A DNA stretch of 64,000 nucleotides, taken from the NCBI RefSeq assembly GCF_018350175.1, contig NC_058368.1:42844001-42908000 (forward strand). Reading direction: 5' to 3'. Origin of the DNA: Felis catus (lineage: Eukaryota). This document shows, in pieces, positions 1 through 64,000 of this stretch. Below the pieces are notes generated by a model, which had not been told where the DNA came from, made no database searches, and was given only the letters and a program-made list of their open reading frames with translations. Each line of letters opens with the position of its first letter. Position 1 is the stretch's first letter. Made by a program: the position numbers and the translations under genes.

Positions 1-3000
1 GATATAATTTATTACTGTGTAAACTGTCCTGGGAGAGGGAGGAAATTTTATTATCATGATGATAATGACGATGAAGATGATGGTGATGAGTAATACCTTT
101 TAGTCAATTTTTATTCCTCACGATTTAATAATATTTCCCTGGCAATCAAGAAATAACCTACATTGTTCCAGCCATTCTCTGTGAGTCATTTTGATATATT
201 ATACATTTCCGTAGTAGTAATTTGTACTTGATTCTCCCACATTACCTGAGTGAGGAATTGGAATTTGAGTTGTCTGTCATTCTCCTCCTACTAAAAGATT
301 ACATTTCCAGCAAGAAGTAATAGAGGATATAGCTAAGTGTAAACAGGGTTTCTTCAGAAAGTAAACTTCACCTGCTTGCATTATACACTGTGTTTATGTC
401 CATCATTTTGTCCTTTTGCTTTCTTTTATAAATTAAACATTAAGAGCAAAATAAAAAAAAAGCTAGAATCAAAAAAAATTGCAAAATAATTAAAGAAGAG
501 ATTAACTACAGATTTACATGGCCAACTGGAAGGCCTACTAGCCATGATCGAGAGGTACCTAGGACTAAATCAATACCCACTATAAAAATCTATCTTCCTC
601 ATGTCAATATTAACAAGAGAAAGCACATAATCAAGGAATGGAGTGTTGTATATATCCCTTACAATTCCATGTGAGATTAATAATTTTGACATCTGAAATG
701 AAAAAATGAAGGAAGTGCAGCCAAGTTTTCACTATTGATGTTTTTTCTCCCCTTACATAGTTTGGTCTCACAATCATACATCAAAAGATCAGATTACTTC
801 AGCAGCAGTACCTATATGGAATGAAGTTTTCACTTTTTAAAAATTGTGTCCCCAAGTAAGATAAATTTGTTCGACTGACATTAGTTAATCCCCTGTTCTG
901 TTGTTAGTACTATGAGGGGTGGGGGTGGGGGGGAAGCCAATACATATAGGAACTCGATTTCTGGTCCTTGAGGAAGAGAAGTGGGTATTAATATTGCTAT
1001 GCTCTTACAGAAAAAAAAAAACGAGAAAGCACTTAGATGGTCTGAACCTTATACATAGACTGACTGGTGCTACTGTGTTTGACATGAAATCCATACCATC
1101 ATATTGAAGTTCGGAGATGCAACTCTACTCTCCTTCTCCCCAGCCTAGTAACAATGGGGAAGAATGGACAACCTTATGATGAACCAAATATCAAAAAACA
1201 AAACAATAACAACAACAACAACAACAAAACATTGCTATTGTGTCTTAAATAGTCAAATCTATCCAAGGTAGGCATACTAAAACCAAGGAGCCTTTTATTC
1301 TGAATGTGGGTTGGAGAATTGGGGAGTTGAGCAATTGTAGCTATTTGTGTTTTGTTTTAAATATTAAACTCCCATTACACTAATTATGGCCACTTTTAAA
1401 AGGTTTAATTAAGGTGAACCACTATGATGGCTGGGAAATTTTAAATTGGTGAATAATTATTTAATTTAGTCTATAACAGATGTGAACTAGAAAAGCTATA
1501 AATATGTTTTGTTAGCACATGAAACCTGGTGTTCCATGCCACCCCTGCATCACTCTCCAGAAGAAAGAGGCCAACATCTTTGCACACATATTTTCATGCT
1601 TTGTGTCACATGATTCACTTCTAGTTGCCCAAACAGGAATTAGGATCCTTCCAAAAGCTGCCATATATATTCTGGAAATTGGTAGCTATGGTTTCTTCAG
1701 TAGCCTGATATGAGAACTCTGCCTGACAGTGAATTAATTGTATATTGAATAGATCAATAGTAATTAACTAAACCAATCATATTCTTTTTTTTAAAAAACA
1801 ACAGATACAGAGAGTTAGGAAGGAATAGAAAACAGGAAGAAAATAAATAGAAATGAATAGTATGAGGAATTTGAGAAGGAAGCAAAGAATGCCTACTTCT
1901 GAAGGTATGATAAAATGCCATAAATTCTTAAAATTTCTGAATTTCCTTAAGGTATCCCTTGATATCCATGAAGCCTAACTACCAGAGAAAAGGTAGAGAT
2001 GGCTTTCTATTCTCCTAAAACTTTTGATTAACTTTGCAATAAACACCTATCTATGAGACCATTTGCTAATACCCCTACCTCCTGAAAGAACCTGGAAAGA
2101 ATCAGGAAATAAATGTTCCCACAAAATACAAAATATTAGCTTAGATTGTGATCCATTTTAGCAGTTACAGATTACCATTGTTTTATTGTTACTTCTGAAT
2201 CAGAAAGGATAAACGGATGACACAGAAATTATAGGAACCTTGGAGAAAATTACCATGGAGGCACAGTAGACCGTGGGATTAATTCCTCCTAGCAGGAGTG
2301 GGGAAGGGGTTCTGGGCAGAAGACTACATATTTGAACCCACTGGAATTTGAAGAATGAGTTGAAGGACTTTATCAAATAGGGGCTCAAGAGAATCCCAGA
2401 AACAGAGGAAAATGTACAGAGTGTGAAGGTATATGAGTGAACCCTGTATTGAAATAGTTAAAAAATCACTTCTAGAGAGATTAGAGAACCAAGGCTGGAA
2501 TGCCATAAAGAAATGTTATAAGTTCAATAGGTAAAATCACTCTCAAATAATTATAACTTTCAGAAAGTCATTGTCTACTCTTTCAAATACTTACATTTAT
2601 GACTTGGATTTCCCAAGTAGAGGGTAGATCTTCTTCAGGAATATTATCATAGTGTATCATATCATATCATATCATGTCATGTCACATTATCCATTATAAT
2701 AATATCTTACTTGCATTGGAAATAGTCCTAGATCATCTACATGGTCTTCCCCAAATCTAATATTCTACTACTCTGTTTAGATCTAGGACTAGGTAATAAA
2801 TTAAATGTAGCAGTTTAATGCAATATGGTCATTAGAAAAGTACCAGACTAAAAACAAATATCAAACCTTTATTCAGATCTTACTCTGACTTGTACTGGCA
2901 CTGCAAAAAGCATTATTGAATGATACGCAATTCTTTCTCGTATAAATTCTACACGAGACTATATTTTTCTAAGAAATTCCATCTTCAGACATTGTATAAG

Positions 3001-5408
3001 GACCTGAAGTATGAAATAGTTTAACAATTTGATATACATTATTCAGTGATCTACTCTTTGTATGTGGAAAAAAAGAAAGAAAACAGAAAAAAAAATAAAA
3101 ACAAGTTTGAACTGTGTTCAATCTTTGCAAAAAGAGATAAGGGTGAATTGGTTAGCTTATGTAACTGAGGAGTCCAGGGCACTAGCTACAGTTTTGGCAG
3201 TAAGAGGAATTTATAAAGTTTCTTCAGCTTCACTAAGCGATAGTAAAAGAAGAATGAATTTGGGAATTTGCTTCAGCAAAAGGATATCAGGGTATGAATT
3301 CATGAAATAAAGGTGGTGAGTCATCTGTTCCAAATATTGACTACAAGGGGAAATTTAGGGGCTGTTTAGGAATAGGGAGACTGTATCTGTTGATATTTCC
3401 CTTACCCTAACTAAAAGAGACACAATTTTGTTTAAAAAGTGATTGCATGTGGAGTTTTATTTTGAAATGTTTGCATCTTTATGTTGTTTATACTAATTAA
3501 CATTACTTCACCTCCTTTGATAATTATTTGAGCTGCAAAGCAAGTACTCCAGACTCCTCACGTCATTGTTTTGTTTCATTTTACTTTATTATAATTTTTT
3601 AATAGACTGATATTGGAAGCAGCTTTAATTTTTGGCTGTGATTTTGAATCCAAGCTTTTTTTGCAAGCATATTAAAGCCGATAAATGATAACTGTTACAC
3701 TGGAAAAACAAATACCATTAGGAAAAGTAAAAATTCTGTGTCTTTAAGGTAGTATTTATTCCTTGCTTACTCTTGGGAAAAAAATAGGTGCAGTTACAAG
3801 ATAAAAGTGAATGAATGTAGAAATTACATATTTTAGAATGTTGCATGTAAAAATATTTAAATACATTTCAAAAGGACTTGAGAAAAATCGTTATATGAGT
3901 GCAGAATATATATATTCAAGATTGAATCACTTTATTTTTTAAAATGAGCAGAGGTTAGGTTGCAGTATGATGTGAGACCCCAGAGACTGAATTTAGGAGT
4001 GGTCTAACAAATTACATTAGTTTCTGGGATGGTCAAGTTGATCTAAGGGAAGCTGGGCTGATTACATACAACTCAGCAGTTCAATGAGGGACAAATCTGA
4101 GAACAAAAAGTGATTGCATTCAGTGATCAGACTCCAAGCTATTACTTTTCTGAGAAGAAGTAGAAAGCTGAAGTTTGAAGACAGAGGCCAATGGCAGAAA
4201 GACACAAGATGTGTCAGATAAAGATTTGATATTTAGTGTTGTGCTCTAAAGAGTGCTGCAGCATTTATCTCATGGTATCTTTTATTTTCTTTAAACTTTT
4301 TCCTTACTGGATTTCAGCAGGTGTATCAAAGTTTTAATAAAAATAAAGATCCCTAGAAAAAAATGTACAGGACTACAACAGGATACATTATTTTTTATAT
4401 AATGAATTATAAGAAGCAATTAAAACCATAATTTGACAGAGAAAATGAGAAAAAGAAGTACTTAATTGATTGGCAGTCAATATTAAATTTATTTCCTGAA
4501 GAAGAAAGTGTATGCAAGTTCAACCAGCATGACATATTCTGGACACTCTCTAACCTGGGAAGAAGCACTTCCCCAACCATTGCTGTCTAAAGTCACCACT
4601 AGCATCCCTTAGGCTTCCTGTACAATTTCATGTGACCTTTAGTTAGATCTCATCTCTGCTAGGGAACTACTTTTTAAAAATTTTCTCTGGGGTTGCATCT
4701 GAATAAAGACTTAGCTATAATTAAACAGGAGTTACAGGGGAAAGAGAATGTAGGCATGCTAATGAGATTTTTAAAGAAATGCTTTGGGATTTATCAATTT
4801 AGTAGTTAAATTATTGATGAGAAAGATTTCACTAATCAAAATCAGATTTAAGTGTATTTTCAAAGTTCAATTATGTTCAGTCAATTTGCTTTTTAATTAA
4901 AAATAAATAAATGATCTTAGACTTCTTTGGTCTATTATATGGAAACCAATTATTAATAAAATGTAATTCACTATGGCTTTCTAAAGGTGGAGATTTTTTG
5001 TATGTGCCTTTCTTCATATAAAAAAATAATAAACATGGTACTGAAAGAGGGCAGGCCATTTTTACTTTAAAGTGATTCTCACCAATGTATGTATACAGAA
5101 GTTATTAGCAGACATTTCAGAAAAATCTTTCAAAAAATCTTTATCAGCATACCAAAAAAGATCAGAATAGATTATTTAATATTTTACATCTTCTACAATT
5201 TTTTCATTTTATTTTATTTATATTTAATCAGATTTAGTAAGCATTTTACTTATGTATGTATCTTAACACCATTAATTTAACACTGAGTGCTTACTGGGTG
5301 ACACATTTTGTATAGTTTTTATTTAAAATGGTTGAAGTTTAAACTTAATGTAGTTAATTGACTATTTTTCTGAAGCCAAAATGTCCAAATATAGGGCATC
5401 AATTTTCT

Positions 5409-5631
5409 TTTTTTTTTTAATTTTTTAATGTTTACTTATTTTTAAGAGAGAGACAGAGATGGAGCATGAGTGGCAGAGGAGCAGAGAGAGAAAGAGACAC
5501 AGAATCCAAAGCAGGCTCCAGGCTCTGAGCTGTCAGCACAGAGCCTGACATGGGACTTGAACTCACAAATCGTGAGATCATGACCTGAGCTGAAGTGGGA
5601 TGCTTAACTGACTAAGCCACCCAAGTGCTCC
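5409..5631 (-). mobile_element. CanSINE (felid SINEC_Fc-type)
   Basis: Diagnostic gcaggctccaggctctgagctgtcagcacagagc core, tRNA-derived head and A-tail; 16-bp TSD agggcatcaattttct (5393-5408 / 5632-5647). Confidence 0.95.
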
Positions 5632-6000
5632 AGGGCATCAATTTTCTAATAAGGACTTTTTTCCTGGTGACTGTATATCATTTACCTGTGGTCTCTAGAC
5701 ACTTCTATTTCCTTAAATGTAAGATGGAGATGTTATTAGGCTACATGTCTATTGAGTCATTACAATTAAATGAAACAATGCTTTAGATAATGTTATTGTC
5801 CTATTTTTTGTGAAATTTTCTTCTATTCCGTTTCTAATTTCAACCTGTGAGTTTCATTTGTCTTGAATCACTGAACTTTTGAACTCTGCTTTTGTTTCCA
5901 CTCTGCTCAAATTGGTCTTTCTCTTACCCTACCATCCTATTTGCTCTTTCTTTTAAAAATCCCATTTAATAATCTCAGTATTATAAAGATTAGTCTGTCT

Positions 6001-6775
6001 CCAGTGAAGAAATGGGCAAAAGACATGAATAGATACTTTTCAAAAGACATCCAAATGGCTAACAAACACATGAAAAAATGCTCAACATCATTCATTTTCA
6101 GGGAAATACAAATCAAAACTACAAGGAGATACCACCTCACACCTGTCAGAATGGCTAAAATGAACAACTCAGGCAACAGCAGATGTTGGTGAGGATGTGG
6201 AGAAAGAGGAACCCTTTTGCACTGCTGGTGGGAATGCAAACTGGTTCAGCCACTCTGGAAAATAGTATGGAGGTTCCTCAAAAATTTAAAAATAGAACTA
6301 TCCTACCACCCAGCAATTGCACTACTATGTATTTATCCAAATGATACAGGAGTGCTGATTCGAAGGGGTACATGTACCCCAATGTTTATAGCAGCACTAT
6401 TGACAATAGCCAAAGTATAGAAAGAGCCTAGATGCCCATTGTCTGATAAATGAATAAAGAATATGCGATACATATATACAATGGAATATTACTCCGTGAT
6501 CAAAAAGAATGAAAACTTGCCATTTGCAACAGTGTAAGTGGAATTAGAGTAATACATTCTATGCTAAGCGAAATAAGTCAGAGAAAGACAAATATATGAT
6601 TTCATTCATATGTGGAATTTAAGATACAAAACAGATGAACATAAAGGAAGGGAAGCAAAAATAACATAAAAACAGAGAGGGAGATAAACCGTAAGAGAAT
6701 CTTAAATACAGAGAAAAAACTGAAGGTTGCTAGAGGGGTGTTGGGTGGGTGAATGGGCTAGATGGGCAAGGGGCA
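6001..6775 (+). mobile_element. LINE-1 3' fragment (ORF2 C-terminus plus 3' UTR), carnivore type
   Basis: ORF2 C-terminal peptides [38 protein letters not shown] and [28 protein letters not shown]; the 3' UTR ends abruptly at 6775. Confidence 0.95.
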
Positions 6776-6780
6776 ATAAT

Positions 6781-6925
6781 GAGAGAGGAAGACATAGAAT
6801 CTGAAGCAGCCTCCAGGCTCTGAGCTGTCAGCACAGAGCCCGATGTAGGGCTCAAACGCACAAACCGCAAGATCATGACCTGAGTTGAAGTCAGATGCTT
6901 AACCGACTGAGACACTCAGGCACCC
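6781..6925 (-). mobile_element. CanSINE, 3'-truncated (head half only)
   Basis: SINEC core and head present; CT-repeat and A-tail missing; abuts the L1. Confidence 0.9.
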
Positions 6926-8408
6926 TTGAATATTTCTTAATGCTATAAAGATAACTCAAAATATAAGCATCAAATAGAAGAATCATATCAGTGGTTGTTC
7001 AGATTTTATCTTGAGTCACTTTCAAATTACATTCACTAAGGTTTATTTTGGTAGAAATTTCACAAGAATTCATTTTTTCTTTCAGTTTCATTGAAAACTT
7101 ATACAAAACTTGTTACAAATCAGCTGTTCTTTCAAACTAATCACAATGTCTCAAATTTTTGTATATTTTTTTACAAACTGATAGTTTTTGGAAGATTTTT
7201 TTTAACAAGTTAGAAACTTCTATTTTAAAGTTTTTGTCTGTTTTTTAAGTGTACAGATACAAGTTTTTTAAATGGGTGGTGCACGTATGTCATTACCAAC
7301 AACCAAATGACATAACAAAGGAAACATTTCCAAATAGTATCTATTTTCTAAATACTTTTTAAATGGCACACATTTCTTTCCAAGAGCATTTACCTTCTGA
7401 CTCTGTTAAAATGTTCCATTTTTCTTAGATATGCAGATTATATGTGCTTTTTTTCAAGAACTGATAGGTGTCATACTGTTGATAATATTCAACCTTATTA
7501 GTGTCTATCAAAATAGTAATGATAGGTCAATAAATTTGAATGTCTTTCCTTTTTCATAAAGGAACAATGTGTAATCTATCTTTAAGTTGTATAACCCATT
7601 TTCTCTTCCTCCTGGATAACTGTAAATGTCTATGTGGAAAAAAAGTAGTTTCTTTTTTCTTTTTTTTTAAGTTTATTTTTGAAAAACGTAGTTTCTTAGT
7701 CAATCCTTATCGTTTAGCAAATTATGATGAAGATTTAACTACATTTTAAAGGTGTTGACTTTATACAATTAGGCACATCAATAACATAGTGCAATTATTG
7801 CAGTGAATTCTTCACAAAATAACTGAACTAAAAATAATTCAATAAAAGAATTTCAAATATAATATTCTTATTAAATACAGTGGACAAAAATCCCTATTTC
7901 AAATAGTGTTCTAGATAATAGTTTTCTGAATTCTGTGAACAGCTTCATTTTATATCTGATTAAGTTGTAATCATTTTCACCTGAAAATGTAAATGACTGT
8001 CAGTGCTGTCATTTTCTTGTGAGCTGATGCTTGCATAATTGGTTTTATCTCAATCTGCGTTTCAGGAGGAGGGGTAGGAAGCTTTTAAGATGTTTATCAA
8101 TTTTTGTGACTGTTAGTTTGGTTAAAATTAAATAGAATAATCTGAAAATTCCTTAACTTGGAATGCATAAACTGCAATAATTTGCTATATACTGAAAGTG
8201 AATGGTGAGGTTTTAAGTGCTTGGCTGCTGTAAAACTAAACTTTTTTTCAGCATAAATAACCTATTTTATAATGTGTGACCGCTTGATAGATGGAATTTA
8301 AAAAGACAATAGCTATGGTCCATATGTTGAATATTAGCAAAGTTTAATTTCCTTCCTTTGGTAGGAAATGATTACAAATAACAGTTATACTTTACTGCTT
8401 CCCAGTGG

Positions 8409-8411
<3 letters not shown>

Positions 8412-8458
<47 letters not shown>
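8412..8458. repeat. (TA)n microsatellite
   Basis: Perfect TA run. Confidence 0.95.
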
Positions 8459-8459
<1 letters not shown>

Positions 8460-9822
8460 CTGTTCTCTTATGCATTCACTTCTCTGAAGGCCACAAACAT
8501 AGAAGGGAGATTTGGGTAAATTTTGAGATTAAGGGGCATTTTCTCAAAATACAGTAAAATAGCCTTTCCTAGGGACCACTGAAGTGCTTTTTTTTTTTTT
8601 AAACATAGTTTGGAATGTATTATTGATTGCATTCTTTTTTTTTTTTACTTGTCTACAGAAACACACACAGAGCACTTGTTGTCATTACAAAGAAAAGCCC
8701 CATGAGGTAGTGGGTGTGTATTTATGTAGCACACAGCAGCATAATGTGGGTGCTGGATGAATTTGGATGATGGTCAGAGTAATTGTTAATTTAATGATAC
8801 ATTCACTGAAATAATACCATCTTAACCCACCTTCTTTTCAAATACTGTTTTCAGACTTTTGGGAGAGGAAAAAAAGGATAACTTATAAAAGTTTTTCTTT
8901 TATTTAAGTTTGAAGGAAATGGCAATTGGATGTTCAAGGTTTCTGATAATGATCTATATTTATTATGGTTGTAATATTATTTTAATAATGTTGAGGAAAG
9001 AATAAAATTAAAGATGACCCTTTGTAGTGGGCATGCACTTCTAGGAATCACTTAAGACCCAAAGGTTTGTATTGGAGAAAAGGGAATCAAATTTTCCAAA
9101 GGAACACTCTAGTATAAATAATACTACATGTTTATTGATTTTGTGTTTGTATTTTAAAAATTGTGATATTTCTCTAGTACCATCAGCTCTTGGTGTCATG
9201 GTAACTTACTGATCTCATCATTTCTTTGTAACTCACCCCAATGTCCAGCCCATGGGCACCGGGACACAATAAGGTAGAGTTTATGTTACATTCCCATGAG
9301 CTCACGTTGTTTCAACTTGACATTATTATCTTTTATTACTTTTTGTTTGGGTCTCCTGGTATGGAACTGATAAGGAGAGCTAACATTTTATTATGTTCAA
9401 TAGTGTATTTAATTGTGCCTCATTGTCTTAGTGTTGATATATTATTTCCTTTGGTGTATACAGTGTAATCCTATAAGGAGTTAGTGTTCACCTCCACACA
9501 ATTTACAGCGCATGCTTAATCTCTGTAGGCATAGTTGCTGTCCACAGAATCTGGATATAATTTTTATCTGCTAACGGGCCCATCTTAAACCTTAAAAGTA
9601 ATTTTGAGGAGCTATAGTCATAGTATTGCCAATGAAGAAACAAAGGCATTTTGAAAAATTTTCTGGACAATGAGAACATGGATGACATCATCTTTTAATG
9701 TCAGAGATTTGATTATCATCAATTTCTTTAAGCAATGTAAGGTATGTATTTATTCATCCAACTTATATACAAACATACATACATGCATACATACATACAT
9801 GTGTATTTGTTGGCTAGCTTGG

Positions 9823-9855
<33 letters not shown>

Positions 9856-9886
9856 GTATTATATATATATATAATATATATATATA
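9823..9886. repeat. (TA)n-rich microsatellite
   Basis: Interrupted TA run. Confidence 0.9.
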
Positions 9887-10747
9887 ATAATGATAATAAT
9901 AAAGTTTAGGGAACTTTATAAGACTTAAGATAATATGAAGAAAAGTAGAACAGTTTCTGAGACATGATAATACATAAAAATTGTTAGCTTTTATTATTTT
10001 AATGGTCTGTTTATATTCACATCTTTCTAAAAAAATTCTAAACAATAGCATCATACATAGTATGTTGGAAAAATAATTGTATCATTTTTAACTAATAAAA
10101 TTGAGGTTTAAGTAGGAAATTTCCTAACTTAGTTCTCAACACCTTCCATATGAGCATTGGAGAATATTTTCATTTTCCAGTAATATTCTAAAATGTGAAA
10201 TTATATTTCTTTTAATTTTATTCTAAATTTAAACATTAGAAGGATGGATTTTATGACAAATTGTGCTTTAAGAAAGTGTCCTAACTATTGAATATTAATC
10301 AGTTGATGTTTTAAATTATCCCTTGAGCTAACTGTATCGTTTCCTTTTACTTTCATTTAGTCCGAATTTGTTTTTGAATTCACAGAGGTAAATTCCATGA
10401 ATATACTCTATGATTCTTCTTTGGGCATTTTTGGCGTAGAACTGATAGAAAAGATAATATTTTGTTCATACAGTAGAGTATTTGATTTTTACCCTCATTA
10501 TGTTGACTGTTATTTTTATGATGGAGACTATAAGCTATGAATGAATGAGTGTAAGAGAGAAAATGAATTAAAAAATGAATTCAATTGAACAATACTCTGA
10601 GGAATTTGGTTTGGATATTTAAAAAAGCAGTACCAGTTAATTCAACAAAGGATATAGGTATCTAAGAAAATTTAAGGGAAAATATATCATTGTAAAAGAA
10701 CTGTGAAGATAATGATATAGAGGAGAAAGAATTGTCATGTACCCTAA

Positions 10748-10817
10748 TTGGAGTTGAGCTGAGCGGTGAGGTTGGTATGGTGGTTGGAGTTGAGCTGAGC
10801 GGTGAGGTTGGTATGGT
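10748..10817. repeat. 36-bp-period tandem duplication
   Basis: ttggagttgagctgagcggtgaggttggtatggt occurs identically at 10748 and 10784. Confidence 0.95.
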
Positions 10818-11019
10818 ATTACACACCAGGAAGTGATCTCTGAGGACAGTTTACAAGGTGAGATTGAAGGAAGGTTGATTACATGAGAGACAGTGAGATG
10901 ATAGACTTTTAAAATTGTACATTCCAAAATAGTAAAATGCCAAATTTGTACCGTGCTTCACATTCCCACATAATTTAAAAATTGAATCCAATATTTGGAG
11001 TTAATCAGGGAAACATTAG

Positions 11020-11170
11020 GAATTATTCTCCCCATTTTATAACTGAGAAAAGTGAGGTTCACAGAGGGTGAGATTTTTTCAAGATCACACTGCTTGAATT
11101 GTCATAGTTGAAATGAAAACCTACACTTTCAGGACTAATGCAATGTTCTTTTCAGCATCCCCCACTGCCT
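11020..11170 (-). mobile_element. MIR fragment
   Basis: attattctccccattttataactgagaaaagtgaggttcacagaggg resembles the MIR core. Confidence 0.7.
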
Positions 11171-12959
11171 CCTTAAAAATCTAAATCTCTTGTCCTTGTG
11201 TCCAAATTGGGGTGTCAGTGGGAGTCTGAACTCCTAGTCATTTTATAGTCTCTGATGTGCAGAATAAGGCAGGAGTTGATATGAAGAAAATCAAGGAAAT
11301 TAATGGCCAATTTTCTCAGGATGGCATACTGCAAACAACTTCTTAAAGTAGATTAATGTATATAATTTATACTTATACTGAAAACTTTGAGAAAGAAAGA
11401 AAATAACAAGCTTTTACAGCCTTAGCAATTTTTATTCCTTTCTACTTCTCTTCCTCATATGTCATCTTACCTTGGAAATCAATAAAAAGGATTCTCTTTT
11501 AAATCCATTTATGTTCAGATTCAACTCTGAATTCAACAAGTGCTTCAAAAAGACAAACTAACCTAGTTTTCTAGACCCCATGAATTTGCTCTGCTGGATA
11601 TAGATGCCATTTTAGATTCTTGTATGTCCCAAAGCTTATTTCTGAACATAGTTTCTCTTTTTAATACAATCTCCATCTTTCTTCTCTTATCCTTGCTGAC
11701 ATTTCATTTCAATCAGGGTTGAGACCTCGTCTTCAATCTTTGTGAATCAACTTTTGATGGATACAGGTGGTTTGTTAACAGCAGCAGCACCTGTTAGGAG
11801 CAGTGGTGTCTGTCAGTCTTTGATTTTCCCCCTACAGGTCATTGTTTATCTTATTCCTATCCACTTTAGAGACTTCAGTGAATTTTAAAAAATATATTTA
11901 AAAGCCAATTTACCATTTTGAAAAGTGATAGTTTTCTTTCATTGTTGTTGTTTTTGTTATATTCAAGGACACGGTGTTATATTTTGATGGAAGTTGTTCT
12001 GCTTTATTATCTGCTGAAATCATCAGAGAAATGAAAAAGAATGTTCCCAGTGTGTAAGCTATACCCTGGAAGTGTGGTAACATTTTTGGAAGTTACATTA
12101 TCCTTTACATTCAATAATGAAGCTTCTGATAAATAAGTGCTTTTAAAATCACTTTTTTTAAGGAAAGAATTATATTAAAAATGACAGGATTCAATATGTT
12201 GTATTGTTTCTCACATTATGACTAGATAATTAATGAATTGTGACCTTTCCTTAATTAAGAAATTTATTAGCTAAAGCCCTCACTTAATAACAGATGCGAA
12301 TTTTTTATTTCTAGGGGATGTAAGGAAATCACAAATCTCAGGGATTTAAGAACAAATTCCAGGGTCATTTGCTATGGAAAATTAGTGCACAAGAACAAGA
12401 TATAATCTCATAATAAAGGTTGTACTAGTTAAACACGAAGAATAAATCCTAGAATGAAAGGCCATGAACTACAAACAACATAGTCTGGGGCTTATAAGTC
12501 TTTGCTTGAAAATTATAATTTAAAACAGAAAAGGAAGACTAAAAAGGCAAAAGCTTAGAGAATTTTTTGTTGATAGCAGTGGAGGTATATATTTTTGTGG
12601 GTGGTAAAATGACAAGACTGACTGGATGAGAGCAGATGGTATCTCCTGAGTCATAATTTGAAAGAATACTCAGAGGTTAGTGGAATCTCATTAACGTGAA
12701 AGATAAGCAGTACAACTGGCTCACTTGCCAATGTAGAATCTGAGTTTTTATTATTGTTTTTCATATACTCAGTGAACATTGAAATCCAGTTAAATGCTCT
12801 AGCATCCAGCATAGGAAAATGAAGGAGTTTGAAATGAAAGAAAGTAAATAATCAGCATTAGAGTTTTCTTGTTATAGACGTTTTGTTTCAGAATTGTTTC
12901 CTATCTACCTTCCTTGTCGTAGACTATTATTTGAGAAGGAATAGTCACGGTTCTGAAAT

Positions 12960-14514
12960 AACATACTAAGATAATTTAAAAATATGAACTTAATAAATAA
13001 GGAAATAATGAAATAACAGATAACATGAAGAAAACTATATTTTCATATACAAGATGATTTCAAAGAACTTAAGTAACACTCACCTTGAAAACAGTAGTAT
13101 ATGTTAAAAAATTGATCTACTGGTACTGATTTACGCTGAGCTAAATAAATGAAATGATAAATATGTAAGAAATACTATTAAGGTATCGAAGAGGAATTTG
13201 GAACATACAAAGGCATATGCACATAAACTTATCATACGAGGCATTATACATGTGTCAAAGTAGATAGGTAAAATGAATTAAAAACAGACCCCAGAATGCG
13301 TATCTACACATCAGTTTTAGAAAAATAATGATAGGAATGATGTTACAGGTTAGTGGTTAAAGATGAATTATTGAACAGGAATTCTGAATAAATGTATCTA
13401 TGTGAAATATAATCAAATAATATCATTATTTTACAACAGCAGCTAGAATTAAATTTAGATGGACTAAAGAGAAACACGTAACATAGGGATTCACACAAAA
13501 ACTAGAAAACCTAGGTCAATCAGATATCCTTTTCTAAACACAACAGCAAGGAGAAAACAGCACAAAAGAGGACATGGAGAAGTTTGCTTCATAAATCATG
13601 TAATTCCATATACCAGAAAGCGCCACAAATAAAATAATATTAATAAAAATTTTAAGTGCATAATATATATGAGGGGGTTATTGTCACAATATATAACAAT
13701 ATACAAATATCCTAAGAAAATGATACAAATTTTAAAATTAGTATTTTTAAATTTTTAAATTTTTAAAATTTTTAAAAATTAGAAATAGTTATATCAAAGT
13801 CAGGAATACTAGCAATATATAAAGATTTAAACTTAACATAAGAAGACTTTGGATATTAGTAAGTACACAAAATATAAATTGAAATAGTCGCAAATGCCAA
13901 TTTTCTATCAAAATGACAAAGAATAAAATCAATTCTATCTTTTGATGTTAGTTCAGTAAGACTCACTCTTTTGGTGTTAGCTGGTGATAACTTGGTCCAC
14001 AATCCTTCTAGAAATGAATTTGACAGCATGTAACAAAGCTTCTAAAATATTCATACACTTTGAGTAGCATTTCCATTTATAATTTTAATGGAAATAATGA
14101 TAGGTTTGTAAATATTCTTTATGAACAGGATGTTCACTCCAGCAGTATGTATTATAACAAATGAGAAACAAGCCATCTGCTCAGTAATGGAAGACTACTT
14201 AAACTATTATAAATTCCTGATTTTTTTAAAGTTTATTTATTTACTTTTGAGAGACAAAGAGCATGACCAAGGGAGGGGCAGAGAGAGAAGGAGAGCAAGA
14301 ATCCCAAGCAATCTCCATGCTGTGAGTGCAGAGCCCCAGTGACTTGGGGCTCTATCTTACGAATTGTGAGATTGTGACCTGAGCCGAAATCAAGAGTCAG
14401 AGGCTTAACCAGCTGAGCCACCCAAGCACCCCATAAATTCCTAATTTTCAATATTCTTTGAACTGTGTAAAATTATGTAGATAATTATTTAAATAGTTGG
14501 AAAATGTTTATGGA
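12960..14514 (+). mobile_element. Ancient L1 (L1M-type) ORF2/3' remnant, interrupted by a SINE
   Basis: A-rich degenerate L1 motifs (e.g. aaattt agatggactaaagag, aaaatattcatacactttgag, ggatgttcactccagcagtatg); boundaries approximate. Confidence 0.55.
14222..14432 (-). mobile_element. CanSINE
   Basis: SINEC body; TSD ataaattcct (14209-14218 / 14433-14442). Confidence 0.93.
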
Positions 14515-14636
14515 ACATTTGTCTTAGTCTGTTTGGACTTTTATAATAAAATACTATAGATCCGGTGGTTTGTCAATGATAGAAATGTATTTCTCACAAT
14601 TCTGGAGGCTAAAAGTCTGATTTCAGGGTACCAGTA

Positions 14637-15184
14637 TGATAGGACAAGATAGGATTCAGTAGGCAGAGAGGGAAAGATTAGGGCCTGAGTCCCTGGGTGG
14701 GGAAAAACACCTATTTTGGAACAATGCTGGGAGTGTCTGACCACAGCAAACCCCCTCAGGCGTAAGGTTCCTCTTAAAAATGTGACAGAAGGTACCTACT
14801 TCCCTTCAGTTTCCCCTCAGGAATTTGACAAAAGACCTAAGTATGGCCATAGACCAACCCTCATAAATGGAAATGAGTCCATCAGGAATGGACAACCCAG
14901 TACCTAGAGCTATCAAGCCAATAAGGGTAGAACCTAAGAAGGAACAAGGGAGAAGGGAAGGGGGAGGGCTGACCAGAACCTTATAAAACAAGGACCCTCC
15001 CCTATAGTCCTCAGGCATTCACTTTCGAATGTCTCTTCTCTGTAAAGAGAGCTTTCCTACTATTCTTCCTTTCTAACCTTATATTCTAATAAACTTTTGC
15101 CTACTGCTCATTTTGTGTCTACCTCTTCATTCTTCAAAGCTGCAACAATGAATCCCAGGTCTTGTGGTAAAAAATCCTGCAACA
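14637..15184 (+). mobile_element. ERV solo LTR inserted in the MaLR
   Basis: TG...CA ends; CCAAT ~14919; TATAAAA ~14982; AATAAA 15088-15093; flanks ccagta/ccaaca are consistent with a decayed 6-bp TSD. Confidence 0.85.
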
Positions 15185-15304
15185 CCAACATGGTCCGATG
15201 AGGATCCTCCTCCAAGTCTCACTCAGGCTCATTGTATTAAAACATGATCAAAAGAGCTAGGAAGCTCTAATCCCATTCATGAGGGCTCCACTCTCAGACC
15301 TACA

Positions 15305-16244
15305 TGTAAGCATAAAGAGTTAGAGGTAAAAGTCATTGTAAGCCCCACCTATTTTCTGTGATACTATGCCTTACCAGCTGTACTTGCCCTAGCACACTTC
15401 TTGCAGCACTTAAATGCAAAAGGACTTTAAGGGGAAAAAAGGGAATGCAAAAACTAACAGTTAATACCAGGCCAGGAAATAACCCTTATCAGATGAATCA
15501 GCCTAAAAACTCCCAGCACAGTTTCAAAGGCAAGCAAGGCTCAACATTCCTTACCCAAGATAAGGAGCCCGAGACCTTATCCAGTTATTTTATTTTATTT
15601 TATTTTATTTTATTTTATTTTATTTTATTTTATTTTATTTTATTTTAACAAATTTTATTTATTTTGAGAGAGACAGATACAGCATGAGTTGGGGTGGGTC
15701 AGAGAGAGAAGGAAAGGAAGAGAATCCTAAGCAGGCTCTGTACTGCCAGCCTGGAGCCTAATATGGGCTCAAACTCCTGAAACTGTGAGGTCATGACCTG
15801 AGCCAAAACCAAGAGTCTGGATGCTTAACCTACAGAGCCACCCAGGGGCCCTGACCCCATCTAGTTTATACTGGCTCTTGAAGCTGCCCTTAGTTGTCCC
15901 ACAGTTACCTCTTCTTGTCCCACAGTTACCTCTGCTTCATTGTAATGTTAAAGTCTCCACCATAGGAGGTAAAAGCTTCATTAACATAACATCAGATGCT
16001 CCTATAATACCTGTGCAACCTTATGCCTCCCTTTACTTGTGATCACAAAGTTCGCCTTTCTGAATATTCATCCTAAACATAAATAAAAGAGACTAACTCA
16101 TCCCCACTGGGGAAGTCTGGTTTTGAATTAATTCTCCATGATCTCCTTATTTGCTGTAAATAGTTTCCTTTGTGTGACAACTCCACTTGATGTAGTCTCT
16201 ATCTGTAACTCACCAAGGAGCAAACTCATGTTAGTTGGGTTACA
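15305..16244 (+). mobile_element. Second ERV solo LTR inserted in the MaLR (itself containing a SINE)
   Basis: Starts TGTAAG and ends GTTACA; MaLR sequence resumes immediately after; contains AATAAA ~16082 and a 21-bp internal duplication (ttgtcccacagttacctct x2). Confidence 0.75.
15587..15852 (-). mobile_element. CanSINE with (TTTTA)n tail inside the LTR
   Basis: SINEC body; decayed TSD gaccttatccagtt / gaccccatctagtt. Confidence 0.92.
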
Positions 16245-16548
16245 TAGCCATCTCCCAAAGACTCTACCTCCTAATACTCATCATATTGTGCATTAAGATT
16301 TGAACACGTCAATTTCGAGGGCACACAAACATTCAGACCATAGCAACATTGTTAAGCTAAAAAAAGTTTACAAATTATAATGCACATTATATCAAAATGT
16401 AAGTTTTCTAATTTTTGGTTGAACTGTTTCATCAAATACAGGTAAATATATTTATATATAGTTTTTCATAAATTCTAATTTTATCACTTTTAAGAATCAA
16501 TGATTCTGTGATTTATTTAGTCATTTATCCTTTTACTCAATCTGCCAC

Positions 16549-16847
16549 TGTTACGGAAACTGGTCTGGATCACCCGGCAGAAGAACCAAGGGGCATTCGG
16601 AGATCATGGAAGGCAGGAGGTTTATTTTATACGGGTGGGCTCAGAGGAGATCATTCTCCAGAGGTCTGAGACCAGAGCATCAACAGAGGGGACAATTTAT
16701 AGTCTGTTACTTCCACATCCCTCATTAGTAGTAATTTGACCCCTGAGGCAAGCAGGGTGGGACCAAGAACCAGGAAGGGAAGTCTCCAGGCAGGGACTGA
16801 AATTCTCTTATCCTGTTGGCCATCATAAAACAGATTTTTCCCTAACA
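16549..16847 (-). mobile_element. ERV1-type solo LTR (~300 bp) inserted in an L2 remnant
   Basis: TGTTA...TAACA inverted ends; TSD CCAC/CCAT; minus-strand TATAAA (16701-16696) and AATAAA (16626-16621). Confidence 0.85.
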
Positions 16848-17142
16848 CCATGTTTTATTGTTTCTTAAGTGTCAGGCATTGTGGTAGATACTGGGGATCA
16901 AGTGAAGAGCAAAACAGGAAACAGTCTTTACTCCCAGAGAGCTTAATTTTTGTGCAGTGATTTTATAAATAAGTAAGATACCATGGTTAAGAGAATGTAA
17001 CCACTCTCAAAAAGATGGTAATCACATTTTTCACACTTAATCGGATATTAATAGAGCTTTAACTTTTGCTTGAGTTTTGGAAAACATTTCCCAAGTGGAT
17101 TTGGCACAATTCTATTTTAAAATATTCTAATAAGGATCATGG

Positions 17143-17143
17143 A

Positions 17144-17215
<72 letters not shown>

Positions 17216-17320
17216 GGGAGGGAGGAGGGAAGAAAAAAGGGAGGGAGGAAGAAAAGGAGAAAGGGAAGAAGAAAGGGAGAAAGGAAGATGGGAAAGGTTG
17301 AAAAGATAAAGAAAAGAAGA
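17143..17320. repeat. (GAAA)n microsatellite plus purine-rich tract
   Basis: Long GAAA array followed by GGAA/GAA-type repeats. Confidence 0.95.
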
Positions 17321-18017
17321 AAAATCAGTGCTTACATAAGTTTGATAAGTGAGAAGTGAGAAGTGATTACTTTCTTGCAAGAATTACCAAACTTTTAATA
17401 TGCTAGTTGATGTGACCAGACTTAGAAGAGATATGTTTTGTGGAATTTACCAACATTCCAGAGCCCTGGAACTCCATTTTGATAAAAACCTTCCATATCT
17501 AGTGTTCTGTGTCCCACATTGTAGAAAACATTCACTTAGAAATTATTTGTTTAAATGGAAAGCCTACCATTTACTCTGAAGAGTTTTGTTTAATACATCT
17601 AAATTAAACAAATACAAGAATATCAATTAAAAAGACATTACTGTTCAAATTTGTTACTAATATAGCAGTTGGAGAAAAAAACAATCCTTCCCTAAGGCAG
17701 AAAATGGTGAATACCAAAAATATTTCCATTTACAAAACTGAAAATAAACTTATGTTTAAACACTTTGTTGTTTATAATTCAATTCTAATGATAGTGAAAA
17801 GGGTTTTTAAGAGAATTTGAATGCTGAATTTGAAATACTATTTGGCTTCTTGTATTTCTGCAATAATGTAATAAAAAATAGAAATTATAAGACAATTAAT
17901 AACCTATTCATAATAGGAATCTATAGGAAGAACAATGAGAGGAGAAAAGACTTCCCTTTATCAATATACACATTCAGAAACACTGGTAGTGTTCCACTGG
18001 AACACTGGAAGTGGAAG

Positions 18018-18329
18018 TATAGTGGGACCGAGGTTCACACAGAGCTGTGACATCAAGGCTTTTTTTTTTTCCAGGTAGTAACTTTAGTTGTGCCAGCATG
18101 GACTCAGTGGTTCATACCTGAAAAACTGAGCCCCAAGTGCAGCAGGGTATAGCCTCTTGTATAATTTCTACTTCTTTGTCTCCCAAACATGGTAACATAC
18201 AGACATACAGTCTGATTGGGTGATTTAAGTTACAGAGTCCTGAGGAATGTCATGAATGCACGCCCAGCCTGGTTGCTCTGCTTTGTCTTGAGGTTTTCAC
18301 CACATTCCTTAGGGAGGGCCTCTACTACA
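18018..18329 (-). mobile_element. 3' LTR of the provirus
   Basis: Aligns end to end with 26349-26659 (shared block ttctacttctttgtctcccaaacatggt...cagacatacagtctgattgggtg, shared end tctactaca); preceded on the minus strand by a polypurine tract. Confidence 0.95.
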
Positions 18330-18340
18330 TTCCCTCCTTT
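18330..18340 (-). other. Polypurine tract (PPT)
   Basis: AAAGGAGGGAA immediately 5' of the TGT that starts the 3' LTR. Confidence 0.85.
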
Positions 18341-18364
18341 GTTGCTCAGACCCTCCTCTTTTGC

Positions 18365-20289
18365 GTCCAAGAGCATCATCTTGGTTTTGAGGTTTATATT
18401 TCCATAAGATCATCACATCCATGGCTGTTTTTCTTTCGACCATTGCCTCAGTGAGCCTGGAGACAGACGGTATAACCAGGGGAGCTAGGCAAGATAGGAT
18501 TAAACAAGCTCCTAAAATCAAGAGGATAATTCCCATGAAGGTTTTGAATCCCTCCAGAAATAACCACCCTTGAAAACCATCCTCCAAATAACTCCCTGGG
18601 GTCCCAACCTTTCCAGGTCTGGCCTGGGACAGGAGCAACCTTTCTCATTTGATCTGTGATCTCCTCTATGACTCTTCCTTCATCATCTATCTGTAGGCAG
18701 TAGTTGCTCAGGTTAAACATTCCACAAACTCCTGCCTCAGAAGCAAGTAATCTAAGGCCAAGTGATTTTGATAGACAGCATTGCACATTTTGGTTTGCTG
18801 CTTGGCTAGTAAGTTAAGAGTTCTGGCAGTTTCATTGGTTATAATTTCTACAACTGCTTGCAGTCTGAATATGTGGTTTAGCATGTAAGTGGGAGTGCGG
18901 TAGCCCCAGGAACCATCCTCTTCCCAGGTAGGAGGGCCATATTATTGGATTGTATGCTCAGGAGGCCATTCATCATCTTTCCAATTGCCAATTTGTAGGG
19001 CATGCCATTTCCTCTGAGTCTCCCTGTCCCTTTACACTTGGACTCTCAAATGTTCCCCTCTGGCAAGTGGGAGCAGGAAGAAAGATGGATGAATAGTTCC
19101 TAGCACACATTACCCCAACCAGCCCTGAGGGAAGTACTGTATAGGCTGTTCTTCCACATATCCAGTATATCCTGGGGCTGGCCATTCAATGACTGCACTG
19201 ACATTTTCCCAGGTCTCTCAGAGATGAGAGAAGTTAGACAAGGGGTGGGGGATCTGGCTCAAGGTGATCTGGGGACCCCCCCACCATTGGGTTTCCTGGG
19301 CGGTTGAGTTATAAAATCTTTGCCCTAGGCACATTAAGGTTCTAACAGAGACAGTGAACTTTACTTCCCACTGAGCAAGGCAGTTTTGCTAATAATTGAG
19401 GCTTTGAGGAGCCATATCCTGGTAGTAGGACTGGGGTATTCTGTTCCATTACAAGATTCATGGGAATCTAATTCTCTAGCCTCCTATGGCCATTGATCCC
19501 CCATGTTGGTTCCCCTGCACACATAGCAAGAAGAGATCTTTAGGGTCTGGGCTATAGTTTCTGCTAAGGTAAGGAACAGGTTTCTTGTGGTGGAGATGGG
19601 GGGAGGGCTACTTTCTATTTCCTCATATATATACCAATTCTGAGGACATTTTCCCATTTGGGGTCTCCTAGATTAAAGACAGTGAAATTAATGAGGTTAC
19701 AGGCTCCTAATTTACAGCTGGAGGTTGCAGCCCCCTTTTGGAGGAGTGCCGTCTTATCTTTACCTTTCCAAGTGGCCCACGAGACACAGCTCCAACGGGG
19801 CCATAAGCCAAGCGATCACCATTATATGTGGATGGGGATGGGGCCTGTTCACACATATACTTGTCATTGAGCCTATAATCTCATTCCCATGGTAGACCTC
19901 GTCAATTGTGAACCAACAAAGGGTTTTTGTTAATGGCTGCACACATGTCAAAAAGTACCAGTACTGGCAGGTGGGGATTAGTAACCTGGGTTTAGCTGAT
20001 TAATTCCACCCCTCCTGGGAGTGTCAGACTTCCAACTATTCCTCAGTTGGGGAGTACTGTGGGTCAAAACAAGTGCATTGACTCTCCTGTTGGCAGATAG
20101 AATAGGTGGTCTTATTGTGCCTGCAGGTCCCCAGGACTTTTCCCTGGCATAGGAAGTGGGTATGGCATAGTAAGGTCCAAGTGACTTCCTGGCCTGACCT
20201 GGTTATGTGAATACATGGGTCACATGATGAGAAATCTCGGTCTACAGAAGGGGTCCAGATTAGAAGCAAACAATACCACAAAGAAGCAT
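18365..20289 (-). pseudogene. env: ERV env of ERV3/HERV-E type, disrupted
   Basis: SU N-terminus [157 protein letters not shown]; membrane anchor [21 protein letters not shown]. These closely parallel human ERV3 Env as I recall it. Several stops and frameshifts. Confidence 0.93.
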
Positions 20290-20332
20290 CCTATCCAGAG
20301 GTTTCTGCTAACAGAAACCTCTCACCACACTT

Positions 20333-20422
20333 CTAGCCAGCCGGGGAGGTCTCAGCCAGTTCTGTGGCAAAGAGTAAAGCAAGAATCACAATAATAGTGA
20401 GAAACAAGGGGTGACAGTGCAT
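20333..20422 (-). pseudogene. Small hydrophobic ORF between pol and env (29 aa; candidate remnant of a single-pass accessory protein)
   Basis: ATG at 20422, TAG at 20335-20333: MHCHPLFLTIIVILALLFATELAETSPAG*. It is below the ORF-track length cutoff. Confidence 0.45.
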
Positions 20423-20625
20423 CACAGTAAGGAAACAGATATAGAAAATAAGGACAGTCTATTTGTTCCACCAGACTGTTGATTCCTCAAGCTTCTGCTG
20501 TGCATATCAGCTTCTGGAGTGACTAAAGAAGGGCTGCAGTCTCCCAGGGCCTCTGGACTTGCAGATTGCTTCTTCCATATGGTCAACTTGCATGGCCTTG
20601 ATAGATCAGGAATGCACTCCCCATT

Positions 20626-23600
20626 TCAAGATGCCAGCTTCACTCTGCTGTGGTGAACCCAGGGACCCAACTCGGCCACCTTTACTGCAGTAGGGATGGA
20701 CAAAATGACAGTGAACAGGCCCCTCCAGAGGGGTTTTAGGAGTTGAACATTCCATTCCTTCATCCATACAGCATCTCCTGGTTTAAAGGGGTGAGCATCT
20801 GTGGTCAGACTCACAGGTAATGGCTCCCTAACCCAGTGGTATAAGGTAGTTAGTATAGAGTCAAGGGCCCGCATCTGTTGCCTTAGGGTTAGACTGCCTA
20901 TCTCATTTAGGTCCCCCTTATGCCCTTGATGATGGAGGGAGGGCACCCATAAAGGATTTCATAAGGGACAAACTCTGTCTGCTTAGTGGGGCTACACCTG
21001 AATTTTAACAAGGCAATTGGCAACACCTCAGTGTAGGTGGGTTTCATGACATAGTTAACTTACTCTCAGCTTCAGGGTTCAATTCATTTGTTCCACCACC
21101 CCGGAGCTCTGGGGTCAGTATGCCTTGTGTAACTTCCAGGTGATCTTTAAGCCCTTTGCCACCAGCTGTACCACCTCAGCCATGAACACTGGCCTGTTAT
21201 CTGATCCCATAGTGATAGGGATCCCAAATCGAGGAATGATTTCTTTTAGAAGAAGTCGGGCCACTTCTTGTGCCTTTTCTGGGAGAGCAGGGAGAGCTTC
21301 TGCCCAGCCTGAGAAAGTGAACTCAAAGACCAACAGATATTTACAGCCTTGGACCAGGGGAAGCTCAATGAAGTCCACCATCATATTTTCAAATGGGGCT
21401 CCCCTGACACTCTGCACCCAAGGGGTGGCCTTGGGTCTCTGATGTGGGTTATTCCAGGCACACATTTCACATTGCTCACATACTGCTTAGGTTATGCCAG
21501 AGAGTCAAGGGATGTAGAAATGTCAGCTCGATGTAGTCTCGAGAGCTGTCCAACCAATGGGGATTTCCTGATGGAACTGTTTGACGAAAGTTGGAGCCAG
21601 GGCCTCAGGAATTGCCAATCAGCTGTCTTCATTTCCACCATCCACCTGGGAAGTAGCTCCCATGTTTCAGTCTTAAACCAGGTGCTCTCACGTTGTGGGT
21701 GATTAGGGTCCCATTCTGCCAGTGGACTAGGGAACCATGTGGAGGCTAAAGCCGCTGATTCCACTGTCCCATTGGAGGCTGCAAGTTTTGTCTCTTGGTC
21801 TGCCTTACAGTTTCCCGGTGCAATCGTGGTGTCTCCCCTTTGATGTCCCCGACAATGCATGACTGCCACTCTTTTAGAGGCCCATACAGCATCTAAGAGT
21901 TCAAGGATTTCCTTACCATACCTTATGTCTTTTTCTCCTGAGTTTATTTATTAGACTCTTCTCTTTGTATAAAGTCCCATGTACATGGAGGGTGGTGAAG
22001 GCATACTTAGTCTGTGTATATATTAACATGTATCCCTGCCGCCAGTTGGAGGGCTCGGGTTAGCACCATGATCCCCCCTCCCTTTTTTATAAAACTGCTG
22101 TCAGTGAAATACTCAATGTAGGGGTCCTTGAGGGCCTGGTCCTTCAAGTCTGGTCGGCTGGAGAACACCTCATCCATGACTTTGATGCAGTCATGATCTG
22201 GTTGACTGGCCCAACAGGCAGTAGGATTGCAGGGTTTAGAGTCTGCACTACTTCTAGGTGAATGCATGGTTCTCACATAGCATTCCCTGATACCTGACAA
22301 TCCTGGCATTGGTTAATCAGTATTGTCCCTTGTGTTCTATTAATTTCAATACTGAATGTAGCACTCAGACTGTCAGTGCTTGTCCCACAGTTAACCTGCC
22401 AGCCTCAGACACTAAGAGGGCTGTGACTGCAAATGCCCATAGGCAAGGTGGTCAGCCTTGGGCAACAAAGTCAAGCTGCTTGGAGAGATATGCCACTGGT
22501 TGATGCCATGGCCCCAACATCTGGGTTAGGACTCCCACTGCTATGCCAGTGCACTCATGGACCAAAGAAAGAAAGAAAGGCTTGGTCACGTCTGGGAGCC
22601 CCAAACCAGGTGCATTAGTGAGGGCTTGCTTTATTTCCTCAAAGGCCTTTTGCTGTACTGATTCCCATATCAGGGGTTCCCTCTCTCCCCCCCTTTGTAG
22701 CCTCATTGAGAGGTTTTCCCAGGACTGAAAATCATATATCCAGATTCTACAGAAACCTGCGGCCAGGAGAAATCTGGTGTCGGGTTGACAGGACCAGGAT
22801 CGAACAAACAGCCTGCTTTTTCTCTGGGCCGAGTTGGTTCTGCCCCTTGGGACAAGTGGAAGCCAAGATATTTGCCTTTCTCTTGACAGATTTGGGCCTT
22901 TTTCCTTGAGACTTTGTATCCGGTTTCCTAGCGGAGGGTAAGGAGCTGCTGAGTCCCTTCCCTGCCATCCTCCCAGGACCTCCCAGCTGGCACCAAGTCA
23001 TCCACATACTGAAGCAGGACACAGCCATACTGATCTGCTGGGAAGGCTCTTTAGTCAGAGGCTAATGCAGTGCCGAAAATGTTGAGGAGTATTTGAACCC
23101 TGAGGCAATCTGGTTCAAGTCAACTGGCCATTGTTACCATTTGCAGGATTCTCCCACTGGAAAGAGAAGATTGGTTGACACTGGGAGGCCAGGTGGATGC
23201 AGAAGAAGACCTCTTTGAGGTCCAAGCAGGTGAAGAAGGTGGCTTTGGCAAGGATGAGCCCCAAAAGTACACAGGGGTTTGGGACCACTGGGTGTATGGT
23301 GATGGTGGCCTGGTTTACTGCTTGCAGTTCCTGAACCAGCCAATAGTCGTCTGTATTGGGCTTTTGGACAGGTAAGAGGGGAATGTTCCAAGGTGACTGA
23401 CATGGCCAGAGGATCCCATACTTTAAGAGTCTCTCTAGGTGCTTCTGGATCCTGGTATGTATCTTGCAGGGGATGAAGTATTGTCTCTGACAGGTGAGCT
23501 CTACCCCTGGCTTTAGTTCTATGATCACTGGAGGTATGTTCCAGGCCAGTCCTGGTGGGTTGTCCTTAGCCCACACCCCTGGTACTCTGAAGTGCAGCTC

Positions 23601-24029
23601 AGGTCCCTGTTGTGGCTACTGCATGAGACTGTAGAGATGCCATTCTTCCCCTTAGGGAATTGTGAGAGTCATAATCTTTGCTTCTGGCTTTCATAGCCTC
23701 AGAGCAACTTGTCCATGGGAGTTGAAAATTATCTGGGCCTGCAGCTTTCCTAAATAGGTCATGGCCCATTAAAGCCACAGGGTAGTCAGGGAGGTACTGC
23801 TTGGATGACGTCATGGCCGCCTAAACTGCATTGCTGAGGCAGCAGAAAGGGATGACATGTCCGATTTCCTGTGGCCCCCACAATGGTGGCTTGTCTCTAA
23901 GGGGGCCCACAGGTTGGGTCACCACCGAGTATTTTGCCCCAGTATCTACCATGAAGTCAATGGGTCAACCTCCACATTCGTTTGGACCATAGGCTCTTGG
24001 GGGTCTAAAAAAAGAGAGCCCAGTTTGTC
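20626..24029 (-). pseudogene. pol: ERV pro-pol, disrupted (PR-RT-RNase H-IN)
   Basis: Protease FMVDTGAKYS (DTG at 23938-23946); RT WAKDNPPGLA..SPWNIPLLPVQKP..LDLKEVFF, TRLPQG and LLQYVDDL (~22995-23015); RNase H YFTDSS and VNIYTD; integrase GSDNRPVF..WKLHKAY and C-terminal WRGLFTVILSIPTAVKV..WVHHSRVK. Confidence 0.95.
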
Positions 24030-25698
24030 TTTGTCCTCCTCATAGTCCTCCATGGCAGCTAGCCCCACAAAATCATCTTCGGTGGCCCCATGAGGCCGTG
24101 ATGCTGGTTGGTACCAGCCCTGGACCACATGGGCTCATTATTTCTGCTTGGGGCCCTGCTAAGAATTACCCAGCTGCAGGAGTCACTCATTTTTCTAGTG
24201 GCTTTCCTGACAACAGTGACCATGCTAACTCTGTCCCAACTTTGGTCCTGGGCAAGGTGATCCTCCCCACCATTCCCCCTTTTGGCCCCGGCCTCACCCT
24301 GTGGGGCACCTTTCCAGGAGCATTCCAAATACTCCACAAAGGCAGCAGCTAACATGTCTGCCCTTTTCTGCATCATCTGGCATTCTTCCCTCTGTGCCGC
24401 CTGGTTATGGTTGACAGACACCTAAGTTGCTACTTCCAGCAACTGACTAGCATTCATGACAGTGAAACCCTCTAGCATTTGCAGCTTGAGCTGGATGTTC
24501 CCTTCAGCCTGACCTGCAAAAGCCTCATTGACCATCCATTGATTACTGAGTGGTTCTGTATCAAAGGGGGTATAGAGACAAAATGCCCACATAGTCTCTC
24601 ATAGAACTGGCTCGGGCTCTCCTCAGGTCCTTGCCATTTAGAAGGGCTTCTTGATACTGTTCAGTCCTTGTGAGCCCTCCATCTACACTTGGGTCATCTG
24701 GGTCCCTTTTGGGGTACTCCCCAGGGAAGTGAGCCCAAGCATAAGCCTGGGTGTCTAGTGGCCCAGCTGGGGCATATTCCTCTAGCCATTTTAGGGCCGC
24801 CTGAGTAATTTGGCAATGCTCCTCCATGTTGAAGAGGGTCAGGAGGAGTTGGCGGCAGTCTGTCCAGGTAGGTTTATGGATTTGAATTATGGACTGCATT
24901 AGTTCAATCATAGCCTGGGGGCTTCTCCATTTAGGAGGGAGTAAGTGCTTCCAATTTATGAGGTCCGTAGTGGTAAAGGGTTTTGACACAAAAACATGCT
25001 GGCCTCCTCAGATCTGGGCTTCCTGATCATAATAGACAGGTCTCCTAGTTTCCCTCAGTGGCATCTATAGGGCTCCCTGGTGTTGCTGTAGAGGGACTGT
25101 CTCCACTGGCCTGATCTTCTAGTTTCCTTCTGGGAGGGGTGTTATGGGGTTAGGACCCGTGGTCCGGGTGAGCCCGTCACATCTGGAGAAGCCAGTGGTT
25201 CTAGAGGTGGTGAGGCCTCAGGACTAGGGAAAAGCTCTGGTGGGGTTTCAGAAGCCAGGGTGGCTAGAGATGCATGTGGCAGGCAGTGAGGGGTACGTTG
25301 GGGCATATGGTGGTGGGATCCCCTCAGGCTCTCCTGATAGTACAGGTTTTTCACTTTTTAGTTGGCATTTGGAGGAAACTGAGGCCTGAGCCATCATAAC
25401 TTTATAGTTCTCTTCCATACAGAGTTTTAGCCAAGGCAGTTGGGATAGTATCAGGTCTGGCCAACGGTCAATGTAAGGAAATTGGTCAGGGTGGAACCCC
25501 CAATGACCCTGAACACTCAGCCAACTAGTTCCTTATCAAGTGAGCTCTCAGAGGGCCAGCCCATCCCTACTGATCAATTTCATAGACTGTCCGGAACTTT
25601 CCGGAAGTTAACTTCACACTATAGTCTCTTAAATATCCCTTTTTGAAATTACTCAACATACACTCTAGTGGAATCAGTTTACTCTGCTTTCCACCCAT
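24030..25698 (-). pseudogene. gag: ERV gag, disrupted (MA-CA-NC)
   Basis: Starts MGGKQSKLIPLECML (Gly2, myristoylation type); CA segment PFTTTDLINWK...HKPTWTDCRQLLLTLFN; major homology region remnant QGPEESPSQFYERLC (~24590-24635); decayed CCHC knuckle ~24180-24235; multiple frameshifts and stops. Confidence 0.9.
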
Positions 25699-26326
25699 GT
25701 CCTCCCCCTAACAGACAACTTTTATGAACAAAAGAGGAAAAAGGGGGGAGGGAGGGACTAATCTGGAGAGGACAACACTCGCTTCATCTGTTTCTGGCCA
25801 CTCTCCTCTCAGAGACATTTCAGGCACCTCTTAGTATTGGCAGGATCAGTATTACTCCCTGACCCCAATCAGACTCCTGAGGAAGTCTGACGCCACCTTA
25901 AGACGAATGAGGTGGCCACGGAACCGCAGATCGGGACTCGCTTTGGTCCCAGGCTAGGTCGAAACCTCTCTGCTGTCTGTTTCACACACAGTCACACGGC
26001 AACTCCAACCTGCTGCCCAGTGCCTTAGAGTTGCGGTTTCATTCCTTATTCTTTACAGAACTACTCAGGCAACTCTGGGAAGTTATCAGGCCCCCTTCTT
26101 CCTCCTAGGGGCAGGTCTACCAAAACGAACGCAGGTTTTTACCAGTCTGATGGGGGGCGCTCCCCGAGGTGGTTTCTGGGCCTCACGGGGTTCCTTTGTG
26201 CATCCAGGGCCCTTGCCTTGGGGCACCGCTGGGAGGTCCTAGTCTCCTGTGGATTAAGCCGTCCACTGGCACCAGGCAAGGTCACTTCTCCTGGTGCCCT
26301 GAGGTTTGTACCCACAAACACCCCCT

Positions 26327-26344
26327 GCTGGATTCGAGCCCCCA
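26327..26344 (-). other. Primer binding site, tRNA-Pro-like (degenerate)
   Basis: Minus strand TGGGGGCTCG-AATCCAGC; the first 10 nt match the canonical Pro PBS TGGGGGCTCGTCCGGGAT; lies 4 nt after the LTR terminal CA. Confidence 0.7.
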
Positions 26345-26348
26345 AAAA

Positions 26349-26659
26349 TGTAACAGGACTGAGGTTCGCACAGAGAATCATGACACAGAGGCTTTTTCTT
26401 TCCAGGAGGCAACTTCATTGGTGCGGGCATGGGCTCAGTGGGTTCATACCCAAAAAACTGAGCCCCGGGCACAGTGGGGTGTAGCCTTTTATACAATTTC
26501 TACTTCTTTGTCTCCCAAACATGGTGATATACAGACATACAGTCTGATTGGGTGGTTTATGTTAGAGTCATGAGGAATGTCACCTATGCACACATAGCCA
26601 GATTGCCTTCCCTTGTGGTGAGGTCTTCACCACATTCCTTAAGGAGGGACTCTACTACA
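26349..26659 (-). mobile_element. 5' LTR of the provirus
   Basis: Minus strand starts TGTAGTAG and ends GTTACA; CCAAT box (plus attgg ~26547); TATAAAA at 26493-26487; degenerate poly(A) signal AATGAA; PBS follows after a 4-nt spacer. Confidence 0.95.
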
Positions 26660-26663
26660 GAAG

Positions 26664-27800
26664 CAGCAAATTAATTAACGGAGGAGAGAGTCCAGATATT
26701 GTTCTGAATATTAGAAAATTTTATATACTAAATTTTATATACTAAATATACTAAATAATAGAAAATTTTATATACCTAATTGTGGCATTTCAAATCAGAA
26801 GGAAAAGAATTGATTATTTTACTATCATATTGGTTTAATTGGCTAGCTTGTGGAATTTCATACTAAAAAATATCAACCCTTCTCATACTATATGAATAAA
26901 CAAATTCCAGATAATTTAAAATTCTCAATTTTAAACTTGAAACAACCAAAAATATCAAATAAAATATTTATACACTATTGGGGTAGAGAAAACATTCCTT
27001 ACCAAACTAGATCTAGAAAGAAATATACTAATATTATTTGGCCTTTTTGTGTGTTATATATTAATGATTTGAAACTTTTAACGTGAATAATGTTAAAAGT
27101 AACAAGCATCAGATTTATAATAAATACAGTATTTATAACATGCATAAAAAGGTGAGTATGTATAATGCATAAAATACTTCTATGAATTAATATAATAATT
27201 ATTATTATTCTAAAATTACAATAAACATGGACAAAAGATCTGAGAAGGCAATTCACTGAAGAAATAAAAATAGTCCAACTATGATAATACATCTAACCTT
27301 AAAACTATCAATGAAAAGGTAAATTAATAACAACAGTAAAATATTAAAACATTTCACTATATATATGGAAATGTTTAACAAAGGATATATTGAAAGAGTG
27401 CTGATAGATGTAATGTATAAATTATTATAGATTTCCAAAGGGCAATTTATTAATATCTCTTAGTATTTAAATTGACATATTTTGATTTCTACTTCCACCT
27501 TTAATATCATGTTATATAAAAATAGCATATAATCAAAGGTATATGCACATATTATGTTATAATTGTATATATAGTTATAAGTATTATTTATACTATTTAA
27601 TGTTTGTCAAGGAGCCAAATATTCACCACTATGTAGACAGTTAAATAAATAATGAAACATGTTAATGTGAAATTATATATGTGCATTGTTAAATTGGAAA
27701 ACCAACACAATATTTTATTGAATATCAAAACAAGTCACAAAAGAAGTTTGCAGTATGATTCCTCATTTATATATAGGTTCTTAATTACAGAAGAGAATGA
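26664..27800 (+). mobile_element. Ancient L1 remnant; continues the L1-like sequence left of the provirus (~17600-18017)
   Basis: Degenerate ORF2/3' motifs (gagagtccagata, gcatttcaaatcagaaggaaaaga, aaacatggacaaaagatctgagaaggcaattcactgaagaa). Confidence 0.6.
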
Positions 27801-27867
27801 GAAAATACATGCATAGCTGTACTGTCTGCTTTTGCCTCTGATGACAGGAGTGTTTATGATATATATA

Positions 27868-27911
27868 CAGTAAAACCTTGGATTGCAAGTAACTTGTTCT
27901 GCGAGTGTTCC
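27868..27911 (+). mobile_element. Terminal fragment of a TcMar-Tigger-type non-autonomous DNA transposon
   Basis: TA|CAGTAAAACCTTGGATTGCAAGTAACTTG start, typical of a Tigger-like TIR at a TA target; the rest is replaced by (TA)n. Confidence 0.6.
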
Positions 27912-27968
<57 letters not shown>

Positions 27969-27971
27969 TAC
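27912..27971. repeat. (TA)n microsatellite
   Basis: TA run with single interruptions. Confidence 0.95.
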
Positions 27972-28423
27972 ATGCTGAAGCAAGATTTCAAATGTTATTC
28001 TTGTGACACTTTTTAATTAAAATTGTAAAGGCATGCTTTGTAATTTAAAAATTATTTGTTTCATATCCTGGATTGTTGACATTAGCATATTTCAGAAACT
28101 TCAATCATATAGGAGAACATAGAGACATTTTTCAACCAAATTCTCAATTTCAGCATTATATCTTTTGTTTATATGAATCTATTTTTGTTTTAATTCCCCA
28201 AATCTCTAAATCTGATTTTAAATTGTCAATAGATGTTTCCAGGAAGAATTGTAAAATAGATTTAAATAAGCTATTTAAACACTGCCAAAGTGGAACACGG
28301 AAATAAATTATCATTTTACTACATTGCTCTGATCTATCAAGTAATTTCAGGAAGTGGGTATCCAGTTAATCAAATTGAACTTTCTTGTTCTGGTCAGTCA
28401 TATACTGTCCAAACACATTCTTC

Positions 28424-28537
28424 ATATATATACATGTACATATACATATATATACATACGTATGTATATATATGTCATATACATATATATACATACGTAT
28501 GTATATATATGTATATATGTGTGTGTATATATATATA
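28424..28537. repeat. TA/CA/TG compound microsatellite
   Basis: Alternating purine-pyrimidine tract with an internal duplication (atatacatatatatacatacgtatgtatatatatgt x2). Confidence 0.9.
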
Positions 28538-29642
28538 TTTATTATTTTTTCTTTAATCAGGACTATGGCAAATCAAAAAAGGAGCATAGTGCTCCATCAG
28601 TGAAGGACTTCATGTTCTCTCCCACTCTCAACAACAAAATGGTAGTTTATTAAAAAGCAGGCTAGAAGGATTACTGAAGAGAGGAGAGGTAGAGAACTTC
28701 CAGAGAAAAAATCATTTGTGTCCCAATCACATTTTGTCCTAGAGCAAAATTATGTCTTTACTTGTTTTTGGCAGATAATCAACATTATCCACTAACTTTT
28801 GTTGCTATCAGTGCAGCAGGTGAGCAGATGGAAAGCGGGAATGATTTGATGGATGTGGAGTTCAGGAAGAACAGGCAGCTGCTCTGAGCCATACTCACAC
28901 CAGGTGAGGACTTGAGGGGAGATAACAATGACTGCACAGGGTTTTCTTTCTTGGCAAAAACCGTTATTTGGCATGGAAGAAGCAATTTCAATATGCTGGT
29001 TGATGACTCTACAATGGAGACACATACTTATTACAGAGGCAAGTGTTATCCAATAGACTTCCAGGAGTCTTGATATAGATTTCTCAATAGACACATGTGT
29101 GCAGGAAATTTTTACGTCTTATGTTTGCATGAGAAATCCTCAGTTATCTTCCTTGGAATCACTGTGACAATTTTAGGATGTAGATGATTAAAAAAATTAT
29201 TTTAGCTGATAAGATTTTAGTTTCTCTGAATTTTCTATTTGTGGTGCTAAGTTTCAACATATGAGAATCAAGCTAAGTTTTACCATTGCTTTCTTGTGAT
29301 CAAGGCTGAATTATGACTGCTCTTCAGTATTATTTTTATTATACATTGTAAACAACTTTAGGAAAGCTATATTTAAAAATAATAAATGGTTTCTTTTTTT
29401 GTGGAATATTTAAAAAGGTAAAGGTATATGAAAAAATGTAAACAAAAGCTTTCTTCACAGATAAGGCAGTCCAAGTCAGAGTCTTACATTATAGTCTCAG
29501 AATCTCAAAGGACTACCCAACAAAAGTAAGGAATTTGTGAGTAAGCATGAAATTTTAAAATGTTTAAGAAAAATAAAAATAAATATATCATATATGAAAT
29601 GATGACAGTATTCTGATTTTTATAATTTAAAATATTACATTA

Positions 29643-29842
29643 TTTTTTTAAGTTTATTTATTTTCAGAGTGACAGAAAGAGTGTGAGCAGGGGAGGGGCA
29701 GAGAGAGAGAAAGAATCCCAGTCAGGATCTGCATCACCAGCACAGTACCCAACATGGGACTTGAACCACAAAACTGTGAGATCATGACCTGAGCCAAAAT
29801 CAAGAGTCAGGCTCAGACCTGACTGAGCCACCCAGGTGCCTG
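29643..29842 (-). mobile_element. CanSINE
   Basis: SINEC body; TSD taaaatattacat / taaaatattatat. Confidence 0.92.
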
Positions 29843-30083
29843 TAAAATATTATATTCTTAAATAAAATATTAAACTGATTCAATTTTCCATCTCACCCAC
29901 TCCAATAAAATCATTCTTTCCAAATCACTAAAGCTTCAGCTTCCCAATTGCATTGATCTACTACTCAGTCCTCTTAACTTCTTACCCAAGGAATTGAGAG
30001 ACTGCACCCCTCCTCTCTGAAGAGTTAACAAAAAGGTAGGTGGATTTCACAGGTGGAGAGAATGTGAAAACATGGAGAAACAA

Positions 30084-30300
30084 GGGGCACCTAGGTAGCT
30101 CAGTTGGTTAAGCATCTGACTTCGGCTCAGGTCCTGATCTCATGGTTTGTGGGTTCAAGCCCCACATCGGACTCAATGCTGACAGCTCAGAGCCTGGAGC
30201 CTGCTTCAAATTCTGTGTCTCCCTTACTCCCTCTCTACCTCTCTCCTGCTTGCGGTCTTACTCTCTCTCAAAAATAAGTAAACATTAAAATTTAAAAAAA
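30084..30300 (+). mobile_element. CanSINE
   Basis: ggggcacctaggtagctcagttggttaagc head; TSD aaaacatggagaaacaa / aaaacatggagtaacaa. Confidence 0.95.
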
Positions 30301-30317
30301 AAAACATGGAGTAACAA

Positions 30318-33300
30318 TATACAAGGTGATTAGTTTCCTTTGTTTTTGCTTCCCTGGGTTCCTCTCACAACTTTGGCCTGAGGGCCTTGTGTTGGAGCTG
30401 CATGGCAGAACAATGGTGTGGGTAGCTAAATTTTGAAAAGAATATGATCTTCCTTGACAGAGGTATCAGTAAATATGTGCCTTGTGGACCAGAGAGTATG
30501 GGGGAAATTTCACGGAAGAGAGATCTGAAGAAGGAGATACTCTGGTTTTGTGTATGCTCCCCCAGAAAACCTTAGACTCACCTCTGAACTGTGTATGTGA
30601 GGGATAGACCCTAAGAGGCATAGAAAAAAGGATTCAGAACTGAAATAAGATTTAAACCATGATCCAAGTTTTTGACAAATTTCCGAGTGGAGAATGTGTT
30701 GAACAGAGCCAAAATAGTTCAGCAAAGCCTTGACAGCAACCACTTCTTACAGAAGGCAAGACAGAATTTGTAATCTGAAGGTAAATTGGTTGATTATCTG
30801 CTAAAACTGGTGAAGAAACCAAAACAAAACAAAATCAACATTTTTTACAAGATTGCAATAGGACCCAGATTGCAAGCAACCTAATATTTGAAATGTCAGG
30901 ATACAATTCAAAATATCTCAACATACAAAAAACCAGGAAAATGTGACCAATTCTGAAAGCAAAAAACAATCAATAGATGTCAATCTTCAGATGACTAAAA
31001 ATCTGGAATTACCTCAAAAATATTTAAAGAAGCTATTATAACTATGCTACATGAATTAAAGGTAAATACAAATGAAATTAATGAAAAGATATATGTTATC
31101 AGCAGAAATATAAAAACTATAAGGAAAAAGTACAGGGAGGTTCTCAAGAAATTAAAAATAGAATTACCATACTATTCAGCAATCCCATTTCTAGGTATAT
31201 GTCCAAAAGCATTGACTGACATCAGGAACTCAAAGAAATATTTCTCAATGTTCATTATAGCATTATTCACAATAGCCAAGATTGGAAACAAACCAAATGT
31301 CCATCGACAAATGAATGGATAAAGAAAATATGGTATATACTTACAATATAATATTATTCAGCCTTTTAAAAAAGTTTATTCTATCATATGCAACAACAAA
31401 GATATACCTGGAAGGCATTATGCTAAGTGAAACAAGCCAGTTACAGAAAAATAAATATGGTATGATTCTACTCATACAAGGTATCCAAAATAGTCAAACT
31501 CATGGAAGCACAGAACAAAATGGTAGCTAGGGCCTGGGGTTGGGGGGGGGTGGAGAAAATGGGAAGTTTTTGTTCAACAGATAAGAGGTATCAGTTATAC
31601 AAGATGAATAAGTTCTAGAGATCTGCTGTATAGTGTAGTGCCAATGGTTAGCAATACTGTATATGGGCTTTATTTGTTAAGAGGTAGAATTCATGTTGGG
31701 TATTCTTACCATATTTTTTTTAAAAAGAACTAATTGGAAGTATTAGATAAAAATTACAATAGCTAAAATACAAATTTCACTAGATGATGAATGGAGATTA
31801 CAAAGGAAAGAAGGACTGATCTTTCAGTAAGATTAACAGAACACATCCAATCAAATGAACAAAGAACAAAAAGATTGAAAAAATGCATAGAACCTAGGAA
31901 CCTATGGGATAATCTAAAAAGGTTTAAAGTTTATGTCATTGGAGTTCTAGGAAGAGAGGAGAGAGTGGGGCAGAAAGATATATTTGTAGAAATAATGATG
32001 GAAGACTTCCCAAGTGTGGTGAGAGACAGCAGCTTGAAGACTAAAGAAGTCCAATTCAAGATACAAATCTCAAAAAGGACAAATTTAAAGAAAATTATGC
32101 TTAGACACATCATAATCAAGCCTCTGAAAACCAAAAATAAAGAAAAATGTTTGAAGCACCTAGAGTAAAATAGATTATGCGTAGGGGAATAAGGATTTGA
32201 ATAACTCTGGATTTCTCATCAGAAACCAAGAGACCAGGAAACAGTTGAATGACATATTTAAATTGCTAAAGAAAAAAAAATATGCCAAGCTAGAATTCTG
32301 TATCCATATCCATGTCTATGTCTATATTGCATCTATCTATATCTAAAGGTCTAAAAACATAGACTTCTAATAAAGGTCTAAAAACATAGACCTTTCAGCA
32401 TCCATATTTTTACCTACCTATATATATCATCTACATCTCTTTCCGTCCTTCAGGAATTAAGTGAAACAACTCCACTATTAAAAAAAATGAAATAATTTGT
32501 TAGAAGAACTGCTCTAAAAGAAATATTAAAGGAAATCCTTCATGTAAGTTCTTCAAGTAAGAGCAGAACACAAGGTTAATGTAAGCAATAAATTATATTT
32601 TTGGTTATTTGGATATGTGGAGATTCCGTATTTGGAAATTGCAATGTATAATTTATAACAGTAACAAAATACATTAAATACTTAGGTATAAACCTAAGAA
32701 AATACATGTAGAACTTATGTGCTATAGAATACAAATCACTAATAAGAAACATTAAAGAAGACTTAAGTACTTGAAATATATATCGTCTTTGTGGATTGGA
32801 AGATTATGTATTGTTAGAATATCGATTTTACCACATGAATCTTAACATTCAATCCTAACCAATCAAAATCCAAACCAATCGAAATCCTATTAAGACTTTT
32901 TGTTGAGTTTTATATGCTATTTTAAAAATTTATATGGGTGCTCAATGGAACTAGAATATCCCAAACAGTTAAATAGTAAGGCCAAGAATTCATACTACCT
33001 AATCAGGATGTATTATAAAGTTATGCTTATCAAGACTGTGTATGAAAGACTCTTAAATAAAAGCTACAGAATACAGTTCCAGGAATACACCTGAAGATAT
33101 ATGGCTAGTTGATTTTCAACAAAGGTGTTTATGCAATCCAATGATATAGAATAATCTGTTTAACAAATGATGTTGTAATAATTAGATATCCATAAACAGC
33201 AACAGAAATAACTTCAAACCATGTCACAAAATCTTTTACAAAAATTAACTCAGAATGGATTGTAGACCTAAATCTATAAAACGACTAGAAGAAAACCTCT

Positions 33301-33660
33301 GAGGAAATCCTTGTGACATCTGATGAGGTAAATATTTCTTAGACCTATTAGATAAAGCACAATCTATTTTTTAAAGATATATAAATTCATTATTATAGGA
33401 ACTAAAATAGATAAGGAAAAGATTCTTAGAGAAGATAATTGAGAAATTGGATTTAATAAAAGTTAAAATTTTTGTGAGAGAATAAAAAGATAAGATTTGG
33501 AGAAAATATTTGCAAAACACATATCAAACAAAGTACTTGTATCCAGAATATGTAAAGACTCTTTAAATCTCATTAATAGGAAAATAAGCAACCCTTTAAA
33601 ATTAGTTGGCCAAAGATTTGAAGTTACTACGACAGAAAAGATATATAGATGATAAATAAA
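30318..33660 (+). mobile_element. Old L1 (5' region, ORF1 remnant, internally deleted ORF2) with a nested L1 3' end
   Basis: ORF1p-like peptide 31791-32168 (RNLWDNLKRFKVYVIGVLGREE..IFVEIMMEDFP..LRHIIIK); ORF2 3' motifs 32560-33660 (aaatacttaggtataaaccta, attaactcagaatggattgtagacctaaat). Confidence 0.8.
31128..31722 (+). mobile_element. L1MA-type 3' end nested in the older L1
   Basis: ttctcaagaaattaaaaatagaattaccat...aagttctagagatctgctgtata...gtattcttacca are typical L1MA 3' end motifs, placed within ORF1-region sequence. Confidence 0.8.
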
Positions 33661-33664
33661 CCCC

Positions 33665-35750
33665 GCTATTGAATTGGTGAATGGATAAGTGAAGCAGAAT
33701 AAAACAAAACTGGATCCACCATCTCTGAAATTTCTAGGGGTTCATTAGTTTGGGACATGTCAAGATATTTCCTGTAAGGCCAAAGACAACTTGCTTCATT
33801 TGGAATCTCCTAAATTTAAGAAGGTGCATAATGCTTTTGGTTTACTAGGAGAACTTGGTAGAGATTTTATACTTAACCATGGGATGCTACATTACAATAT
33901 GAATTGAGTTGCGTCTAACAAAGGTAATGTTATCTTACCTTTCAAGCCATGGCGCTGGAAATGCACAGAAACTCTCCATCATCAAGTGGAAGTGCTATCT
34001 ATAAGATTGATATTGAAAGCATATGTAAATTGCAAAAACAAGTGACTTTGACTCCCATGCCTTCTAGTTCTGATACCTTGCCCATTCTCTCTGCAGTACA
34101 ATCTCAAAGAGATCTCCCTATAAACCATTGATGGAGTTGGGGAAAATCAAAACAAAACAGAATGAGACCCAGACAACAGATAGTTCTGCACAATATGCTG
34201 GCATGATCTGAAAGTGGCCCTACAGCACTATAGCATCACTCATGGAAGGACCTGAAGAATAGTGGCTAAGGACTTAGGAGAAATGAGATTTAAAATTGAT
34301 GATAAGAAGATTTCAGGAAAAAGTATGTGGTTAGACCTTTCAGAATTGCAACAAGGTGTCAAAATATTTCTTTTCATTGTGAATATTCACTAAATGGCAA
34401 CCACTGTAGAGAAAGTTCTCAGTAATTTGCTGTCAAGATGACCTGTTCTTTGGATATCTGCAGGTTGTTTTCTCAGACATTCCATAGGGATGAGCTCCCA
34501 GCATTGAGTTTCACTTACCAATGCTGATCTGGCTACCATATTGCTGAATGAAGAAATGACACCCCTGGAGGATATGCCAGCCACCACAAGAGAGGATGTT
34601 TACAATAGACTAAAACTTTCATGGCAGGAGCAGTGACTTCTCTTTCCTGGGAAAGACATTTAGTCTGAATATGGATTTGTCTTCATATCTGCAATGCTTC
34701 TTCCGTATACCATTAGTGGACTTATGGGTGACATTCCTAATATAGAACAAACACAACATATCCTCTGATTAAGGAATTCACTAAAAGTGAGTGAACATGG
34801 CAATGTGCTTGTATCCATCAAATTTATTATTGTTATAATATCTATTATCTGACCACTGACCTAATAGAACAATGAAATGGCTATTAGAAACTCAGTTATG
34901 GTGCTGTGTGACAGCATCTGTCAGGTTGAGCATTCTAGATCGTAAAATGTTCTGAATTTGTGATCAGTATATGGTATCATTTCTCTCATAGCAGGCTGCT
35001 TACATTTAGGAGTCAAGGTGTGGAAATGGAAGTGATTTTGGTTGCTGTAACTATAATAATTTACTGCAAAATGTTTGTTTCCCATCCCTGCAAATTTAGG
35101 TTTTTCTGGTTCCCAAAGAAGGAATGCTTCCAACCAGGAAACTCAACACAAATTCCATTGAATTGGAAGATTGCTTACACCTTGGCTACTTTAGAACCAA
35201 CAGGCTCATAAAAGATTTAATGTACTGGCTGGTATGACAGATCTTGATTATCCAGGGGAGATAGGATTGCTAATAACAAATGAGGTCAAGGATGACTATG
35301 GCTGGAACTAGTGATGGTTCCTAGTACTCCCAAATGCATTGATAAACTTAAATAAGCAACTAAAGCAGTTGCATACAGGCAAGACTGCTAATGGCACATA
35401 TTCTTCAGAAATTATAAGTTGGGTCACCTCCTCTCTTTCTGCCAGAAAAATAACAATGACCAGTTGAAGTATTGGCTGAGGGCCAAAAGTATGTTGAAAG
35501 GTGGGGAAAAGGAAGTTATAAATATGAACTCTGGTCAGAATATAAGTTAAAGAAGTGAAGACCGTAGTAGTTATACACTTTTTCTTCTATGCTTTGAGAT
35601 ACCTATCTCTATCTCTATCTCTATCTCTATCTCTGTCTCTATTAAACAATCATTTTCCTTTCTTCCATTTCCCTACAATTTAGCAAAAAGTGTGTTAATG
35701 GGTAACTATGTTTCAGGATTTAAATTAGAAGATATCAGTTGGAGGTTGTG
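33665..35750 (+). mobile_element. Highly decayed ERV-L internal sequence (pol RNase H/IN plus dUTPase)
   Basis: dUTPase motif-III-like peptide VLAGMTDLDYPGEIGLLI at 35222-35275, downstream of pol-like remnants (cagatagttctgca, ctaatagaacaatgaaatggc, attccattgaattggaag); dUTPase after IN is the ERV-L arrangement. Confidence 0.75.
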
Positions 35751-36621
35751 ATATGACAGATATGAAAAATCACAAGGGGACAGATAAAATGACACAAGGG
35801 TTTTGTGTCTTCCCATTTGAATTACCTGTTGGCAAGTTGCTATCACCAGTGCTTCCTTCTAAGGTTGCAGAGGAGAAGACGGTAAGTACATTTCTTAACA
35901 TCCATTTTTCTGTACAGTTCCAGGATAGACTCTGCCAAAAAAAGTACTTGAGTTATATATTGAAGGTGGAAAAGAAATCTTCTTCTTCCAAAGTCAACTG
36001 CAGACAGATGTCTGGGCAATGTGACATGGCTTATGGTTTCCCCAAGAGCTCCTGAGAATCATCTACCTCACTGTTTACAATAAAACAGATGATGGGAAGT
36101 TATGAGATTTCTCCTTTTCCCTGCAAACCTCTCAGGTGAACCTACCTTAATGCTATATGTTGAGTTCTTTTGACCTCAATGGCAGTTTCCCTGACCTTCA
36201 GTAATGATTTAATGGCTTCCTTGACTTGACTTTTGCATACCCAACTCTTCCTGTTAGCCCCTAATTTCTATAGTAAACTACATTCCCATATTACATAAGA
36301 TGGTCTATGGGTTTGTTGTCATTTTCTTTGTGTCTTTGTTTGTCCCCTCTGTCCCCAACCAAAATCTGGTTCAAAATTCTGTGACAGAGTTTGTCAGAGC
36401 ATGTCATTTAACATGGAGCCAATTAATTCTAAGGTGGTGAGTGTGCGCAAATCCCTACCAGTTTAATCAATACATTTGAAAGAAGTCAAGTTGACTGTTG
36501 AAGGTAATTAAAAACAAGCAAGCAAACAAACAAACAAAACCCCAGATCTTTCTCATTCCTTTTTACAGTATCTGTATATTTTTGGAGACTCTGCTTCTCA
36601 AAATGCTATTTGGAAATATAT

Positions 36622-37046
36622 TGTTAAAAATCAAAATTCAACCAGTTAAATTTGAAAATCTAACTAGCTTTATTAAATGACTCATGAAATGGAGAGCATT
36701 TCATATAGCAAGTAAAGGGGAACACCAAGGAGTTATACAAAATATAAGGTTTTTATAGGAAGGAAGGTGGTGCAAGGGAGTTATTAGCGAAAGAAAAGGA
36801 TTTTTTTCAGGTCAGATGATTTTCCCTTAGCAGGAAGAGTAGGAGGTTTTATCTTCCTTTATAGAGGGGGTAGAGAAGGGTTCATGTGACAGATTACCTT
36901 ATTGTTTGATCAGAAAATTCCCAAATGACTGGCTAAGACTTAAATTTCTCAGGAGGGTTGAAACTGCAATTAGATTAGGTCTTACGCCTCAATTTGATGA
37001 CTTGGCTACGTGATGCCATTTTGGGTCTGTGGGTTCCTTTTTAACA
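36622..37046 (-). mobile_element. ERV1 (MER4-group-like) solo LTR
   Basis: TGTTAA...TTAACA ends; 4-bp TSD ATAT (36618-36621 / 37047-37050); minus-strand AATAAA and TATAAA. Confidence 0.88.
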
Positions 37047-37382
37047 ATATGAGCATTTGCAGCTGGATCAAAGCAAGTCACCTGTTTAGATAAGGTAGAA
37101 TATGGATGTTTGTTTATGTAAGTGTCTTGTTTGAATAGGGGAGTTGTGGTTGATACTGATAATTATTGACACTAATAATTATAGAATTTCTGCACATACT
37201 TTGTTTAAACTAAATAATTTTGTAGATAAAAATAAATGGGCGACCAAGGCAAAACCTATAACTCTTTGCCACTTATTTTATATATTTGTAAAATCAGGGT
37301 AAAAATAGCAACTGATGTTGTGAGAACGTAATGCTAAAATACTTACAGATTACACAATGCCTGTTATAAATAAGTCATGCTT

Positions 37383-37603
37383 AAAATATTTTTTAATGTT
37401 TATTTTTGAGAGAGAGAGAGAGAGAAAGAGAGGTAGAGAGATAGAGTGCAAGTAGGGTAGGTGCAGAGAGAGACACACACAAAATCCAAAGCAGGCTCCA
37501 GGCTCTGAGCTGTCAGCACAGACGTGGGGCTTGAATTCACTGACCACAAGATCATGACCTGAGGTGAAGTCGTATGCTTAACTGACAGCCACCCAGGCAC
37601 CCC
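37383..37603 (-). mobile_element. CanSINE
   Basis: SINEC body; TSD aaataagtcatgc / aaataagtcatac. Confidence 0.94.
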
Positions 37604-38324
37604 AAATAAGTCATACTTTCTAGCTTACCAGGAAGCATCAGAATTATAGGGACTGAGTTCATGCCTCTAAGCATTTTATGAGAAATTCAATATTGACATG
37701 CTTTTTTGACTATCTAGAGTCAAATCTAGGAAAAAAAATCTTGTATTTGTATTGACTTCACCTATTTTACTTATGTCACATATTTAAGTTCTTTATCATT
37801 AGATTATTGAAATAAAGACTCCTTCTGAGCCTACTAATGCTAGTGTTTGTCTCGTATTCCTCTCAGTCAGGGCCAAAGTTCCTGGAATGCTACAATTGCT
37901 TATGATCCTCTCCTAACATAATTGGTGTCTATCATAATTTGATTTAAGTGTTTGCATTGGCTGGTAGAAATTCAAAAAACCAAATGGTTTGTTTTGTGGG
38001 GAAAAAGCAGATGTGAAATAATCCTCAAAATATGCAACATGATGCTTTTTGTTAATGCAGCATAAAGATAATTATGAAAAATATTTTTAAAGACCTACTT
38101 ATTTCTTGGAATCTTATAAAAATGATATTTACTTTATTTAGAAGTAAAAATCCACTAAACTAAAATTACATTTCAGCATATGCTAATACCAACTCAACAC
38201 AAATATAGGGTTCAAAAATATATTTTGATTACCATAATATAGACTACATTAGGAATTCATTGGCTATTGAACTCTATTTTATATGTGGTTTGCTTGTATC
38301 AAAAGCTCACCCAGTCTCACCCAG

Positions 38325-38536
38325 TTTTTAAATTTTTTTTAATGTTTATTTATTTTTGGGATAGAAAGAAAGAGCGTGACTAGGGGAGGGAAGAGAGAGA
38401 GGGAGACACAGAATCGAAAGCAAGTTCCAGGTTCCCAGCTGTCAGCACAGAGCCCCACGAGGGGGTTGGACACACAAACTGCAAGATCATGACGCCGAAG
38501 TCAGATGCTCAACCAACTAAGCCACCAGCGTGCTCC
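38325..38536 (-). mobile_element. CanSINE
   Basis: SINEC body and tail; TSD not clear. Confidence 0.9.
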
Positions 38537-38916
38537 AAACATTAATTCTTTAAGGTGTAATATGGCCTAAAATTTTTTTAAGAAGCTTAATGTAATTCAG
38601 TGTTTAAGAAGACAGCCTTTATCAGTGAGGCTTTTGCTCCAGTGTTTGCCTCTGCTTTTTCTGGTCAAATGACTCTCCATTATGCCTTCCCTCCCCAAAA
38701 CAACCACTGATCCTCTTGGAAAATTCCGAAACTCTGAACTTTTCTACATAGGAGGCGGCTAACTCAGATCTTGGGAACCACATGAGATTTTTGGTTTGGT
38801 TTTATAACCTTCCCAAATCTTGCCCAATCTGATTGCATCATGTTTTCATTTCTTCCCAATGTTCAGAGCCCCACCAAAAAGATCCTGTCATTCCAATCAC
38901 TTTGACCCTTGTAATC

Positions 38917-38950
38917 TGCTATGGACTGAATGTTTGTGTCCCCCTGAAAT
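38917..38950 (+). mobile_element. 5' tip of an MLT1A-like LTR
   Basis: tgctatggactgaatgtttgtgtcccc is the reverse complement of the end of the MaLR copies at 16345 and 63326. Confidence 0.6.
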
Positions 38951-39693
38951 TTAAAATTAGTATATCAAAAACCTTAATTCTAATTGTTTTATAAAATATG
39001 GGTAATAAAGTACCTTTCTGTGAAGAAAACTTTTCAAATTATTGATTCTTTTCCTTGGTTTTAATCTTAAATGGAGAATTACTAGGCTTTCGGGTATGAC
39101 GTTTATTATATATTACTAAATTTGTATTCAGAAAATTTCTACCAATTTGTACACATAAAACATTGAGATTGACATTTAAAAATCTTTGTTAATTTGCTAT
39201 TTGAAACAACTATTTCGCTATTTTTTAAATTTTATTTTTCTGTAATTACATGTGATAAATGCTAATAAACATTTATTTTTCAGCATATTTTCTAAATGTA
39301 CTTTACACTAGTCTCTCCATGTCTTCCCACAAAAAAACTTTCATAAAATTTAATTGTAATTACATTAAACTTACAAATGGGTTTAGAAATAACTGATAAA
39401 TTTATTATAATATCTATTTATTCAAGTTCTCATTGAGCAGTTTATATTTGTATGCCTAAAAGAGTCTGCATATTTCTGTGTTTGCTCATGTGTGTGCATT
39501 GTATTTTTTTATTCATGATGCCATTCCACCCCGGTTTTATAAATCATTTAAGATATTTTACATAGTTTCAAAAAAGATGAAAAAAATATCTTAAAGTAGA
39601 ACTTATCGAAGTTACAAGTTCCAGTCTAAAGAACCATGTGTACAATGTGTCACCTGTCTTTATGACACTCAATATTTCTTAATACGATGCAGT

Positions 39694-40063
39694 TCTTAAG
39701 AAGAACCACAGGTCTAAAATGGAATCACTTAGGTTAAGATCCCAAGTCAATAAACCAAGATTAATACCTAACCTAACTGCAATTTCAACCCCACAGGAAT
39801 GTAATCTTTAACCAGTCAACATGGAAATTTCTTGGTCAGCCCTAGAAAATTTCCTGATAGACCCCTACCATTCCCCTTAGGAGGGTGACCTTGCCTAAAA
39901 CAACGGATTCTTTGTTAATAATTTCCTTTTTTCCATGACCTCTCTACCTTTAAAAATCTTTTCTTTCCTGTAGCCATTTGGAGCGCTCCTCTATTTACTA
40001 GAAGGGATATGTCCAATTCATGAATTAATAAAGTCAACTTTACTCATTTGTTGTTGTTGAACA
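39694..40063 (+). mobile_element. ERV1 (MER4-group-like) solo LTR, related to 36622-37046
   Basis: 4-bp TSD CAGT (39690-39693 / 40064-40067); AATAAA ~40027; aligns to the reverse complement of 36622-37046 (aaaatgg.atcac, cctaa.ctaa.tgca.tttcaaccc). Confidence 0.85.
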
Positions 40064-41499
40064 CAGTACAGTAGAGTCAGTGAAGATTCATGCCTTAGAT
40101 TATTCAGGAGAATTGTAAACCCACCCCTGCTGTGCATTGTTCTGTAATTTTTAGACAAATATTTGAATTCTCTAAGGCTTTTCCTCAATTATAACACGGG
40201 AATAATAAAAGTCATAAAACTGTTATTAAGGTATTATAAATCTTGCATGAAGATTAAATGAAATCAATAATGTAAAATGTTAGAGAAGGAACAATCAATA
40301 GAATTTAGCTATTAATATTATTATTGGTCTATTTCTCTAAATGTATCCCTTGTCTCTACATTTTTCTATTAGAACATGAACCTCCATCTCTGACTTTCAG
40401 ATGCCACCACTTAATCCTACTTAATAATTACAAAGCTTTTTACCCCTCAGAGTGAAGTGAAGCTTTTATTTCTTGGCTCAGTCAAGGGGCTATCCTTTGG
40501 ATAAAACGAGTGTAATGAATTTTGGACATTTGCTGAAGACAGATTATAATTTATACTTTATACCTGAATGTGCATAGAGGAAGTTATAAGGAACATGATT
40601 TATAATGTTCAGAAGATTAAAATATTTCAGTTTTCAGAGAAAACCAAAGTATTGTTAGGGTGGAAGCCAGACACTTTTTGCGGGGGGGGGGGGAGGTGTC
40701 ATAATGTGAAGACAGCATGTAATTTGACAAACAATATCCTCAACAACATCCGTTCATTCTGCAGCACAGCAACAGGTTTCTTAAAACTGCTTCCTAGAAA
40801 TTCCATCCCTGTAGACCGATATGATGACAAAGGGAAAATCAATAAAAGTAATTCTAAAAGAACCACAAAACATGTGGTTCAAAAAAGTACTTAGTTCCTT
40901 GCTGATATGACTTAATTCAGAGTAGTCCTGTCTTCTTTTCCTTGTGGTTTCCAAAATTTTCCGTTGAAGTTGTATCTACATTATTATTATATGTGTATTT
41001 TTTAAGTGCCAGTAAAACTAGAATGCATAAAGGGGATGTCCCTGCCCTTGAGAAATTCACAATCTGGTAGGGAAGTCAGATCTGTGAAGAGGTGATCCTG
41101 ACACAATGCCTTAAAAGCTGTCAGTTATTAACACCGTAGGAGGCTCACAAAGGAGGGAACAGCTTTTGCCCTGTGGTGCAAATGGATAAGATTTCACAAA
41201 GGAGGTGACTACTGAGTTTCAGTCTCCAAAGATGAGTAAGAGTTTAACAGACAGAGAAAAAAGTAGGCTTCTTCGCATATAGCGGCATTTCACTTAATCA
41301 TCTGGAAAAAATTCCCATAGATTTTTCTTAGAACCTGTAAGCATTATATGAAGTTAGTGATATGACACAGATAGTAGCTATAAAATTTGACTTGCACCTA
41401 GAAAATAGAGAAGCAAAATTAAGGTGCCATATAGCTTTGGTACAGGTAATCAAAACAAATCTATGAAGATATTTCATTTGAATATAACCTTTAGATGCT

Positions 41500-42070
41500 C
41501 AATATTAATATTAAAATTTTTTGAAATGTAATATCTATATAGAAACATGCATATATCCTAATAGGACTTGACAAATTTTCACTAACTAAACACATTCGTG
41601 TAATCAGCACTCAGATTAAGACACAGAATATTATCAGCATTTCTGAAATATATCCAGAATCCTTCTCATTACACCTTAAAGTCACTATGCAATTCTTCAA
41701 GGGGACCATTATCCAGGCTTCTAGCACAGGTTGTTTTCACATTTATTATTTCATTTGACATGAAGGAAATCGAAGAAGATATATGTATTCTTGTGTGTGG
41801 CTTCTTACATTCAACATTTGGGTCTTGAAATTGATTTATATTATTAAGTAAGGTAGTGGATGGTTTATTCTCATCACTGTATTATACTTATTCTATAATT
41901 TATTCACCATTTCCACTCTCTATAGGAATTTATTAGTTTTAAATTTGGGGTTATTCTGAGTAGTGCTGTTAGAACATTTAGTACTTATTTCCTGATTAAC
42001 ATATGTATGTGTGTTTGTTAGAAATACAGTTAGAAACGTATTGCTGCATCATGAGGTGTGCATATAGTCA
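41500..42070 (-). mobile_element. Old L1 3' region
   Basis: Reverse-oriented L1 3' motifs (gtatt cttgtgtgtggcttcttacattcaaca, tttggggttattctgagtagtgctg). Confidence 0.6.
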
Positions 42071-43959
42071 CATTCATTTAACTTTTTGCTTCAGGTTTAA
42101 GCTCCATTTGTGGAACTGGAAGTAATAAGAGTTTGGACAGACATGGCCAGAAGATCAGTATTGACCAACACTTCACTCTCCACCTCTGATTGTCTTACTA
42201 AATGAAGTAACTATTTCCCTATATTGGATTGTTTCCCAAGGAACTACTTAGCCTACACAAAATTAATCTTCTGACTAATTCATTTTACAAATGTGGTATA
42301 CAGTATCAGATGGACCCAAACAGGATAAGCCAATTTCTCCTCTTCCAGTCTGCCACTACACCAAAAACTATTCTACTTATCCATCTACAATAAATATGAA
42401 TCCAGACTATATTTCAGTGTGAGTTGGGAAATAAAATGCACAATATCAAAAGTAACATGATAATAGTTTGAACTTAAACAGAAAATGGAGCACCATATTG
42501 CTTTCTTGTAAAGTATAATGAAGCATTCTTTTAAAAATGAAGTGATTCATTTGTACATAGATCACAGACGTATTTGCACAAGGACATATTTGTGTAACTG
42601 AGTCCTGGAAAAGATTCAGCTTGTGCTTTTTTTAAAAAAGAGAAAAACTAAATGTTTAAAATAACCTCTACAGTCCTATGAAGTTTTATGTAGCCACATT
42701 GGTAAATAACCAGCAAGGTGGTATAAAAGACTAAATGAAAGGTAAGGGAAGGTTAGGGCCAAATAAAGCAGAAGGTGGGAAGATGGGTAAACTGGAAAAG
42801 TGACATAGAGTCTTAGAAAAATAGTGTGTCATTAGAATAAATAATTACTGTTCACCCACTACATTTGAGATTGTGTATTGGTAGATTTTACTAACAAATA
42901 AAAGCTACATCTGCTCACAAAAACTGCAAAATCAGTTGGGGAAAAAGCCATTTCAATAAATGGCTTGGACACAAAACAACATGTGATGTGCTTTACATAA
43001 GAGGGACAAAGGGCACGTATGCACGATAGGTGACAAGTAAATGTGGGAACGTCCCCCAAAGTTGTTTACAACAACTTTGTAGGAAAATGTGTAAAACGCT
43101 GATGGAAACTGTCATGAACAGCTGAAACTTAAAGTTGAATGGGTGAGAAGTTTATCATTAGTCCACAGGACAAGAAATCCTCCTGGTTTAGACTAAGGAG
43201 AATGTTGTGAGATTTAAAAATATTTCTAAGTGTAAATCTGAAATTCAGTCTTCAAGCTTAACCCTCCCTCCTGGGTTAAGTACACTGAAAAGGGTAGAGT
43301 ATACTGAAAACCTGAGGCCTGTGGTGGAGAAACTGAGGCAAGTGTCACATTGACCATAAAATAATCAAAAGAAAATGGACAAACCGATAAATTATCCGTG
43401 GCTTTTATGTTTTTTTTAAAGTATATGAAGTCAATATTTCTAGAACAGTTGTTTTCAAGGTAAATTGATTAGAGGCTGAACAGGAAGATGATGATGATAT
43501 GAAAGCAGCAGGAATTATATGTCATGGTAATGAAGTAAGAAAATGATTTTTATGATCACCAATTATTACATTAATGAGGAAATTAATCAAATACGGGAAA
43601 CATAATTGGAAAACTGATGAGTGAATATGATTGACTGTATTACATGGGTAATAAGTTAAGACACAGAATAGGAGGTTTTTATATGTTTAGTATTAGAATT
43701 TTATCCAAATGTCTGCCTTCAGGAAGATAAGGCAAAAAAATGACAGTTGCCATGAACTGAATGGTGATTTTCTGGATAATTTCAAGGTGGATGACTGGTG
43801 GCCTAAAATATACTGATAAATGCCACTTTCTTTTATGTTACATAAAATGTTGACTTTTTTATTGTGTTCTAATCAACTTCATCAGAATATAAGTTCTTTG
43901 AAAGAAGGGATGGTGAATTATAATGTCTAGGGTCTGGCACAATAGGATCAAAATGTGAT

Positions 43960-44480
43960 CATCTTGCAAGAAAGATAACTCCACTGAAGATGACTTAAGT
44001 GAAACTTTGTCATAAGGCCTTGAGGGCATCTCAAAGAATCAAAGGGAAAGAACAAACATTTAGTAATATTTTGCATTTTAGTAATATGCTAGAACCAGGG
44101 TCAGGCAAAATTTGAATGTTCTTCCTGTATGTTAACACTGTGTATCTATGTTTAATCTGAACCCTTTCCTCCTTCTTGGCAGAAGAGTTTTCTTGATCTC
44201 TCTAGTCCTTCTGGTGAAATGGACTGCTACTGAGTGCCCCTTAGTGTCCATGTTACAGGACCATTCAGTCTGGGAGAGACCAAGTACACCGTTTGCAACA
44301 CCAATTTGAATTTCCCGGAAGGGACAACTGTATGAATAAATTTGATACAGGTGTCCAATCCTGGACTGAGCAACTGTAGCCAGGAGCACGGCAACAGATG
44401 GTTCCAGCATGGTGCCTGCCCAAAGAACAAACATTTATAAAGGAAGGAACAATTGTTCTGAAATACCTTACAGTGGATGT
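43960..44480. mobile_element. Ancient MaLR (MLT1J/K-like) remnant
   Basis: caggtgtccaatcctggactgagcaactgtagccagg resembles a recalled MLT1J/K motif; boundaries approximate. Confidence 0.45.
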
Positions 44481-44669
44481 TCTCATTGTGGATGTGTTAA
44501 ATGAATAAAAAGAAAGTCACATTCAGTTCTCCTCTAGTGATTCATGTATTCCATCCGGCCAGACATTTTTAGTATCCAAGCTGTTTTAAGAACAACATAA
44601 TTAATAAAAGAGCCAAAGTTATTTAGGATTAAAGGAGACTACTAGAATTTTCTTTTATTCTCAAACCGT

Positions 44670-44915
44670 ACTATTTGACTAGAAGAATTAGATCCTTATG
44701 TGTTCAAATCGCACCTCTTCCACTTGTTAATTTTGCATGTTTTAGATGCGATTCTTTTCCTTAATAAGACACATTTCCACATCTATAAAATGGGAATAAT
44801 AATTAATAATAAGTATTTTACAGTGTTATTGTATATATGAAAGGAGATATTTCCTGAAAAGTGCTTCACATTGGTCTTAGCATATAGCAAACAAGCTTTC
44901 AATACTGTACTATTC
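44670..44915 (+). mobile_element. MIR
   Basis: gttcaaatc...ttccacatctataaaatgggaataata...aaagtgcttcacattggtcttagcatatagcaaacaagctttcaata. Confidence 0.75.
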
Positions 44916-44945
44916 TTAAAACTTTTATTCTTTTTATTAGACAAT

Positions 44946-45396
44946 TGTATTAGTTTTCTATTAGTGCTGTAACAAATTACCACAAACTTAGTGGCTTCAA
45001 AACAACACAAATTCATTATCGTGCAGGAGGTCAGAACTCTGAAACAGGTTTCTCTGAGTTCAAATGGAACTTTCAGGAAAGCCGCAGTACTTCGGGGGGG
45101 AAGAATCTGTTTCCTTAAATTTCCCAGCTTCTAGAAGCCAGTCACCTGCATTCCTTGACTCATGACCCCTTCCTCCACCAATAAGACCAGCAGTGTAGCA
45201 TTACCAACCTCCCTTCCTGACCCAGACACTCCTGCCTTCCTTTTATAAGAAACCTCTTGATTAAATTGGGTCCACCTGGATAACCCCAAGATAATCAACC
45301 ATCTAAGATTCTTCTTCACTTTTCCTGGGTAAATTAGCATATTCACAAGGATTAAGATGCAGACACATTTGGGGAGCTATTATTTTGCCCACAACA
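44946..45396 (-). mobile_element. MaLR solo LTR (MLT1C/D-like)
   Basis: tgtattagttttctatt..gctgtaacaaattaccacaaacttagtggctt start; 5-bp TSD ACAAT (44941-44945 / 45397-45401). Confidence 0.88.
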
Positions 45397-47631
45397 ACAA
45401 TAATGTTCTTTCTTGATAGCAAGGGTCTATTTTATAAAACTTAGTCTATGAAGATGTAAATTGGTTCTAAATAAATTTAGAAATTTATTTCCTAACTAAA
45501 GAGACTATAGTAACTGATGAAAAAATACCAATAAAGTCAGATCTATGGAATAAGAAGAATAGAATTATTGATGCTGGCATTAAATTATTATGAAAATATT
45601 TCTCATACATATATTCATGAGTATTTTTTGATATTATGTTAACATATACAAAAGAAGTTATAGGTAGGTATATACCATGTTGCTGAAAATATTATTCCAA
45701 ACAAGGTACTTCTCAGTTACAAGTTGTTCTTTATAATCTACTGATGTATGTAATTTTATTATCAATGACCTATATGCTTAAAGCAGATCAAAATATTTGA
45801 TCATATATAAACAATAAAAATATATTCTAGACATATTGTGAACACGTATTTTTAATTTTATTTAATTCTGGCAATTGTCTAGAGGATAGGAACAAATCTC
45901 CAGCTTCCAGTAATATTTTTCTTTTCTATCGTTGGACATCACATGTAAAGCAATTTTGCTCTTGAGCAAAGAGAACAGAAACTCTTTGGCTGACTCTTTA
46001 CAGCTGAGACAATCCTACCTAATCACTGTTAAATGCAAAGCAAAATTCAAAAACAAGGTTCTTATTTAAATTGACTAATAAAAACAAAGTACATAGTTCT
46101 AAATTGAATTGTTAGTTTGCTCTTTTTTTTTTTCCACTGTTTGTTTTATAAGCGGATTCTAAATGTTCATTCAGACTTTGGACAAATCATTAATTATTAC
46201 CCAGAGGATGCCTCCTGTTGCAACACAAGTGTCCAGAAGTTAGTCTCTATTGGGCCTCTCAGGTGAGCCAAATTCTGACTGGCTTTAAAGTTTAAGCTTC
46301 AAGCTAGTTTGATTTGATTTAATCTTGGATTATTTGAAAGATCATTGATTTTTCTGTGTGACTTTTGTTTTGTTTCCAATTTTGACAGTGCTTTGAGATG
46401 GCTTTTCCTCCAAAAGCACTCCATAAAATAAAGTTGTGGTAAAAAAAAAAAAGCCTTGCTTTAAGGTTACCTGGTGATATCCCCACATGACATTTGCTTT
46501 AAAAGTATTCTGTGAGAAATAAACAGCCTTTCCAAAAGGAAAATAGCTCTTGAAAAAGGGAAAAAAAAAAACCCTGCTACTGAAGATAAGCAAAAAGGAT
46601 AATGAATGTTATAATCTCCAAAAATTATGGCTCTATTTATCAAACTTTATATGTCAGATGAAGGGATAGTAGATTAAAAGACCCTACTTGTTTATATGCA
46701 CCAAGAGGCCAAATTAGGTCCCCACTTTCTTGTGCTAAAACCTGATTAAGCTGTTCTGAACATACTCCTTTCTGAAGGTTAGAGAAGCAAATAAATAGTA
46801 GGTGAAAGGGTTATGTCTGATGACCTGACAATTGAAATGAATGAATATACAAACACATCATTTATTAAATCAACTGATATAAAACATGAGAGCCCATTTC
46901 GATTAAGAGGCTAAAGAACAGATTTAACTAAGGATTTAATTTCTGAGTAGGCAACTTGATCATCTAATTAACAAAAGATTATAAATCATGCTTTATTAAT
47001 AATTCAATTCAATCACAACTTTTGTCAGATACAGTGCTAGGCCCTGGGAATAAACTTGTAAAGGAGATGAAGGGGGTCCTTTTTCCCATGAACCATAAAA
47101 TTCACTGGAGAGAATGAACAATAAACAATTAATTTCAAATATACTGAGTATGAAAGCAGTAGAAAGAGATGCTATGGGACCATATGGCAAAACAGTCTAA
47201 CCCATTGTTCTTGCTGCATTGCCTTGTAAATTCTTTAGTGGGATCTCCCACCGTCCTGAGGGTACTAAGTAGAATGGTAAATACTTCCTTTCTCCTTCCA
47301 TTTGTTTCTACATTTCTTTAATTTAACCTCCTTCTCTTACATAAATATCTATATAAAGTATGAGCTCACCTTTCTCTGCTCAGAATGGGCAATAGCAGTC
47401 AACACAAACACACACCTTGCCTTCATAGGGTTTAAAATAAACAAGGTTATACAAATATTGAAGAAACAAATAAATGAATGATTGTTAATTGCTATTGATA
47501 AGTTTTTTAAATGAGAAGTACAAATTGCTGTGAGAGAGAAAACTAGTCTGGGTTGATATCTGAGAAATTGTTTTGAGGAGTTGATACTTAAATTGAGATT
47601 TTTAAGAATAGGAAAAGAACAGGAAGAAAAC

Positions 47632-47757
47632 GGGGTGCGTGGGTGGCTCAGTCGGTTGAGCTTCTGACTCTGGTTTCAGCTCAGGTCATGATCTTACAGT
47701 TTTGTGAGTTCTAGCCCCGTGTTGGGCTCTGCACTGCCAGTGTGGAGAGACTGCTTG

Positions 47758-47805
<48 letters not shown>

Positions 47806-47866
47806 CCTCTTCCACTCACGCTGTCTTTGTCTCTCTCAAAATAAATAAATAAACTAAAAAAAAAAA
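47632..47866 (+). mobile_element. CanSINE with (CT)n
   Basis: ggggtgcgtgggtggctcagtcggttgagc head, CT repeat and A-tail. Confidence 0.94.
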
Positions 47867-48481
47867 GAATAGGGAAAAATATTTTCCAGGCAGGCAGAAG
47901 AACAGGAAATGTGAAGTCCTCACCATACGAAGGAGTTGAAGGATTAAGAAGCCTGTTGTAAAGAAGAATTTGGATCAAAAAGAGAGTAGGGAGGTGCTTC
48001 AGGGATACATGAACATTTAACAGATGAGAACACTAAGTACTAAAGAGCCAATTTAATACAGCATTTCATCATGTGGTAATAAATGATAAGGCTAGAGAGT
48101 ATAGAAGCTGGAGGTGACAGGAATAAAATAATGCTTCAGAAGGCTGATCTGGTGACAGGAAACAAGAAAATATTAAGGTTTTTTTTTTTTTGTGCCTGTG
48201 TACATAGCATTTACAGGCTTTTACAGGTTTCCTGAATGTAAATAATATAAAAATGCTATATATGTTTGTAGACTTCTATGTGATCCACAGTGTTTTCAGT
48301 CTTCACATATTTTTATAGAGTCCAGTTTGTCTAGACAGTGCCTCATAGGAGCGTATAGCATTGGTGGAAATATCAAGGATCAATATCTGTTGATCCCTGA
48401 TTGAAAGGTAGGGATATCAAATTGTGTTGGTTTATCACAGGCTGATAGCTGAAATAAATCATGTTACCCAAATGTAAGAAA

Positions 48482-48484
48482 TGT

Positions 48485-48528
<44 letters not shown>
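48482..48528. repeat. (TG)n microsatellite
   Basis: Direct read of the sequence. Confidence 0.95.
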
Positions 48529-48530
<2 letters not shown>

Positions 48531-48599
48531 CAACTCCTCCAGAGCACCTCAAGGGAAGGAATTATGCTTCATTTATTTTTGTCACTTCTTAAAAATAAC

Positions 48600-49365
48600 T
48601 GATATATTGGCCAATAGAACAGAATAGAAAGTCCAGAAATAAACCCAAGTATAGGGAGTCGACTATTTTTTTTTAATCATAATAGGGATCTTCTCTTCTT
48701 CTTTTTTTTTTAATTCTCTTTAATCTTTACTTACTTTTGAGAGAGACACAGAGTATGAGCAAGGGAGGAGCAGAGAGAGAGAGGGAGGTACAGAATCTGA
48801 AGCAGGCTCCAGGCTCTGAGCTGTCAGCACAGAGCACGACGCAGGGCTCCAACTCACGAACCGTGAGATCATGACCTGAGACGAAGTCGGACGCTCAACT
48901 GACTGAGCCACCCAGGTGCCCCAAGAGTCGACTAATCTTTGACAAGGGTGCCAAGAATTTATAATGGGGAAAGGGTAGTTTCTTCAATAAATGGTGTTGG
49001 AAAACTGGATGTCAACATACCAAAGAATGAAATTGGTCCCTGTTTTCACATCATCAATTCAAAATGGACTAAAGACTTAAATGTAAGACCTACAGCCACA
49101 AAAATCCTAAAAGAAAGCACAGGGAAAAATTTTATTGATACTCTTCTTTGCAATGATGTATTGGATATACACCGGAAGCACAGGCAACAAAAGCAAAAAT
49201 AACAAAGGGGATCACATCAAACTAAAAAGCTTCTTCACAGCAAAGGAAACAAACAACAAAATGAAAAGGCAACCTTGGGAGAAAAAATTGTAAGGTATAT
49301 ATTTGATAATGCATTAGTACTCAAGATATTCACCGAACTCCTACATGTCAGTAGCAAAATCAAAT
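48600..49365 (+). mobile_element. L1 ORF2 fragment interrupted by a SINE
   Basis: aatagaacagaatagaaagtccagaaataaaccca...ctaatctttgacaaggg; peptide INSKWTKDLNVRP; catcaaactaaaaagcttcttcacagcaaaggaaac. Confidence 0.88.
48702..48922 (-). mobile_element. CanSINE with an extra 3' segment before the TSD
   Basis: SINEC body with many CpGs retained; TSD core gagtcgacta (48656-48665 / 48925-48934). Confidence 0.93.
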
Positions 49366-49539
49366 ATGAAAGTGGAAGTGAATTTTTTGCTTTGACAAGC
49401 ATTTTTAAATGTTACAGAATAATAATAATTTTCTCCATTGATTATTAAGATTACTTTGCATAGTTTCAACTTGCGTGACAATTTTTAGGGTCCTGGACTA
49501 CTATGCAAAGCAAAAAAAACATGCCCATATATACAATCA

Positions 49540-50709
49540 ATCCATTATTTTCCATTTTTATTTTAGCACCCTAATCTAAGCCATCATCATCTCTCATGTG
49601 GACAAATAGTGATCTCTCCACATTTTCTTTTCCTCTCTAGGTCCCAACCAATCCTCCCTGGGTAGTCAAATGGACCTGTGACAAAAATAAAACAGTTTAT
49701 ACCAAATTTATAAAACTATCCCTCTCCCCTTAAAAATTCCCTTCATTTAACAGGGTCAATAGGCTCCCCACAGACTTGGCATAACACAAACTTCTTCCCA
49801 CATTCCTCATCACCACCAACGGTGGTCAAAGGGTACATACACACTAGGGCAAGACCACTTCTCCTAGCATCTGCATCCAAAAACAATCCCAAATACTGAG
49901 ACTAAAACTATGCATCCTCAGGATTTCCCCTCCATTGACATAAACCAAGAGAGACTCCCAGACTTTCAGTGTAATCTAACACTTAATGGCCTTGCCACAT
50001 TTATCTGCCTTGATTTCACTAGGACTTAATTTGTAATCAGTCCACAACTTCCAAGGCTCTTACATTCTCATCCTTTCCTTTCACTCCTTCACTATCACTC
50101 TTGAAAACCTTCCTTTATGTTCTCTGGAGACAAATCTTCTAGATCCTTAGTCTTTTCTCAGAAGCCTTCATCTTCTTGCTCTCCTAGAAGACACTACCTG
50201 CAGCCTTCTCAATTGATGGTGGTTTTTTTGGTTTGTTTGTTTAGTTTGCTTGTTTGTTTGTTTCCTAAGCTCCTCACAGCCTCATTCTCCTTACTCCTCG
50301 ATTCCATTTCCAGACTATTATCCCATCATTTCTCTCTAAAAATTAGCTTGGAATCCATGTTGTCTGCGTCTCTCAGTTGCTGTGTTTCATTCTTGTCTAC
50401 TACCAATTCCTTAACGGACTCTCCATTTTTTAACCTTTTTAACCTTTGGCTGATGAGCTCTTCAACACAATTCTGGTGACCTTTCTCAGTGATCTGACAC
50501 ATGGACTTTCAGTTTCTCGAATTTCTCTCCTATTGATCTCATCCTTCACCCTACCTGAGTCACTCTCTGAAGTATATGCTTGGGGTGCCTGGGTGGTTCA
50601 GTCAGTTAAGCATCTTACTCTTGATTTCTACTCAGATCATGATCTCATGGTCTGTGGGATTGAGCTCCATGTCAGGCTCCAAGTTGACAGTGTGGAGCCT
50701 GCTTGGGAT

Positions 50710-50748
<39 letters not shown>

Positions 50749-53090
50749 TTCTCTCTCTCTCTGCCCCTCCCCTGCTCCTGTGCACTCAACTTTCTCTGTC
50801 TCTCTCAAAAATAGATAATAAACATTAAAAATATTCTAGTTTTTTAAAAAAAGAGGGATATACTAGAATTTGTTATTATCTAAAACATCAAGTCCTTCAT
50901 TATCTTGAAGGATGCTTGATGTATCCCATCCTCTGCTCATTTCATTTAATATTTTAACAATCTTTTCAACCTTACTGAAACTTTTCACTTCCTTCATTCT
51001 CTTCATGTTCTTTCTTTTCTGCTTACAGATTATGTCCCATAATCAATCATTAGAATCACTACCTTTCAGATACATTTTACATTTTTACTCCTCCCTTGTT
51101 TTTTGTACAGTCTTTGAAAAATCACAGCCAATTAAATCCATCTTTCCACTAATTCCATGTTTGTACCAATGAAGCTGAATTGTATAGATAAAAACATACG
51201 ACCATTCTGACTGGTGTCACTTTATAGTCATGATTATAAACATCAAATAGATTCTCAAAGCTGCTCATAGTCATACCTTAATTCATTCTCCTAATTTCCT
51301 AAGTGTTAATTTCATTCCTTTCATCTTAAGCTTCAAATACATTTTCCCTAGACTGATTCTTATTAGTGACCTTGATTCTCTGTGAAAACTGCAGGTAACT
51401 TAGCACAATTTCCCTGAAACTCCCACTATCATATCTACCCATGTACCAGGATCTGTACCATATTATGTACCATGTCCCATGTTATTCTTTTGAAATCCAA
51501 TCAGGCTGTCAACATTGGCACTGAATCTCATCTCTTCCCTCTACTCTAAAACATTGTGCTAAAAATTGGTGCTTCTTTTCTAATATCACAGTTTTCCTGT
51601 CTATTAGAACTCATACAAACTTGTTATTAGTTCTCCTATCTTTATAAAAGGAGACAAACAAAACAAACACAAACCAAAATTTTCCCCTGATCCATCTTTT
51701 CCCATCTGCTACCTTCTCATTTATTTTTTGTATGCCTTTGCCGCAAAACTCCTTGCAAATATTATACTTACTCAATGTGCTATTTCAAATGCCTCTCCTC
51801 CCATTATTGAAAACACATTCCAATCAGACTTTCACTCCAACTACTTAACTTCATTGACATAGTTTTTGTCATGGGCACTAAGGTCCTCCATGCTGCTAAA
51901 CCTTATGGTCTGTTTCCAATCCCCAATTTGCTTAATCTTTCAGCCTGCTTTTTATATCCTTGGGGATACATTTTCTTCAAATTTCTTCTATGATCCTACT
52001 TCCTTTTGGTTTTCTTCTTACTCCACTGGTCATTCCTTTCAATTTCCTTTGCTGCTCTCCTCTCCTTTATTCCAGAGTGCCCAGGATCTTCTTTTCTTCT
52101 CTGTAATCACTCCCTTAGAGATGTATTTCATTCTTTGTACAACTTTCAATACCATCTGTATGCCATCAGGCCTCAGATTTATGTATCTACAACAAAAGCA
52201 ATCACCTGAATTTATATATCCACCTGCTTATTTAACATTTGTCTAAGATATTAGTGGATATCTCATTAACTAACATTTCCCCATGATGCTTGATAAATAT
52301 CTCAAAATTAACATGCCCAAACCTGAACTTCTGATCTTGCACATACTGCCAAACCTCCTTTACACAGTCTAATGCACCTATGTTAATGGAAACTCTATTT
52401 TTCAGTTTTCAGTCTAAGATTCTAAATGTCTTCCTTTCTTTCATACTCTACATCTAATTCATACAAAATACTACTGAGTCAATTTTCAAGTTCCATTAAA
52501 ATTTGGACTCCTCCTAACTTCTTTCACTGAAATCAGATTCTCAGGTGGATTGCTATAACTTCCTAACTGTTCTCCCTGCTTCACCCGCTCTCTTTCCAAG
52601 CAGTCAGTGTAACCTTTTAAAAATGTAAAGCAAATCATACTACTTCTCTCTTCTAACCTTGCTAATAGATCTCCATGTCAATCAAAGTAAAAGCCTGAGC
52701 CTTTCTAATTGCTTACAAAGCTCTACAAGATCTGCTCCTCCTCTTTCTTCTCTCATCACATTCTGAGCTCTTACTTTGTTACTGCCCCCTCCCACTCTAC
52801 TCCAGAACAGGTTTCTTGGCTTGTCCCAGAACACAACACATATCCTCTCAATTGAACACTTTTGCACTGGCCAGAATGTCCCCACCAACCCCACTCCAAT
52901 ACCCATCTGGCTCTCTTCCAACCCTGCTTTGTCTTTATTCAGATCTCATGGTCTCAATGAGGTCTATCCTAAACACTCTATTTACAATTTTACTCCCTTC
53001 CTTACTAGCATTTTTAACTCTTCACATAACTTAAGCACAGTGACTGACCCATAGTAAATGTTCAATAAATATTTTTAATGAAAGAATTAA
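49540..53090 (+). mobile_element. L2 (LINE-2) long remnant(s)
   Basis: Pyrimidine-rich L2 motifs (ctcaaaattaacatgcccaaacctgaacttctgatctt; ctccatgctgctaaaccttatggtc) and the 3' end agcacagtgactgacccatagtaaatgttcaataaata; boundaries approximate. Confidence 0.7.
50582..50852 (+). mobile_element. CanSINE with (CT)n inside L2
   Basis: ggggtgcctgggtggttcagtcagttaagc head, CT repeat and tail. Confidence 0.93.
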
Positions 53091-53599
53091 AACCATTCAA
53101 AAGTTTCCCTAAAATCAGAGTAAAATCAAATGCCTTATCGTGTTCTTAAAGCATCTGTCTAGATTTCTAAACCCAACTCACACTCAATCTTCCTAACTAA
53201 CTTGGTTTCAGTCACTCTATCTTCAGTTCCTTGAACACACCCAATTTTTTTTTACCTCAGAACCTTTGTACCAGCTATACCTTTTCCCAGATCATAATCT
53301 TCTTGACATATTTCATAGTGAGCACCCCATTTTTCTGATGTCAGCTTAAGTGTCATATTTTCAATTGTTTTTCCTGGCTATCCTATCTTAATATTAAAGG
53401 CCCATGCTATTCTACATCATCATGTCATATTCTCCATTTACTTTTGGTTCATTTGAAAAAAAAATCCATTGTTTCTCCTCTCTAAAAGAATGGAAATTCA
53501 GTTATATGAACACATGGTCTCCTTGTTTAAAGATGAAGGTCCCCACTGAGCACAGTTTTTAGCAAATCACATGGCCTCAATAAATGTCAGTCTTTAGGT

Positions 53600-54180
53600 T
53601 ATAAAAACACAAACAAAAGAGAACATTTTGGGAAAGCAGCCATGGTATGACCTCCCATGGTTGCCCATCCCAGGCTTTCCCAATAAGAGCCTTGTGCCTG
53701 GAACACTTCCTTACCAACGCACAAAAAGCCCTTATTGCCTGTGAAGAGCTTGTCTCCATGTGTGGAAATATCTTCCCCTATTTCAGACTCAATGCACACT
53801 CTTTTATTCTGCTTAAGCGTATGCAGCATATGACATATGGCCAACTCCCCTACCATATCTCGACCCTGTGGCAAGAGGATAGGGTCCTTCTACTAGAGCA
53901 CCAGAAGGATGTGTATAGGCCAATTATCTTGCATCAGCTGTTGGGAAGGTATCACTGGCCATGGAAGACTGTTGCCCTCTACTGAAGCTAATCTTGCTCT
54001 GTCTTTTCTCTATGTGTTTGAGTTGTGTTTTCTTGGTGACTCAGATACCAAGATACAGTAGGCAAAATTGTTTCAACTTCTACTCCCGGGGGTTGGCCTA
54101 GTGATGATCTTTGCTATTCTTCATGTAGATGGTGTTCCACCCTGGTGTTGGTAACCAGTACATGCTGTGTCTGCTGGACA
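53600..54180 (+). mobile_element. ERVL solo LTR (LTR41-like)
   Basis: tgcttaagcgtatg..tggccaactccc..ctgaagctaatcttgctctgtcttttctct resembles the recalled LTR41 consensus; ends ggaca. Confidence 0.6.
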
Positions 54181-56620
54181 GAAAAGAAGGCAAAGTATGA
54201 CTCATCAGTTAATGACAATAGTTTACAGGCAGTGCAGAATAGAGTTTAAGGGTGCAGCTATGCTATCAGAATGTTTGGTTTCTGTTCTAGTTCTGCCATG
54301 TGGTTATTGTAAAGTAACCGTGCATCTGAGTGTCCTAGGGCAGTCTCTGATTATGCTTGCTGAACTTATTTTTTTACTTTCACTCTCAAAAGTGTCCTGA
54401 ATTGGAAGGAAAATAATTGTCTCTCCACTCCAAAGTAAGCATTTCTGCTTGGGACATACCTTTCTTGTCCCAGTTTCTTCACTTGTGAAGTAAGAATAAA
54501 AATGATACATAGGTCCTGTAGATGCTGAAGAGATTAAATAACCATATTTATATGAAAAACATATAATTTTTGTTTACTATACACACACTTTATGAAAGTC
54601 ATAGAGCTCAGACTAATCAATACATTATTGACAAATATATTACTGAAAAATTTTGCCATAAAAATTCCCTTCATCAGCCCATATTTATACTATTTAAATA
54701 TATTATACATATTTAAATTTGTAGAAATATAGAAATTTAGATAACAAAGCTTCATCTGACAAGACAAATTAAGTGCCTAATCATTCCTTTTAAGAAAGGA
54801 CAAAACACATTGTTCATTTACAGTGGAGTTTCAACAGCATACTTCCCAGTGACTACCTACTTCCTTATGGATAGAGACACCAAGAAGTAAACTATTAAAG
54901 CATTCCCAATAACATTATCAATCAGAATGGGTGAAGGTTTTTCTCTGAATACATAGTTAATGTCAGTAGAAAAAAAAATCAGTTCATATCTACAAAAATT
55001 CATTTAAATGTCCATTGTAGGAAATGTATTTGTTGTATAACCTTATTTATTTTATTCTTTTTATTACTCAAAAACTCCTTCCTTATTGGAACTTGTTTTC
55101 CCACATTTCAATTCTAATTTAATTTTTAATTTTTATTTTTGAATGAAATTACAAGATCTCTTTTACTTACTATATTTGTTTAAATTACATAATTGGAATT
55201 ATTATCATACATCAAAAATTTAGAAAGAAAATGTTACTGTTCATTCAATAGCGAAGGTTACAAGCTAAAAATTCTTAACATCTAAAATAGAACACAATTA
55301 ATTTTAATAAGCTAAAGTGCAACAGTAAGGCAAAAAGACAAGATATGTGATAAGCAGCTGTGGGACTGAAAGGTCATCACTAAACATGATTCTCATTTAC
55401 CCTTTTACTTTTAGTGTCAGGATCTTGTTCTGGCAACATAAACCCCTGAGATTTCTCAAGCCGTCCCTCTATATTGAGCAACCTTGCTAATTTAAAAGCC
55501 TTAGTGATTATGCTCTGTTATGATATTAATGGAAAGGTCAATGAATTCATGAAAATATCTCTCTTTTTTTTGCTTTTATGACATTCTGAACCTTTTCTGC
55601 TTTTACAATTTTCAACAAGAAACTGATGATCTGGATCCTTTTGCATAATAAATGAACATAAGCAGTCACCGTTTGTGATAATATCACTTTCCCTGTCATA
55701 TACTGAATGCACAGAATGAGGATCTCTGAATTGCTTGATACCTTCTCTTGTTTTTAATAAAAACAGGATCTTTCATGGGGAAAGAAGAAAGAGAGAAAGC
55801 ATTTTTAATAAGACAAGCTACAATTTAGAAGATGAAAAGGTTAAAAATTACCTTCAAAATCTCGTATTAAGTGCTGACATAGTGACTGCTAATACCTTTC
55901 TAGAATGCTTTTAAACAGCGTTTTACATTGAAATTGTCTCTGTATGGTGTCTGAAGGAAAATAGCAGAAGCAAAGACTAGAGAGCTTAAGGTAATAGAGT
56001 AAAGGAATAGCAATATTGCATAAGATGAAACAGAAAATAATAACATGAAATACCCTTTCTGGCATAGATCCAATTCTGTAAGCCACAATAACGCTTATAT
56101 TTTCCCATCTACCACACTCATATATTAAAGAAGGATTTTAATATTTTTCCTCATTATATGACAAGAGAAATTTCTTTCACGTTGAGCCAGGACAATCTTT
56201 CTTTTAGAGATGAATCATATAAAAACAGTTTGTAGATATAAAAGCAGACTAAATTGTATTCTAGCAGGGTTCAAGTATCTAAGGGCAAGTTCTGGCTAAG
56301 CACTTTTGGTGGCCAGTGTTTATAGAGCCTAAGAGCCATTAGACACATATTACCATTTAATCAGCAAATGGTTACTAGGTATAATTTACCATGTTTTATA
56401 ATATGCTAACTCCACAACTCTGGACACAGGTAATCATATCAGGGTTTATAACCTGAATTCACACTGTGTGAGTGCTCAGAAATCACTACAGCAGCCTGGT
56501 GGTGATCAGATCGAAAGGGTAGATCAGAATCAATAGAAAATCAACTTTGAAAAAGCCCAACACAATCAGGCCTCAGATTGGTTCCACATATTTAGTTAGA
56601 AAACCTATGAACACAAGCTT

Positions 56621-56622
<2 letters not shown>

Positions 56623-56660
<38 letters not shown>

Positions 56661-56698
56661 ACATACACATACAAGCACACACACGCACAAACACACAG
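56623..56698. repeat. (CA)n microsatellite
   Basis: Direct read of the sequence. Confidence 0.95.
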
Positions 56699-56979
56699 AC
56701 CCAGAATAAAGCACCACGAGTGAGAGAAAAAAAGTCCCTGAGAAAATAAGGAGCAGATCAGAAGCCTACTTAAGATTCTAAGAGAGAAGTCACAAATATA
56801 TTAAAAAGAATAAAAAAGGAAATAGAAGTAAATGTAGAATTTTTTTAATGATAGGAAATGATTTTCAACTTTTTGATAATAATTAAAACCTTTATAAAAA
56901 GATTAATTCCAAGAACCAAGTAATTGTAATTAAAACTGAGCTAGACAGATGTATAAAATCTCTCACTAGATTTTATTCA

Positions 56980-58050
56980 AGAAATTGAAAAGATAAGCTA
57001 CAAAGGGCCAAACAATATTTGTAACACACATATCTAGTATAGAATCAGTATTTATACTACATAAAGAAATTATGTAAGTAAAATGAAAGAAATGTAAAAT
57101 TAGATAAAAATGTAAAAAACATAAATCAAAAACATGATTAAAATGATCAAAACCATGAGGACATCAGGAAAGAGGAAACCTGAATTATTTATGGTTATAA
57201 TTTCATAAGTTACATGTGTCACATATATTTAAATTTACATTGATAATCAAGGAAATGCAAAAGAAATCCACACTGAGAAATTTATACATGCAAGTCTAGA
57301 AAACATAGGAGGCTGACAATGTCAAGTGTTGGTGAAAGAAGAAGCAATGGAAACAACCTCAAAGGGCTGTTTGTTGTACCACTTGGTGCAATCATTTTAA
57401 AACAATTGGATTGGTGTTATTTAATATATATATACTCTGTACTATATATACATACATATATGTGTGTGTATATATATGTATATATATATATATCCATTTC
57501 ACCCATATTTATATAACCTACAGAAAATCTTGCACATGTATCCTAGGAATAGGGATTAAAAAATTGAAATAACTCAATGTCCATGAAAAGAATGAATAAA
57601 TAAATTACAAAACATTAACTTATCATACAAAAAATTATTCTACAAATACAGTTGAGAATAATGATAAAATGAGCTTCTCTCAATTATATGCAACATCAGT
57701 TGATAGATACCATAATTATAAGCTTGAGGGAAAAAAAGTTTTCAAGAAAACATAGGATTTGAGTGCATTTATGTAAATGTTTAAAAGTTAAAATGATACA
57801 ATATATTATTTCAGGAAACAAACATATACAGCAAGGTTATAAAGAAAAATAAGGGGATACTATATGAACAGTTTGAAAGGAAGGTTTCCTGAGAGAAGGA
57901 AGAGGATAGAATGGGCTGGAAGAAAACTTAAAGAGAATATAGCATTTGTTTGTCTTTTTAATGGGGCACGGGGTCAATACATGGGTGTGTCTTACATCTT
58001 TTTATTATACAACTAAAATGTTTTTTGAAATATTATATATCTGCTCAAAA
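56980..58050 (+). mobile_element. Ancient L1 3' remnant
   Basis: aatatttgtaacacacatatcta, taatcaaggaaatgcaaaa, caagtgttggtgaaaga, aaatcttgcacatgtatcctagga. Confidence 0.6.
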
Positions 58051-58133
58051 ACAATGAAAACTATGCTGAATATTATTTATTTTTAGTTTAAATTAAAAAA
58101 GAATGTTATTAATTTTTTGTTAAAGCACATGAT

Positions 58134-58252
58134 TTTTTTTTAGTAGGCTCTATTCCGAGCATGGAGCCCCACATAGGGCTTGACTTCGAGACCTTGGGCT
58201 AAGACCTAAGCTGAGATCGAACACTTAACTTACTGAGCCACCCAGGTGTCCC
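58134..58252 (-). mobile_element. Short CanSINE lacking the CT region
   Basis: Head plus A-tail; TSD aagcacatgat (58123-58133 / 58253-58263). Confidence 0.88.
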
Positions 58253-58507
58253 AAGCACATGATCTTCTAATGCAAGTTCACATGTAGTCTAATATTGTTA
58301 GATACACACAGGCAATGTATCTAAATACAGGTTACTTTGTAGAGTTGTAAAATTAAAAAGTAATAGTTTGTAGATTTGATTCAATTATGATGACAATTAT
58401 TCAATTATGAGTTTTTCATAACAAAATGCACTTACATCATTTATTAATTAATTTTTAAATACTATTGATTCGTTCATTTTACTTTTTTTCTGGTACATTC
58501 ATTTTAC

Positions 58508-58719
58508 TTAAATTTTGTTTAGTTCTTATTTATTTACTTTTTAGAAGGGGGTGGGGGAGAGACAATGCACAGGGGAGAGACAGAAAGAGAGGACAGAGGA
58601 TCCAAAGCTGGATGTCTCCTGACAGCAGAGAGCCCAATATTGGGCTTGAACTCATGAATCATAAGATCATGACCTGAGCCAAAGTTGGAACCTTAACTGA
58701 CTGAGCTACCCAGGCACCC
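58508..58719 (-). mobile_element. CanSINE
   Basis: TSD tctggtacattcatttta / tctgatacattcatttta. Confidence 0.93.
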
Positions 58720-61700
58720 TCTGATACATTCATTTTAAGGAACACTAAATGTTTTGTTCAATTTTCAAAAACCTTTTAATTTTTTTATTTTTAAAATTAA
58801 AAAAAAATAATTTCAGTTAATTAGCATACAGTATTATTGCAGACCTTTGAATTCTATTTTGGAAAAGGAAAAGTATGATCGTTAAAAATGAGTGGAAAAT
58901 CATCTCATTACTTCATGGAGTGTTTTAGGTTTAGACTCATATATCAATTAAACATATGTAAAAGGAACTCATAAGAAATTCTTCCCATTATCTACAATTT
59001 CAATTATTTCATATCTAAGCAAAGAACAAGATTCGAATTACATATAACTACTGTAACACAAAAGTGATTTTGCATAAAGACATAGTTATCTATTATTTTA
59101 AATTCGATCTGATTCTCTTGCATAACTTTAACTAAAAATTATACAGAAATGGGGCAAATGTAATGGGAGGCAAGGTATATGGAAAATGTTTTTGGTTTCT
59201 TTCAGGTCAACTTGAATTTCAAAGGGAGAATATTTTTAACTTCCAATCACGTCTAAGTTATATCTTAAAAGACAGAACATTTGAAGAGCAATGTCATAAT
59301 TGTGTCATAAGTTAATAAAAGTCTCAAAGTTGCCAACATGATATTCAAGATTTTCTGAGTTTATGATAAATACTAAATTTTATGTCTGATACCCTCCTTG
59401 TTCATTTTATTTCATCTGCCAAACCTTTAAACACAAAAATCAAAATGAGTTACTATCTACTACTGATGCAAATGCTTATAACAAATAAATAGAGAATATT
59501 AGTACTGGCAGTTTACCTAATGAGATGCTGCTTCAAATGTGCAAGCTCGGCAAATGGCTTGTAAAGTGTCCCTGGAAATTAAAAGTAACAACATTTTGTG
59601 AAAAGTTGCAGCAACCAGAGACTGAAAATGTCTTCACTCAATTCAAATTCCTAAACCTTTTCCTGTTTGACAAGATGATATAAGTGCATAGGCCAAAAAT
59701 AGGCACAAATTATGCTATAACATCTGATACTTTTCAAGAGAAAATTTGGGAGAACGATAAAGTGGAATACTGTTTATAATGCGACTCTGAGGCTGCTGTG
59801 TAAATTGCTAAGATTTATTTTTACAAAATCTTCCAATTCCGTCTTTAATTTATATCTTTCTAAATCTGCTCCGGTAGTGAAACAAACGTGGCGGGCTTCG
59901 TTTTGATTCTACAGTAAAGTATATAGGGACTATGATAAAAATATAAAGATTAGCCTATGTTACTTCTTTCAGATTAGCCTCTGTTACTTTACATTAATCA
60001 GTTTATTCTGTAAGAAAAGGGAGGATTTTTCCCTAACCCCATCCTGACAATTACATTTTTAAATGATTTAAGGACTCTCAGAGATAAAAAATTATCATGA
60101 AGAAAGTATGATTATCAATAACTTGAATATGTAAAGATGCTGAGAGTGACTCTTTTGGGTAGTTAAGCCAACGTCTGTATTAGTTTGATGTAAACTGTCC
60201 ACTCCTATCCTTGCCTCCACTTTGATAAGTTTATTTGCTTCATTTTTAGAACAAATAAAGAAGCCAATAGTTTAGTCAATAGTTATTACAGAGGATTGCA
60301 ACTTACTAAGTAGTCTTATAGTCAGAAATGTGTGGTGTTTTGCTGAGACCAAAATAATGGAAACCGTTTCTATTCACTTAATACATTAGCTAAATTATAA
60401 GAGGTTTCTTAAAATGAATATCAGAGGAAATGTGAGATCACATGTCTGAGTTTAGGCTATAGACAGTAATAAAAGAAAGATTTTTTTTAAAGTTACAGAA
60501 TCAATTTTAGAAATCATAAACCACATATCAGCATTTAACCAATTATATAAACTACCTAGTGGTTCAAATATTTGGAGGTCTAGGTCAAGAGTGATTATTT
60601 ACATTAATTTTGTATATCACATTATTATCACCTCTCTCAGCGTTCATTTCATTAGATATGAAAAGATGCCTTTCTTTTTTTTTTTATTATTGTTTTGCAG
60701 GTCATAAGGATAGAGATTTATTTTTAACGTTTAAGTTTTTAGAAACTTCAATTTCAGTTTTAATATATAGTTTTATATTTCCTCTTAGAATTTTATTTCC
60801 TGCAGGAATGTTATGTGTTCCTTCCAACAGAACAGTTTCTGCTTATTCAACCATTTGACCATGGTTCCAGTAGATTTCAAGATTTTGCAGACCTTAATAT
60901 GACTATTAAAACTGGAGGCTTGAATAAATCTACTTACTAAAGATTTTACAACTTCTTCACAAATGTAATAAAGTTTAAAAAAAATCTAATTTCAGAGTAT
61001 TTTTCTTTGCTTTTTTAAAGTTCTTTTTGTATGATTAGTTACTAATGTGAGTATTTTTCCTATAAATTATGCAATATTTTTTAAAGTGTGTAAATATATT
61101 CTCATAAAACCTTAAACAATATAGAAATATATTACATAAAAATTGAATGTTTTTCTAACTTATTTTTCCTTACCCCAGCACTCACTATCATGTCTTTTCC
61201 TCAGAGATATTAAGATATTTAAGTATAGCATATATTTTCTAGAACTTTTCACTATGCATATGTATTTTTCCCTTTATAAATTTTGATTTAAGTAATTCAA
61301 ATAAGATAAACATAGAAATCTTTTTTCCAGCTTCTCACCATTTCTTCATGGGCAATGTATAAATAACATTGGTAACCTAGTATATTTGAGTCCATAATTT
61401 TTCCATATTTATAAAGAGTAGTATTATAAATGTATTTTGTATTTATTTGCTTTCAAAAAATATGAGCTCACTTTGCATAATTTGAAACTTAATATTTCTC
61501 ATTTCAAATGCACATTATACAAGCCCCAGGTAAGTACTGAACTCATTCATTTAGATACATGTACAATATTCCACTCTAGGTATGACACTTTATCCACTCA
61601 TTATTAATTGTTTTCAAGTTTTCTTTCCTAAAGTGAAATCATGACTATTTAGCTTGGACCACAGACTTACGTTATTTCTATATGATAAAATACCAAATGA

Positions 61701-62113
61701 AGGGTTACTTCTACTTTACTTGTACTTTAGTTCTATGGATTTTGCCAAATTTCGAGTTGTTTTCATAGTTTTAGCAGATTTTTATTTAAACATAATTATG
61801 GTTATGTTAATTCTGAGATAATGTATTCGTTATTATTATTATTTAACTCTTATCCAGAAACATGGAAATTCTCTCTATTTGTTCAGTGGTTTGGTTTTGT
61901 TCCCAAACATGTAGAGTAAGATTTTATACTTAATTTCAATAGAATATATACCTTTTGTTAAATTTATATTTGAGTTTTTGTTGCTATTGTTAATAAGATT
62001 TCGTGTTTTTCTTTTTATATATAAATGAATACTACTATTCTAGAGAAAACTTTATTTTTCTCTATCAAGTAGCTATTCTTCACCTAACCATGACAACACA
62101 GGATTTTTTATTT

Positions 62114-62330
62114 AAAAAAATTTTTTTTCTTAATGCTTATTTATTTTTGAGAGAAAGAGAGACAGAGACAAGTTGGGGAGGGGCAGAGAGAGAGGGAGAC
62201 ACAGGATTCAAAGGCTCCAGGTTCTGAGCTGTCAGCACAGAGCCCGACATGGACCTGGAACCCACAAACCGTGAGATCATGACCTGAGCCGAAGTCGGTC
62301 ACTTAACCCACGGAGCCACCCAGGAGCCCC
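62114..62330 (-). mobile_element. CanSINE
   Basis: SINEC body; decayed TSD caggattttttattt / taggactttgtattt. Confidence 0.93.
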
Positions 62331-62569
62331 TAGGACTTTGTATTTTTATTCATTCGATTAATTTTCCTTTGCCAGTCCACTAAGTGGAAAATAATTTTCG
62401 TTTACATTTTTTTAATCAACCTTAAGGGCAGCCATATCTTCATTTGTTTATTATTGAGCCACTTTCTGAGGAATCATCTTCTACTCCATGTACGTTAATT
62501 ATTTGCTTCTCCGCCGCTTCTTGTTGCTTAAGATACATTTACTTCCTCATTTTCTTTTTTTAAGTAAAG

Positions 62570-62970
62570 TACAAAATATTTTTGGCTCAGGTTTGGAATA
62601 GACTCAGACCCCATTTTTGATGTTTGACCACTGACGGCGTTCAGGCCCCATCGCTAATGCTCTCCCTTTTGCCCCACATCAGGGAAAGCCCATAAGAAAG
62701 CCCCAGTATTACTTCCCTTGGCTCAAATACTGGCTTACACATGAACTCTGATCCAGTCACAACCTCTAAACACAAACGAAGCCAGAGTCATCTGACCATG
62801 CCCCACTTTTCCTGTTTCCCCACGTGGAGCCTGAATCCTTGCAAAATAATTTTGCTGTTTACTATATGAGTAATAAACTTCTGATCCATTGTACACGTAT
62901 GTCATTTATTCCAATATCCATAATATCCTGGAGGAGGGGGCAGCTTCCCAGCCTCCAGCAGGGAATGTTG
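62570..62970 (+). mobile_element. ERVL LTR (MER73/MER54-like)
   Basis: atttttgatgtttgaccactgac..ttttgccccacatcagggaaagcccataagaaagccc..gagtaataaactt resembles the recalled consensus; boundaries approximate. Confidence 0.5.
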
Positions 62971-62992
62971 AAAGCCCAAATTAGGTAGTGCT

Positions 62993-63326
62993 TGTCTTAG
63001 TCTGATTAGGCTGTTATTACAAAATATCATACACCGAGTGGCTTATAAAAAACAGAAATTAATTTCTCACAGTTCTGGAGGCTGGAAGTTCAAGATCAGA
63101 GTGCCAGTTTGGTTGGGTGAGGGCCCTTTTCCAGGTTGCAGACTTCTTGTATCTTCACATTGTAGGAGGCGCATGTGAGGCCATATTATGAAAGCATTAA
63201 TCCCATGTATGAAGGCTCTTCCTTCATGACTTAATCACCTTCCAAAAGTCCTTCTAATACCATCACATTGAACATTAGGATTTCCAGTATGGATTTTGGA
63301 GGCACACAAACATTCAGATTATGGCA
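62993..63326 (-). mobile_element. MaLR solo LTR (MLT1A/MST-like), intact
   Basis: tgtcttagtc..tttctcacagttctggaggctggaagttcaagatca..cacacaaacattcagattatggca. Confidence 0.9.
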
Positions 63327-64000
63327 ATATTCTATTTAATTAAGACTTTATTACTGTACCCTAGACAAGCCATTGATTTTCTTTGGGATTCTATACACAG
63401 TGCAGGATGTTGTACTCAAACATAAAAACTTAGGATGCAAGAATATCAGTAAATGCTAATGAACAGTGGTTTAACATTTTTTACACCACTCTATTAAAGT
63501 GGCATTGCCACTTTTTATTCAGGGCTCAGTTTTTAAAGTCCTCAAGCACTCATCACAGCTGTGTTCTTATTAAAATAATGATAAAGTATACATTAAGTAT
63601 ACTACTAAATTTATGTATTTTAGCTCATTTAATACTCACAATAAATGGTAGCAGTATTAGTAGTATGATTTTACAGATTAATATATTAGGCACCAAAACG
63701 GCTCTTATTAAGAATCTCAGGACAGACAGTCTAAGACACACACTTACCGTAGCTAGATAAAAATTGATAGGAATCCCACATTTGACATAACTTGCTGTCT
63801 TCTCACAAACTTTAGGTAGTCTCATAAATATTATCCAATAGTGTGATAACTAGTGTAAAATACAAAGGAAAAAGATAAGGTGGATTAACCAAGAGTTAGT
63901 GTGTACTCCTTGAAACAAAGCCAAAGACAATAAGTACAATTTTGAATAAGTAAAACAAGCAAAAAGGGGAACATTTTAGTAATATTCTATTGTTGCTATA

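Follow-up and report, generated by a model that had tools for sequence, protein, structure and literature searches.

Gamma-type LTR elements in the window

The window, a 64,000-nt stretch of the Felis catus genome, carries a decayed gamma-type provirus on its minus strand (18018–26659). Gag_p30, RT_RNaseH_2, rve (integrase core), and MLVIN_C were found by a Pfam scan in separate broken ORFs, and on these domains the element was assigned as a decayed gamma-type (ERV1) provirus. On its two sides, at 26660–26663 and 18014–18017, the target duplication (CTTC, 4 bp) is intact, which fixes the provirus ends at 18018 and 26659. The 5′ LTR is 311 nt long and runs from TG to CA (26349–26659, minus strand), and the 3′ LTR is 312 nt long with a purine tract before it (18018–18329, minus strand). 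The two are 87% identical across 127 nt, at a spacing of 8332. A decayed primer-binding site (PBS) lies at 26327–26344 (minus strand); its first 10 letters match a tRNA-Pro-type PBS and the remainder has diverged. In related proviruses that bear the hairpin described below, the tRNA-Pro-type PBS is intact. Another, related LTR family is represented by a solo LTR (299 nt, TG to CA) at 16549–16847 on the minus strand, whose flanks, ATGG and GTGG, agree at three of four letters.

The original prediction had seen no Tat-like ORF, and this was borne out by the Pfam scan: the 15 provirus ORFs of at least 80 aa contained gag/pol matches only and no Tat-family match, in a copy so badly decayed that a short ORF may have been lost. 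Searches against Rfam gave no family at gathering score in the window and, in 26350–26520, no match at E up to 10, TAR included. Raw RNA reads over the LTR numbered 1 and 3 in two raw-read RNA runs, fit it in part, and gave no site at which molecules begin; two contig runs, which may contain DNA, are of a kind that does not reveal starts. The window copies are dead relics.

Elsewhere in the window there are six copies of a 150-nt dispersed repeat (5483–5632, 6778–6927, 38392–38541, 48774–48923, 58572–58721, and 62182–62331), with 63–84% identity to the first copy. This repeat is probably a SINE.

A two-tier hairpin at the start of R

A hairpin stands at the start of R in each of these LTRs. 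The copy in the 5′ LTR (26431–26465, minus strand; 57.1 bits with R1, a covariance model of the ERV hairpins) reads from 26465 to 26431 as a 9-bp lower stem and a 4-bp upper stem, separated on the 5′ side by a 5-nt U bulge and capped with an AUGA loop. Folding gives −20.1 kcal/mol (z −6.06), an energy reached by 0 of 200 dinucleotide shuffles. The solo-LTR hairpin (16637–16673, minus strand; 50.3 bits with R1) reads from 16673 to 16637 as a 9-bp lower stem with one mismatch and a 5-bp upper stem, with a 5-nt CCUCU bulge between them and an AUGA loop at the tip; its energy of −15.2 kcal/mol (z −2.46) was reached by 4 of 200 shuffles. For both hairpins, letters and fold are as the original prediction described them.

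The lower-stem mismatch reported for the solo LTR is present in the window copy and is private to it. At the third hairpin letter, where the mismatch sits, G is found in 24 of 30 family copies, A in five, and T in one; the GGU of the window copy is therefore a change of that copy alone.

Upstream, the TATA box of the 5′ LTR (TATAAAA, 26487–26493, minus strand) aligns with the TATA boxes of exogenous MLV-type records, and the solo LTR has its TATA box at 16696–16701 (minus strand). The distance from the TATA box's first T to the hairpin base is exactly 28 nt in both LTRs, as had been claimed (26493 to 26465; 16701 to 16673). Downstream, the 5′ LTR has a decayed poly(A) signal, AATGAA (26414–26419, minus strand), at a place where most family copies have AATAAA. 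In the solo LTR the signal AATAAA is kept (16621–16626, minus strand) and begins 47 nt past the first letter of the hairpin.

The 5′ LTR hairpin still forms when the entire 139-nt R-U5-PBS piece is folded. By both the hairpin fold and the R-U5-PBS fold, a structured element is present at the 5′ end of an R-U5 region of the simple-retrovirus type. The 3′ LTR copy of the proviral hairpin (18100–18133, minus strand; 38.4 bits with R1) has private mutations in the 3′ arm of both stems and also where the upper stem begins, at its base. Despite these mutations it folds at −16.6 kcal/mol, with the upper pairing shifted. Both hairpins are supported as real structures of the RNA, located at the 5′ end of LTR transcripts or close to it.

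Family copies across the genome

The 2.43-Gb assembly was searched with a 241-nt query from the proviral LTR, for which 40 of 741 first-look candidates were scored and 41 matches obtained, and with a 301-nt query from the solo LTR, for which 40 of 593 candidates were scored and all 40 matched. Thirty loci per family were aligned (family A, proviral LTR; family B, solo LTR). Every pair of the hairpin is intact in 16 of the 30 family-B copies and in one of the 30 family-A copies, namely the window's own. The conservation of the hairpin within each family is unexceptional: equally wide stretches of the LTR were as low in 23 of 186 cases (A) and 85 of 242 cases (B). Such weak within-family conservation is expected if most differences postdate insertion.

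The AUGA loop had been put forward as a feature common to both hairpins. In family A, the middle of the loop reads TG in 10 copies, CA in nine, CG in five, and other in six (n = 30), and the letters at the junction of bulge and upper stem are CA in 13, TG in nine, CG in four, and other in four (n = 30). This spread is the pattern left by CpG decay, so that decay, and not selection for a likeness between the families, probably produced the AUGA loop of the window copy. The loop shared by the two families is thus in part a coincidence arising through CpG decay, and sister variants have GUGA, 5-nt, or 6-nt loops.

The two LTRs had also been presented as belonging to different families that do not align. 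Compared by BLAST, the window LTRs indeed gave no cross-match along their length. Their R regions, however, are alike, with eight of nine lower-stem pairs carrying the same letters and with equal spacing to AATAAA. Since eight of nine pairs are the same in the proviral and solo-LTR families, the element is homologous by descent, and the independence of the two hairpins was overstated.

Two observations concern single loci. A member of the solo-LTR family (L054:1676–1718, plus strand) has U-A, not C-G, as its fourth lower-stem pair, and two others (L050 and L053) are changed on the 3′ side only; the L054 change could reflect a compensated sublineage or chance. At L043:932–974 and L050:239–282, a second hairpin-bearing LTR lies less than 1.5 kb from the first, and these paired LTRs may be nested or tandem insertions.

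Variants of the two-tier hairpin

An exact-arm pattern, composed of two 7-nt arms, a free interior, and AATAAA, matched the genome 307 times (154 + 153), as compared with 0 matches for a reversed control. From the 100 pattern matches listed (of 307) and 30 loci that were cut out, we could read at least five related LTR variants in which the two-tier shape is kept and the pairing bases differ. Variant 1 is the proviral type of the window. Variant 2 adds to it one more A on the 3′ side, which pairs the first bulge letter and leaves a 4-nt bulge. Variant 3 has C-G atop the lower stem, an upper stem based on GGG/CCC, and a 6-nt loop. Variant 4 is the solo-LTR type, with an AUGA or GUGA loop, and variant 5 combines an upper stem of the solo-LTR type with a 5-nt loop. 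Intact examples of the variants fold at about −20 kcal/mol.

Conservation of both bulge and loop had been proposed. The bulge is all-pyrimidine and 4–5 nt long in all five variants, and its composition is conserved together with the two-tier shape, but the loop is variable across them. The extended form was sought in a viral collection of 2.9 million contigs as well, where 15 matches were found, none with an LTR-like context.

Some arm-pattern matches elsewhere in the genome sit in a repeat ending ...CTGAGCCACCCAGGCGCCCC, which resembles carnivore tRNA-derived SINEs. At one place the arm pattern matches twice, once on each strand (L063/L064); the hairpin of this LTR copy is a near-perfect palindrome, and a chance AATAAA lies on the opposite strand.

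In a sample anchored on the PBS (the first 20 of 110 genome sites), the hairpin lies 5′ of a tRNA-Pro-type PBS in five. The same 20 sites include three other gamma-type LTR groups with different, weaker R-start folds (z −1.2 and −1.5 in the two groups tested) and one unclassified site. The folds of these groups neither strengthen nor weaken the case for the hairpin. One such group accounts for 10 of the 20 sites (L115–L119, L128–L131, and L134) and has a long R that opens with a CU repeat; its R fold of −20 kcal/mol is ordinary for its composition (z −1.2).

Retained pairing and covariation

Pairing across the variants was assessed in two sets of rows. The first, a picked set, comprised 29 well-formed rows from 90 loci, 10 retrieved by LTR similarity and 19 from a pattern that itself forces seven lower-stem pairs. 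In this set 96.7% of cells pair, as against 24–50% with slid partners, and changes on both sides were seen at six pairs, a count reached by 3 of 500 shuffles. The second set was unselected and comprised all R1 matches in 60 loci retrieved by similarity (63 matches, 56 distinct rows). Here 90.8% of cells pair versus 22–47% with slid partners. At three pairs, two pair types occur about equally often (A-U/U-A, A-U/G-C, and U-A/A-U). Changes on both sides occur at five pairs in the unselected set versus a shuffled mean of 4.5, and this count was reached by 238 of 500 shuffles.

Variant 3 contributes a third pair type, C-G, at the top lower-stem pair, and it has U-G in the upper stem in seven of seven rows. 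A subfamily of the solo-LTR family also has U-G. These pairs fit the sense RNA only. When RNAalifold was run, a check that the original prediction had proposed, both helices were recovered unaided, the three basal G-C pairs of the lower stem being shifted in register.

The covariation observed is a handful of compensatory events among a few related lineages, all in one clade. The claim of compensatory covariation therefore stands insofar as pairing is kept through changes on both sides across the variants; its breadth is reduced to few events within a single clade.

Probable relation to the MLV-type R stem-loop

A stem-loop at this place in gammaretroviral LTRs has been described before, reportedly by Cupelli et al. 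1998 and Trubetskoy et al. 1999. In the relevant passages of PMC1769482 and PMC2664473, an R motif is called highly conserved in mammalian gammaretroviruses and important for LTR-driven expression. The 28-nt motif given there is found letter for letter in three exogenous records, and PMC1769482 credits it to Cupelli et al. 1998. [quoted passage not shown] As far as these citing papers go, the expression effect of the MLV element was shown in non-replicating reporter constructs (PMC1769482, PMC2664473), and compensatory stem variants restored reporter activity. They disagree on the step affected, which is initiation in PMC1769482 and RNA processing in PMC2664473. More generally, sections of PMC3651342 describe expression as enhanced by R stem-loops in many retroviruses, and sections of PMC3601003 link the conservation left over in long R regions to stem-loops. 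Searches of open-access text brought up no paper that describes the extended, bulged form for carnivore ERVs.

For comparison, 24 viral records were retrieved by the tRNA-Pro-type PBS motif. An R start of GCGC[C/A]AGUC is present in 12 of the 24, and six of those 12 begin at that very letter. One exogenous MLV-type record was identified as a gammaretrovirus by its Rfam encapsidation signal, and in three exogenous records Rfam matched this encapsidation signal only and no family for the R stem-loop. Nucleotides 1–28 fold into a hairpin in 12 of 12 records (−9.4 to −11.9 kcal/mol and z −1.6 to −3.2 in the three tested), and one record has A-U where the others have C-G in the stem.

The exogenous and ERV elements agree in placement. 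A TATA box is present in five of the six exogenous records with upstream sequence, its first T lying 29–30 nt before R. AATAAA stands at +47/+48 in the 12 exogenous records, and in the window the poly(A) signal is 47 and 48 from the hairpin base. Measured from TATA through AATAAA plus six letters, the interval is 84–88 nt in the ERV variants versus 87–89 nt in the exogenous records.

The arms, aligned by MAFFT, have in common the cores CAGU (5′) and ACUGAG (3′). An extra U in the ERV 5′ arm pairs an A that is left bulged in the exogenous form, and the ERV bulge is positioned where, in 10 of 12 exogenous records, the loop opens with a pyrimidine run. The two forms are alike in their gamma-type LTR, a position about 28–30 nt past TATA, an AAUAAA about 47 nt on, the CAGU/ACUGAG cores, and compensatory pairing. 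They differ in that the MLV-type stem-loop is 28 nt long and the ERV form 35–38 nt; the former has an 8-nt loop, whereas the latter has a 4–5-nt pyrimidine bulge, a 3–5-bp upper stem, and a 4–6-nt loop. The MLV-type stem is interrupted by two single-letter bulges whereas the ERV lower stem is perfect, and the energies are −9 to −12 kcal/mol and about −20 kcal/mol, respectively.

The covariance model R1 found the three window copies; with it, 0 matches to MLV-type hairpins were obtained at E up to 10, and nothing convincing in the 24 viral loci. Given that R1 misses the MLV-type hairpins, homology rests on position, spacing, and the two short arm cores. From these sequence features, descent from a common stem-loop appears to be the better account, with convergence as the alternative.

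We consider it quite likely that the hairpin is the ERV version of the long-known MLV-type R stem-loop in an extended form, and hence an ordinary feature of retroviruses rather than a TAR-like switch of a new kind. The original prediction had taken it for a newly found element, and this does not hold, as its place and arm cores are those of the 28-nt R stem-loop of MLV-type gammaretroviruses. What stands of the proposed selected 5′-terminal RNA element in ERV1 LTRs is an RNA structure whose pairing has been kept.

The comparison also bears on the start site, which had been placed exactly at the hairpin base. This placement is only approximate, since exogenous R begins 29–30 nt after the first T of the TATA box. 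By that spacing, the ERV start would be expected 1–2 nt inside the stem, at the second or third G (26464–26463), so that the 5′-terminal stem would have 7–8 pairs instead of 9. At the 3′ end of the RNA, R is preceded by U3, and there all nine pairs could form.

Weighing of alternative explanations

The comparison with TAR concerns what the hairpin might recruit: a bulged 5′ hairpin could bring in a viral trans-activator, or a host elongation complex via its bulge, and thereby free paused polymerase. HIV-1 TAR is likewise a 5′-end hairpin in R whose lower and upper stems are parted by a pyrimidine bulge, and the ERV hairpin, at about +1 and with a bulge of pyrimidines only (4–5 nt) in five of five variants, resembles it in shape, as the original prediction had said. 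The likeness ends there. HIV-1 TAR comes from another genus, its bulge is 3 nt long and its 6-nt loop is conserved, whereas the ERV bulge is 4–5 nt long and the loop is small and variable. The 1998 work of Cupelli is also said to have found the HIV-1 R unable to replace the MLV R element. The window element has a gamma-type genome whose 15 ORFs, in a decayed copy, gave no Tat family, its sequence gave no Rfam match, and TAR proper was rejected on these three counts. In addition, 10 of 12 exogenous MLV-type records, whose viruses lack a trans-activator, have the pyrimidine run as the 5′ half of their plain loop, and we regard TAR-like action as highly improbable. Another explanation is that the main selected role lies in replication mechanics, either in the first strand transfer by way of the complementary hairpin in strong-stop DNA or, from a position 10–12 nt before AAUAAA, in tuning of the poly(A) site at the two RNA ends. 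The hairpin lies wholly in R and ends 11–16 nt before the poly(A) signal. Reviews describe R as the repeat used in strand transfer and state that the 5′ copy of AAUAAA has to be silenced in retroviruses that have this signal in R. The expression effect of the MLV counterpart, however, was seen in reporters that do not replicate, as the citing papers relate, and a primarily replicative role is unlikely. Roles in strand transfer or at the poly(A) site are possible and are compatible with a role in expression.

The remaining two explanations deny the RNA structure a function. If the selected feature were a DNA-level palindrome at the start site, such as a site for a dimeric factor or a core-promoter element, the RNA fold would be incidental. 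The upper stem and the top lower-stem pair change letters while complementarity is kept, which a sequence-specific site would not tolerate, and the family-level U-G pairs of variant 3 and of the solo-LTR subfamily suit the sense RNA alone. These compensated changes and sense-only pairs led us to reject a palindrome in DNA, which we hold to be very unlikely even though 26465–26431 is a perfect inverted repeat whose antisense strand folds as well, sits at the initiation region, and is followed in all variants by a CCGG-centred palindrome. That the hairpin is a chance inverted repeat without function would agree with its unexceptional conservation within families. Chance was nonetheless rejected, and has a negligible probability in our view, on the shuffles (z −6.06 and 0 of 200 as good for the window hairpin), on the recurrence of the two-tier shape in five variants with a simpler hairpin at the same place in exogenous viruses, and on the pattern counts, namely 307 genome matches against 0 for the control and only 15 unrelated matches in 2.9 million viral contigs.

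Proposed role and relation to other 5′-terminal elements

Under the preferred reading, that of an extended MLV-type R stem-loop, the hairpin would have formed as RNA at the capped 5′ end of each LTR-driven transcript while the family was active, and would have formed again at the 3′ end of the RNA, 10–12 nt ahead of AAUAAA. In the ERV clade the bulge and upper stem stand in place of the simple 8-nt loop of the exogenous form, giving a much more stable hairpin. The stem-loop would be expected to work in cis by way of host factors, no viral trans-activator being involved, and to raise viral RNA expression as is reported for the MLV element; in reverse transcription, the R repeat would also serve the first strand transfer. 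What is observed in the window and its relatives is the structure and where it lies, the gamma-type context, the common arms, and the retained pairing. The effect on expression, and any protein partner, we infer by analogy with the MLV element.

Action through a host factor is described for the 5′-terminal control element (PCE) of SNV, REV-A, FeLV, and others, which in the relevant parts of PMC2657110 binds RNA helicase A. Like the ERV hairpin, the PCE is a structured part of R-U5 with which the RNA of a simple retrovirus begins. It acts via a host protein and raises expression post-transcriptionally (PMC2657110), and by analogy the ERV hairpin might do the same. The PCE is described there as redundant stem-loops across R and U5. 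Because FeLV, a gammaretrovirus, is on the PCE list, the PCE and R stem-loop descriptions may overlap. Conserved R stems with G-rich and C-rich sides are also reported, in parts of PMC2664473, for HML-type betaretrovirus-like LTRs and for the HTLV-1 Rex-responsive element. Those stems fold between AAUAAA and the poly(A) site and join the two (PMC2664473), whereas the ERV hairpin lies upstream of AAUAAA.

A bolder version can be formulated around the bulge, whose 4–5 nt are always pyrimidines. It would be a selected dock for a host RNA-binding protein, the ancestral R stem-loop having been rebuilt as a two-tier structure in a carnivore ERV1 clade. Action would then be bipartite, with TAR-like logic but dependent on host factors, and the hundreds of surviving copies might still impose the structure on those host transcripts that begin in these LTRs. 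We regard this version as a long shot.

For several abundant LTR variants, with at least 307 exact-arm copies in the genome, the hairpin sets the boundary of U3 and R and marks where transcription probably starts. The variants show the gammaretroviral R stem-loop in naturally occurring forms that differ in stem, bulge, and loop; this structure is described in papers but is without an Rfam family. No new regulatory principle is involved, and the value of the finding is modest.

A last feature lies between the hairpin and AATAAA. All ERV variants have a short CCGG-centred palindrome there (26420–26430 and 16627–16636 in the window, both minus strand; L001–L090 and L092–L114 elsewhere), which is 8 letters long in the majority of proviral-family copies and reads ACCGGT in the solo-LTR family. 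In the exogenous MLV-type records, CCCGGGTACCCG stands where the ERVs have this palindrome. Its central CG is lost in both window copies.
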